Below are positions 1 through 51,702 of a DNA stretch of 51,702 bases, one piece after another. The translations under genes were made by a program, and so were the position numbers. The stretch lies in NCBI GenBank assembly GCA_045650885.1, contig JAZRRQ010000012.1, positions 1 through 51,702 on the forward strand. The letters run 5' to 3'. The notes beneath the pieces were generated by a model that did not search any database, was not told where the DNA came from, and was given only the letters and a program-made list of their open reading frames with translations. The first letter of the stretch is position 1; each line of letters begins with the position of its first letter. The stretch is from Vescimonas sp. Lineage in GTDB: Bacteria > Bacillota > Clostridia > Oscillospirales > Oscillospiraceae.

Positions 1-1
1 T

Positions 2-877
2 GCCTCGCGCGATGTGGATGGTTCCATCTCTTGGGTGCGCGAGCAGGTGGATGCCGGCGTTGAAGTTGCCGGTCTGGTGGAAAAAGCCAAGTCCGCTTTC
101 GTGGGTCCTGAGCTTTATCACAAGACGCTGGGCATCATCGGGCTGGGCGCCATCGGCGCGCTGGTGGCCAACATGGCCGTGGCACTGGGCATGGATGTCT
201 ACGGCTACGACCCCTATCTGTCGGTGGACACTGCACTGCGTCTGGATCGCCACGTCCATGTGGTGAAGGATATCCGTGATCTGTACCGCAAGGCCGACTA
301 TATCACCGTCCACGTCCACTTCACCGATCAGACCCGCCACATGATCAACGCCGAATCCATCGCCCAGATGAAGCGCGGCGTCCGCTTTATCAATCTGGCC
401 CGCGGTGAGATCGTGGATGACGATGCCATGATCGCCGCCCTCGACACCGGTTGGGTCGCCTCCTATGTCACCGACTTCCCCAACAACAAGATCGTCAAAG
501 CGCCCCACGTCATCGCCATGCCTCATCTGGGAGCCTCCACACCGGAGAGCGAGCAGAACTGCGCCGTGATGGCCGCCCGCGAGCTGCAGGATTATCTGGA
601 GCACGGCAACATCGTCCGCTCGGTAAATATGCCCGACGTGGTGCTCGAGCGCAGCGGCGTGCAGCGCATGTGCATCCTCCACAAGAACGTCCCCGCCATG
701 CTGGCCAGCATCACCACGCTTCTGGCCCGCGACGGTGCCAACGTAGAAAACCTGACCAACAAGTCCAAGGGTGACTACGCCTATACCATCGTGGATCTGG
801 GTGAGCGCGTGGATGAGAGCGTCATCAGCGACGTGACCAATCTTGCCAACGTGATCCGTGTCCGCGTCATCGACTAA
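2..877 (+). CDS. serA: D-3-phosphoglycerate dehydrogenase, 5'-truncated by the window edge
   Basis: GIIGLGAIG Rossmann motif, INLARGEIVD, PHLGASTPE, C-terminal ACT domain (LHKNVPAMLASIT). Confidence 0.9.
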   Translation, partial: ASRDVDGSISWVREQVDAGVEVAGLVEKAKSAFVGPELYHKTLGIIGLGAIGALVANMAVALGMDVYGYDPYLSVDTALRLDRHVHVVKDIRDLYRKADYITVHVHFTDQTRHMINAESIAQMKRGVRFINLARGEIVDDDAMIAALDTGWVASYVTDFPNNKIVKAPHVIAMPHLGASTPESEQNCAVMAARELQDYLEHGNIVRSVNMPDVVLERSGVQRMCILHKNVPAMLASITTLLARDGANVENLTNKSKGDYAYTIVDLGERVDESVISDVTNLANVIRVRVID

Positions 878-942
878 ACCGTATTTCGCGCTGCACAGTT
901 CCATCACCGCAGCAATTGAAAGAAGCATACCATAATCACTGC

Positions 943-978
943 CACTGCGGCGTCCTGATGGACGCCGCAGTTCTTTTT
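943..978 (+). terminator. Intrinsic terminator after serA
   Basis: ACTGCGGCGTCC-tgat-GGACGCCGCAGT stem followed by TCTTTTT. Confidence 0.85.
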
Positions 979-982
979 AGGC

Positions 983-1011
983 TTGAATTTGCCGCCATTT
1001 TGCAATATAAT
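983..1011 (+). promoter_or_regulatory. Sigma-A-type promoter of the polysaccharide locus
   Basis: TTGAAT (983-988), 17 nt, TATAAT (1006-1011). Confidence 0.6.
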
Positions 1012-1116
1012 ATATTAGATTAGAATGTGTATAATGCGATTATTATGGGAACTTGCCCGCACCGCACACATTTCTTCCTGTCAACATCTTATCCTGTAAG
1101 CTGGGAGCTGCTATAT

Positions 1117-1743
1117 ATGTATCAAAAATTTATCAAGCGACTTATTGATATTGCTCTGTCCGGCATCGGCATCGTGGTTCTCTCGCCGGTGCTGCTGGTG
1201 CTGGTCATCGCCATCAAGCTGGACTCGCCCGGTCCTGTTCTGTTCCGCCAGAAACGGGTGGGCATCCATAAGACCCACTTTTCCATTCTCAAGTTCCGCA
1301 CCATGCGCATCGACACGCCTAAGGACACCCCCACGCATCTGCTGGAAAATCCTCAGCAGTGGATCACCCGTGTGGGCGGTTTTCTGCGCAAAACCAGTTT
1401 GGACGAGCTGCCCCAGATCTTCAATATCTTTGCCGGTCACATGTCCATCATCGGCCCCCGTCCCGCCCTGTGGAACCAGTTTGACCTGATTGCCGAGCGT
1501 GATAAGTACGGCGCCAATGATGTGCTTCCCGGTCTGACCGGTTGGGCGCAGATCAACGGCCGCGACGAACTGCCCATCGATGTGAAAGCCCGTCTGGACG
1601 GCGAGTATGTGCAGCGCCTGAGCTTCGCTTTTGACGTCAAGTGCTTCTTCGGCACGATCGCCTCCGTGCTGCGGCACGATGGCGTGGTGGAAGGCGGCAC
1701 CGGCGAATTGGAAAAGAAGAAAGAAGGAGCCGATCAGGAATGA
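1117..1743 (+). CDS. Priming undecaprenyl-phosphate sugar-1-phosphate transferase (Bac_transf family)
   Basis: KRLIDI, KFRTM, FLRKTSLDELPQ, IGPRP and PGLTGWAQINGR motifs; start taken at ATG 1117 after GGGAG. Confidence 0.9.
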   Translation: MYQKFIKRLIDIALSGIGIVVLSPVLLVLVIAIKLDSPGPVLFRQKRVGIHKTHFSILKFRTMRIDTPKDTPTHLLENPQQWITRVGGFLRKTSLDELPQIFNIFAGHMSIIGPRPALWNQFDLIAERDKYGANDVLPGLTGWAQINGRDELPIDVKARLDGEYVQRLSFAFDVKCFFGTIASVLRHDGVVEGGTGELEKKKEGADQE

Positions 1744-2582
1744 AAAAAATCCTCATCTCCGGTTCCGGCAGTTATATCGGCATTTCGTTGGAGCGTTTCC
1801 TGTCCCAGTGGCCGGAAGCCTATCAGGTCGATACGCTGGACGTAATTGGTGACAAATGGAAAACTGCCGACATCACCGGCTATGATGCCGTGTTCCATGT
1901 GGCAGGCATTGCCCACCAAAAAGAAACGGCAGAAAACCGCCACCTTTACTTTGAAGTCAACCGGGATCTGGCCGCAGCTATGGCACAAAAGGCCAAAGAC
2001 GCCGGTATTCCTCAGTTTATCTTTATGAGTACCATGAGCATCTACGGCCTGGAGTCCGGCGTCATCACCCCCGCGACCCGTCCTCAGCCGAAAAACAGCT
2101 ATGGCCAGTCCAAGTGGGAAGCCGAAGAAGCCATGCGCGCCATGGAGGACGACAGCTTCCGTGTGGCCGTCCTGCGTCCGCCCATGGTCTACGGCAAGAA
2201 CTGCCGCGGCAATTTCCAGACCATGAAAAAGTTGGTGGAAAAAAGCCCCATTTTCCCCGCTGTACGCAATCAGCGCAGCATGATCAGCATCGATAACCTG
2301 TGCTCGTTTGTACGAATGGCGGTAGACAATCAGCTCAGCGGTACCTTCTTCCCCCAGAACCGGGAATACGTCAGCACCACCGCCATGGCCCGCATCATGG
2401 CCGACAGTCTGGGCCGCAACGTCTGGTTCAGCCGCGCCGCCGGTCTGGCGGTGCAGACCCTTGCTTCATTTTACCCCACCGCCCGCAAGGCCTTCTCTTC
2501 TCTGACCTACGAAAACTGCGAGCAGCACAATTACTGCTACTGCGTGGAGGAATTTGAGGTGTCCGTCCGCAAAAGCATCTGA
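1740..2582 (+). CDS. NAD-dependent epimerase/dehydratase (UDP-sugar 4-epimerase-like)
   Basis: ISGSGSYIG, HVAGIAH, YGQSK (YxxxK), LRPPMVYG; ATGA overlap with the upstream stop. Confidence 0.85.
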   Translation: MKKILISGSGSYIGISLERFLSQWPEAYQVDTLDVIGDKWKTADITGYDAVFHVAGIAHQKETAENRHLYFEVNRDLAAAMAQKAKDAGIPQFIFMSTMSIYGLESGVITPATRPQPKNSYGQSKWEAEEAMRAMEDDSFRVAVLRPPMVYGKNCRGNFQTMKKLVEKSPIFPAVRNQRSMISIDNLCSFVRMAVDNQLSGTFFPQNREYVSTTAMARIMADSLGRNVWFSRAAGLAVQTLASFYPTARKAFSSLTYENCEQHNYCYCVEEFEVSVRKSI

Positions 2583-2610
2583 TCGCGCTGCGGCGCAAAG
2601 GAGACACAGC

Positions 2611-3477
2611 ATGCAGACTTCTTTTGACATTTCTACCCGCCAGATCCAGGAAAAAATGCTGGATATTCTGGTGTATTTTGAAAAATTTTGCACAGAAAAC
2701 AACTTGAAATTCACTCTCTGCGGCGGCACCGCTCTGGGCGCCGTGCGTCACGGCGGCTTTATTCCCTGGGACGATGACGTGGATGTGTTCATGCTGCGCG
2801 AGGACTATGAAAAACTGCCGGAGCTGTGGGCAAAAAATGCCGACACCTCCCGCTACGCCTGTGTCCGCTCCAACGAGACCATCAACATCCACCACAGCGC
2901 CACGGAGATCAAGGACAACAACACCACCTTTATCAACCGCCACAGCGTGGACAGCGACATCCACCACGGACTCATGATCGATGTCATTCCCGTGGACGGT
3001 GTCCCCGCCTCGTCCCGGCAGCGCTTCTGGCAGATGGTGGACTCCATGATCTACTGCTGCTTCAACTTCCAGCGCCTGCCGGAGCATAAGGGCAAGATGA
3101 CCTATTACGCCACCAAGCTGGCGCTGGGCGTTTTCCGCTCCCCGAAGGTGCGCTACCGCATCTGGAAGGGTGCCGAGCGGCGCATTGCCCGCTACGGTAC
3201 GGAAAACTGCGATCTGGTGGCCTCTTTCGGTGAGGGCACATCCATTATGAAAATGCGTTTCCCCACAGCGTGGTTCCGCAATCCCACCACTATGGACTTT
3301 GAAGGCCACCCTATGCCGGTGCCTGCCAATGTGGATGAATATCTGCGCATCTCCTTCGGCGACTATATGCAGCTGCCCCCTGAGGAGGACCGGGTGGCCC
3401 GTCACAGCGCCGTGTTTATCGATCTGGACAACAGCTACACCAAGTATAAAGGTGTTCACTACTGCGTGAAAAAATAA
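2611..3477 (+). CDS. licD: LicD-family phosphotransferase (CDP-alcohol donor)
   Basis: GGTALGAVRHGGFIPWDDDVD signature, IDVIPVD, FGDYMQLPP; RBS AAGGAG. Confidence 0.9.
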   Translation: MQTSFDISTRQIQEKMLDILVYFEKFCTENNLKFTLCGGTALGAVRHGGFIPWDDDVDVFMLREDYEKLPELWAKNADTSRYACVRSNETINIHHSATEIKDNNTTFINRHSVDSDIHHGLMIDVIPVDGVPASSRQRFWQMVDSMIYCCFNFQRLPEHKGKMTYYATKLALGVFRSPKVRYRIWKGAERRIARYGTENCDLVASFGEGTSIMKMRFPTAWFRNPTTMDFEGHPMPVPANVDEYLRISFGDYMQLPPEEDRVARHSAVFIDLDNSYTKYKGVHYCVKK

Positions 3478-3504
3478 CATCCGTCAAAAAGGAGGCTGCT
3501 TACG

Positions 3505-4512
3505 ATGTCTGCATATCCTATTGATATTGTCGTTGCCTGGGTAGACGGCGATGATCCCGCGTGGCGCGCCGAACGGGCCAAATACCGCCCCGAAGTGAAC
3601 ACCGACAACAACGACGCCCGTTACCGCGAGTGGGGCGTATTTCAGTATTGGTTCCGCCGCATCGAGCAGTATGCCCCCTGGGTTCGCACCGTCCATCTGA
3701 TCACCTGGGGCCATCTGCCGCCCTGGCTGAACACGGACCATCCCAAGCTGCACATCGTTAATCACAAGGACTATATCCCGGAGGAATACCTGCCCACGTT
3801 CAGTTCCCACACCATCGAGCTGAACATGCACCGTATCCCCGGCCTTGCCGAGCACTTCCTCTATTTCAACGACGATATGTATCTCAACGCCCCCACCGTG
3901 CCGGAGGACTTCTTTGTGGACGGTCTGCCGGTGGACACGGCGGTGCTGCACAACGTGACCATCTCCGACTCTGTCAGCTTTATGCCCTATATCAATCTCA
4001 ACAACCTGGGTATTATCAACGAAAACTTCTCCAAGCGCCAGGTGTTAATGGGCGATAAGAAAAAGTGGTTCAACCCCAAATACGGCAAGCTGGCACTGCA
4101 CAACCTGTACCTGCTGCCGGGCAAAAATTTCAACGGTTTCCGCAATTTCCACGCCTGTGCCCCTTATCTCAAGAGCACGCTGGAGGAAGTCTGGGACAAG
4201 TACCCCACCATTCTGGACGCTACCTGCCGCAATCGGTTTCGCGCCCGGCTGGACGTGAACCAGTACCTGTTCCGCTATTGGCAGCTGGCCAAAGGACAGT
4301 TTGCCCCCGGCAAGCCCCGCTTTGCCTATCTTACGCTGGGTGAAGATGAGATGGAAACCATCGAAAGCACCCTCGGCAACAAGCGCTACATCGAGGTGTG
4401 CGTCAATGACGACCCCTCCGGCCTGAACTTCGAAGAGGCCCAGATGCGCCTGTGCGAGATCTTCCGCCGGCAGCATCCCCAACCCTGTACTTTCGAAAAG
4501 CAGACCGATTAA
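3505..4512 (+). CDS. Stealth-family hexose-1-phosphate transferase
   Basis: CR1 IDIVVAWVDGDDPAW, CR2 PTFSSHTIELNMHRIPGLAEHFLYFNDD, CR3 HACAPYLKS, CR4 CVND. Confidence 0.9.
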   Translation: MSAYPIDIVVAWVDGDDPAWRAERAKYRPEVNTDNNDARYREWGVFQYWFRRIEQYAPWVRTVHLITWGHLPPWLNTDHPKLHIVNHKDYIPEEYLPTFSSHTIELNMHRIPGLAEHFLYFNDDMYLNAPTVPEDFFVDGLPVDTAVLHNVTISDSVSFMPYINLNNLGIINENFSKRQVLMGDKKKWFNPKYGKLALHNLYLLPGKNFNGFRNFHACAPYLKSTLEEVWDKYPTILDATCRNRFRARLDVNQYLFRYWQLAKGQFAPGKPRFAYLTLGEDEMETIESTLGNKRYIEVCVNDDPSGLNFEEAQMRLCEIFRRQHPQPCTFEKQTD

Positions 4513-4540
4513 CTCCACCGCATAAAGGAGCATATACGCC

Positions 4541-6094
4541 ATGAAACTGGCCCGAACCAAAAATGCGTTCCGCAATACTGCCTGGGGCGCCATATACCGC
4601 TTCGTGGCGTTGATCGGCCCCTTTGCTATCAAGACCATCATCATCAAACGCCTCGGTCTGGAGTACAGCGGTCTGAACACCATCTTCAACTCCATTTTGA
4701 CGGTGCTGAATCTGGCCAATCTGGGCTTCAGCAGCTCATTGGTCTATACCATGTACGATGCCGTGGCCCGGGAAGACCATCCGGCCATCTGCGCCATGCT
4801 GAACTTCTTCCGCAAGGTGTACCGCATCATCGGCCTGGTGATTTTGGGCATGGGTCTTTGCGTGATTCCCTTCCTGCCTCAGCTGGTGGGCGAAGGCGTC
4901 CCCCCCGGTGCCAACCTGTATGTGATGTGGCTGCTGTACCTGTCCGCCACGGTGATGGACTACGTGCTCTTCGGCTATGTCAACGCCATCTTCTCGGCCT
5001 ATCAGCGGGAAGATACCCGCCTGAAGATCATGGTGGTGCGCTATATCGTGCAGTACGCTCTGCAGATCGTGATCCTGGCCGTCTTTGCCGACTATTACCT
5101 CTACCTCATTACGCTGCCGCTGATGGTAATCCCCAACAGTCTGGCCAACTACTATGCCGCAAAAAAGCAGTTCCCCCTGATCCACTGCACCGGCATGCCC
5201 AGCAACGAAACGAAAAAAGCCATTTACCACCGGGTCAAAACCTTGTTTGCCCATAAGGTAGGTTACACCATCGTAGTCAATGTGGACAGTATTCTGATCT
5301 CTTCGGCTTTGGGCCTGTCCATCCAGTCTCTTTACAGCAACTACTATTATATTCTCAATGCTGTGGCCGCTCTGGTGGAGATCATCACCACCGGTTGCCT
5401 TGCCGGCATCGGCAACAAGCTGATCACAGACACCGAAGAGGACAACCACCGCACCTTCCTCAACCTGACCTATGGCTGGGTGGCGCTGATCGGCTTCTGC
5501 TCAACCTGTATGCTGTGCCTGTATCAGCCTTTCATCGGCGGCGTATGGGTTGGTGAACACGGTCTTTTGGACAGTTGCGTGGTGGTCCTGCTGGCACTGC
5601 TGTTCTATTTCTGGATGTTCCGCGTCATGCAGTCCACTTACCGCGATGCTGCCGGATTGTGGACGCTGGATTGGCCCAAGCCGCTGATCGGCATGGTCGT
5701 CAAACTGGCGCTGAGCATTCCCCTCATCCGCATAACCGGTCACGTCGGCGGCGCGCTGCTGCCCACCATTCTCATTCAGCTGCTGCTCTATTTCCCCTGG
5801 GAAGTGTATCTTCTGTATCACCACATTTTCCACCGCAGCTGTTGGGCATACGTGGCACGGATGTTCAAGTACACCCTGCTGACCATCATCAGCGGCGCAC
5901 TCAGCTATGGCTGCAGTCTTTGGCTCTTCCCTGCCAACTCCCTGCTGACATTCCTGGGCCGTCTGTGCATCGTCTGCGTTATCTTCCCCGCCGTCTGGAT
6001 CGGCACTACCTTCCGCACCGAGGAGTTTCGGGCTATGCTGCAGCTGGGCCGCCGCATCCTCGGTAAATTCCTGCCCCGCGGCAAGACCGCCTGA
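4541..6094 (+). CDS. Polysaccharide/teichoic-acid flippase (Wzx/MOP superfamily)
   Basis: 517 aa with many hydrophobic segments; RTKNAFRN...LNLANLGF N-terminus typical of Wzx-like exporters; locus context. Confidence 0.8.
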   Translation: MKLARTKNAFRNTAWGAIYRFVALIGPFAIKTIIIKRLGLEYSGLNTIFNSILTVLNLANLGFSSSLVYTMYDAVAREDHPAICAMLNFFRKVYRIIGLVILGMGLCVIPFLPQLVGEGVPPGANLYVMWLLYLSATVMDYVLFGYVNAIFSAYQREDTRLKIMVVRYIVQYALQIVILAVFADYYLYLITLPLMVIPNSLANYYAAKKQFPLIHCTGMPSNETKKAIYHRVKTLFAHKVGYTIVVNVDSILISSALGLSIQSLYSNYYYILNAVAALVEIITTGCLAGIGNKLITDTEEDNHRTFLNLTYGWVALIGFCSTCMLCLYQPFIGGVWVGEHGLLDSCVVVLLALLFYFWMFRVMQSTYRDAAGLWTLDWPKPLIGMVVKLALSIPLIRITGHVGGALLPTILIQLLLYFPWEVYLLYHHIFHRSCWAYVARMFKYTLLTIISGALSYGCSLWLFPANSLLTFLGRLCIVCVIFPAVWIGTTFRTEEFRAMLQLGRRILGKFLPRGKTA

Positions 6095-6126
6095 GAACTG
6101 AACCTATCTGAAAAGGAGGCATTTTC

Positions 6127-7092
6127 ATGCTTCGCAAACTGAAAAAACTGATCTCCACCCGCAGCGTTATGCTCAACACCCCGCCCATGGGCGAAATCCG
6201 CCACGTGACGGACGAAGAGGTGAAAGAGCTGCAGGTCGTCATGCTGCAGATCATCAAAGACGTAGCAGAAGTGTGCGAAAAGCACGGTATCTGCTACATG
6301 GCCGACGGCGGCACCGCGCTGGGCAGCGTGCGCCACAAGGGTTTCATCCCCTGGGATGATGACGTGGATCTCATCATGCCCCGCGATGATCTCAATCGCT
6401 TTGTGGAGATATTTGACGCCGAACTGGGCCACAAGTACGAGCTGGTAACCCCCAACTCCAAGGGCCACAAGGTTGCGTCCCTTATCACGGAGATTTACGA
6501 CAAAAACACCTACAAGTCCAGCCTGCACAACATGGATATGGATCTGCCCCAGGGCGTGATGATCGACATCTTCCCCCTGGAGTATGCACCGCTCAATCCC
6601 ATCGTGCGTAAGATCAAGGGCACCGTGGCTATGTTTTTGCAGTACATCGCCGTGTCCGCCACCTTCTATAAACTCTACAACACCCCCACCAAGAAGGCCT
6701 TTTTCTACCAGACCAAAGAAGGCAAGTTCAACTATAACTTCCGCCGCCTGATCGGCTTCTTCTTCTCCTGGCGCAGCTACGAGGCGTGGTGCAATACCTT
6801 TGATAAGTTCGTCCGCTGCAAGAAGGATACGGGTCTTTGGTGCATCCCCACCGATGTGGGTCACTATTTTGGCCACCTGATGCCCAAGGAAGTCTTCTAT
6901 CCCCCCATCCGGGGTCAGTTTGAGGATATGGAGATCAATCTGCCCAACGATATCCACGCATACCTCGTCAACGCTTACGGCGACTATATGTGGATTCCCC
7001 CTGTGGAACAGCGGGAAAAGCATTGGACTGTTGGCTTCTGCATGGACAAGTCCTTTGACGAACTGAAAAAAGAAGCCGAAACCAACACATAA
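6127..7092 (+). CDS. licD: LicD-family phosphotransferase, second copy
   Basis: GGTALGSVRHKGFIPWDDDVD, IDIFPLE, YGDYMWIPP. Confidence 0.9.
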   Translation: MLRKLKKLISTRSVMLNTPPMGEIRHVTDEEVKELQVVMLQIIKDVAEVCEKHGICYMADGGTALGSVRHKGFIPWDDDVDLIMPRDDLNRFVEIFDAELGHKYELVTPNSKGHKVASLITEIYDKNTYKSSLHNMDMDLPQGVMIDIFPLEYAPLNPIVRKIKGTVAMFLQYIAVSATFYKLYNTPTKKAFFYQTKEGKFNYNFRRLIGFFFSWRSYEAWCNTFDKFVRCKKDTGLWCIPTDVGHYFGHLMPKEVFYPPIRGQFEDMEINLPNDIHAYLVNAYGDYMWIPPVEQREKHWTVGFCMDKSFDELKKEAETNT

Positions 7093-7127
7093 AAAAACGC
7101 TGCCCGGCCGGGCAGCTGGAGGATCGC

Positions 7128-8021
7128 ATGAGAAAAGAACAATTTGATATTCTGGTGGCATTGGAAAAAGACCGCCAGCCGCTGGACAGCACCGCCCTGT
7201 CCGGCATCACCGGCATGGACACCACGGCTGTCGCCGCTGTACTGGCAGAACTGACCGAGCAGGGTCTCGTGGCTGACAGCACCATCACGGCGCAGGGCGT
7301 GGATGCGCTGGATCACTACAAGACCAAGCGTGCGGTGTTTATCGCCGCCGGCTTTGGTTCCCGGCTGCGCCCCGTTACTTACAAAACCCCCAAGCCGCTG
7401 GTGGAAGTCAACGGCGTGCGCATCATCGACACGCTGATCGACGGTGTCATGTCCGCCGGTGTGGAAGAGATTTACGTGGTGTGCGGCTATCTGGGCGAGC
7501 AGTTTGAGGTGCTACGGGAAAAGTATCCCAACATCCATCTGGTCACCAACCCCATGTACACCACCTGCAACAACATCTCCTCTGTTCTGCTGACCCGTGA
7601 GCACCTGCGCAACGCCTACGTGCTGGAAGCAGACCTGCTGATCCACAACCCCGCCATCTTTGACAAGTATCTCTACCACTCCTCCTATCTGGGCATCCCC
7701 ACAGACGAAACTGATGACTGGTACTTCAAAACGAATGATAACGGCGTGATCTACGAGCTGGGCATCGGCAGCAAGGACTGCTATCGCATGCTGGGCATCT
7801 CCTATTGGAGCGCCGAAGACGGTGAGACGCTGGAAGACCACGTGAAGGCCACCTTCGATATGCCCGGCGGCAAGGACGAGGACTGGTGCTATGTTCCTCT
7901 GGTGGCGTTCAAAGACGCCTATCAGGTCCACGTGCGCGAGTGTGCCAACCGGGACATTGAGGAGATCGACACCTTTGAAGAGCTCTGTGCTGTGGATCCC
8001 AGCTACAGCTCTTTCCACTAA
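7128..8021 (+). CDS. LicC/PntC-like cytidylyltransferase with a degenerate N-terminal winged HTH
   Basis: AAGFGSRLRPVTYKTPKPL nucleotidyltransferase motif, NNISS, EADL, EIDT; ~65-aa N-terminal extension. Confidence 0.85.
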   Translation: MRKEQFDILVALEKDRQPLDSTALSGITGMDTTAVAAVLAELTEQGLVADSTITAQGVDALDHYKTKRAVFIAAGFGSRLRPVTYKTPKPLVEVNGVRIIDTLIDGVMSAGVEEIYVVCGYLGEQFEVLREKYPNIHLVTNPMYTTCNNISSVLLTREHLRNAYVLEADLLIHNPAIFDKYLYHSSYLGIPTDETDDWYFKTNDNGVIYELGIGSKDCYRMLGISYWSAEDGETLEDHVKATFDMPGGKDEDWCYVPLVAFKDAYQVHVRECANRDIEEIDTFEELCAVDPSYSSFH

Positions 8022-8049
8022 AACACAGTTTACTCATCAAATTGGAACA

Positions 8050-8094
8050 CACAGGCTTTCGGATGCATTTGTTCCGAAAGCCTGTTCTTTTTTC
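8050..8094 (+). terminator. Intrinsic terminator
   Basis: ACAGGCTTTCGGA...TCCGAAAGCCTGT stem followed by a T-rich tract. Confidence 0.8.
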
Positions 8095-8236
8095 TTCTTT
8101 TATCAAAACGGAACATCCGCAGGCCGCGACCCATCCCCCACGCAAAAATCCTTTTTAACACCATATTGCACCTTTTTTGCCAATTATTTTCAAAAATAAT
8201 TTCCGTTTATTGCCTCGATCAGACGGAACAAAAAAG

Positions 8237-8265
8237 TTGACATGTTTCAAAATACATGATAATAT
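8237..8265 (+). promoter_or_regulatory. Sigma-A promoter of the wHTH-LicC/ABC operon with a palindromic spacer (candidate operator)
   Basis: TTGACA, 17 nt, TAATAT with extended TG; CATGT-N8-ACATG at 8241-8258. Confidence 0.6.
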
Positions 8266-8362
8266 ACCAAATATGAACACAGAAGGCCGGTCACCGGCCG
8301 TTTTTCATGTTCAAAAGACTGCGCAAAAACAAAGAAAACGGAACACCCGGAGAGATGTCACC

Positions 8363-9268
8363 ATGGCTGATAAAAAACTCAACCGCAAACAATTTGATAT
8401 TTTGTCCTGCATGGAACGCAGCAGCCGACACCAGACCCACATGACACAGCGGGAACTGGCCGACGCAGCCGGCATGTCTCTTGGTTCTGTGAACCGAACG
8501 CTCGCCTCGCTGATGGAGGCAGGGCTGGTGGACGAGCACGGCCTCACCGCCGCAGGCTGTGAAGCGCTGGAGCCGTATCGCGTGAAGCGGGCCGTCTTTC
8601 TGGCTGCCGGATTCGGCCACCGCTTGATGCCCATTACCCTCAACACGCCCCAGCCGCTGGTCCGGGTCAAGGGAACACGGATGATCGATACGCTCATCGA
8701 CGCGGTGGTAAAAGCCGGCATCGAGGAGATCTACATTGTGCGCGGTTATCTGGGCGAGCAGTTCGACCAGCTTTTGTACAAATACCCCGGCATCCACTTC
8801 ATCGAAAACCCCATTTACAACGAGTCCAAGAACATCTCGTCGGCCATGTGTGCCCGGCATCTGCTTGCCGGTGCCTATGTGTTGGAGGCCGATCTGGTGC
8901 TCTATAACCCGGATTTGATCCAGAAGTATCAGTATACTTCCAATTTCCTGGGCGTGCCGGTGAAGAGTACCGACGACTGGTGCTTTGAGACCAAGAATCA
9001 CGTGGTCACCAAGCTGAAAGTCGGCGGTGTCGACTGTCACCACGTGTTCGGTATCTCTTACTGGACGGAAGAGGACGGCACCAAACTGTACGAGGACATC
9101 AAAACCGTATACGAAATGCCCGGCGGCAAAGAGCGCTACTGGGATCAGGTGGCGCTGGAATACTGCCACCAAAACTACCGCGTGGAGGTACGCGAATGCC
9201 GCTTTGAAGACATCGTGGAGGTGGATACCTTCTCCGATCTGAAAAAGCTGGACCACAGCTACTGCTAA
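8363..9268 (+). CDS. MarR-like wHTH fused to a LicC-like nucleotidyltransferase domain
   Basis: MTQRELADAAGMSLGSVNRTLASL HTH; AAGFGHRLMPITLNTPQPL, EADL, EVDT; paralogue of 7128-8021. Confidence 0.85.
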   Translation: MADKKLNRKQFDILSCMERSSRHQTHMTQRELADAAGMSLGSVNRTLASLMEAGLVDEHGLTAAGCEALEPYRVKRAVFLAAGFGHRLMPITLNTPQPLVRVKGTRMIDTLIDAVVKAGIEEIYIVRGYLGEQFDQLLYKYPGIHFIENPIYNESKNISSAMCARHLLAGAYVLEADLVLYNPDLIQKYQYTSNFLGVPVKSTDDWCFETKNHVVTKLKVGGVDCHHVFGISYWTEEDGTKLYEDIKTVYEMPGGKERYWDQVALEYCHQNYRVEVRECRFEDIVEVDTFSDLKKLDHSYC

Positions 9269-9291
9269 GGTAGACAAGAGGAGGAACTATT

Positions 9292-10281
9292 ATGAAGAAA
9301 CTGACCAAAAGATTTTCCGTACTGCTGGCTCTGGTCATGCTGCTGAGCCTGGTGCTCACCGGCTGCGGCGGCGGCAAAGAGCGCATTCTCATCTATACCA
9401 GCGTTGAGGACTACGTCATTGAGGACATGAACGCCCGTCTGAGCGAAGTCTTCCCCGACTACGACATCACCGTGGAATATGTCTCCACCGGCAGCCACGC
9501 CGCCAAGCTTCTCACCGAGGGCCGCAACTCTGAGTGCGACATTACCTACGATCTGGAGTACGCCTATATGGAGCAGCTGGCACAGGCCGGCGTGCTGGCA
9601 GATCTGTCCGCCTATGACAGAAGCATCTACCTGCCCGACACCATTGCCAGCGACTACTATCTGGTGCAGTGCCGCGTGGGCGGTGCCGTGATCCTCAACA
9701 CCGAGGTGCTGCAGGAGAAGAACCTGCCCGAGCCCACCAGCTACGCCGACCTGCTCAAACCGGAATACAAGGGCCTCATTTCCATGGCCAACCCCAAGTC
9801 CTCCGGTACCGGTTATATGTTCTATAAGTCTCTGGCCAACGCCTGGGGCAAGGTCGAAGCCGCGAAATACTTTGATGCACTGACCCCCAATATCCTGCAG
9901 TACACCTCCTCCGGCTCCGGTCCCGTCAACGCCCTGCTGCAGAAGGAAGTGGCCATCGGCTTTGGCATGACGTCCCATGCCGTGACCCAGATCAATCAGG
10001 GCGCCAAGCTGAAGATCGTGTACTTTGAAGAGGGCTCTCCCTACACCATGTATGGCCAGTCCATGATCGCCGGCAAGGATCAGCGCGAGAGCGTCAAAGC
10101 CGTGTTCGACTTCCTGGTCAACACCTACAGCTACGAGCTTAACGAGAAGTTCTTCCCTGAGCAGATGTTCAAAGATAAGGTCTTCACCGTGGAAAACTAC
10201 CCTCAGAACATCATCTACAGCGACATGAGCAACAATACCATCGAAGAGAAGGAACAGCTCCTGGGTCTGTGGGCGCACTGA
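9292..10281 (+). CDS. ABC transporter substrate-binding lipoprotein (AfuA/PhnS-like)
   Basis: Lipobox LTGC; PTSYADLLKPEYKGLISMANPKSSGTG and YTSSGSGP motifs. Confidence 0.85.
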   Translation: MKKLTKRFSVLLALVMLLSLVLTGCGGGKERILIYTSVEDYVIEDMNARLSEVFPDYDITVEYVSTGSHAAKLLTEGRNSECDITYDLEYAYMEQLAQAGVLADLSAYDRSIYLPDTIASDYYLVQCRVGGAVILNTEVLQEKNLPEPTSYADLLKPEYKGLISMANPKSSGTGYMFYKSLANAWGKVEAAKYFDALTPNILQYTSSGSGPVNALLQKEVAIGFGMTSHAVTQINQGAKLKIVYFEEGSPYTMYGQSMIAGKDQRESVKAVFDFLVNTYSYELNEKFFPEQMFKDKVFTVENYPQNIIYSDMSNNTIEEKEQLLGLWAH

Positions 10282-10311
10282 TCCTCACACTTTCAACAAG
10301 AGGTACTCATC

Positions 10312-11088
<777 letters not shown>

Positions 11089-11090
11089 AC

Positions 11091-12686
11091 ATGGCAGGTA
11101 CGATGAAAAAACCAAGATATGAGCTGGGCAAGGCCGAATATACCAAGCTTCTGCTGGCACTGGTGTTTGTGGCCATGGTCTTCATTCCTCTGGTGCGCAT
11201 GTTCAGCTACATGGATATGGACAGCATCCGGCGTGTGGTGTCCTCCCCCGTCTTTGCTCAGGCGGTACTCCACTCTCTCGTCTCGGCTCTGCTGGGCACG
11301 GTGATCACCGTTGCCATCGCCTTTTTGCTGGCGCTATGTATTGAGCGCACCGGCATCCGTATGAAAGGCCTTTTTGCCATCATCTTCGTTCTGCCCATGC
11401 TGCTGCCCTCCATCTCCCATGGTATGGGTCTGGTGATCCTGCTGGGCAATAACGGCCTTCTGACCCGCCTGTTTGGTCTGCAGGGCAACATCTACGGTCT
11501 GCAGGGCATCATCATCGGCTCTGTGCTGTACGCCTTCCCCGTGGCCTACCTGATGCTGGCAGATGTGCTGCACTATGAGGACGGCTCGGCCTACGAGGCC
11601 GCCCGCGTGCTGGGTATCGGCAAGTTCCGCCAGTTCACCGCCATCATGCTGCCGTTCCTGCGCAAGCCCCTCATCAGCGTGGTGTTCGCCATCTTTACGC
11701 TGATCATCACCGACTACGGTGTCCCCCTGATGGTGGGCGGCAAGTACACCACCATTGCCACCGTCATGTATCAGGAAGTCATCGGCCAGCTGGATTTCGG
11801 TAAAGGCGCCGTCTATGGCACCGTGCTGCTGATTCCCGCCGTGATCGCCTTTGTCATCGATGTGCTGAACAAGGACCGCGGCAACTCCGGTTTTGTCACC
11901 AAGCGCTGCGCAGTTTCCCACAACAAGATCGTATGCGCCGCCTCCTACGGCTGGTGCACACTCATCTCCGCGCTGACACTGCTGCCTCTGGTGGCTTTCG
12001 TGGTCCTCGCCTTTACCACCGACTATCCCAACGACCTGACCTTCACTCTGGCCAATGTAGCCAAAACCTTCAAGCTGCGAGCCGGCGAGTATTATATCAA
12101 CTCCGTGCTGATTGCTGTGTGCACCGCCGTTCTGGGCGTGAGCGTTGCTTTCATGACGGCCTATCTCTCCGCCCGCATGAAGTCCAGACTCTCCCGCTTT
12201 CTGCACCTGTCTTCCATGACCTCCGCCGCCATCCCCGGCATGGTGTTGGGTCTGTCCTATGTGCTGGTCTTCAACAAGACCCCCATCTACGGAACCATTA
12301 TCGTATTGATTTTGGTGAATATGATGCACTTTATTGCCTCCCCCTACCTGATGATCTACAACTCCCTGTCCAAGATCAACGAGAATCTGGAGGGCGTGGC
12401 ACACACCATGGGTATCAAGCGCGCGCTGCTGATGCGCGATGTGCTGATCCCTCAGTGCAAGTACACACTGCTGGAAATGGGCTCCTATTTCTTCGTCAAC
12501 TGCATGATGACCATCTCCGCCGTGTCCTTCCTTGCCACCACCCGCAACAAGCCGGTGTCACTGATGATCAATCAGTTTGAAGCCCAGATGCAGCTGGAAT
12601 GTGCCGCTGTAATCTCCCTGATGATCCTGCTGACCAACCTCCTCGTCAAGGGTGTGGTACACATGCTGAAGAAAAAGCACAATTGA
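11091..12686 (+). CDS. ABC transporter permease with two fused domains (FbpB/PhnU-like)
   Basis: Two EAA-like loops (YEAARVLG, LEGVAHTMG), about 12 hydrophobic segments. Confidence 0.9.
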   Translation: MAGTMKKPRYELGKAEYTKLLLALVFVAMVFIPLVRMFSYMDMDSIRRVVSSPVFAQAVLHSLVSALLGTVITVAIAFLLALCIERTGIRMKGLFAIIFVLPMLLPSISHGMGLVILLGNNGLLTRLFGLQGNIYGLQGIIIGSVLYAFPVAYLMLADVLHYEDGSAYEAARVLGIGKFRQFTAIMLPFLRKPLISVVFAIFTLIITDYGVPLMVGGKYTTIATVMYQEVIGQLDFGKGAVYGTVLLIPAVIAFVIDVLNKDRGNSGFVTKRCAVSHNKIVCAASYGWCTLISALTLLPLVAFVVLAFTTDYPNDLTFTLANVAKTFKLRAGEYYINSVLIAVCTAVLGVSVAFMTAYLSARMKSRLSRFLHLSSMTSAAIPGMVLGLSYVLVFNKTPIYGTIIVLILVNMMHFIASPYLMIYNSLSKINENLEGVAHTMGIKRALLMRDVLIPQCKYTLLEMGSYFFVNCMMTISAVSFLATTRNKPVSLMINQFEAQMQLECAAVISLMILLTNLLVKGVVHMLKKKHN

Positions 12687-12700
12687 ATTTCCCGCAAATA

Positions 12701-12732
12701 AAAAGCGCTTCGCCGTAAGGCGGAGCGCTTTT
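12701..12732 (+). terminator. Intrinsic terminator
   Basis: AAAAGCGCTTCGCC-gtaa-GGCGGAGCGCTTTT. Confidence 0.85.
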
Positions 12733-12738
12733 GCCGTG

Positions 12739-12766
12739 ATAGGGACTTCCCCCGCCGTCATAAGAT
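12739..12766 (+). promoter_or_regulatory. Sigma-E/sigma-K-type promoter of sigK
   Basis: ATA, 17 nt, CATAAGAT, just upstream of RBS AAAGGAGG. Confidence 0.55.
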
Positions 12767-12787
12767 GGCCACAAAGGAGGGGTCTAT

Positions 12788-13422
12788 ATGATTTCAGCAG
12801 CACTGCTGCTACTTTCGCAAAGTCTGTTTTTCTCTTTACACCTGGCGGGCAATCCCGGCTCTTTTCCCCAGCCCCTGTCGGCCCGCGAGGAACAGGAGTG
12901 TCTGGACCGCTGGGCAGAGGGTGATCTGGCGGCCCGTAACCGGCTGGTGGAACACAATCTCCGTCTGGTGGCCCATATCATCAAGAAATACTACACGCAG
13001 GCCGACAATCAGGATGATCTCATCTCCATCGGTACCATCGGCCTCATCAAAGCCGTCAATACATTCCGCAGTGATAAGAACATCCGGCTGGCCACTTATG
13101 CGGCACGGTGCATTGAAAACGAGATCCTGATGTATTTTCGCGCCCAACGCAAGCTGCAAAGCGAGGTCTCCCTCTCCGACACCATTGAAACCGACGGCAG
13201 CGGCGACTCGCTGTATCTTCTGGACATCGTGGGAACGGATGACACCATGCTCTCAGACCTGCAGGATAAGGACAACTGCCTGAAAGTGCGCCGCGCCGTG
13301 CAGGAATGTCTGACCGATCGGGAAGCCGATATCATCCGCCGCCGCTACGGGCTGGACGGCTTTACGCCCCAAACCCAGCGGCAGGTGGCTAATCTCTACG
13401 GCATCAGTCGCAGTTATGTATC
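12788..13422 (+). CDS. sigK: Pro-sigma-K, 5' part, interrupted in region 4.2 (the integrated ORF runs on to a stop at 13444)
   Basis: Hydrophobic pro-sequence, SFPQPLS, LVEHNLRLVAHIIKKY, DDLISIGTIGLIKAV, RLATYAARCIENEILM, TQRQVANLYGISRSYVS, then non-homologous tail RRYCK*. Confidence 0.95.
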
Positions 13423-13441
13423 GCGCCGCCGTTATTGTAAA
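13415..13441. repeat. Left att site: core TATGTATC, 9 nt, arm TTATTGTAAA
   Basis: Arm 13432-13441 is the exact reverse complement of 18224-18233 and lies the same distance from its core. Confidence 0.85.
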
Positions 13442-13593
13442 TGACGAGAAAGTTCTGTAAATTCTTCCGAATACATGGGCTGCTTTTTGATATCATCCAG
13501 ACACAAGTACAACGGAATGAATCTTTTGGGCAACATATTTTCCGCAGTTTCAGCGCATTCTATCTTTCAAGACGAGACAAGGATGTGGAACGA

Positions 13594-15570
13594 TTGAAAA
13601 ATCATTTGTGTAACGAGACAAGCCCCTATTTGCTCCAGCACGCAGACAATCCCGTGGATTGGTATCCCTGGGGTGAGGAGGCGTTCCGAAAGGCACGGGA
13701 AGAGGATAAACCGATTTTCCTCAGCATCGGCTACAGCACCTGCCACTGGTGTCATGTGATGGCACACGAGAGCTTTGAGGATGCGGAGATCGCAGAGATT
13801 CTGAACCGGCACTTTATCTCCATCAAGGTGGACAAGGAAGAGCGGCCGGACGTTGACAGCATCTATATGGCGGTCTGTCAGGCCTTTACCGGAAGCGGCG
13901 GCTGGCCCACCAGTATCTTTATGACAGCAGATCAAAAACCCTTTTTTGCCGGCACCTATTTCCCTAACCGCGCCCGGGGCCGCATGATCGGCCTGCGGGA
14001 ACTGCTGAACCTCATCCACGAAAAGTGGAATAGCGAGCGCCGGCTCTTGCTTAATCAGGCAGAGAAAATTGTCGCACACTTGGAAAAGGACGCTGAGGCG
14101 GGAAACGCAGCTTCGGCAGTTGCGGAAAGGGAGCACCTGATCCCGTCGGCTGTCCAGCTCTATCGGCGCATTTACGACAGAGTATATGGCGGCTTTGGTG
14201 GGGCACCGAAATTCCCAACACCCCACAATCTTCTCTTTCTGCTGACCTGTTATGAAAGGCAGGGCGATGCGTCCTGTCTGGAAATGGCGGAGCATACCCT
14301 GCTTCAGATGTATCGCGGTGGCCTGTTTGACCACATCGGCTTTGGATTTTGTCGGTATTCCACAGACGAGCGGTTTCTGGCCCCTCATTTTGAGAAGATG
14401 CTGTACGACAACGCCCTCTTGATCCTGGCCTACTGCAAGGCGTATGAAGTGACTGGCAAACTGCTGTATCTGGAAGTGGCTGAGAAAACGCCCGCCTATA
14501 TTCTGCGGGAGATGACCGCTCCGGAAGGTGGATTTTACAGCGCTCAGGACGCCGACAGCGATGGAGAAGAAGGAAAATATTACCTCTTTGTCCCGGAGGA
14601 GCTCAAAAACCTGCTGGGGCAGCAGGAGGGCGAGGACTTTTGCCGTCACTTCGATATTACCGATGGCGGCAATTTCGAGGGGAAGAACATTCCCAATCTG
14701 CTCAAAAGCGATTACTGGGAAACGTGCAGCGATGAGGTTCTGGCGCGTGTCCTGCAATACCGCAGGGAGCGCAATTTCCTCCATCTGGACGATAAAATTC
14801 TGACGGCGTGGAACGGACTGATGATTGCGGCCATGTGCCGGCTGTACCAGAACAGCGGCAATCAGATATATTTGGATGCCGCCAGGCAGGCGGATTATTT
14901 TATTCAGAAGAATCTGTGTGACAAGACCGGATTGTATGTCAGCTATCGCGATGGAAGGCGGGGCGTGAAGGGATTTTTGAGCGACTATGCCGCTTATCTC
15001 TTTGCCCAGCTTGCCCTGTATGGCGCAACGCTGGAAAGTGGCTACCTGGCCCGGGCAGAGCAGCTCTGCCGGGAGGGGCAGGACAAGTTCCGGGACTCGA
15101 AAAACGGCGGCTTTTATCTCTACGGGACGGAAAATGAGTCTCTGATCCTGCGGCCCAAGGAAGACTATGACGGTGCGATCCCCAGCGGAAACTCTTTGAT
15201 GGCGTGGAATCTGGTGCGGCTGTCCCACCTTACCGGCGATGAGGCATACCGGCATCAGGCGGAAGAGCAACTGAATTTCCTCGGTGGGAAAGCAAGGCAA
15301 TATCCCATCGGCCACGGCATGTTCCTGCTGGCTCTTTTGGCGTATGAGATGCCTGCTGCAAAGGTGACAGTGGTGCCCGGAGAAGAGGAAACCATCGACA
15401 CGCTGCCCGTGAAGCTTCCGCCGGACACGGCCGTGACGCTTCTTCGTAAACCAACAGCGGAATACCCGCTGAAAGACGGGAAAACGACCTTTTATGTCTG
15501 TAAAGACCACAGCTGCCTGCCGCCGGTGAATGACTTAAGCAAGATCGTGAAGAATGTAAGAGGTGATTGA
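13594..15570 (+). CDS. yyaL: YyaL/SSP411-family thioredoxin-domain protein
   Basis: [67 protein letters not shown]; probable TTG start at 13594 (frame open from 13441). Confidence 0.9.
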
Positions 15571-15572
15571 CA

Positions 15573-15833
15573 ATGGCAAAGAAAGGAATGGCACGGCCCG
15601 ACTGGACCCATACCGAACCCCGCAACGAGGTTTCTCCGGTTCCCAAAATTCAGGGTAAGGCCAAGAGCGGAAAGGAAAAGGCGAACCCCATTATTGCCGG
15701 AACAAGTGGTGCAGAGCAAAAAGTGTATCACACAGAAAAACCTATCTCCAAAGCGTACCGGGTCATGGACAACGATCTGGCCCGTGATAACGTGGAAAAC
15801 GACATCCCGGCTGCAGATCTGGAAGATATCTGA
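15573..15833 (+). CDS. Small hydrophilic hypothetical protein (86 aa)
   Basis: RBS GAGGTG, ATG 2 nt after the yyaL stop; basic N-terminus, acidic C-terminus. Confidence 0.7.
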   Translation: MAKKGMARPDWTHTEPRNEVSPVPKIQGKAKSGKEKANPIIAGTSGAEQKVYHTEKPISKAYRVMDNDLARDNVENDIPAADLEDI

Positions 15834-15885
15834 CGGCATCACCTCCCATCATCTTTTTGCGTAAGTTGATGGGAGGTGATTTTTT

Positions 15886-16332
15886 ATGGTTCGTTGTCCT
15901 GCTTGTCCCGATGCAGTTGCCCGGATCAAAGGTGGGGCGGATGCCCCGCACTTATGCGGCGAGGTGCGCTTCTATCAGGAGTGCGGAAATGTTCTGATCG
16001 TGGCGGACATCTCCGGAATGCCGACTTGCGGCGGAACGGGATTCTTTGCTCTGCACATTCATGAGGGCGGCTCCTGCGGCGGTGAAGGCTTTGCTCAGAC
16101 GGGAGGCCACTACAATCCGAAGGAAATGGCGCATCCCAATCATGCGGGGGATCTTCCTCCGCTGATGCGGTGCGGTGACCGCGCCTTTTTGGCGGTGCGA
16201 AGCAACCGCTTTTGTGTGCAGGAGATCATGGGAAAAACGGTGGTGATCCACGATGGTCCGGATGATTTCCGTTCACAGCCGGCGGGAAACGCGGGGATGA
16301 AAATTGCCTGCGGTGTAATATGCAAAAAATAA
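15886..16332 (+). CDS. Cu/Zn superoxide dismutase family protein without a signal peptide
   Basis: LHIHE, GGHYNP, HPNHAGDLP, VVIH, AGNAGMKIACGVI; RBS GGGAGGTG. Confidence 0.9.
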   Translation: MVRCPACPDAVARIKGGADAPHLCGEVRFYQECGNVLIVADISGMPTCGGTGFFALHIHEGGSCGGEGFAQTGGHYNPKEMAHPNHAGDLPPLMRCGDRAFLAVRSNRFCVQEIMGKTVVIHDGPDDFRSQPAGNAGMKIACGVICKK

Positions 16333-16364
16333 GCGGCACGCAGTCTGTGTTTCTAAAAATCAGA

Positions 16365-16390
16365 GATGAGCCATTGGCTCATCGCTTTTT
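16365..16390 (+). terminator. Terminator between cargo and recombination module
   Basis: GATGAGCC-att-GGCTCATC followed by GCTTTTT. Confidence 0.65.
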
Positions 16391-16402
16391 GCATGCCGCA
16401 TG

Positions 16403-16431
16403 GCAAATCACTTCAGGATTTTGCATAGTCT
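16403..16431 (+). promoter_or_regulatory. Sigma-E/sigma-K-type promoter upstream of the 46-aa ORF and recombinase
   Basis: GCAAAT, 15 nt, CATAGTCT, then AAAAGGAGG. Confidence 0.45.
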
Positions 16432-16456
16432 GTACCAGAGCAAAAGGAGGTGTGCC

Positions 16457-16597
16457 ATGAATACGCAGGAAGTGATGATCAACTGTTGTTATGCCCATGA
16501 CGGAACAGCCGTCCAGGATATTTTGAAGTCATCCTTTGCCGCCTTCCTCAAGCGGAAGATTGAAAATTTTGCACCCGGGGCATCCGGCCATGTATGA
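16457..16597 (+). CDS. 46-aa ORF directly upstream of the recombinase (candidate recombination directionality factor)
   Basis: Strong RBS AAAAGGAGG; MNTQEVMINCCYAHDGTAVQDILKSSFAAFLKRKIENF...; function inferred from position only. Confidence 0.6.
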   Translation: MNTQEVMINCCYAHDGTAVQDILKSSFAAFLKRKIENFAPGASGHV

Positions 16598-16636
16598 GCG
16601 CCATGATGAATGGCGGCTTATTTCAGGAGGACAACT

Positions 16637-18214
16637 ATGTACTTGGCAATCAGCAACCCCATGGATTACCATGTGGCGCTATACATCCGTTTATCAAAGG
16701 AGGATGAGACCGAAGGACCATCCCAAAGTGTAACCAACCAGAAATCCCTGCTCGATGAATTTGTTCGGCAACATTGTCTTTCCGTCTACGACACCTATAT
16801 CGATGACGGATGGAGCGGTACCAGTTTTGACCGCCCAGACTTTCAGCGCATGATCGGTGACATTGAAGCCAGGAAGGTCAACATGGTCATCACCAAGGAC
16901 CTGTCCCGGCTGGGCCGTGACTATATCATGACCGGTCATTATATGGAGCGCTACTTCCCTGAAAAGAACGTACGCTACATTTCCTTGCTGGACGGCATCG
17001 ACACCGGTGTGGAATCCAGTGCCAATGACATTACCCCGTTCCGTGCCATCATGAACGACATGTACGCCAAAGATATTTCCAAGAAGATCAAATCCGTCAA
17101 GCGGGATAAGCAGCGCAAGGGTCAGTTCATCGGCGGCAAGCCCATGTTTGGCTACAAGATGCACCCGACGGAGAAGAACCAAATCGTGGTGGACGAAGAA
17201 GCGGCTCAAATCGTACGACGGATCTTTGCCATGGCGCTAGAAGGTGTCAGCTGCCGCAAAATCGCCACGCAGCTTAACGAAGATCATGTGCCAACGCCTG
17301 CCACTTACGCAGGGTTGACGGTAGCCAATCCCGGCCCTTACACCGGTCTGTGGCGCAGTGAGCGCATTTCCGAGATGCTGCAAAACGAGACCTATATCGG
17401 CAACATGGTGCAGGGACGGTCAGTGAAAATCAGCTACAAGTCCCAAAAGTGTCTGCGGCAAGCGCGGGAGAACTGGGTGGTAGTGGAAAATACACACGAG
17501 CCTTTAATTGATGCCGACACCTTCCAAAAGGTGCAGGTGTTGCTCAGCAGCCGTAAGCGCACCAAGAGCCGCACCTATGACTTTCTGCTGCGTGGCCTGA
17601 TCTTCTGCCATGAGTGCGGTTATCCCATGGCGGTCATTAACCGCAAAAACGCAGCGGGGGAAGATCGACTGTTTCTGATCTGCCGTACCTATCAACGCTT
17701 TACCAATGCGGGGGTCTGCACCTGCCACTCCATCAAGGAAAAGACGGTGACCGATGCTGTTCTTGCCAAGGTGCGGGAGGTCTGCGAGTCCTATCTGAAT
17801 CCGGTGGAGCTGCTGCCCATGGCTGAGGCTGCGGTGTCCGAAGCGGATAAAGCAGCCAGCGCAGAAGCGAAGATCCAGTCCCTGCGTTCCAGACTCGACA
17901 GCCTGACCGTCAATCTGGATAAGGTATATATGGATAAACTCAGCGGCATTTTATCTGAGGCAGACTTCCTGCGCATCTATCCGAAGATCAAGGAGGACCG
18001 CGCACAACTGGAAGATCAATTGAAAACTTTGGAACAGGAAAAAGAGAACCCCGTCCCCCAAGAGGACAGGGCGAAGGAACTGGTACAGCGCTTTCTGGAA
18101 TCCGTTCCCACCAACCGGGAACTGCTATTCAGCCTCATCGAGCGAGTGGAACTGACCGAAGACAAACAAGTCCATATCAAATTCCGCTTCCGTAAACCGG
18201 AAGCAATTTCTTAA
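16637..18214 (+). CDS. Large serine recombinase (SpoIVCA/CisA-like)
   Basis: YIRLS catalytic Ser, DDGWSG, KDLSRLGRD, recombinase domain, zinc ribbon CHECG...C...C, coiled-coil tail; RBS CAGGAGG. Confidence 0.95.
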   Translation: MYLAISNPMDYHVALYIRLSKEDETEGPSQSVTNQKSLLDEFVRQHCLSVYDTYIDDGWSGTSFDRPDFQRMIGDIEARKVNMVITKDLSRLGRDYIMTGHYMERYFPEKNVRYISLLDGIDTGVESSANDITPFRAIMNDMYAKDISKKIKSVKRDKQRKGQFIGGKPMFGYKMHPTEKNQIVVDEEAAQIVRRIFAMALEGVSCRKIATQLNEDHVPTPATYAGLTVANPGPYTGLWRSERISEMLQNETYIGNMVQGRSVKISYKSQKCLRQARENWVVVENTHEPLIDADTFQKVQVLLSSRKRTKSRTYDFLLRGLIFCHECGYPMAVINRKNAAGEDRLFLICRTYQRFTNAGVCTCHSIKEKTVTDAVLAKVREVCESYLNPVELLPMAEAAVSEADKAASAEAKIQSLRSRLDSLTVNLDKVYMDKLSGILSEADFLRIYPKIKEDRAQLEDQLKTLEQEKENPVPQEDRAKELVQRFLESVPTNRELLFSLIERVELTEDKQVHIKFRFRKPEAIS

Positions 18215-18223
18215 GGCCAACCG

Positions 18224-18250
18224 TTTACAATAATCGAGTCGCTATGTATC
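18224..18250. repeat. Right att site: arm TTTACAATAA, 9 nt, core TATGTATC
   Basis: Mirror of the left site; starts 10 nt after the recombinase stop. Confidence 0.85.
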
Positions 18251-18305
18251 CCGTCTGGAGAAGCGGGCGCTGGAAAAGCTGGAGCATGCCATCGGCGAGA
18301 TCTGA
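18243..18305 (+). CDS. sigK: Sigma-K 3' fragment ([20 protein letters not shown])
   Basis: Matches the missing end of region 4.2 (consensus YVSRIEKxALxKL); not in the ORF track. Confidence 0.92.
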
Positions 18306-18348
18306 ATGTTTTTCCTCGTGGCCGCATATTCTGCGGGCAGTTAATAAC

Positions 18349-18469
18349 ATGCCAAAAAGGAATGGGAAAACCTATGTTTTCCGGATCCGCCCTCCTGCAG
18401 ATCCCTTATCTCCTCTGGGTCACTTTTGCCGCCTATCTCAACTACGGCGTTTGGATGCTGAATCGGTAG
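18349..18469 (+). pseudogene. tspO: TspO/MBR-family remnant with a large internal deletion
   Basis: [26 protein letters not shown] is the typical last helix of TspO; a short [11 protein letters not shown] stub precedes it in another frame. Confidence 0.7.
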
Positions 18470-18471
18470 CA

Positions 18472-18508
18472 AAGAAACACCCGCGGACAACTCCGCGGGT
18501 GTTTCCTT
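18472..18508. terminator. Bidirectional terminator
   Basis: AAACACCCGCGGA-caac-TCCGCGGGTGTTT between convergent units. Confidence 0.85.
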
Positions 18509-18513
18509 GTTTA

Positions 18514-20820
18514 TCATTCACTTCTCTTCCAATAATACAACCGGCTGTCCCAGTCCTTCATGGCAGCCACACCGTCAGTAAATCCCGCGCCGGAAAAACA
18601 GGGTACAGGATAGAATCCCGCAGCACAGAACATACTGCCGCTGGCGGTCAGTTCCAGCGTCTGCTCGTGGAACTGCACCACCTTGTCCGCCACCGCATAA
18701 GCCACACTGCCCGGCCGCAGGCGCACAGGAGAGATCATATTCACCAGCGAGCCAAAATCCGGCAGGCGCACATCCATCGGGAAACTGCGCAGCGTATAGG
18801 TCATATTGGCATCCAGACCCGCCGCACGCAGCGGATACTGCCCCTGATTGGGCATATTCTGCCGTACATAGTGGATGCCCATGGCCTCCGTGCGATCTTC
18901 CGACACCACCATCCAAAAGAGGTCGTTTTCCGTCTGCCGCACACGGTAGAAGGTGCCATACTGGAACAGGCGGCGGTGTTCCTTATAAAAAGCCACCTGT
19001 CGCTTCACTTCTTCCCGCTCCTGGGTACTCAAATCACCCAGATCCAACTCGTAGCCCAGCAGACCAAAGCAGGCCATATGGAAGCGGCTGCGCAGCGGTG
19101 TCTGCCGCAGCGTCTGATGATTGGGACTGGCCGACACATGGCATCCCAATGCCGACTGAGGATATCCATAGCTGTAGCCGCTCTGGATATGGCTGCGGCA
19201 CTGGGCATCTGTATTGTCGCTGGCCCACACCTGAGGCATATAGCACAGCATGCCCAAATCTGCACGGTTGCCGCCGGAAGCGCAGCTTTCAAAGAGAACA
19301 TCGGGGAAGTCTTCCGTCAGCCGCTGCAGCACGCTGTACAGACCCAACACATAGCGGTGTGCCACCTCGCCCTGCCGGGAAGCCGGGAGCGCCGGCGAGA
19401 AGGTGTCGGTCATGATGCGGTTCATATCCCACTTGATGTAGCGCACATCGCCGCTGCGCAGCAGACGCGCCACGCTCTCGTAGATATAGTCGCACACCTC
19501 AGCGCGGCTGAGGTCGAGGATATACTGGTTGCGGCCCATAGCCTGCATCCGGTGGCCCAGAATCCAGTCACTGTGTTCACGGAAGAGCGTACTCTTTTCG
19601 CTGATCATCTCCGGCTCCACCCACACGCCCAGATCGATGCGGATCTTTTTCATGTCACGTGCAAGCGCCTCAAATCCGCCGGGCAGTTTCTTCTTGTCCT
19701 CCGTCCAATCGCCCAGCGCCCGGGTATCGTCACTGCGGCCCACGAACCAGCCGTCGTCCACCACCAGCAGCTCAGCGTCCACGCTTTTGGCTTCCCTGGC
19801 CAGCTTCACCAGCTTGGCGCGGCTGATCTTGAAATAGAGCCCCTCCCAACTGTTCACCAGCACAGGGCGCTCCTTTCCCTGCCATTGCGGACGCACCACA
19901 TGATGCCGCACAAACTGGTGCATGCAGCGGCTCAGACCGCCGAAACCAGCCGCACTGTAAGCCATTACCATCTGGGGCGAATCCAGACTCTTTCCATGGC
20001 TTAAAAGCCAGGAGAATCCATCCACACCCATACCCTGCACCACACGAACACTGCCGTAAGCATTCTGCGATGCACAGCCGTAGTGATTGCCGCTGTACAG
20101 GAGGTTACATCCCCACACGCTGCCCGCCGTTTCTGTGGCGTTGCAGCTGACCATGGCAAAGGGATTGCAGCGGTTGGAGCTGACACCTACCGCGCTGTCC
20201 CACACCAGCTTGCCCTGCAGCGGCTGATCCTGCCGCTCCATCTCCCGGGCCCATGCGCCGCGGAATGTGGTGAGGATATAATCATCCTGCGGCAGATCCA
20301 GTTGGCCGCTCAGCAACCGATGCACCGTCACTGCTTCACCGGTGTCATTCACCAGCCGGCTCCAGCGCACAATGGCATCCGCCTTCTCAAAAACCGTATA
20401 ATACAGCTCCAGATACAGCTGGCAACTCTGCTCTTTGAGCACTACTTTCAGCGTCTCCCGGCCGCCCAGCGCCGCAGGCAGTCCGTCAGGTGCAGCGTTT
20501 ACGCTGCGCTCGTAATAGGCAAAGCGGAACGCGGCAGCACGTCCGCCATCAGGCAGCACCACGTCCACCAGACTCTCGCCCGTATTACCCCAGCCCACAC
20601 TGCTGCACTCCTGCGCCATATTCTCCAGACTAATGCCATCCTCCAGCACGGCAGCATTGCCGGGCGGAAACAGCGGACGCGGCGCCGTGAGGCCATAGTC
20701 CTCCAAGCGGCGCAGCTTACCGCCATAGTAGAGATGGCGCAGCACGCCGCCCGACACGTCAAAGGCATAGGCGGTATGGTCTGTTTCCAGTACAAAACAA
20801 AGATTATCAACGGTGATCAT
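18514..20820 (-). CDS. Alpha-galactosidase (GH36)
   Basis: VLVNSWEG, LVVDDGWF, GVWVEPEM, YIKWDMNR, FESCASGGNR, WASDNTD; start MITVD after GGGAGG (the ORF-track extension to 21570 is spurious). Confidence 0.92.
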   Translation of the reverse strand: MITVDNLCFVLETDHTAYAFDVSGGVLRHLYYGGKLRRLEDYGLTAPRPLFPPGNAAVLEDGISLENMAQECSSVGWGNTGESLVDVVLPDGGRAAAFRFAYYERSVNAAPDGLPAALGGRETLKVVLKEQSCQLYLELYYTVFEKADAIVRWSRLVNDTGEAVTVHRLLSGQLDLPQDDYILTTFRGAWAREMERQDQPLQGKLVWDSAVGVSSNRCNPFAMVSCNATETAGSVWGCNLLYSGNHYGCASQNAYGSVRVVQGMGVDGFSWLLSHGKSLDSPQMVMAYSAAGFGGLSRCMHQFVRHHVVRPQWQGKERPVLVNSWEGLYFKISRAKLVKLAREAKSVDAELLVVDDGWFVGRSDDTRALGDWTEDKKKLPGGFEALARDMKKIRIDLGVWVEPEMISEKSTLFREHSDWILGHRMQAMGRNQYILDLSRAEVCDYIYESVARLLRSGDVRYIKWDMNRIMTDTFSPALPASRQGEVAHRYVLGLYSVLQRLTEDFPDVLFESCASGGNRADLGMLCYMPQVWASDNTDAQCRSHIQSGYSYGYPQSALGCHVSASPNHQTLRQTPLRSRFHMACFGLLGYELDLGDLSTQEREEVKRQVAFYKEHRRLFQYGTFYRVRQTENDLFWMVVSEDRTEAMGIHYVRQNMPNQGQYPLRAAGLDANMTYTLRSFPMDVRLPDFGSLVNMISPVRLRPGSVAYAVADKVVQFHEQTLELTASGSMFCAAGFYPVPCFSGAGFTDGVAAMKDWDSRLYYWKRSE

Positions 20821-20982
20821 TCTGCCGACCTCCCTCTTGTTTTCTTCATTGTACCATTTCCCCATCGACTTGTCTTGCTTTTGTGTGAATTTTTGCAAAA
20901 AAGTCTCCCGCCGCCCCATTTGACAAAAGGGGGTGCGCATGGTATAAATCAAGAGAAGAAACGTCTCAAAAGGAGATCTGTT

Positions 20983-21627
20983 ATGGGTTATACCAACATT
21001 CTTTTTGATCTGGACGGCACGCTGGTAGATTCCGGCGAAGGCATCCTCAAGTGTGCCGAGCTGGCGCTGCGCCATTTTAATCTGCCCATCCCCACCCCGG
21101 AAGAAATGCGCACCTTTGTCGGTCCTCCCCTGCGGGATTCCTTCCAGCGCTTTGGCTGTACGCCGGAGCAGGCGGAAGAGGCCGTGGCCGTCTACCGCAG
21201 CCGCTATACCACCGTGGGCAAGTTTGAGGGTTTCGTCTATCCCGGCATCCGGGAGTTGCTCAAAGCACTGAAAGCGAGCGGCTGCCGCCTGTTCGTGGCC
21301 ACCTCCAAGCCGGAGAACACCTCCGTGGAGATCCTGAACCACTTCGGCCTTGCCGCCTATTTTGACTGCATCGCCGGTGCTGCGCTGGACAAGTCCCGCG
21401 GCACCAAGGAAGAGGTCATCGCCTATCTCCTCAGTCAGGTGGGTACGCTGGAGAGCGCCCTCATGGTGGGCGACACCGCCTTTGATGTGCTGGGTGCCGC
21501 CGAACACGGCATTCCCTGCGCCGGTGTCAGCTGGGGTTACGGCACGGTAGCAAGCATGGAAGAAGCCCACGCCGCCGCTATTGTGGATAACACCGAAGCG
21601 CTGCTGGCGCTGGTCACGGAGGCATAA
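20983..21627 (+). CDS. HAD-family hydrolase (phosphoglycolate phosphatase/nucleotidase-like)
   Basis: LFDLDGTLVDS, VATSKP, MVGDT; RBS AAGGAG. Confidence 0.9.
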   Translation: MGYTNILFDLDGTLVDSGEGILKCAELALRHFNLPIPTPEEMRTFVGPPLRDSFQRFGCTPEQAEEAVAVYRSRYTTVGKFEGFVYPGIRELLKALKASGCRLFVATSKPENTSVEILNHFGLAAYFDCIAGAALDKSRGTKEEVIAYLLSQVGTLESALMVGDTAFDVLGAAEHGIPCAGVSWGYGTVASMEEAHAAAIVDNTEALLALVTEA

Positions 21628-21629
21628 AA

Positions 21630-22379
21630 ATGGCCATGTTGCTGGAAATATGCGTGGATTCTCTGGCCTCGGCCCGTGCTGCCATCGCCGGCTGTGCCGA
21701 CCGTCTTGAGTTGTGCAGCGCCCTGACCGTGGGCGGTCTGACGCCCTATCCGGAACTACTGCGGCAGATCCGCGCCGAAAGCGCCATCCCCGTACGCTGT
21801 CTCATGCGTCCCCGGGGCGGCGACTTTCTCTATACGAAAGAAGAAATCGACATGATGGCCCAGCAAATTGCCGCACTGCGCCATGCCGGCGCCGACGGCT
21901 TTGTCATCGGCTGTCTCGACGCCGATGGGCGTTTGGATACCGCGGCCATGCAGCCGCTGCTGGATGCTGCCCATGGCTGTGGTCTGACACTCCATCGCTG
22001 CATCGATGTGTCCCGCGACCCACTGCAGACATACCGCGATGCCGCCGCCTGCGGTATCGACACCGTGCTCACCAGCGGTGCGGCAGCCAACTGTGTGGCA
22101 GGACAGTCTGTACTGGCGCAGCTTCTGGCACTGCGGGACGAGATGAGCGGCCCTGAAGTGCTCATCGGTGCCGGTGTCAACGCCGCCGTCATCTCACAGC
22201 TGCGCCAGGCGCTGCCCGGTACCCGGGCCTTCCACGCCAGCTGCAAAGCAGAGGTGGAGAGCGGTATGCGTTTTCGCCGCGCCGGTGTCCCCATGGGCTT
22301 GCCGGGACTGGACGAGTGGCATATCCAGCAGACGGCGATGGACGCTGTCCAATTGGCCAGAGCTGCACTGGAAGCATAA
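21630..22379 (+). CDS. cutC: Copper homeostasis protein CutC family (TIM barrel)
   Basis: LEICVDS, DRLELCSAL..GGLTP, RPRGGDFLY, TLHRCID, VLTSG. Confidence 0.9.
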   Translation: MAMLLEICVDSLASARAAIAGCADRLELCSALTVGGLTPYPELLRQIRAESAIPVRCLMRPRGGDFLYTKEEIDMMAQQIAALRHAGADGFVIGCLDADGRLDTAAMQPLLDAAHGCGLTLHRCIDVSRDPLQTYRDAAACGIDTVLTSGAAANCVAGQSVLAQLLALRDEMSGPEVLIGAGVNAAVISQLRQALPGTRAFHASCKAEVESGMRFRRAGVPMGLPGLDEWHIQQTAMDAVQLARAALEA

Positions 22380-22543
22380 ATTGTCTCTTGCAACCACCGG
22401 TTGCGGAAATGACAGCCGCCGTTGGTGGTCTTTTCCGCCGTCACCTTCAACGGCTCCGGCCTTGCCATGCTGCTGTGCGCAGCAATCATGATGCTGGACC
22501 TTGGACTGGTACTGCGGAAGAAATGAATCGGGAGGTATCTTCC

Positions 22544-22762
22544 ATGAAACATCTTTCCCGCCTCTTTGCCGCCTTGGCCATCCTCCTCTGGGGTGCCATG
22601 TGCGCCGTAGTGGCCTGGAACTACTGCGATATGCTCCACGGCATTGAGCATCACGGTTTTTCTGCGCCGGCCAATGTGGCCTTCTTCCTCGCCATCCCCT
22701 ACGCCCTCGCCATCATTGTGTGCGTGGTGCTGGCCATCATCTTTCACAAGAAAAGCAAATAA
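22544..22762 (+). CDS. Small two-TM membrane protein
   Basis: RBS GGGAGG; two hydrophobic helices around an FSAPA loop; basic tail. Confidence 0.7.
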   Translation: MKHLSRLFAALAILLWGAMCAVVAWNYCDMLHGIEHHGFSAPANVAFFLAIPYALAIIVCVVLAIIFHKKSK

Positions 22763-22793
22763 AAAAACGGCTGCCCGCAGGCAGCCGTTTTTT
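22761..22793. terminator. Bidirectional terminator
   Basis: AAAAAAACGGCTGCC-cgca-GGCAGCCGTTTTTT. Confidence 0.9.
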
Positions 22794-22804
22794 CGTGTCG
22801 CAGT

Positions 22805-23380
22805 TTACTTCTTGATGACGGTACCGTAGATGGTGCCGAAAGCGCAGGTAGCGTTGGCCTCATCGGTGTCGATGTGCATGGCCAGACCGTACTTGGGGCT
22901 GACGCGGACGATGACGTCATCCAGCTCGGCGCTGCGCTCGGACTCGACGCGGACCTTGACCACTTCCTTGTCCACCACATCGAAGGCAGCGGCGTCCTCG
23001 GGAGTCATGTGGATGTGGCGCTTGGCAACCAGCACGCCCTCGGTCAGCTCCAGCTCACCGGCGGGGCCCACCAGCTTGCAGCCGGGGGTACCGGCCACGT
23101 CACCGGACTCGCGGATCATGCCTTCCACGCCCAGCACGCGGGCATCGGTCAGGGACACCTCGATCTGGCACTCGGGACGAGCGGGTCCGAGGATGATGAC
23201 GTTATTGATGGCCTTCTTGGGGCCGACGACGTTGACGCGCTCCTCGCAGGCGAACTGGCCGGGCTGGCTCAGAGCCTTCTTGGGGGTCAGCTGAGCACCC
23301 TCACCGAACAGGACGGCGATGGCTTCCTCGCTCAGGTGGACGTGTCTTGCAGAGGTTTCTACCAGAACTTTCTTTTCCAT
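22805..23380 (-). CDS. pduL: Phosphate propanoyltransferase (PduL-type phosphotransacylase)
   Basis: SARHVHLS, LSQPGQFA, VAKRHIHMT, MHIDTDEANA. Confidence 0.92.
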   Translation of the reverse strand: MEKKVLVETSARHVHLSEEAIAVLFGEGAQLTPKKALSQPGQFACEERVNVVGPKKAINNVIILGPARPECQIEVSLTDARVLGVEGMIRESGDVAGTPGCKLVGPAGELELTEGVLVAKRHIHMTPEDAAAFDVVDKEVVKVRVESERSAELDDVIVRVSPKYGLAMHIDTDEANATCAFGTIYGTVIKK

Positions 23381-23483
23381 GACAATTGTCTCCTTTTCAT
23401 ACTTTATATATTCTAATCAATATTTGTGCTTTGTCTGCCCTATTTCTCTCATATTACCATAGCACAAAACCTGCAAAATGTAA

Positions 23484-23524
23484 AGGGAGCACCGCGGAAC
23501 TTTCCGCGGTGCTCCTACTTTTTT
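23484..23524. terminator. Terminator hairpin
   Basis: GGAGCACCGCGGAA...TTCCGCGGTGCTCC. Confidence 0.75.
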
Positions 23525-23533
23525 CCAATATTT

Positions 23534-24637
23534 TCAGCCCAGCATCATGGTACGCAGCGTGTCGATGTCGCTCTGTGCCACGCCGATACCCAGCAGATAT
23601 CCCTCAATCTTCTCGCTGAGAGTCCCACCGGGCAGGCTCTGCATATAGTCCAGATAGTCGTCCTGAATCCGGCTGAGATGGCGGGAACTGCCAATCGCAC
23701 CGAAGTTACTCAAAAGGTAATCCCGATCCAGGTCCTCGGCAGATACGCCCAGCAGGCCGTTGATCAGATAGCAGATATAGCCGGTGCGATCTGTGCCGAT
23801 GCTGCAATGGATGGCAAAGGGATAGTTCTCCTTATCGCCCAGCAGACGGAACACTTCCACCACGGCAGCCTCGTTGTTGATGCGCAGCTGACCGCGGGTG
23901 CTGTCCATCGGCACCTGTACATACTGTGCGCCGCTGATCAAACTGGTATCCGTCAGACCGCCCACCTCATTGTTATCCACTTGCCGCAGATCCAGCTCCG
24001 TACGGATACCCAGCAGCGCCATGGTCTGCAGACCTTCGGCAGTAATACGCGCCTTGACCACCTGATTGTTGTTCTCATTCAAACGGCCGCAACGGTAGAT
24101 CAGACCCTGTTTTACCCTCTGGCCGCTCCCGGTCTGCCAGCCGCCCAAATCGCGCATATTGGCCACGCCGTCACAATAAATGGTGCGCGGCGCCTCGTCG
24201 GCAGTGGAGAAAGTGCCTGTGGTACTGACGGCCACTTCCTTTTCCCCCTTCACAGCCGCTACGGACCAGTAGTAAGTAATGCCGGTCTTACAGTTATAGA
24301 GCTCCAGCGCAGGCTCTGTCACTTCCAGCACCCACGCATCGCGCAGATCCTCCGTCTCAGCAACACGCACGCGGTAAAACTCCCCCTCGGCACCCTCTAC
24401 CGTCCAGGACAGCGCAATTGCATTGGGATAGCTCTTTTCACCGATGCCGGAAGCAAAGCTGAGCACGCGCCCCACCTCAGCATCCAGATACGCGGCCATC
24501 TTTTCATTGAGCAGAGAAATGTCACTGCCCGCCTCACCCAGAGTCACCGTGCCGGAGGGGCCGCAACCACTCAAAGACAGGATCATCAGCAAAGCCAGCA
24601 GCAAGGAACAAATACGGCGGTTCATTTGTTTGCGCAT
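23534..24637 (-). CDS. Lipoprotein with a Cys-based tyrosine/serine phosphatase domain (Y_phosphatase3-like)
   Basis: Lipobox LSGC; NMRDLGGW, ELDLR, HCSIGTDRTG (CX5R), DYLLSN. Confidence 0.85.
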   Translation of the reverse strand: MRKQMNRRICSLLLALLMILSLSGCGPSGTVTLGEAGSDISLLNEKMAAYLDAEVGRVLSFASGIGEKSYPNAIALSWTVEGAEGEFYRVRVAETEDLRDAWVLEVTEPALELYNCKTGITYYWSVAAVKGEKEVAVSTTGTFSTADEAPRTIYCDGVANMRDLGGWQTGSGQRVKQGLIYRCGRLNENNNQVVKARITAEGLQTMALLGIRTELDLRQVDNNEVGGLTDTSLISGAQYVQVPMDSTRGQLRINNEAAVVEVFRLLGDKENYPFAIHCSIGTDRTGYICYLINGLLGVSAEDLDRDYLLSNFGAIGSSRHLSRIQDDYLDYMQSLPGGTLSEKIEGYLLGIGVAQSDIDTLRTMMLG

Positions 24638-24737
24638 AACGTCTCTCCTTTCCGCGCCGTGATCCGGGCGCGGGTTGTTGTGTCCATTGTATCAAATTTC
24701 TATTTCCTGCACAACCGGAATATCGCGCAACAGCAAA

Positions 24738-24770
24738 TAAAAAAAGCCCCGCCAAGGATTTGGCGGGGCC
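24738..24770 (-). terminator. tRNA terminator
   Basis: GCCCCGCCAA...TTGGCGGGGC stem with an A-tract on the + strand. Confidence 0.85.
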
Positions 24771-24846
24771 TGGAGCTGGAAACGTGACTCGAACACGCGA
24801 CCTGCTGATTACGAATCAGCTGCTCTACCGACTGAGCTATTCCAGC
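24771..24846 (-). tRNA. tRNA-Thr(CGT)
   Basis: Reverse complement GCTGGAATAGCTCAGTCGGTAGAGCAGCTGATTCGTAATCAGCAGGTCGCGTGTTCGAGTCACGTTTCCAGCTCCA; 76 nt, encoded CCA. Confidence 0.97.
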
Positions 24847-24881
24847 ATCATATGAAAGTGGCTACAACAGTCACGGGCGTC

Positions 24882-24910
24882 ATTGTACCATGTTCTCCGC
24901 CCTTTGTCAA
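24882..24910 (-). promoter_or_regulatory. Sigma-A promoter of tRNA-Thr
   Basis: TTGACA, 17 nt, TACAAT with extended TG on the - strand. Confidence 0.8.
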
Positions 24911-25139
24911 TTGCGACTTCACTTTTTTCTCGCCGCGAAAAGTAATACAAACAGTAATCAGCTCTACCATTTTCGGTTAATTTTCCACTGTCAAGTAGCG
25001 CACTTCTCCTCCCTCTTCTTTCTTTCGTCAAATTGCACAGTGCGAAAAAGGCGCCGCCACCGGGAAAGCCCCCTCCTTTTCGTACTTTTTCCCCCTCTTC
25101 TTTTTTCATCATCCAGCGCCATAGTTTGACATAATTCTT

Positions 25140-25193
25140 TTATCCATAAGACACTACAAAGAGTTATTCACATTATCCACAGCTTTTTCCACA
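25140..25193 (+). promoter_or_regulatory. DnaA-box cluster
   Basis: TTATCCATA 25140, TTATTCACA 25164, TTATCCACA 25173, TTTTCCACA 25185, all in one orientation. Confidence 0.65.
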
Positions 25194-25371
25194 TCAAAAA
25201 AACGCAGTAATTCCAATGGTTTTCCCGCTTTTTGCCAGAAAGTTCCACCCACCGAAAACAGGGATGTACACCGTCTTGACACCCCTCGTTTTGTCGACAT
25301 AATTTTATCACCCTTACAATTTTAAGGTGGAAAATTTTTCTCACTTACCATAATCATTTTTTCCCATTAGA

Positions 25372-25406
25372 AAAACGGCACCCTCGGTATAGGGTGCCGT
25401 CTTTTT
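25372..25406 (-). terminator. Terminator of the polA-tsaD operon
   Basis: ACGGCACCCT-cggtat-AGGGTGCCGT flanked by A and T tracts. Confidence 0.8.
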
Positions 25407-25420
25407 GCTTATATCACGTT

Positions 25421-26437
25421 TCAGATGTCCGTTTCGTTTAAATCCATGGTGGCGTAGGCATTCAAATCCAGCGCCGCTCTCTTGCCCGCCAAATACTCAT
25501 AGTAGGCCTGAGAGGCGATCATGGCGCCGTTATCGCCGCACAGCTTCAGCGGCGGCAGATACAGCGTAATGCCCTCCCGACGGCAGGCTTCCTGGAGATC
25601 TGCACGGATGATGGAGTTGGCCGCCACACCGCCGGCCGCCGCCATCACGGTACGGCCGCTCTTTTTGGCCGCAGCGATGGCGCGGGGTACCAGCTCATCG
25701 CTGACGGCGCGGGTAAAGTCACGGGCCAGAGCTGCCTCGTCCAGTACCTCGCCTTTCTGCTGGGCGTTATGCACCAGATTCACCACCGCCGTCTTCAGGC
25801 CGGAGAAACTCATGTCCAGCTCACAGCCGGCCACGTGGGCGCGGGGCAGGTCGTACTTGCCGCCTTCGGACTGCTGCGCCAGAAGGTCCATGGGTTTGCC
25901 GCCGGGATAGGGCAAGCCCAGCACACGGGCAGCCTTATCAAAGCATTCGCCGGCTGCATCGTCGCGGGTAGCGCCCAGAATCTCCATATCGGTATAGTCT
26001 TTCACATCCACGATCAGCGTGTTGCCGCCGGAGATGGCCAGCGCCAGGAAGGGCGGCTGCAAGTCGGGAAACGCCAGATAGTTGGCGGCAATATGGCCGC
26101 GGATATGGTGCACGGGAATCAGCGGCACGCCCAGTCCATAGGCCACAGACTTGGCAAAACTGACGCCAACCAATACCGCACCGATCAGGCCGGGCGCATA
26201 GCTCACCGCCACAGCGTCCACATCCTTTTTGGTGATGCCGGCTTCCCGCAGTGCCTGGTCCGTCAGGCCGGCAATAGCCTCCACGTGCTTGCGCGAGGCG
26301 ATCTCCGGCACAACGCCGCCGTAAAGAGCGTGCATGTCCGCCTGAGAGAGAATGGCATCAGACAACACCTCACGGCCGTCGCGCACCACCGCAACGGCAG
26401 TCTCATCACAGGTAGATTCAAAGGAGAGAATGATCAT
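25421..26437 (-). CDS. tsaD: tRNA N6-threonylcarbamoyltransferase
   Basis: ESTCDET, GGVVPEIASRKH, HHIRGH, DDAAGECFDK, DNGAMIA. Confidence 0.96.
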   Translation of the reverse strand: MIILSFESTCDETAVAVVRDGREVLSDAILSQADMHALYGGVVPEIASRKHVEAIAGLTDQALREAGITKKDVDAVAVSYAPGLIGAVLVGVSFAKSVAYGLGVPLIPVHHIRGHIAANYLAFPDLQPPFLALAISGGNTLIVDVKDYTDMEILGATRDDAAGECFDKAARVLGLPYPGGKPMDLLAQQSEGGKYDLPRAHVAGCELDMSFSGLKTAVVNLVHNAQQKGEVLDEAALARDFTRAVSDELVPRAIAAAKKSGRTVMAAAGGVAANSIIRADLQEACRREGITLYLPPLKLCGDNGAMIASQAYYEYLAGKRAALDLNAYATMDLNETDI

Positions 26438-26904
26438 TGCTCTTCCTCCTTATCAAAATAACGGGTGAGGATCAGCGCATCCTCCTTGGGCAGGTCATAG
26501 TAGTTCTTGCGGCGACCCACCTCTTCAAAACCGTGGCGCTGATACAACGCGATGGCCGCCTCATTGCTGGGGCGCACCTCCAGCGTCAAAAACGCCAATT
26601 GGTTGGCTCTGGCAAAATTCAGGTAAATCTCCAGAATACAGGCAGCCACACCGCGGCGGCGGTATTCCGGGAAAACCGCTACGTTGGTGATATAACCCTC
26701 GTCAGCCACCACCAGAAGACCGGCATAACCCAGTACCGCGCCTGTTTCGCCATCCTCCGCCACCAGAAAAGCGGCGCACTGGTTCTCCAGTTCCTCAGCC
26801 AGCATACGGCGAGACCAGGGACGGGAGAAGCAAATCCGCTCCAGCCGTTCGATCTCATCCAGATGGTCGGCATTCATAGGAACGATTCGAATATTGTTAC
26901 TCAT
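26434..26904 (-). CDS. rimI: Ribosomal-protein alanine N-acetyltransferase
   Basis: ITNVAVFPEYRRRG, LTLEVRPSN, GRRKNYY...EDA; adjacent to tsaD. Confidence 0.92.
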   Translation of the reverse strand: MSNNIRIVPMNADHLDEIERLERICFSRPWSRRMLAEELENQCAAFLVAEDGETGAVLGYAGLLVVADEGYITNVAVFPEYRRRGVAACILEIYLNFARANQLAFLTLEVRPSNEAAIALYQRHGFEEVGRRKNYYDLPKEDALILTRYFDKEEEQ

Positions 26905-26907
26905 CTC

Positions 26908-27762
26908 TTACTCCTCCTTCGTGGCCCGTCCGTAGAGGAACACACCGGCAATCACGATCACGCCGCCCAGAATCACCGGCAGCGTGGGCTTTTCAGCAAA
27001 CAGCAGCAAGCCCCACAGCGCGGAGAACACCGGGTCGAGCAGCTTAACAGTGGATATGTAGGCAGGCGGCAGATATTTCAGGCCCCAGGTAAAGACACTG
27101 TGGCCCAGCAGCGTACACAAAACCGCCATACCCAGCGCCGTCAGCAGATTGTTGGCACCGTAGCCCGTCAGCGGCGTACCGCTGATCAGGGAGAGCGTCA
27201 GCACCGTCAGCGCGGCGCAGCCATACGCCACAAAGGTATAGGTGGTATTGGAGATGCGGCTGCGCACCGAAGCGCCGATCATGGTATACAGCGCCAACAG
27301 GAAGGTAGACGTGAGCGCCAGGACATTACCCAACAGGCCGCTTTCACCGCCGCCGTCAGCCAAAGCCACCATCACAGCACCGATCAGAGACAGGCCCACT
27401 GCCACCCAGCAGCGGCCGGACAGTTTTTTACGAAACACCAGAATACTGCCCAGAGCCACAAACAGCACCTCAGCATCCGACAAGATCACCGCCGAAGCAA
27501 TGGACGTGTGGCGCAGCGACTCAAAGAAGGCAGAGAAGTGCAGTCCCAGACAGCAGCCCGCCGACACCGTCAGCAGCCACTCCTTTTTTGTCATGCCTTT
27601 CAGCTCTTCCCGACCCTTCAGCAGCACCGGCGGCAGCAGAAGCAGTACCGCAATGGTCATGCGGTAGAGCACCAGCACCATACTCGGTGCCGTAGACCAG
27701 CGCACCAGCACGGCAGCGGCGGAAATACCCACCACGCCGCTCAATACAATCAATCGTTTCAT
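26908..27762 (-). CDS. EamA/DMT-family transporter
   Basis: About 10 TM segments; SLRHTSIAS, TLLGHSVFTW; overlaps the polA stop. Confidence 0.88.
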   Translation of the reverse strand: MKRLIVLSGVVGISAAAVLVRWSTAPSMVLVLYRMTIAVLLLLPPVLLKGREELKGMTKKEWLLTVSAGCCLGLHFSAFFESLRHTSIASAVILSDAEVLFVALGSILVFRKKLSGRCWVAVGLSLIGAVMVALADGGGESGLLGNVLALTSTFLLALYTMIGASVRSRISNTTYTFVAYGCAALTVLTLSLISGTPLTGYGANNLLTALGMAVLCTLLGHSVFTWGLKYLPPAYISTVKLLDPVFSALWGLLLFAEKPTLPVILGGVIVIAGVFLYGRATKEE

Positions 27763-30410
27763 CCTTTTGCCTCCAGCCAATTCTTACCGCTGTGAGCTTC
27801 TGCCAGCAGCGGGACACTCAGTTTCATTACGCACTCCATCTCTTCGGCGAGGAGACGCTCCACTTGCTGCCGCTCTGCCTCCGGGCACTCCACAATCAGT
27901 TCGTCGTGCACCTGCATGATCAGGCGGGCGCGCAGGTTTTCCTCTTTCAGCCGCCGGTGCACGCGCACCATGGCCAGTTTGATGATGTCGGCAGCCGTGC
28001 CCTGAATGGGCATGTTCAGCGCCACCCGCTCACCGAAGGAGCGGAGATTGAAGTTGGAGCTTTTCAGCTCCGGCAGGGCGCGGCGGCGGTGCAGCAGCGT
28101 TTCCACAAACTCCTGCTGCCGTGCCGTTTCCACCACATTTTCCATATAAGCCCTCACACCGGGATACGTGGCAAAGTAGCGGTCCATATAGTCCTTGGCC
28201 TCTGCCACCGTCACACCGATATCCTGCGACAGCGAGAACGGAGAAATGCCATATACAATGCCGAAGTTCACCGCCTTGGCGCACGAGCGCATCTGCCCCG
28301 TCACCTCATCGGTTGACACATGGAAAACATTGGCCGCCGTCACCGTGTGGAAATCGGCACCGGAAAGGAAGGCTTTCTGCATCTCCTCGTCACCGGCCAT
28401 ATGGGCCAGCAGGCGCAGCTCGATCTGGGAGTAGTCGGCATCCACCAGCACCCAACCATCCTCAGCCACAAACATACGGCGCATCTCACTGCCCAGCTGC
28501 GTGCGGGTGGGGATATTCTGCAGATTAGGTTCCGTGGAACTCAGACGACCCGTAGCCGTCACCGTCATCTGAAAGTTGGTGCGGATCCGGCTGTCGGGAT
28601 CAATGACCTTCAAAAGGCCGTCAGCATAGGTGGACTTGAGCTTGCTGTACTGACGATACTGCAGCACGTCCGCCACAATGGGATGCTGCCAGCGCAGCTT
28701 ATCCAGCACATCGGCATTAGTGGACCAACCGGTCTTGGTCTTCTTCCCGTGGGGCAGCTGCAAATCTTCAAAGAGCACCTTACCCAGCTGCTTGGGAGAA
28801 TTGATGTTGAACGGTGTGCCGGCGGCATCATAGATCCGCTGTTCCAACAGCGCAATTTCGCCCGACAGCATCTGACCGAAGCGAGCCAGCTCGCCGCCGT
28901 CCACGCGGAAGCCGGCACATTCCATCTCTGCCAGCACACGGCACAGCGGCATCTCCACCTCGTCGAACAGCTGCTGCATATTCTGCTCACGCAGCTTGGG
29001 CGCCAGCTCCTCTTCCAGCGCAGAAATGGCACTGCAATAGCTGCACAATGCCGCCTCCGCAGCAGCCGTGTCACCCAACAGGGAAAAGGCATCACGCTCC
29101 AGATGGACAGGCTTGGGCAGTTCCCCATTGAAATAAGAGACAAACAGGCGCGCCAGATCGTAGCTGCCCGCCGTAGCGTCCAGCAGATAGGCGGCAATGG
29201 CAGTGTCAAACACGAAACCGTCGCAATTGAGGCCGCTCTCCAGCAGCGCGCGCATCAGATCCTTTACATGGTGGCTCACCTTTCGGATGTCAGCGGCGAA
29301 GAGCGCATTCAAAAGGGCGTTCCAATCCCCCTCGTAACGTTCAAAGAAGAGAAGCGTCATGAGGCCGTTCTTCTCATCCACCTCGCACTCTACCGCCAGC
29401 ACCTGCAGCTCTTCCAGCGCCAGCACCGTTACCTGTTCTGCCTTGCGCCACAGCTTCAGCAATTCTTCGGCGCGGCGCGGCTCAGCCAGCACCTCCACGG
29501 TCACGGCATAGTCCGATTCCTCGTCCCACACCTCGTTTTTCGCAGGCTGCAGACCGTACTTGTCGATCAATTTGGAGAACTCCAGCTGTAAAAAGAGGTC
29601 ATACAGCTCCGGCTTGAAGGGGCGGCGCAGATTGTCCTCCACCGCAAATTCCACAGGCGCATCGGTGATGATGGTGGCCAGGAATTTCGAGTGCAGCGCA
29701 CTTTCCTTCCCCTCCTCCAGCTTGCGGATGGCGGCAGGTTTGGCCTCGATCTTGGGCATGGCATCATAAAGTGCCTCCACGCTCTCATAGCGCTGCACCA
29801 GCGCCATGGCCGTCTTTTCGCCCACACCGGGTACACCGGGGATGTTGTCGGAGGTATCGCCCATCAGCGCCTTGAGGTCGATCATGTGGATGGGGGCAAA
29901 GCCATACTGCTCACGGAAAGCGGCAGGCGTCATATCCTTGGTGGTGGTCTGACCCATACGGGTAGACACCAGCTTCACCGTAGTCTTGTCGGTGATCAGC
30001 TGCAGGCTGTCCTTGTCACCGGTAACGATGACGCACTCCCAGCCGGCGGCCTCGCATTTACGGGAGATGGTGCCGATCAGGTCGTCGGCCTCGTAGCCCG
30101 CCAGTTCGTACCGGGGAATATCCATCGCGTCCAGCACCTGCTTGAGCCAGGGCAGCTGCATGGCCAGTTCCTCCGGCATGCCCTTGCGGGTAGCCTTATA
30201 GTTTTCATCAGCCAAGTGGCGGAAGGTCGGCTCGCGGCGGTCAAAGGTGACGCACAGCGCCTCCGGCTGCTCCTCATCGATGAGGCGCTGCAGCGTGGTA
30301 AGAAATCCGTAGATGGCATGGGTGAACAGACCCTGCCGGGTAGACAGGGGGCGAATACCGTAAAAAGCGCGATTGAGGATACTGTTGCCGTCAAGCACCA
30401 TCAGTTTCAT
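27759..30410 (-). CDS. polA: DNA polymerase I
   Basis: 5'-3' exonuclease (YEADD, GDTSDNIPGV); DADYSQIELR, AKAVNFGIVYG, QVHDEL. Confidence 0.98.
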   Translation of the reverse strand: MKLMVLDGNSILNRAFYGIRPLSTRQGLFTHAIYGFLTTLQRLIDEEQPEALCVTFDRREPTFRHLADENYKATRKGMPEELAMQLPWLKQVLDAMDIPRYELAGYEADDLIGTISRKCEAAGWECVIVTGDKDSLQLITDKTTVKLVSTRMGQTTTKDMTPAAFREQYGFAPIHMIDLKALMGDTSDNIPGVPGVGEKTAMALVQRYESVEALYDAMPKIEAKPAAIRKLEEGKESALHSKFLATIITDAPVEFAVEDNLRRPFKPELYDLFLQLEFSKLIDKYGLQPAKNEVWDEESDYAVTVEVLAEPRRAEELLKLWRKAEQVTVLALEELQVLAVECEVDEKNGLMTLLFFERYEGDWNALLNALFAADIRKVSHHVKDLMRALLESGLNCDGFVFDTAIAAYLLDATAGSYDLARLFVSYFNGELPKPVHLERDAFSLLGDTAAAEAALCSYCSAISALEEELAPKLREQNMQQLFDEVEMPLCRVLAEMECAGFRVDGGELARFGQMLSGEIALLEQRIYDAAGTPFNINSPKQLGKVLFEDLQLPHGKKTKTGWSTNADVLDKLRWQHPIVADVLQYRQYSKLKSTYADGLLKVIDPDSRIRTNFQMTVTATGRLSSTEPNLQNIPTRTQLGSEMRRMFVAEDGWVLVDADYSQIELRLLAHMAGDEEMQKAFLSGADFHTVTAANVFHVSTDEVTGQMRSCAKAVNFGIVYGISPFSLSQDIGVTVAEAKDYMDRYFATYPGVRAYMENVVETARQQEFVETLLHRRRALPELKSSNFNLRSFGERVALNMPIQGTAADIIKLAMVRVHRRLKEENLRARLIMQVHDELIVECPEAERQQVERLLAEEMECVMKLSVPLLAEAHSGKNWLEAKG

Positions 30411-30555
30411 GGGTTCATTCCTCCCAAAGCATTTTGCACATACAGGGTTATTATACCTTTTTCCTTGCAGAAAAACAAGGTGTTACCCTTGACAGGAAGG
30501 TGATTTATGATAGACTTTTGAAGGATGTCATTTTGACGCGAAAGAAGGTCTTGCT

Positions 30556-31758
30556 ATGTCCGATCGCCGCCTTGTCCGCCGGCTGAATCTCCATTTTTCC
30601 GTCCTGTGGGCACTGTACTGGATCGGTTGGGCCGCCCTCTGGGGCTACCTGTCCGTTTTCCTGCTGCATCGCGGTTTCACCAATTCCCAAATTGGTCTGG
30701 TTTCCTCCTGTGCGCTGCTGCTGCCTATCGTGGTGCAGCCGGCTCTGGCTTCACTCAGCGACCGCAACCACCACTTTACCGGCCGCCGTCTGACCATGGC
30801 GCTGACACTGCTGTCCATGGCATGCAGCATCGGTGTGTGGATCGCACAAAGCACCATCCTCTGCGCCGCGCTGCTGGTGGTCATCGGCGTATCGCTGACA
30901 GCTATTACCCCCTATTTCAACGCTATGAGCATGGAATTTACACTGCGCGGTCTGGATGTCAACTTCGGTGCCAGCCGCAGCTGCGGTTCCGTTTCCTACG
31001 CTCTTACATCTCTTGTCATGGGTGCAGCGTTGGAGCGTTTTGCCCCCACGTTGGTGTTGCCGATCTTTTTGGCAGCTTTTGCGGCGCTTTTTCTGGCTCT
31101 GGTGCTGTTCCGGTATCCTCTGCCGGCGCTTCAGGCCGGAGAAGATCTCAACCCTCCCGTCATTTTGTCCAACGCAGCGCTGCTGCGCCGCTATCCCCGT
31201 TTCACGTTGGTGCTGGTCGCCTGCTTTTTGCTGGTAGGCAGCCAAAACGCCATCACCACCTACATGATCCACATCGCCGGCAAGGTAGGCGGCGGCGCAG
31301 ATATCACCGGTATCGCCTATTTTCTCTCCGGCATCATGGAGCTGCCCTCCATGCTGCTGTTTGGCAAGCTGCGCCGTAAATTCTCTCTGCGGCCGCTGAT
31401 GCTGCTCTGCTCCATCTTCTTTGTGGTCCGCAGCACCGCTTTCCTGTTGGCCGGTTCCACCTACGCTGTGTTTCTTGCCTGTTCGCTGCAGTTTTTTGCC
31501 TATGCAGTCCTCGCCATCTCCACCGTATATTATGTCACGGAGGAGATTGACCTGGCCAATCAGGTCAAAGGTCAGGCTCTGATTTACACCGCCTCTTCCG
31601 GTATCGGTGCTGCTTTCGGCTCACTGTGCGGCGGACGGCTGCTGGATCTCGGTGGCGTAAACACCATGCTGACGTTCTGCATCTGCAGCGCCGCGGCCGG
31701 TGCTGCCGTGATGTTCTTCGCACTCTACACTAAACGTTCGAAAGGAAATAAGCTATGA
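30556..31758 (+). CDS. MFS transporter (LacY/nucleoside-symporter-like)
   Basis: About 12 TM segments; FGASRSCGSVSYA, NQVKGQAL. Confidence 0.85.
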   Translation: MSDRRLVRRLNLHFSVLWALYWIGWAALWGYLSVFLLHRGFTNSQIGLVSSCALLLPIVVQPALASLSDRNHHFTGRRLTMALTLLSMACSIGVWIAQSTILCAALLVVIGVSLTAITPYFNAMSMEFTLRGLDVNFGASRSCGSVSYALTSLVMGAALERFAPTLVLPIFLAAFAALFLALVLFRYPLPALQAGEDLNPPVILSNAALLRRYPRFTLVLVACFLLVGSQNAITTYMIHIAGKVGGGADITGIAYFLSGIMELPSMLLFGKLRRKFSLRPLMLLCSIFFVVRSTAFLLAGSTYAVFLACSLQFFAYAVLAISTVYYVTEEIDLANQVKGQALIYTASSGIGAAFGSLCGGRLLDLGGVNTMLTFCICSAAAGAAVMFFALYTKRSKGNKL

Positions 31759-32687
31759 TCGAATCCTTCCTCACCGTCGCACAGCAGGTGCTGATGCTCT
31801 TCACCCTGATGGGCGTAGGCTTCCTGCTGGGCAAGCTGAAACTGCTCAATGCCCAGGGCAGCCTGTGCATGAGCAATGTCATGCTCTATGCCGTTGTCCC
31901 CTGCCTGGTGGTTTCCTCCTTCCAGCGCCCTCTGGAAGCCGAGCACCTGCAGAACCTCGGGCTGAGCATCCTTTTGTCGTTGGTCGTTCACATCGCCATG
32001 ATCGGTGTTACTGCCGCCGTTCTGCGCCGCACCCCGAAAGACCGCCGCGGCATCTACAGTCTCTGCGCCGTGATGGCCAACTGCGGCTTTATGGCCTTCC
32101 CTCTGCAGTCCGCCCTGTATGGTTCGCTGGGTGTGTTTTACGGTTCCGGCTATATGGTCATTTTCAACATCGCCACCTGGACCTACGCACTGTATATGGC
32201 TGCCGATGGTGATAAGTCGGTGCTGAAGATGCGCACCGTGCTCCTCAATCCCACCATCATCGCGCTGGTGGTGGCGCTGACGCTGTATCTGACAGAGATC
32301 TCTCTGCCCAATCTGCTGCTCACACCCATCAGCTATATCTCCAGCCTCAATGTCCCTATGCCCATGCTGATCATCGGCTTCCACCTTTCTCAGGCGAATT
32401 TGAAAACCGCTTTGCAGGATAAGGGCGCCTTTGCCAGCATCGCACTGCGCCTCATCGTCTCGCCGCTGCTGACCATCGGCCTGTGCCTGCTGCTGGGTCT
32501 GAACTCTATGGTCGCCACCGTGATGGTTATTGCTGCCGCCACACCGGCCGCCGCCGTAGTGACCATGCTGGTGTCCAAGTTTGGCAAAAACGCCCCCCTC
32601 TCTTCCAGCCTCGTCTCCATCCACACGCTGTGTTCTGCCGTTACTCTTCCGATTATGGTAGCGCTGACCCAGCTTCTGATCAAATAA
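31755..32687 (+). CDS. AEC (auxin efflux carrier) family transporter
   Basis: NCGFMAFP, LLNPTIIA, PMPMLIIG, ATPAA motifs. Confidence 0.88.
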   Translation: MIESFLTVAQQVLMLFTLMGVGFLLGKLKLLNAQGSLCMSNVMLYAVVPCLVVSSFQRPLEAEHLQNLGLSILLSLVVHIAMIGVTAAVLRRTPKDRRGIYSLCAVMANCGFMAFPLQSALYGSLGVFYGSGYMVIFNIATWTYALYMAADGDKSVLKMRTVLLNPTIIALVVALTLYLTEISLPNLLLTPISYISSLNVPMPMLIIGFHLSQANLKTALQDKGAFASIALRLIVSPLLTIGLCLLLGLNSMVATVMVIAAATPAAAVVTMLVSKFGKNAPLSSSLVSIHTLCSAVTLPIMVALTQLLIK

Positions 32688-32690
32688 ACG

Positions 32691-32730
32691 AAAACGGACC
32701 CTGTTCTCCAAAGAACAGGGTCCGTTTTTT
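32691..32730. terminator. Bidirectional terminator
   Basis: AAAACGGACCCTGTTCT-cca-AAGAACAGGGTCCGTTTTTT. Confidence 0.9.
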
Positions 32731-32741
32731 GCTTTCATCCT

Positions 32742-33653
32742 TTATGACATCGGGGTCAGGGGCTGGCTGATGTCCACCTTGGCCAAGCGGACACTGCGCT
32801 CGCCCTCCACCAGAATCTGCACCTGCTGCACACCGCGAATCGAACACAAAGAGCGCACAAGTCCCTGTACAACCTGTTTCTGCGATGCAAGATCGCCGGG
32901 CATCAGTTCTGCACAGCCCTGCGGCAAATTGAGATAACAGGTGTTGCCGTCAATACGGGCGCTCAGCACGGAAAAACCTTCCGGCAGGAGCGGTGTCAGC
33001 GTTTCACTGACGGGTCCTGCCAGCAGCGCATCAATCACTGCATTCACCTGACTTTTACCTTCATAGATAGTCAGGATCCGTTCCTCACCCACCAGCGCAG
33101 AGCCGTTGGGGAAATACAGCTGCACCGCCAGATTGCGCACCACGTCCTCGGGGCTGGTAACCAACACATCATCGGCACGGAAATAGTTCTTGTCGCGATA
33201 GCTCAGTTCCTTTCCGTTGACGGTAATGCGCACCGTATAAATGCCGGGGATCTGCACCAGCGACAGCGCTGTACAGTAGTCGGCAATCGTCAAATCGATT
33301 CCGGACAACTGACCGTATCCGGAGGAAAAGTCCACCGTGACCGTACTGCCGGACACCTGACAGCTCATCATACGCGTGCCGTTGGGTACCAGACGGCCAA
33401 ACGCGCCGTCGGAATAGCCCTCCAGCAGCAAGCCCATCACGGCATCGGCCTGTTCCTGCGCCGTCTTGCCGCGCATCTGACGCCAATCCACGCGCACCGT
33501 CGTGATGGCATCGCCGCCGCTGGCCATGTTGTCCTTCCGTACCGGGAAATACAGGCTCAGTGTTTCCGCCTCGCTGGGACCGTCCGGCACCACGCTGACA
33601 CCCACCAGCGCCAGCACCACCAGACAAAGGAGCAAACCAATGACTCGTTTCAT
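32742..33653 (-). CDS. Exported protein with two GerMN domains
   Basis: N-terminal hydrophobic anchor; LYFP...VTVDFS...SLVQIPGI and LYFP...ALLAGP...SLCSIRGVQQVQILVEG repeats. Confidence 0.85.
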   Translation of the reverse strand: MKRVIGLLLCLVVLALVGVSVVPDGPSEAETLSLYFPVRKDNMASGGDAITTVRVDWRQMRGKTAQEQADAVMGLLLEGYSDGAFGRLVPNGTRMMSCQVSGSTVTVDFSSGYGQLSGIDLTIADYCTALSLVQIPGIYTVRITVNGKELSYRDKNYFRADDVLVTSPEDVVRNLAVQLYFPNGSALVGEERILTIYEGKSQVNAVIDALLAGPVSETLTPLLPEGFSVLSARIDGNTCYLNLPQGCAELMPGDLASQKQVVQGLVRSLCSIRGVQQVQILVEGERSVRLAKVDISQPLTPMS

Positions 33654-35065
33654 GATCTGTCCCCTCCTTCCGCCAACGGCAGACGAACTGTAAATACCGT
33701 TCCTGTTCCTTCCGCCCGGTGGGCGGCTTCAATGGTGCCCTTCCGGCGCAGAACCGTATCATGCACAATGCTCAGGCCAAGACCGGTACCGCCCACAGCA
33801 CGGGAGCGCGCCTTGTCCACACGGTAAAAGCGTTCAAAGATGTGTCCCAGATCCTCCTCCGGAATACCAACACCGTTATCTTCCACGCGGATCACCACGA
33901 ATCGCTCTTCCACCGTGATCCGGGCGCAGACATATCCGCCGACACTGTACTTAATGCCGTTTTCCATCAAGTTGTAGAGGATCTGGTGGATGTCGTCTTC
34001 TGTGGCCATGGCCACAGCCGCCGGGTCGGCGCGGCAGATCAGTTCCACGCCCTTTTCGTCTGCCACCATGTGCAGCATGCGCTCCACCCGGGTCAGCACA
34101 GGTGCCGTCTCCACCGCCACTGCCTGTTCGATGTTGCCGCTGTCAATACGCGTCAAACGCAGCAAATCTTCCGTAATACGGCTCAAGCGCTCGGCTTCCT
34201 GCCCAATATCGCCCACAAACTCACGCACCGTCCCGGCATCCATGTTCTCCGTCTGCAAAATGGAGTCTGTCAGCAGGCGGATACCGGCCAGCGGCGTTTT
34301 CAGCTCATGGGACGCATCGGATACGAAGCGGCGTCGGGCATTTTCCGTTTCCTGCAGCCGGTCGGTCAGACTGTTGAACTCCGCCGTGATCTGGGCGATC
34401 TCATCGCTGCCCTTCTCCTCTGCCCGGTGGCTGTACGCACCTTCGCGCACGTGGCGGATGGCTTTCAGCAACTCGCTGATGCGGCCCGTCAGCATACGCG
34501 AGAGCATCAAACTCAGCACCATCACCAGCACCGCCACCACAATGGAAATACGGGCGATGTTGTCCTGCAGACTCTTGAACAGTTCCGCCTGATCCGTGTC
34601 GTACTCGTAGGCGTAGATGGCACCTACCGTCTGGTTGTGGTACACCACCGGCGCTGCGCCACGGCTGAGAAAGGCATCCCCGTCATAGCTGCAGTAAAAC
34701 GCATTTTGTCCCTGCAGCGCCTGATAAATTTCGGTATAAAAGGCGTAAAGACCTACGGCACTGCCGGTTTCACGGGAATCGTACAATACCCGTCCGGCTG
34801 TGTCGGTGACCAATATACGGCTCACGCCCGTCTCTTCCACCACGGTCATTGCCTGTCCCACATTTTCCGGCGTGAGTTCCTCCAGACCGCTCAGCGCAGA
34901 CTCGATGACCTTCACGCTGCCCGCCATAGCCGTCGCCTTGGAGCGAAACACCAGGTTCTGGGATTCCAGCAGCGGATATGTGTTCAGCAGACACAAAACA
35001 AAGACAATGACCAGAATGTAGCTCAGGCTGAACTTAAATTGTAGGCTGACTTTCCCCTTTGAAAT
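33650..35065 (-). CDS. HAMP-domain sensor histidine kinase (start uncertain)
   Basis: FVSDASHELKTPL, NLMENGIKY, FERFYRVDKARSR, GGTGLGL; frame open to 35086 but the first canonical start is TTG 34996. Confidence 0.88.
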   Translation of the reverse strand: MSKGKVSLQFKFSLSYILVIVFVLCLLNTYPLLESQNLVFRSKATAMAGSVKVIESALSGLEELTPENVGQAMTVVEETGVSRILVTDTAGRVLYDSRETGSAVGLYAFYTEIYQALQGQNAFYCSYDGDAFLSRGAAPVVYHNQTVGAIYAYEYDTDQAELFKSLQDNIARISIVVAVLVMVLSLMLSRMLTGRISELLKAIRHVREGAYSHRAEEKGSDEIAQITAEFNSLTDRLQETENARRRFVSDASHELKTPLAGIRLLTDSILQTENMDAGTVREFVGDIGQEAERLSRITEDLLRLTRIDSGNIEQAVAVETAPVLTRVERMLHMVADEKGVELICRADPAAVAMATEDDIHQILYNLMENGIKYSVGGYVCARITVEERFVVIRVEDNGVGIPEEDLGHIFERFYRVDKARSRAVGGTGLGLSIVHDTVLRRKGTIEAAHRAEGTGTVFTVRLPLAEGGDRS

Positions 35066-35741
35066 AGTAACCCACTCCCCACTTGGTCATAATATAGGCC
35101 GGTTCTGCCGGCTGATTCTCCAGTTTCTCCCGCAAACGGCGAATGTGCACGTCTACCGTGCGGTAGTCGCCGGCGTAGGAATAGCCCCACACCAGATCCA
35201 GCAGCGTCTCGCGGCTGTATACACGGCGGGGATTTTTCATCAGCAGTTCGATCAGATCGTACTCCTTGGCCGTCAGATCGATGGTCTCCCCGTTGCGGAT
35301 GGCCACCCGCTGCTGGGTATCCAGTGACAGATCGCCCACCGTCAGCAGGCTGTGACTCTCCTCTGCCGCAGGGCGCGCGGCTACATTGCTTCGCCGCAGC
35401 AATGCGCGGATGCGAGCCTTCACCTCCAGGATATTGAAGGGCTTGGTGATGTAATCATCAGCACCGCAGGCAAACCCCGCCAGCTTATCGGCGTCCTCGC
35501 TGCGGGCCGTGAGCATGATGACAGGCACCTGCGAAAACTCCCGGATCTTCATGCACGCATCGCTGCCGGACATCACCGGCATCATCCAGTCCAGCAGCAC
35601 CAGATCAAACGCCCCACCGCGCACCAGTTCCACGGCAGTGGCACCGTCATAGGCAGTCTGCACCTCATAACCCTCATTTTCCAAATTGAATTTCAGGCCT
35701 TTGACCAGCAGCTTTTCATCATCTACAACCAGAATCTTCAT
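35034..35741 (-). CDS. OmpR/PhoB-family response regulator
   Basis: ILVVDDE, LLDWMMP, DDYITKPF, RTVDVHIRRLREK, TKWGVGY. Confidence 0.95.
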   Translation of the reverse strand: MKILVVDDEKLLVKGLKFNLENEGYEVQTAYDGATAVELVRGGAFDLVLLDWMMPVMSGSDACMKIREFSQVPVIMLTARSEDADKLAGFACGADDYITKPFNILEVKARIRALLRRSNVAARPAAEESHSLLTVGDLSLDTQQRVAIRNGETIDLTAKEYDLIELLMKNPRRVYSRETLLDLVWGYSYAGDYRTVDVHIRRLREKLENQPAEPAYIMTKWGVGYYFKGESQPTI

Positions 35742-36109
35742 GGCTCCTCCTGTATGGTAATGAAATCGCGGATTTCATTCAGTTTCACTTCACCGATTCC
35801 TTCTACCGCCAGCAGATCTTCGGCGGCGGTAAATCTGCCGTTCGCTTCGCGCCAGTCCACGATCCGCCCGGCCAGCACCGATCCGATACCCGGCAGCATC
35901 TGCAGCGCGGTTTCGTCGGCAGTATTGATGTTAATTTTTTGCGGCAGTGTCTGACTCACATCTGCCTGCTTCCACGTGGTGATCAGAACTCCGTCCCCAC
36001 CCGCTGCAGCGCCGTTCCGAAAAAACGAAAGACCCACCAAAAGCACAAAGGCCATCGTCAAAATCAGGAAGAATATTTCTGTTTTTGTGATCTTTCCCTT
36101 TCCCGCCAT
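35738..36109 (-). CDS. comEA: ComEA-like membrane-anchored helix-hairpin-helix DNA-binding protein
   Basis: N-terminal TM; ININTA...LPGIG...IVDWREANGRF...VEGIG. Confidence 0.85.
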   Translation of the reverse strand: MAGKGKITKTEIFFLILTMAFVLLVGLSFFRNGAAAGGDGVLITTWKQADVSQTLPQKININTADETALQMLPGIGSVLAGRIVDWREANGRFTAAEDLLAVEGIGEVKLNEIRDFITIQEEP

Positions 36110-36221
36110 GGTTGACTACCTCTCATTTTTTGTTATAATTGAGATAGATTCATCATACGGTACACACAGGGTACCGCGTTTGTGATACACCCATTATACC
36201 ATGCATGGAGAAAAAAGCACT

Positions 36222-37568
36222 ATGAAATTTCGCCGCATTCTGTCTGTTTTTTTACTGTCCGTTCTGATGAGCCTCCTGCTCATCCCCAGCGCAGCCGCTC
36301 TGGAGCCTGTTGAGGTCAACGCCAAAGCCGCCCTGCTGGTGGATGTGGAGAGCAATACCATCCTCTACGGCAAAAACGAAACGAAAAAAATGTATCCGGC
36401 CAGTATCACCAAGGTCATGACCACGCTTCTGGTGCTGGAGGCGGTAGAGCGCGGCGAGCTGCACATGGATCAGATGATCACCGCCTCGGAAGAAGCCTTC
36501 TTTGACATGGAATGGGACGGCAGCAACGCCGGCATCGAAGCCGGCGAGGAGATGCGCCTGAAAGACCTGCTGTACTGCATTATGGTGGTCTCCGCCAACG
36601 AGGCCTGCAATATCGTGGCCGAAGCGCTGGACGGCAGCATCAGTGCCTTTGTTGATCGCATGAACGCCCGCGCCGGTGAACTGGGCTGCCGGAACACCCA
36701 TTTCACCAATCCCCACGGCCTGCACGATACCGACCACTACACCACCGCCTGGGATATTTATCTCATCGCACGCGAGGCCATCCAAAACGAAACGTTTATG
36801 ACCATCTGCAACACGCTGGCCTATGACGTGCCCGCCACCAACATGAGCGGCCCGCGCGAACTGCACACCACCAACTCTCTTATTTCCAACTGGAAGATCC
36901 TCGGCTATCTCTATGACGGTGCCGAAGGAATCAAGACCGGCACCACTGACGAGGCCGGTTACTGCCTGCTCTCTTCCGCCGTCCGCTCCGGCCGCCGTCT
37001 GGTGTGCGTGGTGCTGGGCTGCGAGGGTTCCGGCGTGGATATCGAGTGCTACCCCGATTCCTCCACGCTTTACGACTACGGCTTTGACAACTTCTCCACC
37101 AAGGAGATCCTCAACACCGACGAACTGATTGCCGAAGTGCCTGTGGAGCTGAGTAAGGAAACCAACTACGTGGTGATCCATCCCGCCACCGACGCCGAAG
37201 CCATTCTTCCCAACGAGTTGGATCCGGCCGCATTGGATCGCACCGTAACACTGAAAGAGGAGGTTGTCTACGCACCCATCGCCAAGGGCGATGTGCTGGG
37301 CGAAATCACCCTGTCTTACAACGGCCAGGTGTATGCCACCGTACCGCTGCTGGCTCAGTTTGATGTCAACGCCTCCCAATTCCTGACCACCAAGTATCAG
37401 ATCGAACTCTTCCTCGCCCAGCGCACCGTACAGCTGGCACTGGTTGCCGCCGCACTGGTCATCGCCGCCTTTGTCATCTGGTGGAAATTCTTCCGCCGCA
37501 AGCGCCGCTACGGCAGCCACGGCAACAAACACCGCAGCCGCCGCACCTATCGCGGCAGACGCAGATAA
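36222..37568 (+). CDS. D-alanyl-D-alanine carboxypeptidase (peptidase S11)
   Basis: PASITK (SxxK), SAN, HFTNPHGL, GIKTG; signal peptide; C-terminal TM and basic tail. Confidence 0.92.
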   Translation: MKFRRILSVFLLSVLMSLLLIPSAAALEPVEVNAKAALLVDVESNTILYGKNETKKMYPASITKVMTTLLVLEAVERGELHMDQMITASEEAFFDMEWDGSNAGIEAGEEMRLKDLLYCIMVVSANEACNIVAEALDGSISAFVDRMNARAGELGCRNTHFTNPHGLHDTDHYTTAWDIYLIAREAIQNETFMTICNTLAYDVPATNMSGPRELHTTNSLISNWKILGYLYDGAEGIKTGTTDEAGYCLLSSAVRSGRRLVCVVLGCEGSGVDIECYPDSSTLYDYGFDNFSTKEILNTDELIAEVPVELSKETNYVVIHPATDAEAILPNELDPAALDRTVTLKEEVVYAPIAKGDVLGEITLSYNGQVYATVPLLAQFDVNASQFLTTKYQIELFLAQRTVQLALVAAALVIAAFVIWWKFFRRKRRYGSHGNKHRSRRTYRGRRR

Positions 37569-37573
37569 ACCGC

Positions 37574-37603
37574 AAAGCAGACGCGCATTCCGCGTCTGCT
37601 TTT
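37574..37603 (+). terminator. Terminator hairpin
   Basis: AAAGCAGACGCG-cattc-CGCGTCTGCTTTT. Confidence 0.75.
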
Positions 37604-37619
37604 CAACAAGGAGACTTTC

Positions 37620-38300
37620 ATGAACATTCCGGTTATTCTCTATGAAGACGCCCATCTGGTGGTCTGCTGCAAACCCGTCAACTATCTTTCCGAGGATGAC
37701 GGCAGCGCCAAGTGCATGCCTTGCTGGCTGCGCGAGCATTACCGCGCCGCCGGAAAGCCGGACTACATCGCCACCGTCCACCGGCTGGACAAAGTGACCG
37801 GCGGTGTGATGGTCTTCTCCCGCCGCAAGGAAGTCACCGGCAAACTGACAGCTCTGGTGGCCGAACACCGCATCACCAAGGAGTATCTGGCGGTGCTGCG
37901 GGGCCATCCGGAAAAGGAAGAAGATACCCTCACCGATCTGCTGTTCCGCGACGCCTCCCACAACAAGAGCTTTGTGGTGCAGCGAATGCGCAAGGGCGTG
38001 CGGGAAGCCAAGCTGGCCTATCGTCTGATCGGCCGGACGGAAGATCTCTCGCTGGTACGGGTGCAGCTGCACACCGGACGCACGCATCAGATCCGCGTGC
38101 AGTTCTCCTCCCGGCAGCTGCCGCTGCTGGGCGACATTCGCTATGGCAGCAAAGATCCCAACTGCACCGCTGCGCTGTGGTCTTACCGCCTGGCATTTAC
38201 CCACCCGGTCACGAAGAAAAATATCGATGTGATGCTGCCCCCGCCGGCGCAGTATCCGTGGAACCTTTTTGACGCTGAGGAACTGACTGAGAAAACATGA
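37620..38300 (+). CDS. RluA-family pseudouridine synthase
   Basis: VHRLDKVTGG, TGRTHQIRVQ, LLGDIRYG. Confidence 0.93.
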   Translation: MNIPVILYEDAHLVVCCKPVNYLSEDDGSAKCMPCWLREHYRAAGKPDYIATVHRLDKVTGGVMVFSRRKEVTGKLTALVAEHRITKEYLAVLRGHPEKEEDTLTDLLFRDASHNKSFVVQRMRKGVREAKLAYRLIGRTEDLSLVRVQLHTGRTHQIRVQFSSRQLPLLGDIRYGSKDPNCTAALWSYRLAFTHPVTKKNIDVMLPPPAQYPWNLFDAEELTEKT

Positions 38301-38329
38301 AAAAAGTGGCACTTTCGTGCCACTTTTTT
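38300..38329. terminator. Bidirectional terminator
   Basis: AAAAAAGTGGCAC-tttc-GTGCCACTTTTTT. Confidence 0.9.
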
Positions 38330-38330
38330 A

Positions 38331-38828
38331 TTATTTTTGAGAAAATATATCCTGCAGCAGTCTCTTTCCGCTTGCCGTGCGGAAGATCCGTTCCTCCGTC
38401 GTCAGAATCGCCCGATAACGTTCGGGGAACTCATAAAGATTCACCAGGAAATCCGCCTCAATGAGGATCTGGTAATCCAGTCCCTCCACGTTAGCATAGG
38501 TGTGGTGATGCCCCACCAGGTACTTCACGCGATCGATCTGATCTTCGGTATAGCTACCCAGAGCACGCAGCAGCGTCTCCGCTTCGCCGGGGCCGATGGC
38601 TTCCTGCAGCTTACCGTCGCTGCGGCCATACTGCCGCTTGGCGTTGCGAATGCCGATATCGTGGACCAGCGCCGCTGTCTCTAAGATGAACTGTGTCTGC
38701 GCATCCAGCCCCTCCATCACACCGATGGCCGCGGCAAAGCCGTGGACTTTAGTGAAGTGGTGGATCAGCGCCGGCTCACGGTCATAGGCCGCCATGGCGG
38801 CCAACAACTCTGCCGTTTCCTTTCTCAT
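38331..38828 (-). CDS. HD-domain phosphohydrolase
   Basis: HFTKVH, ALVHDIG, GHHH, EADFLVN. Confidence 0.85.
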   Translation of the reverse strand: MRKETAELLAAMAAYDREPALIHHFTKVHGFAAAIGVMEGLDAQTQFILETAALVHDIGIRNAKRQYGRSDGKLQEAIGPGEAETLLRALGSYTEDQIDRVKYLVGHHHTYANVEGLDYQILIEADFLVNLYEFPERYRAILTTEERIFRTASGKRLLQDIFSQK

Positions 38829-39421
38829 TTTTTCTTCTCCTGAATCTCCACCTCAAAGATGGTGTCTTCCTTGTCGTAAAAGGCCAGAGCCTGATAAAGG
38901 TCCTGCTCCGTCTCCTCTTTGCGGCTGACAATCAGCATCACAGGCCGGTAGGAAACCACTACGATCGCCTCAGGACACATGACGCAGCAGCGGTAGTCCT
39001 CCCAGTCAAAGTGCGTTTCAATACCGGATTCGCTGCACTCGGTGATGCCGTCTTCATCAAAGGTGATCGTGCCTTCCCTGCCGCTGCTCTCCACATACAG
39101 CGTCCTGGCTTTTTCATAGGCTTTGCTGCTGGCATTCCACACGGCCCACAACCAGCCGCCCAGCAGAACGCACAGCGCCAGCAGCACGATCTTCACCACC
39201 GAAATACCGCCCACGGCCAGCAGCAGTCCCTGCAGCGCTGCAAGGGCGGCAAACAGCAAGGCCTGAATTTTCATTCTGCGCAGCGATTGGGAAAAAGACT
39301 GCACTTTGCCGCCGCGGTTTCGCAAAATCATGGCCGCGCCGGAGCTAATCCCCTGCCCCAAGTCAAAAATGCGTTCCTTGTTCTCCAGCACGTAGGGAAT
39401 CACAAAAGTCTGCGTATCCAT
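38825..39421 (-). CDS. Two-TM membrane protein with a YcxB-like C-terminal domain
   Basis: Two TM helices, then ITFDEDGI...FDWEDY; RBS AAGGAG. Confidence 0.65.
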   Translation of the reverse strand: MDTQTFVIPYVLENKERIFDLGQGISSGAAMILRNRGGKVQSFSQSLRRMKIQALLFAALAALQGLLLAVGGISVVKIVLLALCVLLGGWLWAVWNASSKAYEKARTLYVESSGREGTITFDEDGITECSESGIETHFDWEDYRCCVMCPEAIVVVSYRPVMLIVSRKEETEQDLYQALAFYDKEDTIFEVEIQEKKK

Positions 39422-39465
39422 TGATCTGCTCCTTTTCCACCAGCGCGATCAGCCGCGCACCTTAC

Positions 39466-39711
39466 TTACCGCAGCGCCTCTTCCAGTGCCTGAGCCAACT
39501 GGTCAGGGCAAGAGGTGCTCTTCATACCGCAGCGGATACCGCGCATACGTTCAATGGCGTCCTCTGCCTTCATGCCGCGCACCAGCGCGCTGATGCCCTG
39601 CAGATTTCCGTTGCAGCCACCGAGGATCTGAACATCACGAATCACGCCGTCTTCCAGTTCAACGGTCATACGCTGGGCGCACACACCCTTGGGACGATAG
39701 GTATAAGTCAT
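39466..39711 (-). CDS. Small TSCPD-domain protein
   Basis: YRPKGVC, GGCNGNLQGI, GIRCG, TSCPDQLA; promoter TTGTCA-17-TATAAT upstream. Confidence 0.88.
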   Translation of the reverse strand: MTYTYRPKGVCAQRMTVELEDGVIRDVQILGGCNGNLQGISALVRGMKAEDAIERMRGIRCGMKSTSCPDQLAQALEEALR

Positions 39712-39942
39712 AACAATTACTCCTTTGTGTTTGATCATGGTTGGTCTTATTATATCTCGTCAGCACGTAATTGACAAGTTTTTTGCTGTGCCATTCTCCC
39801 CCATCGCCATTGGAACGCAACAATTGGAGCCGGCAAATTTTCATCCGTCGCCTTATTATACACCGCTCCACCCACGACTATGGCGCCGCACGGAATCTTT
39901 TGCATTTCGTACGCCCCGTTTTTCTGCAGTTAAACAGAGCAA

Positions 39943-41211
39943 TCACAAAACAACCCGCAGGGAGAAAATATGATCCTGTACATCGAACTGACAATGGCCG
40001 CCCAGCCGCTCCGTCATATAGCGGATGCTCTTTGTTCCGTAGCCGTGACCGGCTTTCGGGGACAGCGGCAAGCCATCTGCAAAAGCAGGAACCGTACCGG
40101 TGGGATTTTTCACAGAGAGCAGCAGCTTGCCCTTGAGAAACTTCAGCATCAATTTGACATACCGCCGCTCTTCCGGCAGTTCTTTCTGTGCATTTAATGC
40201 ATTATCCAGGGCATTGGACAGGATCGTGGAAAAAACAATATCGTCTACCGGAAGATCCTCTACACCAATCACGTAGGTGAAATCCACTTTTTCTTCCTTG
40301 CATTTGGCGGCAAAGGCGGAAAGAACGCAATTCACCACCGCATTTTTGCAATAATGCTCCACCTTGGTGCCGGTCACATAGTCGGAATAGTGCGAGATGA
40401 TCTCCTGCGCTGTTTTGGTGTCTCCGCTCTCAATACAAACCGAGAGGTTACTCAAAATCATGCGCATATCGTGCCTCAGCAGGCGCAGTTCCCGTTCACT
40501 GCGTTTCACCGCCTCCAGGTCACGGCTTTGCTGCTCCACCGCCACACGGATAAGCTGCTCTTTCTGTTCGGCATCCGCTTTCTGCTCATATTGCTCGTAA
40601 TAGACAACGCAAAAGAGAAAGAACACCACACAGAGGAAAAAGGGCAGAAACTCGATGGCTACGCGGTTGTTGCTGGTCCAGAAGTCTGTATAGACGCCCA
40701 TAGAATAGTCGTACAGATAGTAGATGATCGGCACGCTTCCGAAAATCAAGGCACTTTTCGGATCCTTATGAAACAGCTTGGAAAAGGTGGGTGCAAGATA
40801 GACCAAGACAACAATTGCCACCAGCATCAATGCTATCATGCGCGTAACATATTCTGCCACAACGCTTTTTGTCAAACTGGCAGCCAAAAGTCCCATCCAC
40901 TTGGACGGCTGGCAGCACAGATACGCAGAAAAAACGGCAGACAGCGCCGTAACGATGCCCTTACGGTAATGCAAACACAGCACCAGCACCGTTGGCACAT
41001 GGATCATCACCGGATAGAGTTTCCACACCAGTAACTCGTCAAAAGATAAGTAGACAACAAGCTGCAGGAGTCCGCAAAAAAGCACAAGTCCACCCAACAC
41101 CATATAGTTCCGCCTTTGGAACAGCTGAATACCGGCAAAGGAAAAGGAGAGCAGAAGGCCAAAGGGCAGCAGCAAAACATAATGCGCAAAATAGAGGAGA
41201 GATTCCAGCAC
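39943..41211 (-). CDS. AgrC-like (HPK10) multi-TM GHKL sensor kinase
   Basis: About 7 TM segments; LRHDMR H-box, SNALDNA, GHGYGTKSI; start GTG 41211 preferred (alternative 41277). Confidence 0.88.
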   Translation of the reverse strand: MLESLLYFAHYVLLLPFGLLLSFSFAGIQLFQRRNYMVLGGLVLFCGLLQLVVYLSFDELLVWKLYPVMIHVPTVLVLCLHYRKGIVTALSAVFSAYLCCQPSKWMGLLAASLTKSVVAEYVTRMIALMLVAIVVLVYLAPTFSKLFHKDPKSALIFGSVPIIYYLYDYSMGVYTDFWTSNNRVAIEFLPFFLCVVFFLFCVVYYEQYEQKADAEQKEQLIRVAVEQQSRDLEAVKRSERELRLLRHDMRMILSNLSVCIESGDTKTAQEIISHYSDYVTGTKVEHYCKNAVVNCVLSAFAAKCKEEKVDFTYVIGVEDLPVDDIVFSTILSNALDNALNAQKELPEERRYVKLMLKFLKGKLLLSVKNPTGTVPAFADGLPLSPKAGHGYGTKSIRYMTERLGGHCQFDVQDHIFSLRVVL

Positions 41212-41280
41212 GAAAACATCACCCACTTCATCAAAATCAGATCGGGACATGACGGGCCCGATTGGCTGCAGATACACCGC

Positions 41281-42006
41281 TTAAAGTGATTCCGCCTCCG
41301 CGAAAAGGTAATCCATATACACCTGTCGGACATTGGAATACAGCAGACGGGAGATCGGGATGGTCTCACCGCCAAAAGTGACAAACGAGTCGGCGGTCAG
41401 CTCTGACATGTGCCAGAGATTGACAATATAGGAGCGATGCACTTTCAGAAAATTACTGTGAGACAGCAAGTTGGGTTCATATTCAGCCAACGATGCGCGA
41501 CTCTGGCGTACAGATCCGTCATTCATGTGGAAATAAAGGAATTTATCGCGAACTTCTACATAAGCCAGGGCAGAAAGCAGGATCTTTGCCGCCCCGGAAG
41601 TGGTTTTGATATGGAGACTTTCAGACCTCTTATAGTCTTCCGAAACCAGACGGTCCATCAAAGCAACGAATCGCTGACGGTTGACAGGCTTGAGAAGGTA
41701 GTCCATGGCATTGACGGCATAACCCTCCACAGCGTAGTCCGGCGAAGAGGTCAGAAACACAATTTTCACATCAGAGTCAAATGTACGGATGGCGCGGGCT
41801 GCTTCCATACCGCTGACACCCGGCATCAGGATATCCAGCAAAAGCAGGCCATACTCCTCCGTATGCATGGAAGAGACCATCTCCGATGCACTTAAAAACG
41901 TGCGCCAGGAGATCGGGGCACGTGTCTGTTTGCGGTAGTCCTCCAGCAAGCGGACAATGCGGTCCAACGCCAAAGAATTATCGTCACAAATGGCAATATG
42001 CAGCAT
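41281..42006 (-). CDS. LytTR-family response regulator
   Basis: IAICDD, LLDILMP, DYLLKP, FLKVHRSYIVN, IPISR. Confidence 0.95.
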   Translation of the reverse strand: MLHIAICDDNSLALDRIVRLLEDYRKQTRAPISWRTFLSASEMVSSMHTEEYGLLLLDILMPGVSGMEAARAIRTFDSDVKIVFLTSSPDYAVEGYAVNAMDYLLKPVNRQRFVALMDRLVSEDYKRSESLHIKTTSGAAKILLSALAYVEVRDKFLYFHMNDGSVRQSRASLAEYEPNLLSHSNFLKVHRSYIVNLWHMSELTADSFVTFGGETIPISRLLYSNVRQVYMDYLFAEAESL

Positions 42007-42075
42007 AACCCACGTCCCTTCCTACAAATTATCTGCATTATACCATCAAGAAAACTGTTTTTCCACCACCATTTG

Positions 42076-42143
42076 ACATTTCACGCCACGGGCGCTACAT
42101 TTCGCGCCATTTTTAACACAAGGGGCAACGGGCGTGCTATAAT
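42076..42143 (+). promoter_or_regulatory. LytTR-type direct repeat and extended -10 promoter
   Basis: ACATTTCACGCCA (42076) and ACATTTCGCGCCA (42097), 21 bp apart; TGcTATAAT 42135-42143. Confidence 0.7.
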
Positions 42144-42175
42144 GCCCACAATATTAGAAGGTAGGAGAAGCAGGC

Positions 42176-43096
42176 ATGAATGGCTATATTGGCAGTGTAA
42201 GATTTTTCAAAAATCTGATCTTGCTGTTGGTGATTGTATTTATCACGGTCCCCACCGTCTTTTCTTTCCGTTATAAAGCGGAAGTTGCCAATTTGGAAGA
42301 TCAGTTGGCGCAGCAGCAGGCACAGCAAGCGGCCGACAGCGAAAGGCTGAATCAGAAAATCCAGGAACTGGAGACGGAGCTCAACACAATCCATATCGAT
42401 CCCGAGGGTCCGGAATACCAGAACCTGTACCCGGATTTTTACGCGCCGCAAAAGCTGTCCGCCATGACGAAAGAAGAAAATGTCATCTACCTGACATTTG
42501 ATGACGGCCCGTCTGCGCGCACCCCCGAAGTGCTGCAGATTCTGCGGCAAGAAAATGTGAAGGCAACCTTCTTCGTCATCGGAAAGGACAGCGAAACCCG
42601 CAGACAATGGATGCGCGACATCGTCAACGACGGCCACACCATCGCCATGCACACCTATACCCATGACTACGACGACGTCTACGCCTCCGTGGAGGATTAT
42701 CTGGCGGACATGTATCAGATCTTCACCATGATCAAAGAGGCAACCGGTGTCACGCCCACCCATTTCCGTATGCCCGGCGGCAGCGTCAACGGCTACAACT
42801 ACGAAGTGAGCCAGGACATCATCTCCGAAATGCTGCGGCGCGGTTTCGTCCCCTATGACTGGAATATCTCCAGCGGCGATGCCTCCAGCGGCGGCGCAAC
42901 GGCAGACGACATTCTCAGTAACGTCCTGCGCGGCGCCGGCGGAAGCCGCGGCATCGTTCTTATGCACGATTCCATCGCAAAATACTCCACTGTAGAAGCG
43001 CTGCGCTCCGTGATCCGGACTCTGCGGGAGATGGGCTACACCTTCGACAGGTTGCAGCCGGATACCGCCCCCATCCTGTTTTCGTACGCGCACTAA
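42176..43096 (+). CDS. Membrane-anchored polysaccharide deacetylase (CE4/NodB) with a coiled-coil stalk
   Basis: YLTFDDGP, HTYTH, FRMPGGS, DWN, VLMHD; N-terminal TM and Gln-rich coil. Confidence 0.92.
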   Translation: MNGYIGSVRFFKNLILLLVIVFITVPTVFSFRYKAEVANLEDQLAQQQAQQAADSERLNQKIQELETELNTIHIDPEGPEYQNLYPDFYAPQKLSAMTKEENVIYLTFDDGPSARTPEVLQILRQENVKATFFVIGKDSETRRQWMRDIVNDGHTIAMHTYTHDYDDVYASVEDYLADMYQIFTMIKEATGVTPTHFRMPGGSVNGYNYEVSQDIISEMLRRGFVPYDWNISSGDASSGGATADDILSNVLRGAGGSRGIVLMHDSIAKYSTVEALRSVIRTLREMGYTFDRLQPDTAPILFSYAH

Positions 43097-43170
43097 CTGC
43101 CCTTAAAGTTCAAATAAACGCAATTTCTATTCTTTTACTTAACAAAATTAAATTTTAGGAGGAAATAAAA

Positions 43171-43749
43171 ATGGGCGCAAAGGAAAATCTCAACGAAGCT
43201 ATGTTCAGCATGTTTGGTGTCGGTAAGGCTCCCGCCACCGATACTTCCACTGCAGCAGAAATGCCCGCAGTCGAACCTGTTGCCAAACCTGCAGCTCCTG
43301 CTCCCGCTCCCGCAGCCATCAAACCCGTCACCTATCTGGCTCCCGGCTCCTGCATGGAAGGTAAGCTCAAGTGTCAGGGCGACGTGGATATCGCCGGCAT
43401 CTTCAAGGGCGACATTGAGGCCGAGGGCAAAGTAAAGATCTGCGCCAACGTAGCCGGCAACATCAAGGCCGCCACGCTGGAGCTGAAGAATTGCCGCCTG
43501 ACCGGCGACGTAGAGGTAACCGGTCTCGTCACTCTCGACGAAAAGGCCGTTGTGGAAGGCAAGATCACTGCTGGCGAACTGGTCTGCTTTGGCCGCATCA
43601 AGGGTGATTTGGACATCAAGACCAACGTAGCTCTCAAGGCAAACTCCACGGTAGAGGGCAACATCATCACCGGCACCATGTCCATGGAATCCGGCGCCAT
43701 CATCAACGGCAGCCTGCTGATGAAGGCCGCCGCCCAGAGCGAGAAGTAA
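43171..43749 (+). CDS. Bactofilin (polymer-forming cytoskeletal protein)
   Basis: Repeating GDI/GNI/GDV beta-helix rungs; Pro/Ala linker; RBS AGGAGG. Confidence 0.88.
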   Translation: MGAKENLNEAMFSMFGVGKAPATDTSTAAEMPAVEPVAKPAAPAPAPAAIKPVTYLAPGSCMEGKLKCQGDVDIAGIFKGDIEAEGKVKICANVAGNIKAATLELKNCRLTGDVEVTGLVTLDEKAVVEGKITAGELVCFGRIKGDLDIKTNVALKANSTVEGNIITGTMSMESGAIINGSLLMKAAAQSEK

Positions 43750-43798
43750 TCCTCACAGGTAGCCCCGGCACTATGCCAAAACGGAAGGAGTTTTCTCT

Positions 43799-44110
43799 GT
43801 GATACCGTTCCTTGTTCTTATTGCAATTGCCAGCATCTTTGCTTTGCTGATCTTGTGGTGCTATATCACCAAGCAAGAATTGCGCCAGAAAATGGACATG
43901 GTCAAAAGTGCGGAAAGCCAGTTAAAGGCCTACGAAGAAACACTGCTGGGGATGGAAGATGTGGCGCAAAATGACCAGGCGCAGGCTGTTGCGGCGCGGT
44001 GTCGCGACATCTACGCGCAGGCCGTCATTTTGTATAATGAAACCCTCAGCCGCCCCATCTACCGCATTCCGGCAGCAGTCTTGCAGTATCGCTCGATTAA
44101 GCTGAAGTAA
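43799..44110 (+). CDS. Small TM plus coiled-coil protein, weakly LemA-like
   Basis: N-terminal TM; C-terminal YAQAVILYNETLSRPIYRIPAAVL resembles the LemA tail; GTG start after GGAAGGAG. Confidence 0.6.
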   Translation: MIPFLVLIAIASIFALLILWCYITKQELRQKMDMVKSAESQLKAYEETLLGMEDVAQNDQAQAVAARCRDIYAQAVILYNETLSRPIYRIPAAVLQYRSIKLK

Positions 44111-44116
44111 ACATCA

Positions 44117-44154
44117 AGAACCCTCACAGGACATCCTGTGAGGGTTCTTTTTTT
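44117..44154. terminator. Intrinsic terminator
   Basis: AAGAACCCTCACAGG-acat-CCTGTGAGGGTTCTTTTTT. Confidence 0.9.
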
Positions 44155-44362
44155 AGGACATGCTGCATTGTCTTTTATGCATCTTTGCAGAAAAACTCCT
44201 CCGGTCTGCCGGGTTTTGTGTCCCAATCAACCGAAGGAGTTTATTGCACTCTATGGTGAGAGTTTATCCACATGAAGGCCTGTTTTCATTCCGAATTTGC
44301 AGAATTGGTCGGAATCAGCGATCACGCCAAATCCCGCAAACCCTTGTGCCTCAAAGGTTTCC

Positions 44363-45124
44363 TTACGCGCGCTTGCGCTTCATCTGTAACTGCAATCTGT
44401 CTGCAATGAGGGCGATGAACTCACTATTGGTGGGTTTGCCCTTGGCGGAGTTGACGGTATAGCCGAAGTAGTGCTGCAGCGTCTCCAGATCGCCACGATC
44501 CCATGCCACCTCGATGGCATGGCGGATGGCGCGCTCCACACGGGAAGGCGTGGTGGCAAAGCGCTTGGCCACCTCGGGATAGAGCACCTTGGTGACGGCA
44601 TTGATCACATCCATATCGTCCACGGCGATCATGATGGCTTCGCGCAGGTACTGATAGCCCTTGATGTGGGCGGGGACGCCGATCTCATGGATAATGCCGG
44701 TCACAAGGCCTTCCAACGCGGGAGCATGTACCTCCTCCCGCTCCTCCTGAGGGTTGACGGCACGGCGCATATGCTCCATCAAAGAGCTGTCGGAAACCGG
44801 CTTAGGCAGGAAAAAGTAAACGCCCAAATCCGTTGCCTGCTGCACCATACGGTCACTGCAGAAGGAGGACGTGACGATGACCTGCGGCATCTCCGCCTGC
44901 ATTGCCTGCAAACGGTTGAGTACCCCGAACCCATCCAGTCCGGGAAGCACCAGATCCATGATCACCAGCTGCGGCTTGCGTTCAAGTGCCATTTGCACCA
45001 ACTGCTCGCCATCACCGGTGCTGCCCACCACACAAAATTCACCCGTTTCTTCTATTGTATCTTTCAGCAAAATGCGAAACTCTTCACTGGCGTCTGCCAA
45101 GATCACGCGTACTTCGTTTGCCAT
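44363..45124 (-). CDS. spo0A: Stage 0 sporulation master regulator
   Basis: Receiver domain; [52 protein letters not shown]. Confidence 0.98.
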
Positions 45125-45205
45125 ATGATCCCTGTCCTTTTCCACTCATTTTTCGCGTTTTGCTCCGCCGGAGGGCCAATCTCCTCCATCGCCGGAGCTG
45201 TATAT

Positions 45206-45315
45206 AATATATCACATTGAGACATATTTTTCAAGGCAAAATTCCGCCAATTCCACATATTTTATCGACAAATTCCGCACTTTTTAACTTCGTCAACTTT
45301 CAACATCTTTCGACA
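45206..45315 (-). promoter_or_regulatory. spo0A sigma-A promoter and upstream 0A boxes
   Basis: TTGAAA, 17 nt, TATATT (45234-45206); TGTCGAA 45309-45315, TGACGAA 45289-45295 and near matches. Confidence 0.7.
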
Positions 45316-45335
45316 AATCTGTAAAAAATTACCAA

Positions 45336-45548
45336 TCATTTCACCAGGCCGCGACGGTATTCGGCATTGATCTCATGCAGTTCCTTTTCCCCGTCGATAT
45401 ACGGGCGATAGATCTCCTCCACACGACCGCCACCCAGGTTGCCGCAGCTGCTGCAGCCGTCGCAGCTATCACCGCAAGCGGACAGGCCGCGACGCACGAT
45501 CTCTTCACGCTGCGCGCGGGTGGTATCCTTGATCAACATAGATTTCAT
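45336..45548 (-). CDS. Small Cys-rich hypothetical protein (70 aa)
   Basis: RBS AAAGGAGG; CGDSCDGCSSC cluster; YRPYIDGEKEL. Confidence 0.75.
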   Translation of the reverse strand: MKSMLIKDTTRAQREEIVRRGLSACGDSCDGCSSCGNLGGGRVEEIYRPYIDGEKELHEINAEYRRGLVK

Positions 45549-45679
45549 CTGCTTCCTCCTTTCACCAAAAGTTGCTCATAGCATGACCGGCGGCAAGGCG
45601 GATTATCCCACGCTTTCCTTGACGGACGACGTATTTTTCTTTATGATAGCAATAGAATCATTGGCAGGAGGCGTATTTT

Positions 45680-46495
45680 ATGCGTTACGAACAGGTTTTG
45701 GAAAGTGCTGCCTATATCCGCTCCGTTACCGCGCAGCAGCCCACACTGTGCATCATTCTCGGCAGCGGACTGGGCGGCTTGGTGGATGTGATAGCGAACA
45801 AAACCGTGATCCCCTACGGCGATATTCCGCATTTCCCCCAGTCCACGGTCCCCGGCCACGCCGGCAATCTGGTGATCGGCTGTATCGGCAGCACCACCGT
45901 GGTTGCCATGCAGGGTCGTTTCCACTACTACGAGGGCTTTACCATGGATCAGGTAACCTATCCGCTCTACGTCATGAAGCTGCTGGGCGTTACCAGTCTC
46001 ATCGTCACCAACGCCTGTGGCGGCGTGAACCGCAGCTTCGCCCCCGGCGATTTGATGCTCATTACTGACTACATCAGCTTCATGGCCCCTAATCCCCTCA
46101 TCGGACACAATGACGAACGATTTGGTCCCCGCTTCCCTGACATGACGGAAGCTTATTCCCGTCGCCTGATGGCTAAAGCGGACGAGCTGGCTGCCTCGCT
46201 GGGTTTCTCGCTGCAGCGCGGCGTGTACGCCCTGTTTTCCGGTCCCTGCTTTGAAACAGCGGCGGAGATCCGCGCCTTTGCAGCGCTGGGTGCAGACGCG
46301 GTGGGCATGTCCACCGTGCCGGAGACCATCGTGGCTAACTATCTGGGAATGGAGGTGCTGGGCATTTCCTGCATCACCAATATGGCCACCGGCATCGCCG
46401 AGAAGAAACACTCTCACGAGGCAGTGATCCGCACTGCCAACGAAGCCGGCGAAAAGCTGTGCGCACTGGTAGAAAAGCTGGTGCAAAGCTGGTAA
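45680..46495 (+). CDS. punA: Purine-nucleoside phosphorylase (trimeric PunA/XapA type)
   Basis: ILGSGLG, QGRFHYYEG, TNACGG, GPCFETAAE, VGMSTVPE. Confidence 0.93.
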   Translation: MRYEQVLESAAYIRSVTAQQPTLCIILGSGLGGLVDVIANKTVIPYGDIPHFPQSTVPGHAGNLVIGCIGSTTVVAMQGRFHYYEGFTMDQVTYPLYVMKLLGVTSLIVTNACGGVNRSFAPGDLMLITDYISFMAPNPLIGHNDERFGPRFPDMTEAYSRRLMAKADELAASLGFSLQRGVYALFSGPCFETAAEIRAFAALGADAVGMSTVPETIVANYLGMEVLGISCITNMATGIAEKKHSHEAVIRTANEAGEKLCALVEKLVQSW

Positions 46496-46500
46496 ACAAG

Positions 46501-46532
46501 AAAACGGACAGTCTACGGACTGTCCGTTTTTT
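46501..46532. terminator. Bidirectional terminator
   Basis: AAAACGGACAGTC-tacg-GACTGTCCGTTTTT. Confidence 0.9.
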
Positions 46533-46542
46533 ATACGAATTG

Positions 46543-47475
46543 TTAGTCTTCCACATCCACGTCCAGGCCGATCTCCTGAGGGCGGAAGCGAGGGCAGACA
46601 TTCTCCGACGAGGTAATGACGCTGGCTGCCAGATAGGTGCCGATATCCACCGCCTCACCCAACGTCTTGCCATAGGTCAGGCCAATAGACACACCGGCGC
46701 AGAACGCATCACCGGCACCGGTGGTATCCACCACCTGCACGCTGCGGGCAGGGCATATGCCGCTGACACCGTTGCAGTCGGCGTAAACGGCGCCCTTGCT
46801 GCCCATGGTAACAACCATGGAGGGGAACTTGGCCTGCAGCACCTTCTCCTGCAGGATATCGCACATTTCGTCCGGAGTCTTATCCGAATAGTCATCCAAA
46901 AACAGCTGACCGGCCTCCTGCTGATTGCAGATGAAACAATCAAACTTCTGCAAAAAGTCCCGGCGCTTGAGGGCAATGCCCATGTTGGAAACCAGCGCAA
47001 AGAGCTTGGTATGATGCTTTTCCGCCAGCTCCAGCACCTTTTTGACAATCTCCTTGTCCAGATCCACTTCCAGCACGACACCTTTGACAGAAGAAAAAAT
47101 CTCATCGCCCTTTTCTTCCAGCAGATCCAGAATCGGCAGCATGTTGGGCCGCTTGGAAATGGAACCGGCGACATCGCCCTCCTCATTAAATACAGCCACC
47201 CAAGTACCCATGCCGTCGGGAATGGTCATCATATAATCGGTCTTCACCTTATGGTTGCGCAGCTTCTCCAGCACAGCAGCTCCCATGGGCGTATCATCTA
47301 CAATGCTGACAAAAGTCGGCCGCAATTCCATATTGGCAATATCTTCCACCACATTGCGGGCCACACCGCCGTGGATATACTCCACACGACCCGCATTTCG
47401 GCCATTGGGAATGTAGTGATCAAAGGGGAAACCCTTGATGTCGACAAATACAGCACCGATGACGGCAATACTCAT
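46543..47475 (-). CDS. PfkB-family carbohydrate/nucleoside kinase
   Basis: GGVARNV, NQQEA, VTMGSKG, VVDTTGAGDAF. Confidence 0.92.
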   Translation of the reverse strand: MSIAVIGAVFVDIKGFPFDHYIPNGRNAGRVEYIHGGVARNVVEDIANMELRPTFVSIVDDTPMGAAVLEKLRNHKVKTDYMMTIPDGMGTWVAVFNEEGDVAGSISKRPNMLPILDLLEEKGDEIFSSVKGVVLEVDLDKEIVKKVLELAEKHHTKLFALVSNMGIALKRRDFLQKFDCFICNQQEAGQLFLDDYSDKTPDEMCDILQEKVLQAKFPSMVVTMGSKGAVYADCNGVSGICPARSVQVVDTTGAGDAFCAGVSIGLTYGKTLGEAVDIGTYLAASVITSSENVCPRFRPQEIGLDVDVED

Positions 47476-47621
47476 ACGATCGCTCCTTTGCGCAATTGAT
47501 TGTGTCTATCATACCATATTTGCGTCGAAAAGCAATGAAAATTGGATGGAAGATTTGACACCATTCTCTCTGCGCACTATAATGGCAGGTGAATAAAGAA
47601 ATTCCGCAAAGGAGATTCCCC

Positions 47622-48446
47622 ATGGCCAACATCATTGAGATCCACGATTTTTCTGATCCGCAGTTGGACGTATACGCCCGCCTCACCGAGGCACAACTCC
47701 TCAACCGTCACTGTCTTGCCGACGGCCTTTTCATCGCCGAAAGCCCCCTTGTCATCGGGCGGGCGTTGGACGCAGGCTATGAGCCGGTATCTCTCCTGAT
47801 GGAACGCAAGCACATCGAGGGACAGGCGCGGGAGATCATCGAACGCTGCGGTGATGTACCGGTCTACACAGCGGAGTTCGACGTGCTGACACAACTGACC
47901 GGCTTTCAGCTGACCCGCGGCACATTGTGCGCTATGCGCCGCAAGATGCTGCCCACGGCAGAGGAGATCTGCCGCAATGCCCGGCGCATCGTGCTGCTGG
48001 AAAACGTCATGAACCCCACCAATGTGGGCGCCATCTTCCGCAGTGCCGCCGCACTGAACATGGACGCTGTTCTGCTGACTCCCGGCTGCTCCAATCCCCT
48101 CTATCGCCGCAGCGCCCGTGTCAGCATGGGTACTGTTTTCCAGATTCCCTGGACGTATTTAGGCAGTGAGATGGCCGACTGGCCGGAAAACGGCATGGCC
48201 AGACTGCGTGACATGGGCTTCAAGACCGCTGCCATGGCACTGCGCGCCGATTCTGTGTCCATTGATGACCCCGCCCTGATGGCAGAGGAAAAACTGTGCA
48301 TCGTACTGGGCACGGAGGGTGACGGTCTGGCCGGTGAAACCATTGCCGGCTGTGACTACACGGTGATGATCCCCATGTCTCACGGCGTAGACTCTTTGAA
48401 CGTGGCCGCCGCCAGCGCCGTGGCCTTCTGGCAGCTGGGACGATAA
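47622..48446 (+). CDS. TrmH/SpoU-family RNA methyltransferase
   Basis: NPTNVGAIFRSAAA, VLGTEGDGL, IPMSHGVDSLNVAAA. Confidence 0.93.
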   Translation: MANIIEIHDFSDPQLDVYARLTEAQLLNRHCLADGLFIAESPLVIGRALDAGYEPVSLLMERKHIEGQAREIIERCGDVPVYTAEFDVLTQLTGFQLTRGTLCAMRRKMLPTAEEICRNARRIVLLENVMNPTNVGAIFRSAAALNMDAVLLTPGCSNPLYRRSARVSMGTVFQIPWTYLGSEMADWPENGMARLRDMGFKTAAMALRADSVSIDDPALMAEEKLCIVLGTEGDGLAGETIAGCDYTVMIPMSHGVDSLNVAAASAVAFWQLGR

Positions 48447-48466
48447 TAGACATCTTCTGACAAAAC

Positions 48467-48497
48467 AAAAGCGATGCACAACTGTGCATCGCTTTTC
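48467..48497. terminator. Bidirectional terminator
   Basis: AAAAGCGATGCACA-ac-TGTGCATCGCTTTT. Confidence 0.85.
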
Positions 48498-48498
48498 C

Positions 48499-48975
48499 TT
48501 ATGCCTCGTTCACCAGCTTGCCGGTCATATGCTCCGGGGTCAGGGTGAACACCAGCGTATGATCCATGGCCTGAGCGATTTCATGCTCCACATAGGCAGT
48601 ATCATCGGTAAATTTGGCGCTGAGGCGGCGGATAAACTCCAGCGCGGCAGCCTCATCCTCCACCACCTGCAGGCGGCCGAAAACGATGACACTGCGGATA
48701 TTCAGCGCCCATTCGCCTTCGCGGCGATAACCCTCATCGTACACGCAGAAGGAGGCCTTGTCACACGCCTGCATAGCATCGCTGCGGTGGCCCTTCATAC
48801 CGCTGTGGAAATAGAGCTTACCGTCTGCTTCACAGTACCAGTGGTTCATGGGCATGCCATAGGGATAGCTGTCATCACCCAGCACGCTCAGCACACCGCG
48901 AGGCTGTGCTTTCAAAATCTCGACACACTCGCTCTGCGGCAGCTTTTGTTTTTCTCTTGCTACATCACGAAACAT
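48499..48975 (-). CDS. Pyridoxamine 5'-phosphate oxidase-like flavin-binding protein (NimA/NimC-like)
   Basis: GVLSV...PYGMPMN, LYFHS..GH, SFCV, SVIVFG, MTGK. Confidence 0.85.
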   Translation of the reverse strand: MFRDVAREKQKLPQSECVEILKAQPRGVLSVLGDDSYPYGMPMNHWYCEADGKLYFHSGMKGHRSDAMQACDKASFCVYDEGYRREGEWALNIRSVIVFGRLQVVEDEAAALEFIRRLSAKFTDDTAYVEHEIAQAMDHTLVFTLTPEHMTGKLVNEA

Positions 48976-48987
48976 GGCATTTCCTCC

Positions 48988-49746
48988 TTAAATAATACCC
49001 AGAATCTTCAAAAGCAGCAGTCCCAGCACCAAAATAATGATCGGGCGGGTAATACGGCTGCCCTTGGAAATGGCAAGGCCAGCGCCGACATAATTGCCCG
49101 CCATATTGCACACAGCCGCAGCCAAACCCAGTGGGAAAAACACCTGCCCATTGAGGATAAATACCGTCAGGCCCGCAATATTGCTGGAAAGGTTGATCAC
49201 CTTGGCCTGTGCATTGGCACGGCGGGGATCGATACCGGCCAGCACAGTAAAGGCGATGATCAGGAACGTTCCGGTGCCGGGGCCGTAGAATCCATCGTAA
49301 AAGCCGATCAGCAAGCTGCTGCCAAGGGCCACGACCCAAGTCTTGGTATTGAGTTTTACTGCTTCGTCCGCGTCACGGAACAGGCGGGGGCTGAGCACCA
49401 CCACTGCCACCACAGGCAGCACAAAGAGCAGCACCTTTTCCATCACATCCGCCGACACAGCCAGCGACACATTGGCGCCCAGAGAACTGCCGATCACCGC
49501 CATCACAATAGTCGGCACGGCCAGACGCCAGTTTACCAATCCTTCACGGATGAAGCGAATGGTGGCCAACGTCGTTCCACAGGTGGACGAGAGCTTATTG
49601 GTGGCGATGGCCTGATGAACCGGTACACCGGAGAGTATGTAGGCCGGCAGCGTAATCAATCCACCGCCGCCACCGATGGCATCCACCAGACCGCCAAGGA
49701 ACAGCAGCGGGCAGACGATCAAAAACATCTGAGGGGTTAACGTCAT
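48988..49746 (-). CDS. TSUP (TauE/SafE) family transporter
   Basis: VDAIGGGGGLITLP, ATNK, GFYDGFYGPGTGTF. Confidence 0.92.
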   Translation of the reverse strand: MTLTPQMFLIVCPLLFLGGLVDAIGGGGGLITLPAYILSGVPVHQAIATNKLSSTCGTTLATIRFIREGLVNWRLAVPTIVMAVIGSSLGANVSLAVSADVMEKVLLFVLPVVAVVVLSPRLFRDADEAVKLNTKTWVVALGSSLLIGFYDGFYGPGTGTFLIIAFTVLAGIDPRRANAQAKVINLSSNIAGLTVFILNGQVFFPLGLAAAVCNMAGNYVGAGLAISKGSRITRPIIILVLGLLLLKILGII

Positions 49747-49764
49747 TTGTTCTTCTCCCTGCCA

Positions 49765-50349
49765 TCAATTTTGCGAACGAAAGATGATCTCGCCGGTTTC
49801 GGCGTTCATAGAGTCCACAATGGCCAGCGACTCCAGCTGATAGCCCAAATTACGCATCCGCTTGCCGCCCTCCTGGAATCCCTTCTCGATGGCAATGCCC
49901 AGGCCTTCCACCGTAGCATCGGCAGCCTCCACCAGAGAAATGAGTCCCTGCAGCGCATAGCCGTTGGCCAGGAAATCATCGATAATCAACACATGGTCAT
50001 CGGCGTTCAGAAATTTCTTGGACACGACGACCTGATTACTGGTCTTATAGGTAAAAGAGGGCACCTCTGCCACGTACACATCGCCGTCAATGTTGATGGA
50101 CTTGGCCTTCTTGGCAAAAACCATCGGCACGCCGAAGGCTTCTGCCACCGGATAGGCAATGGCAATGCCGGAGGCCTCAATGGTCAGCACCTTGGTGATC
50201 TTCTTATGTGCAAAACGGCGGTGGAACTCCTGCCCGATTTCACGGAGCAGGGCAATATCCATCTGGTGGTTAAGAAAGCTATCCACTTTCAGCACATTTC
50301 CCTCTTTGACAATGCCGTCTTTCAAAATGCGCTCTTCCAGAAAATTCAT
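49765..50349 (-). CDS. xpt: Xanthine phosphoribosyltransferase
   Basis: [35 protein letters not shown]. Confidence 0.95.
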
Positions 50350-50430
50350 AGCCAATACCTCCCCTTATTTTATATCAATATACCACAACGTTTTGTGTTT
50401 GTCAGCCATTTTCGCCAGAAATGTACAATA

Positions 50431-50459
50431 AAAAGCTGCCGCGCGCAGCACGGCAGCTT
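50431..50459 (-). terminator. Terminator after the YjjG-like gene
   Basis: AAAAGCTGCCG...CGGCAGCTT. Confidence 0.75.
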
Positions 50460-50483
50460 GGTTGACGGAAATGTTTCCCTAAC

Positions 50484-51179
50484 TCAGAGAATGGTTTCTA
50501 TCTCCTTCAATGATGACACATGATACTGTAATTTCATTCCGCACGGAATGCTTTTCTTACCGGGATTGTAGTAGCATGTCTGCATTCCAGATTGAATTCC
50601 TCCCGCCATATCAGATGACAGCGAATCTCCTATTATCATCATCTCGCAAGGCTGAATTTTCTGTTCTGATTTTGCATTCAAACGGTTTATACAAGTATTA
50701 AAGAATTTTTCAGAGGGCTTCGAGCTGCCGATCTCTTCTGAGATAAACAAATCCGAAAAATAAGGCAGCAGGCCGCTTATTTTAAGTCTGTTCACCTGCT
50801 GTGCATAGGGCCCGTTGCTGGCTACACAAAGGATATACTTGCCGTGCAGATATTCCAACAATTCCATTGCACCGCTTTCAGGAATCGCACTTTCAAACAA
50901 ACACTCCCGGAAGTATTTTTCAAAAGCCACTCCATCGTACGATATGCCCAAACATTCAAATATCATATTCCAGCGTTTTTCCTGCAATTCTTCAAAGTCC
51001 AATTCCCCTTTTTCAAGCTGCTGCCACAAGCCGGTGTTTATTTGATTGAAAACAGAGAACATTCCATCTTCATATGTTCCAATTTTGAATTTTTCAAATC
51101 CATTTTTCATGGATTCTTTAACATATTCATCAAAACTTAGCAGCGTATTATCAACATCGAACAGAATAACCTTTAACAT
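50484..51179 (-). CDS. YjjG-like HAD nucleotidase (AT-rich gene)
   Basis: LFDVDNTL, VASNG, FISEEIGSSKP, IGDSLSSDMAG; visibly lower GC than neighbours. Confidence 0.88.
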   Translation of the reverse strand: MLKVILFDVDNTLLSFDEYVKESMKNGFEKFKIGTYEDGMFSVFNQINTGLWQQLEKGELDFEELQEKRWNMIFECLGISYDGVAFEKYFRECLFESAIPESGAMELLEYLHGKYILCVASNGPYAQQVNRLKISGLLPYFSDLFISEEIGSSKPSEKFFNTCINRLNAKSEQKIQPCEMMIIGDSLSSDMAGGIQSGMQTCYYNPGKKSIPCGMKLQYHVSSLKEIETIL

Positions 51180-51234
51180 ATATGATCCTCCACACATCAG
51201 CGTCTTCCCGTCCCATTATAGCATACATAACGGC

Positions 51235-51266
51235 AAGAAGACAGAGGCAAATGCCTCTGTCTTCTT
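51235..51266 (-). terminator. Terminator after the spoIVB 3' fragment
   Basis: AAGAAGACAGAGGCA-aa-TGCCTCTGTCTTCTT. Confidence 0.85.
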
Positions 51267-51270
51267 GCGT

Positions 51271-51393
51271 CTATCCTGCCGCTTCCAGCATATTCTCTAT
51301 AAAAATCCCGTACCCGGTCGTCAGGTCATTGACAAGGACATGGGTGACAGCCCCCACCAATTTCCCATCTTGGATAATCGGGCTGCCGCTCAC
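51271..51393 (-). other. spoIVB: Isolated 3' fragment of SpoIVB peptidase (S55): split gene or displaced 3' end
   Basis: Translates as (V)[39 protein letters not shown]; the expected upstream GGIVQGM is absent; not in the ORF track. Confidence 0.9.
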
Positions 51394-51451
51394 GAGTAAT
51401 TGTCATTAGGGGCAACACATTTTAATCATTTATCAACCATGCGGACAGAAT

Positions 51452-51700
51452 TTATAGATTGTTCCACTCATCTCTTGAAATTGCAAACACTTTTGTAATA
51501 CCATTGGGTTCATCCTTGTATTCGTCTACCTGTTTGCATCCATAAGCTGTTGCAGTTTTGGCCGACGGTTCATTTGTATACTTCATATAGGAATAAATAA
51601 CGTTAAACGGTGTATGCAGGAATGTCCAATCTCTGACAGAAACGGATGCTTCCTTTGCATATCCCTTTCTCTGTTGGTCGCGTCTGATATGGTATCCGAT
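51452..51700 (-). CDS. RimJ/RimL-type GNAT acetyltransferase, 5'-truncated by the window edge
   Basis: IGYHIRRDQQRKGYAKEA...NEPSAKTA...FAISRDEWNNL*; AT-rich; not in the ORF track. Confidence 0.8.
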   Translation of the reverse strand: MGYHIRRDQQRKGYAKEASVSVRDWTFLHTPFNVIYSYMKYTNEPSAKTATAYGCKQVDEYKDEPNGITKVFAISRDEWNNL

Positions 51701-51702
51701 TT

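What the first reader, a model, noticed from the sequence alone, without database searches (positions are those of the whole stretch)
12788..18305. sigK is split inside its region 4.2 helix by a compact 4.8-kb skin-like element
Seen: SigK homology stops at GISRSYVSR, and the missing [13 protein letters not shown]...* reappears 4828 bp downstream just past a large serine recombinase. Joining at the shared TATGTATC gives an in-frame 229-aa pro-sigma-K. Known: the skin elements of Bacillus subtilis and Clostridioides difficile are excised in the mother cell by SpoIVCA-type recombinases, are larger and, as I recall, interrupt sigK further upstream. Inference: an independently acquired, minimal, phage-gene-free developmental DNA rearrangement at a different site. 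Annotation pipelines would miss it because the 5' ORF looks almost complete and the 3' piece is only 20 codons.
Basis: partly seen in the sequence, partly recalled or inferred. Interest (0 to 1): 0.85.

Follow-up and report, generated by a model that had tools for sequence, protein, structure and literature searches.

The report
Mobile element splitting sigK's last helix
In this uncultured gut bacterium the gene for the late spore-forming sigma factor SigK is cut 19 codons before its end by a 4.8-kb insert with its own serine recombinase, which likely cuts itself out during spore formation and restores the gene; it is one copy of a widespread family whose target site already sits, unnamed, in a published recombinase table.

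Summary
Observation confirmed. sigK (12788) is split at the GT of Val211 in region 4.2 by a 4,828-bp element. Removing it gives a 229-aa SigK and restores the layout of the closest congeners.

The recombination unit is a CATA-type promoter, a 46-aa ORF, an intact large serine recombinase and palindromic att arms. The small ORF precedes the recombinase in 63 of 63 relatives and is predicted to bind it like a directionality factor (0.63 vs control 0.01). B. subtilis skin has the same layout.

It is not a one-off: 76 of the 80 best GTDB hits flank a sigK half at this codon, in either orientation, often with anti-phage cargo. Metagenomes hold attP junctions of relatives. Excision during sporulation is inferred, not shown.

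Novelty is lower than claimed. Published skins reach 2.6 kb, non-phage intervening elements are known, and this integrase cluster with this attB is in Durrant 2023's supplement, not recognised as sigK. I found no text describing the site, but Galperin's Table S7 and Mageeney 2020 were unreadable. This scan found the same site before on other genomes. New variant of a known kind; interest 0.35.

The parts
12738..12766 (+). Likely sigK promoter (GATAGGG-N14-CATAAGAT; mother-cell sigma type, consensus recalled)
   Evidence: the same arrangement upstream of many congener sigK genes
12788..13419 (+). 5' part of sigK (pro-sequence-like N-terminus to the GT of Val211); the frame reads on into the element and stops at 13444
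13390..13447 (+). attL: sigK arm, central GT 13418-13419, element arm with TTATTGTAAA at 13432-13441; 8-bp repeat copy 13415-13422
13420..18247 (.). The intervening element, 4,828 bp, GC 0.53 (flanks 0.55 and 0.59)
13594..15570 (+). Cargo: DUF255/YyaL-type thioredoxin-domain protein, 658 aa from the likely TTG start
   Evidence: PF03190 E 4.6e-77; start chosen by script
15573..15833 (+). Cargo: 86-aa protein of no known family
   Evidence: no Pfam, NCBIfam, PADLOC or PHROG hit; 80-81% identical copies in congeners
15886..16332 (+). Cargo: Cu/Zn superoxide dismutase-family protein, 148 aa
   Evidence: PF00080 E 8.1e-27
16365..16383 (+). Terminator-like hairpin between the cargo and the recombination unit
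16403..16431 (+). Conserved promoter-like motif GCAA-N17-CATAGTCT ahead of the small ORF
   Evidence: motif in 53 of 63 relatives, 0 of 63 coding controls, 0.9% of shuffles
16457..16597 (+). 46-aa ORF, predicted recombination directionality factor
   Evidence: 63 of 63 relatives; pN/pS 0.35; complex prediction 0.63 vs 0.01
16637..18214 (+). Large serine recombinase, 525 aa, intact (YIRLS with Ser20, DLSRLGR, four zinc-ribbon cysteines)
18218..18275 (+). attR: element arm with TTTACAATAA at 18224-18233, central GT 18246-18247, sigK arm; 8-bp repeat copy 18243-18250
18248..18305 (+). 3' end of sigK (58 nt after the crossover; rest of the region 4.2 helix and the stop)

Best explanation
The only sigK found in this genome is split at the GT of Val211 in region 4.2 by a 4.8-kb non-phage element, and the element's serine recombinase, likely switched to excision by the 46-aa protein encoded just ahead of it, would cut the element out in the sporulating mother cell and restore a 229-aa pro-SigK.

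Steps and their status. (1) Integration by attP x attB crossover at the GT: shown by anatomy and by empty sites in congeners. (2) The split gene yields a 218-aa product lacking the second half of the recognition helix, so it should not read -35 boxes: inferred from sigma-70 region 4.2 biology. (3) A mother-cell sigma factor (likely SigE, helped by SpoIIID in many family members) transcribes the small ORF and recombinase: inferred from the motif and by analogy with B. subtilis PsigE-skr-spoIVCA. (4) The small protein adds a beta strand to the recombinase's zinc domain and clamps the coiled-coil base, allowing attL x attR: predicted. (5) Excision restores sigK and releases a 4.8-kb circle, while the spore keeps the element: attP junctions are seen for relatives, the timing is inferred. 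The cargo is incidental: here three host-type genes, in many relatives anti-phage genes.
For: Exact in-frame restoration and att symmetry. Empty syntenic site in the three closest congeners. 65 of 80 GTDB loci have the 3' sigK piece and 11 of 80 the 5' piece next to the recombinase; all 24 complete relatives cross at the same GT. Small ORF in 63 of 63 loci with enough upstream DNA, pN/pS 0.35 over 14 close pairs. Complex prediction: score 0.63, best of 3 controls 0.01; the mark was reached by 116 of 157 solved complexes and 2 of 215 mismatched pairs; runs agree in at least 87% of contacts, partner pLDDT at least 69. The interface (small-ORF residues 8-13 against recombinase 510-521, helix against 482-502) fits the pattern described for verified RDFs (PMC12286644). 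Promoter-like motif in 53 of 63 vs 0 of 63. Same order of parts as B. subtilis skin (PMC6957869). attP-form junctions in nature: 9 of 19 metagenome motif hits lie beside a clade recombinase, one joining DNA 96% identical to one congener's right end to DNA 98.5% identical to another's left end. The host has spo0A, spoIIID, spoIIIAA, a SigE-like and SigF/G-like hits and M50 peptidases.
Against: No read or contig shows this element's own excision junction: the only runs offered were low-depth contigs of relatives. Nothing ties the attP junctions of relatives to sporulation, and none of the fully held contigs checked was circular; one attP cassette sits in a chromosome-like contig beside uvrAB and pyrE (L200). 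The -35 part of the motif differs from host spoIVA and spoIIID promoters (GCAA motif in 0 of 8, 0 of 20, and 1 of 37 sigK regions). The SpoIIID-like box found in 31 of 53 relatives is absent from this copy. The motif was picked by eye from 24 of the loci later counted. spoIVA was not found in G000 (82% complete), though 35 of 40 congeners have it. The complex score could reflect memory of solved integrase-RDF complexes.
Confidence: 0.8

Rival explanations
1. The element is an ordinary mobile island that excises at random or under stress; sigK is restored only in the cells where this happens, with no developmental control.
For: Recombinases 95-97% identical in Blautia, Lacrimispora and Lawsonibacter and patchy presence (10 of 98 genus genomes) show recent spread. 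attP forms occur outside any visible sporulation context. The motif's -35 part is not the host SigE type.
Against: The -10 box CATAnnnT and its spacing are those of the host's mother-cell promoters, and the motif is kept although cargo turns over. Tested elements in mother-cell genes use a sporulation-timed RDF.
Confidence: 0.09
2. The element is locked in and sigK is dead; this lineage no longer completes sporulation.
For: spoIVA not found in G000; the tspO-like gene after sigK has lost most of its length; no excision junction seen for this copy.
Against: Recombinase, small ORF, att arms and both sigK halves are intact, and the 3' half matches congeners at 49 of 60 nt. The assembly is 82% complete, and 14 of 14 near-complete congeners have spoIVA.
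Confidence: 0.06
3. The 218-aa product of the split gene is itself a working or regulatory sigma factor, so excision tunes rather than switches on SigK.
For: 213 of 229 residues are kept, including SRSYVSR, and the promoter is intact.
Against: The tail after Val211 is not conserved: 0 residues in 8, 4 in 12 and 8 in 4 of 24 complete relatives, which looks like a by-product of the att arm. The lost residues are conserved in all 38 intact congener genes examined.
Confidence: 0.04
4. The split is an assembly chimera.
For: The genome is a fragmented metagenome assembly (170 contigs), and no run spans the element.
Against: The shared core is 8 bp, too short to mislead an assembler, and the same junctions recur in 76 of 80 independent genomes, cultured isolates included.
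Confidence: 0.01

Closest known systems
Bacillus subtilis skin (SpoIVCA with RDF Skr; PMC6957869, passages seen)
   Same: Splits sigK; a SigE-type promoter, then a small ORF, then the serine recombinase at the element's edge.
   Different: 48-kb defective prophage; skr (64 aa) overlaps spoIVCA; site far upstream (region 2.4 ENE codons, recalled). Here 4.8 kb, no phage genes, a separate 46-aa ORF, site in region 4.2.
C. difficile skinCd (CD1231 with RDF CD1234; PMC5025042, passages), C. tetani skin, phage PhiS63 (PMC3442830, passages)
   Same: Serine recombinase element in sigK; excision needs a small SigE/SpoIIID-controlled factor (shown for skinCd).
   Different: Site 265 nt from the 3' end (PhiS63) against 58 nt here; PhiS63 integrase only 23% identical; C. 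difficile SigK lacks a pro-sequence.
The 15 skin elements of Galperin et al. 2022 (bioRxiv 10.1101/2022.02.25.481979; section 16 read)
   Same: 2.6-48 kb, 2-67 proteins, variable orientation, recombinase at the edge, unshared cargo, missed by annotation.
   Different: The text gives no insertion sites or RDFs. Fig. 2 and Table S7 were not visible, so a region-4.2 case among the 15 cannot be excluded.
Durrant et al. 2023 LSR cluster8931 (PMC10083194, supplement file 3 row 977)
   Same: Same integrase clade. Its attP arms equal those of locus L069, and its attB read on the other strand encodes the SRSYV-SRIEK stretch of sigK (both compared by eye).
   Different: Listed with target genes 'NA' and element type 'Other'; not linked to sigK, sporulation or an RDF; the identifier appears in no other supplement sheet.
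gin element in B. cereus gerE (GirC with the 42-aa RDF GirX; PMC5595907, passages)
   Same: Non-phage intervening element in a mother-cell gene with a tiny, often unannotated RDF.
   Different: Different target gene; three recombinase genes.

Membership tests
skin (sigK-intervening) elements | Interrupts sigK so that precise removal restores the frame | tested here: met
skin (sigK-intervening) elements | SpoIVCA-like large serine recombinase at the element's edge | tested here: met
   ends 31 nt before the central GT
skin (sigK-intervening) elements | attL/attR with short core and inverted arms | tested here: met
   18 of 28 pairs about GT, 13 of 200,000 random pairs; same in 24 relatives
skin (sigK-intervening) elements | No other intact sigK in the genome | tested here: inconclusive
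   none found, but the assembly is 81.7% complete
skin (sigK-intervening) elements | Excision restricted to the sporulating mother cell | not testable with these tools
   no RNA run or raw reads offered; promoter motif only suggestive
skin (sigK-intervening) elements | Insertion at one of the published sites | tested here: not met
   crossover at nt 631 of 690 against nt 427 for PhiS63; the site is not family-defining, since published skins already differ
Recombination directionality factors of large serine recombinases | Small protein encoded beside the recombinase and binding the zinc-domain/coiled-coil junction | tested here: met
   63 of 63 co-occurrence; predicted binding 0.63 vs 0.01; prediction only
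Recombination directionality factors of large serine recombinases | Needed for attL x attR and inhibits attP x attB | not testable with these tools
   needs a recombination assay
Prophage or prophage remnant | Phage structural, replication or lysis genes | tested here: not met
   none in the window element; best GenBank phage match to the recombinase 34.7%; one relative (L144) does carry phage-type replication genes
Anti-phage defence island | Carries defence-system genes | tested here: not met
   0 of 3 window cargo proteins hit PADLOC; 17 of 24 complete relatives have at least one such hit

The most novel reading that the evidence does not exclude
This is a self-taming mobile element family. 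A three-part cassette (sporulation promoter, new 45-aa RDF family, recombinase) lets cargo, very often anti-phage genes, sit in the SigK recognition-helix codon of hundreds of gut Clostridia species. The cassette moves between Oscillospiraceae and Lachnospiraceae and brings its own mother-cell timer, so any new host can still sporulate. It has flipped orientation at least four times by a change of the two central att bases, and it can stack with a second element to give a three-piece sigK. Skin-type gene editing would then be a common, infectious trait of commensal gut spore-formers, not a curiosity of a few model strains.
Probability: 0.5. Interest if true: 0.55.

Novelty: new variant of a known kind. 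Interest (0 to 1): 0.35.

Why it matters
It adds a third, easily missed insertion site to the skin phenomenon and shows it is common in gut commensals: about one in ten genomes of this genus, with cultured carriers such as Blautia wexlerae MSK.20.46, Lawsonibacter celer NSJ-47 and Pseudoflavonifractor capillosus An827. Genome-based sporulation predictions will score these sigK genes as intact or as pseudogenes. The family supplies a compact recombinase, att pair and candidate RDF that can be tested directly, and a natural series for asking how mobile DNA acquires developmental control and how att-centre changes set orientation. The principle (programmed excision from sigK) has been known since 1989, so a specialist would find it useful more than surprising.

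Tried and rejected
One search used the wrong two copies of the 8-mer; redone. The yyaL query was one base out of frame; its results were discarded and redone.

Sequencing runs: no RNA holder listed; three DNA runs of one study, kept as contigs, best share 0.22. Laid at 85% likeness they show only fragments of relatives. A contig that skips 13389 to 18241 differs from the window in the intervening letters, so it is a relative's intact sigK and not evidence of excision.

Circle test: no terminal overlap in L200 or in the 8 fully held metagenome contigs. The viral scan for the attP motif gave 1 hit without a recombinase; 8 of 19 metagenome hits had neither a recombinase nor family-like arms and were treated as chance.

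The idea that the cargo is a conserved spore cassette was rejected: none of loci L063-L159 carries yyaL, orf86 or sodC; only one other element (G067) has a yyaL homologue (47%). The idea that the element promoter equals the host spoIVA/spoIIID promoter holds only for the -10 box (8 of 25 spoIVA and 20 of 25 spoIIID loci could be parsed).

The small ORF has no Pfam, PHROG or PDB match. Its lone model is one helix (pLDDT 77.5, pTM 0.42), too small for a fold search. The rest of the 86-kb contig behind L238 could not be fetched.

Mageeney 2020 (PMC7192596) and the journal version of Galperin 2022 (PMC9210971) are not held; bioRxiv supplements are closed.
Full report
OBSERVATION. The ORF at 12788-13444 is SigK-like up to residue 213 and ends in five foreign residues. 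The 8-mer TATGTATC lies at 13415 and 18243; removing the 4,828 bp between them gives a 229-aa frame stopping at 18303-18305. Against a profile of 36 intact congener SigKs the joined product scores 452.5 bits over positions 10-237 of 239, the unjoined ORF 428.1 over 10-222. The 8-mer alone proves little (0.18 expected by chance). The inner arms, however, are an inverted repeat centred on the GT at 13418/18246, the first two bases of Val211: 18 of 28 pairs including a perfect 10-mer, a score reached by 13 of 200,000 random pairs. The three congeners with the most similar SigK (89-92%) have an unbroken gene and align to the window on both flanks with nothing between. G000 shows no second sigK; the next hit (C72, 47%) is taken to be SigE, and the assembly is 81.7% complete.

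ANATOMY. No phage gene is present. The three cargo genes occur in the same order at 60-81% identity in congeners G486 and G014, with no recombinase or sigK in the 9.3 and 14 kb fetched; in G000 their only copies are in the element. They look like a captured host block.

THE FAMILY. Of these 80, 65 have the 3' sigK piece right after the recombinase, 11 have the 5' piece there in reverse, 3 have neither and 1 is cut by the contig end. All 24 complete elements cross at the same GT, with conserved arms. They span 3,791-9,480 bp, a range capped by the 10-kb flanks; 10 more loci are larger than that. The recombinase is in 10 of 98 genomes of the genus (all 9 others followed by the 3' piece) and 21 of 401 of the order at E 1e-100 (the weakest 5 are other clades without the piece). 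Of the 40 best-scoring genus sigK loci examined, 38 are intact here and 2 split. Recombinases from Blautia, Lacrimispora and Lawsonibacter are 95-97% identical, which points to horizontal spread. Named neighbours suggest the host is an Oscillospiraceae-type gut organism (inference). On a tree of 50 of 121 sequences (all 15 reverse, 35 of 86 forward, 20 unclassified left out), well-supported branches force at least 4 orientation changes; in reversed copies the att centre reads AC relative to the recombinase. 8 of 30 loci with a visible 5' piece are split a second time near residue 97-109, and in all 8 another serine recombinase lies next to that break. 17 of 24 complete relatives carry at least one ORF hitting PADLOC at 1e-10 (Gabija, Kiwa, UG5 RT, PARIS, Pycsar effector, SoFic and others; one representative scanned per cluster, single-gene hits, not system calls), and 17 of 25 elements a tyrosine-integrase ORF. 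The window copy has neither.

DIRECTION CONTROL. The small ORF lies ahead of the recombinase in 63 of 63 GTDB loci with 350 nt upstream, has pN/pS 0.35 in 14 close pairs and no database match. Folded with recombinase residues 310-525 it scored 0.63 against a best control of 0.01; that mark was reached by 116 of 157 solved and 2 of 215 mismatched pairs; runs agreed in at least 87% of contacts, partner pLDDT at least 69. It pairs a strand with the last strand of the zinc domain and lays a helix on the coiled-coil base, as described for verified RDFs (PMC12286644, passages). This supports but does not show binding, and may partly reflect solved integrase-RDF structures. Upstream, GCAA-N16-18-CATA occurs in 53 of 63 loci, 0 of 63 coding controls and 0.9% of shuffles (motif first picked from 24 of these loci). 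Host spoIVA, spoIIID and sigK regions share the CATA box but not GCAA (0 of 8, 0 of 20, 1 of 37). A box matching the recalled B. subtilis SpoIIID consensus abuts the motif in 31 of 53 loci (0 of 53 controls) but not in the window. The SigE and SpoIIID consensus sequences are recalled; the logos in PMC517825 are figures and were not visible.

EXCISION IN NATURE. A degenerate attP motif hit 19 metagenome stretches; 9 lie beside a clade recombinase and 2 more have family-like arms. L238 joins 3 kb 96% identical to congener G433's right end to 3 kb 98.5% identical to congener G456's left interior: the junction excision would make. G425 holds an intact sigK and, on another contig, a cassette with intact attP, though that contig is chromosome-like. 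None of this gives timing, and no junction of the window's own element was seen. The host has spo0A (window 44363-45145), spoIIID, spoIIIAA and M50 peptidases; spoIVA was not found.

WHAT IS KNOWN. Galperin 2022 (abstract, passages and section 16) lists 15 skins of 2.6-48 kb in either orientation. Suzuki 2020 (passages) shows PsigE-skr-spoIVCA in B. subtilis. Serrano 2016 (passages) shows the SigE/SpoIIID-controlled RDF CD1234. Abe 2017 (passages) describes a non-phage element with a 42-aa RDF. Kim 2012 (passages) places PhiS63, skinCd and skinCt about 265 nt from the 3' end; its integrase is 23% identical to ours. PMC13141910 (passages) and PMC5553647 (passages) describe prophages in sigK without a position in the passages seen. 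Durrant 2023 (passages and supplement hits) lists cluster8931, 13 proteins, with this clade's protein and attP and an attB that I read by eye as this sigK site, target gene 'NA'. Ten paper searches (the site-directed ones are 12, 15, 39, 52, 70, 112) gave no text on a region-4.2 site. Galperin's Table S7 and Fig. 2 and Mageeney 2020 could not be seen and may bear on this. Earlier notes of this scan report the same site in other genomes; they are unchecked and are not counted as support.

VERDICT. A real skin-type element working most likely like B. subtilis skin (0.8), at a site and with an integrase and RDF family not described in the text I could reach but already present as unannotated att sequences in a public table. 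Small size and lack of phage genes are not new. New variant of a known kind; interest 0.35, or 0.55 if the family-level picture of a self-timed, horizontally spreading cassette is confirmed.

Noticed in passing
window 18377-18469: C-terminal remnant of a tspO-like gene right after sigK; congeners G452 and G441 have the whole gene there, and about 350 bp are missing in the window at 18386/18387. TspO genes are also cargo in three related elements.
   Followed up: partly
L085, L092, L101, L104, L108, L116, L130, L133 (and viral L144): sigK is cut twice: a second, unrelated serine recombinase (21-25% identity) sits at the E-NEILM codons, leaving a middle piece of about 100 codons between two elements.
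   Followed up: partly
L113 and L120, end of the recombinase gene: The recombinase frame runs through attR and stops inside the sigK 3' piece, so its last residues would change on excision.
   Followed up: no
L200 = G425:C40:13050-16200: Promoter, small ORF, recombinase and an intact attP sit next to tRNA-like genes (read by eye), pyrE, radC and uvrAB, away from an intact sigK: an attP-form cassette at another place, or part of a large excised piece.
   Followed up: partly
L072, after the recombinase (about 5380-5500): The usual arm and GT are followed by non-sigK DNA in a MAG labelled Spirochaetales with no sigK found: possible off-target insertion or misbinning.
   Followed up: partly
L197 = G204:C31: A different layout: the recombinase starts about 380 bp after attL and is co-oriented with the 5' sigK piece.
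   Followed up: no
17 of 25 complete elements, e.g. L103:6359-7489 and L110:8903-9685: A tyrosine integrase, often with a 260-aa unknown protein, lies inside the element next to the variable defence genes; possibly a nested island that loads the cargo.
   Followed up: no
G006:C24, G476, G494, G464, G447, G014:C13; G001, G019, G438, G427, G461: Congener sigK matches that start near residue 56-60 or stop near 115-121 suggest further insertion sites in sigK within this genus; L035 has a serine recombinase right before the piece starting at 64.
   Followed up: no
window 44363-45145 (-): spo0A lies on the same contig.
   Followed up: yes
table 5c, run X1: One low-depth contig joins 16399 back to 13504, bracketing the three cargo genes; too thin to interpret.
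   Followed up: no
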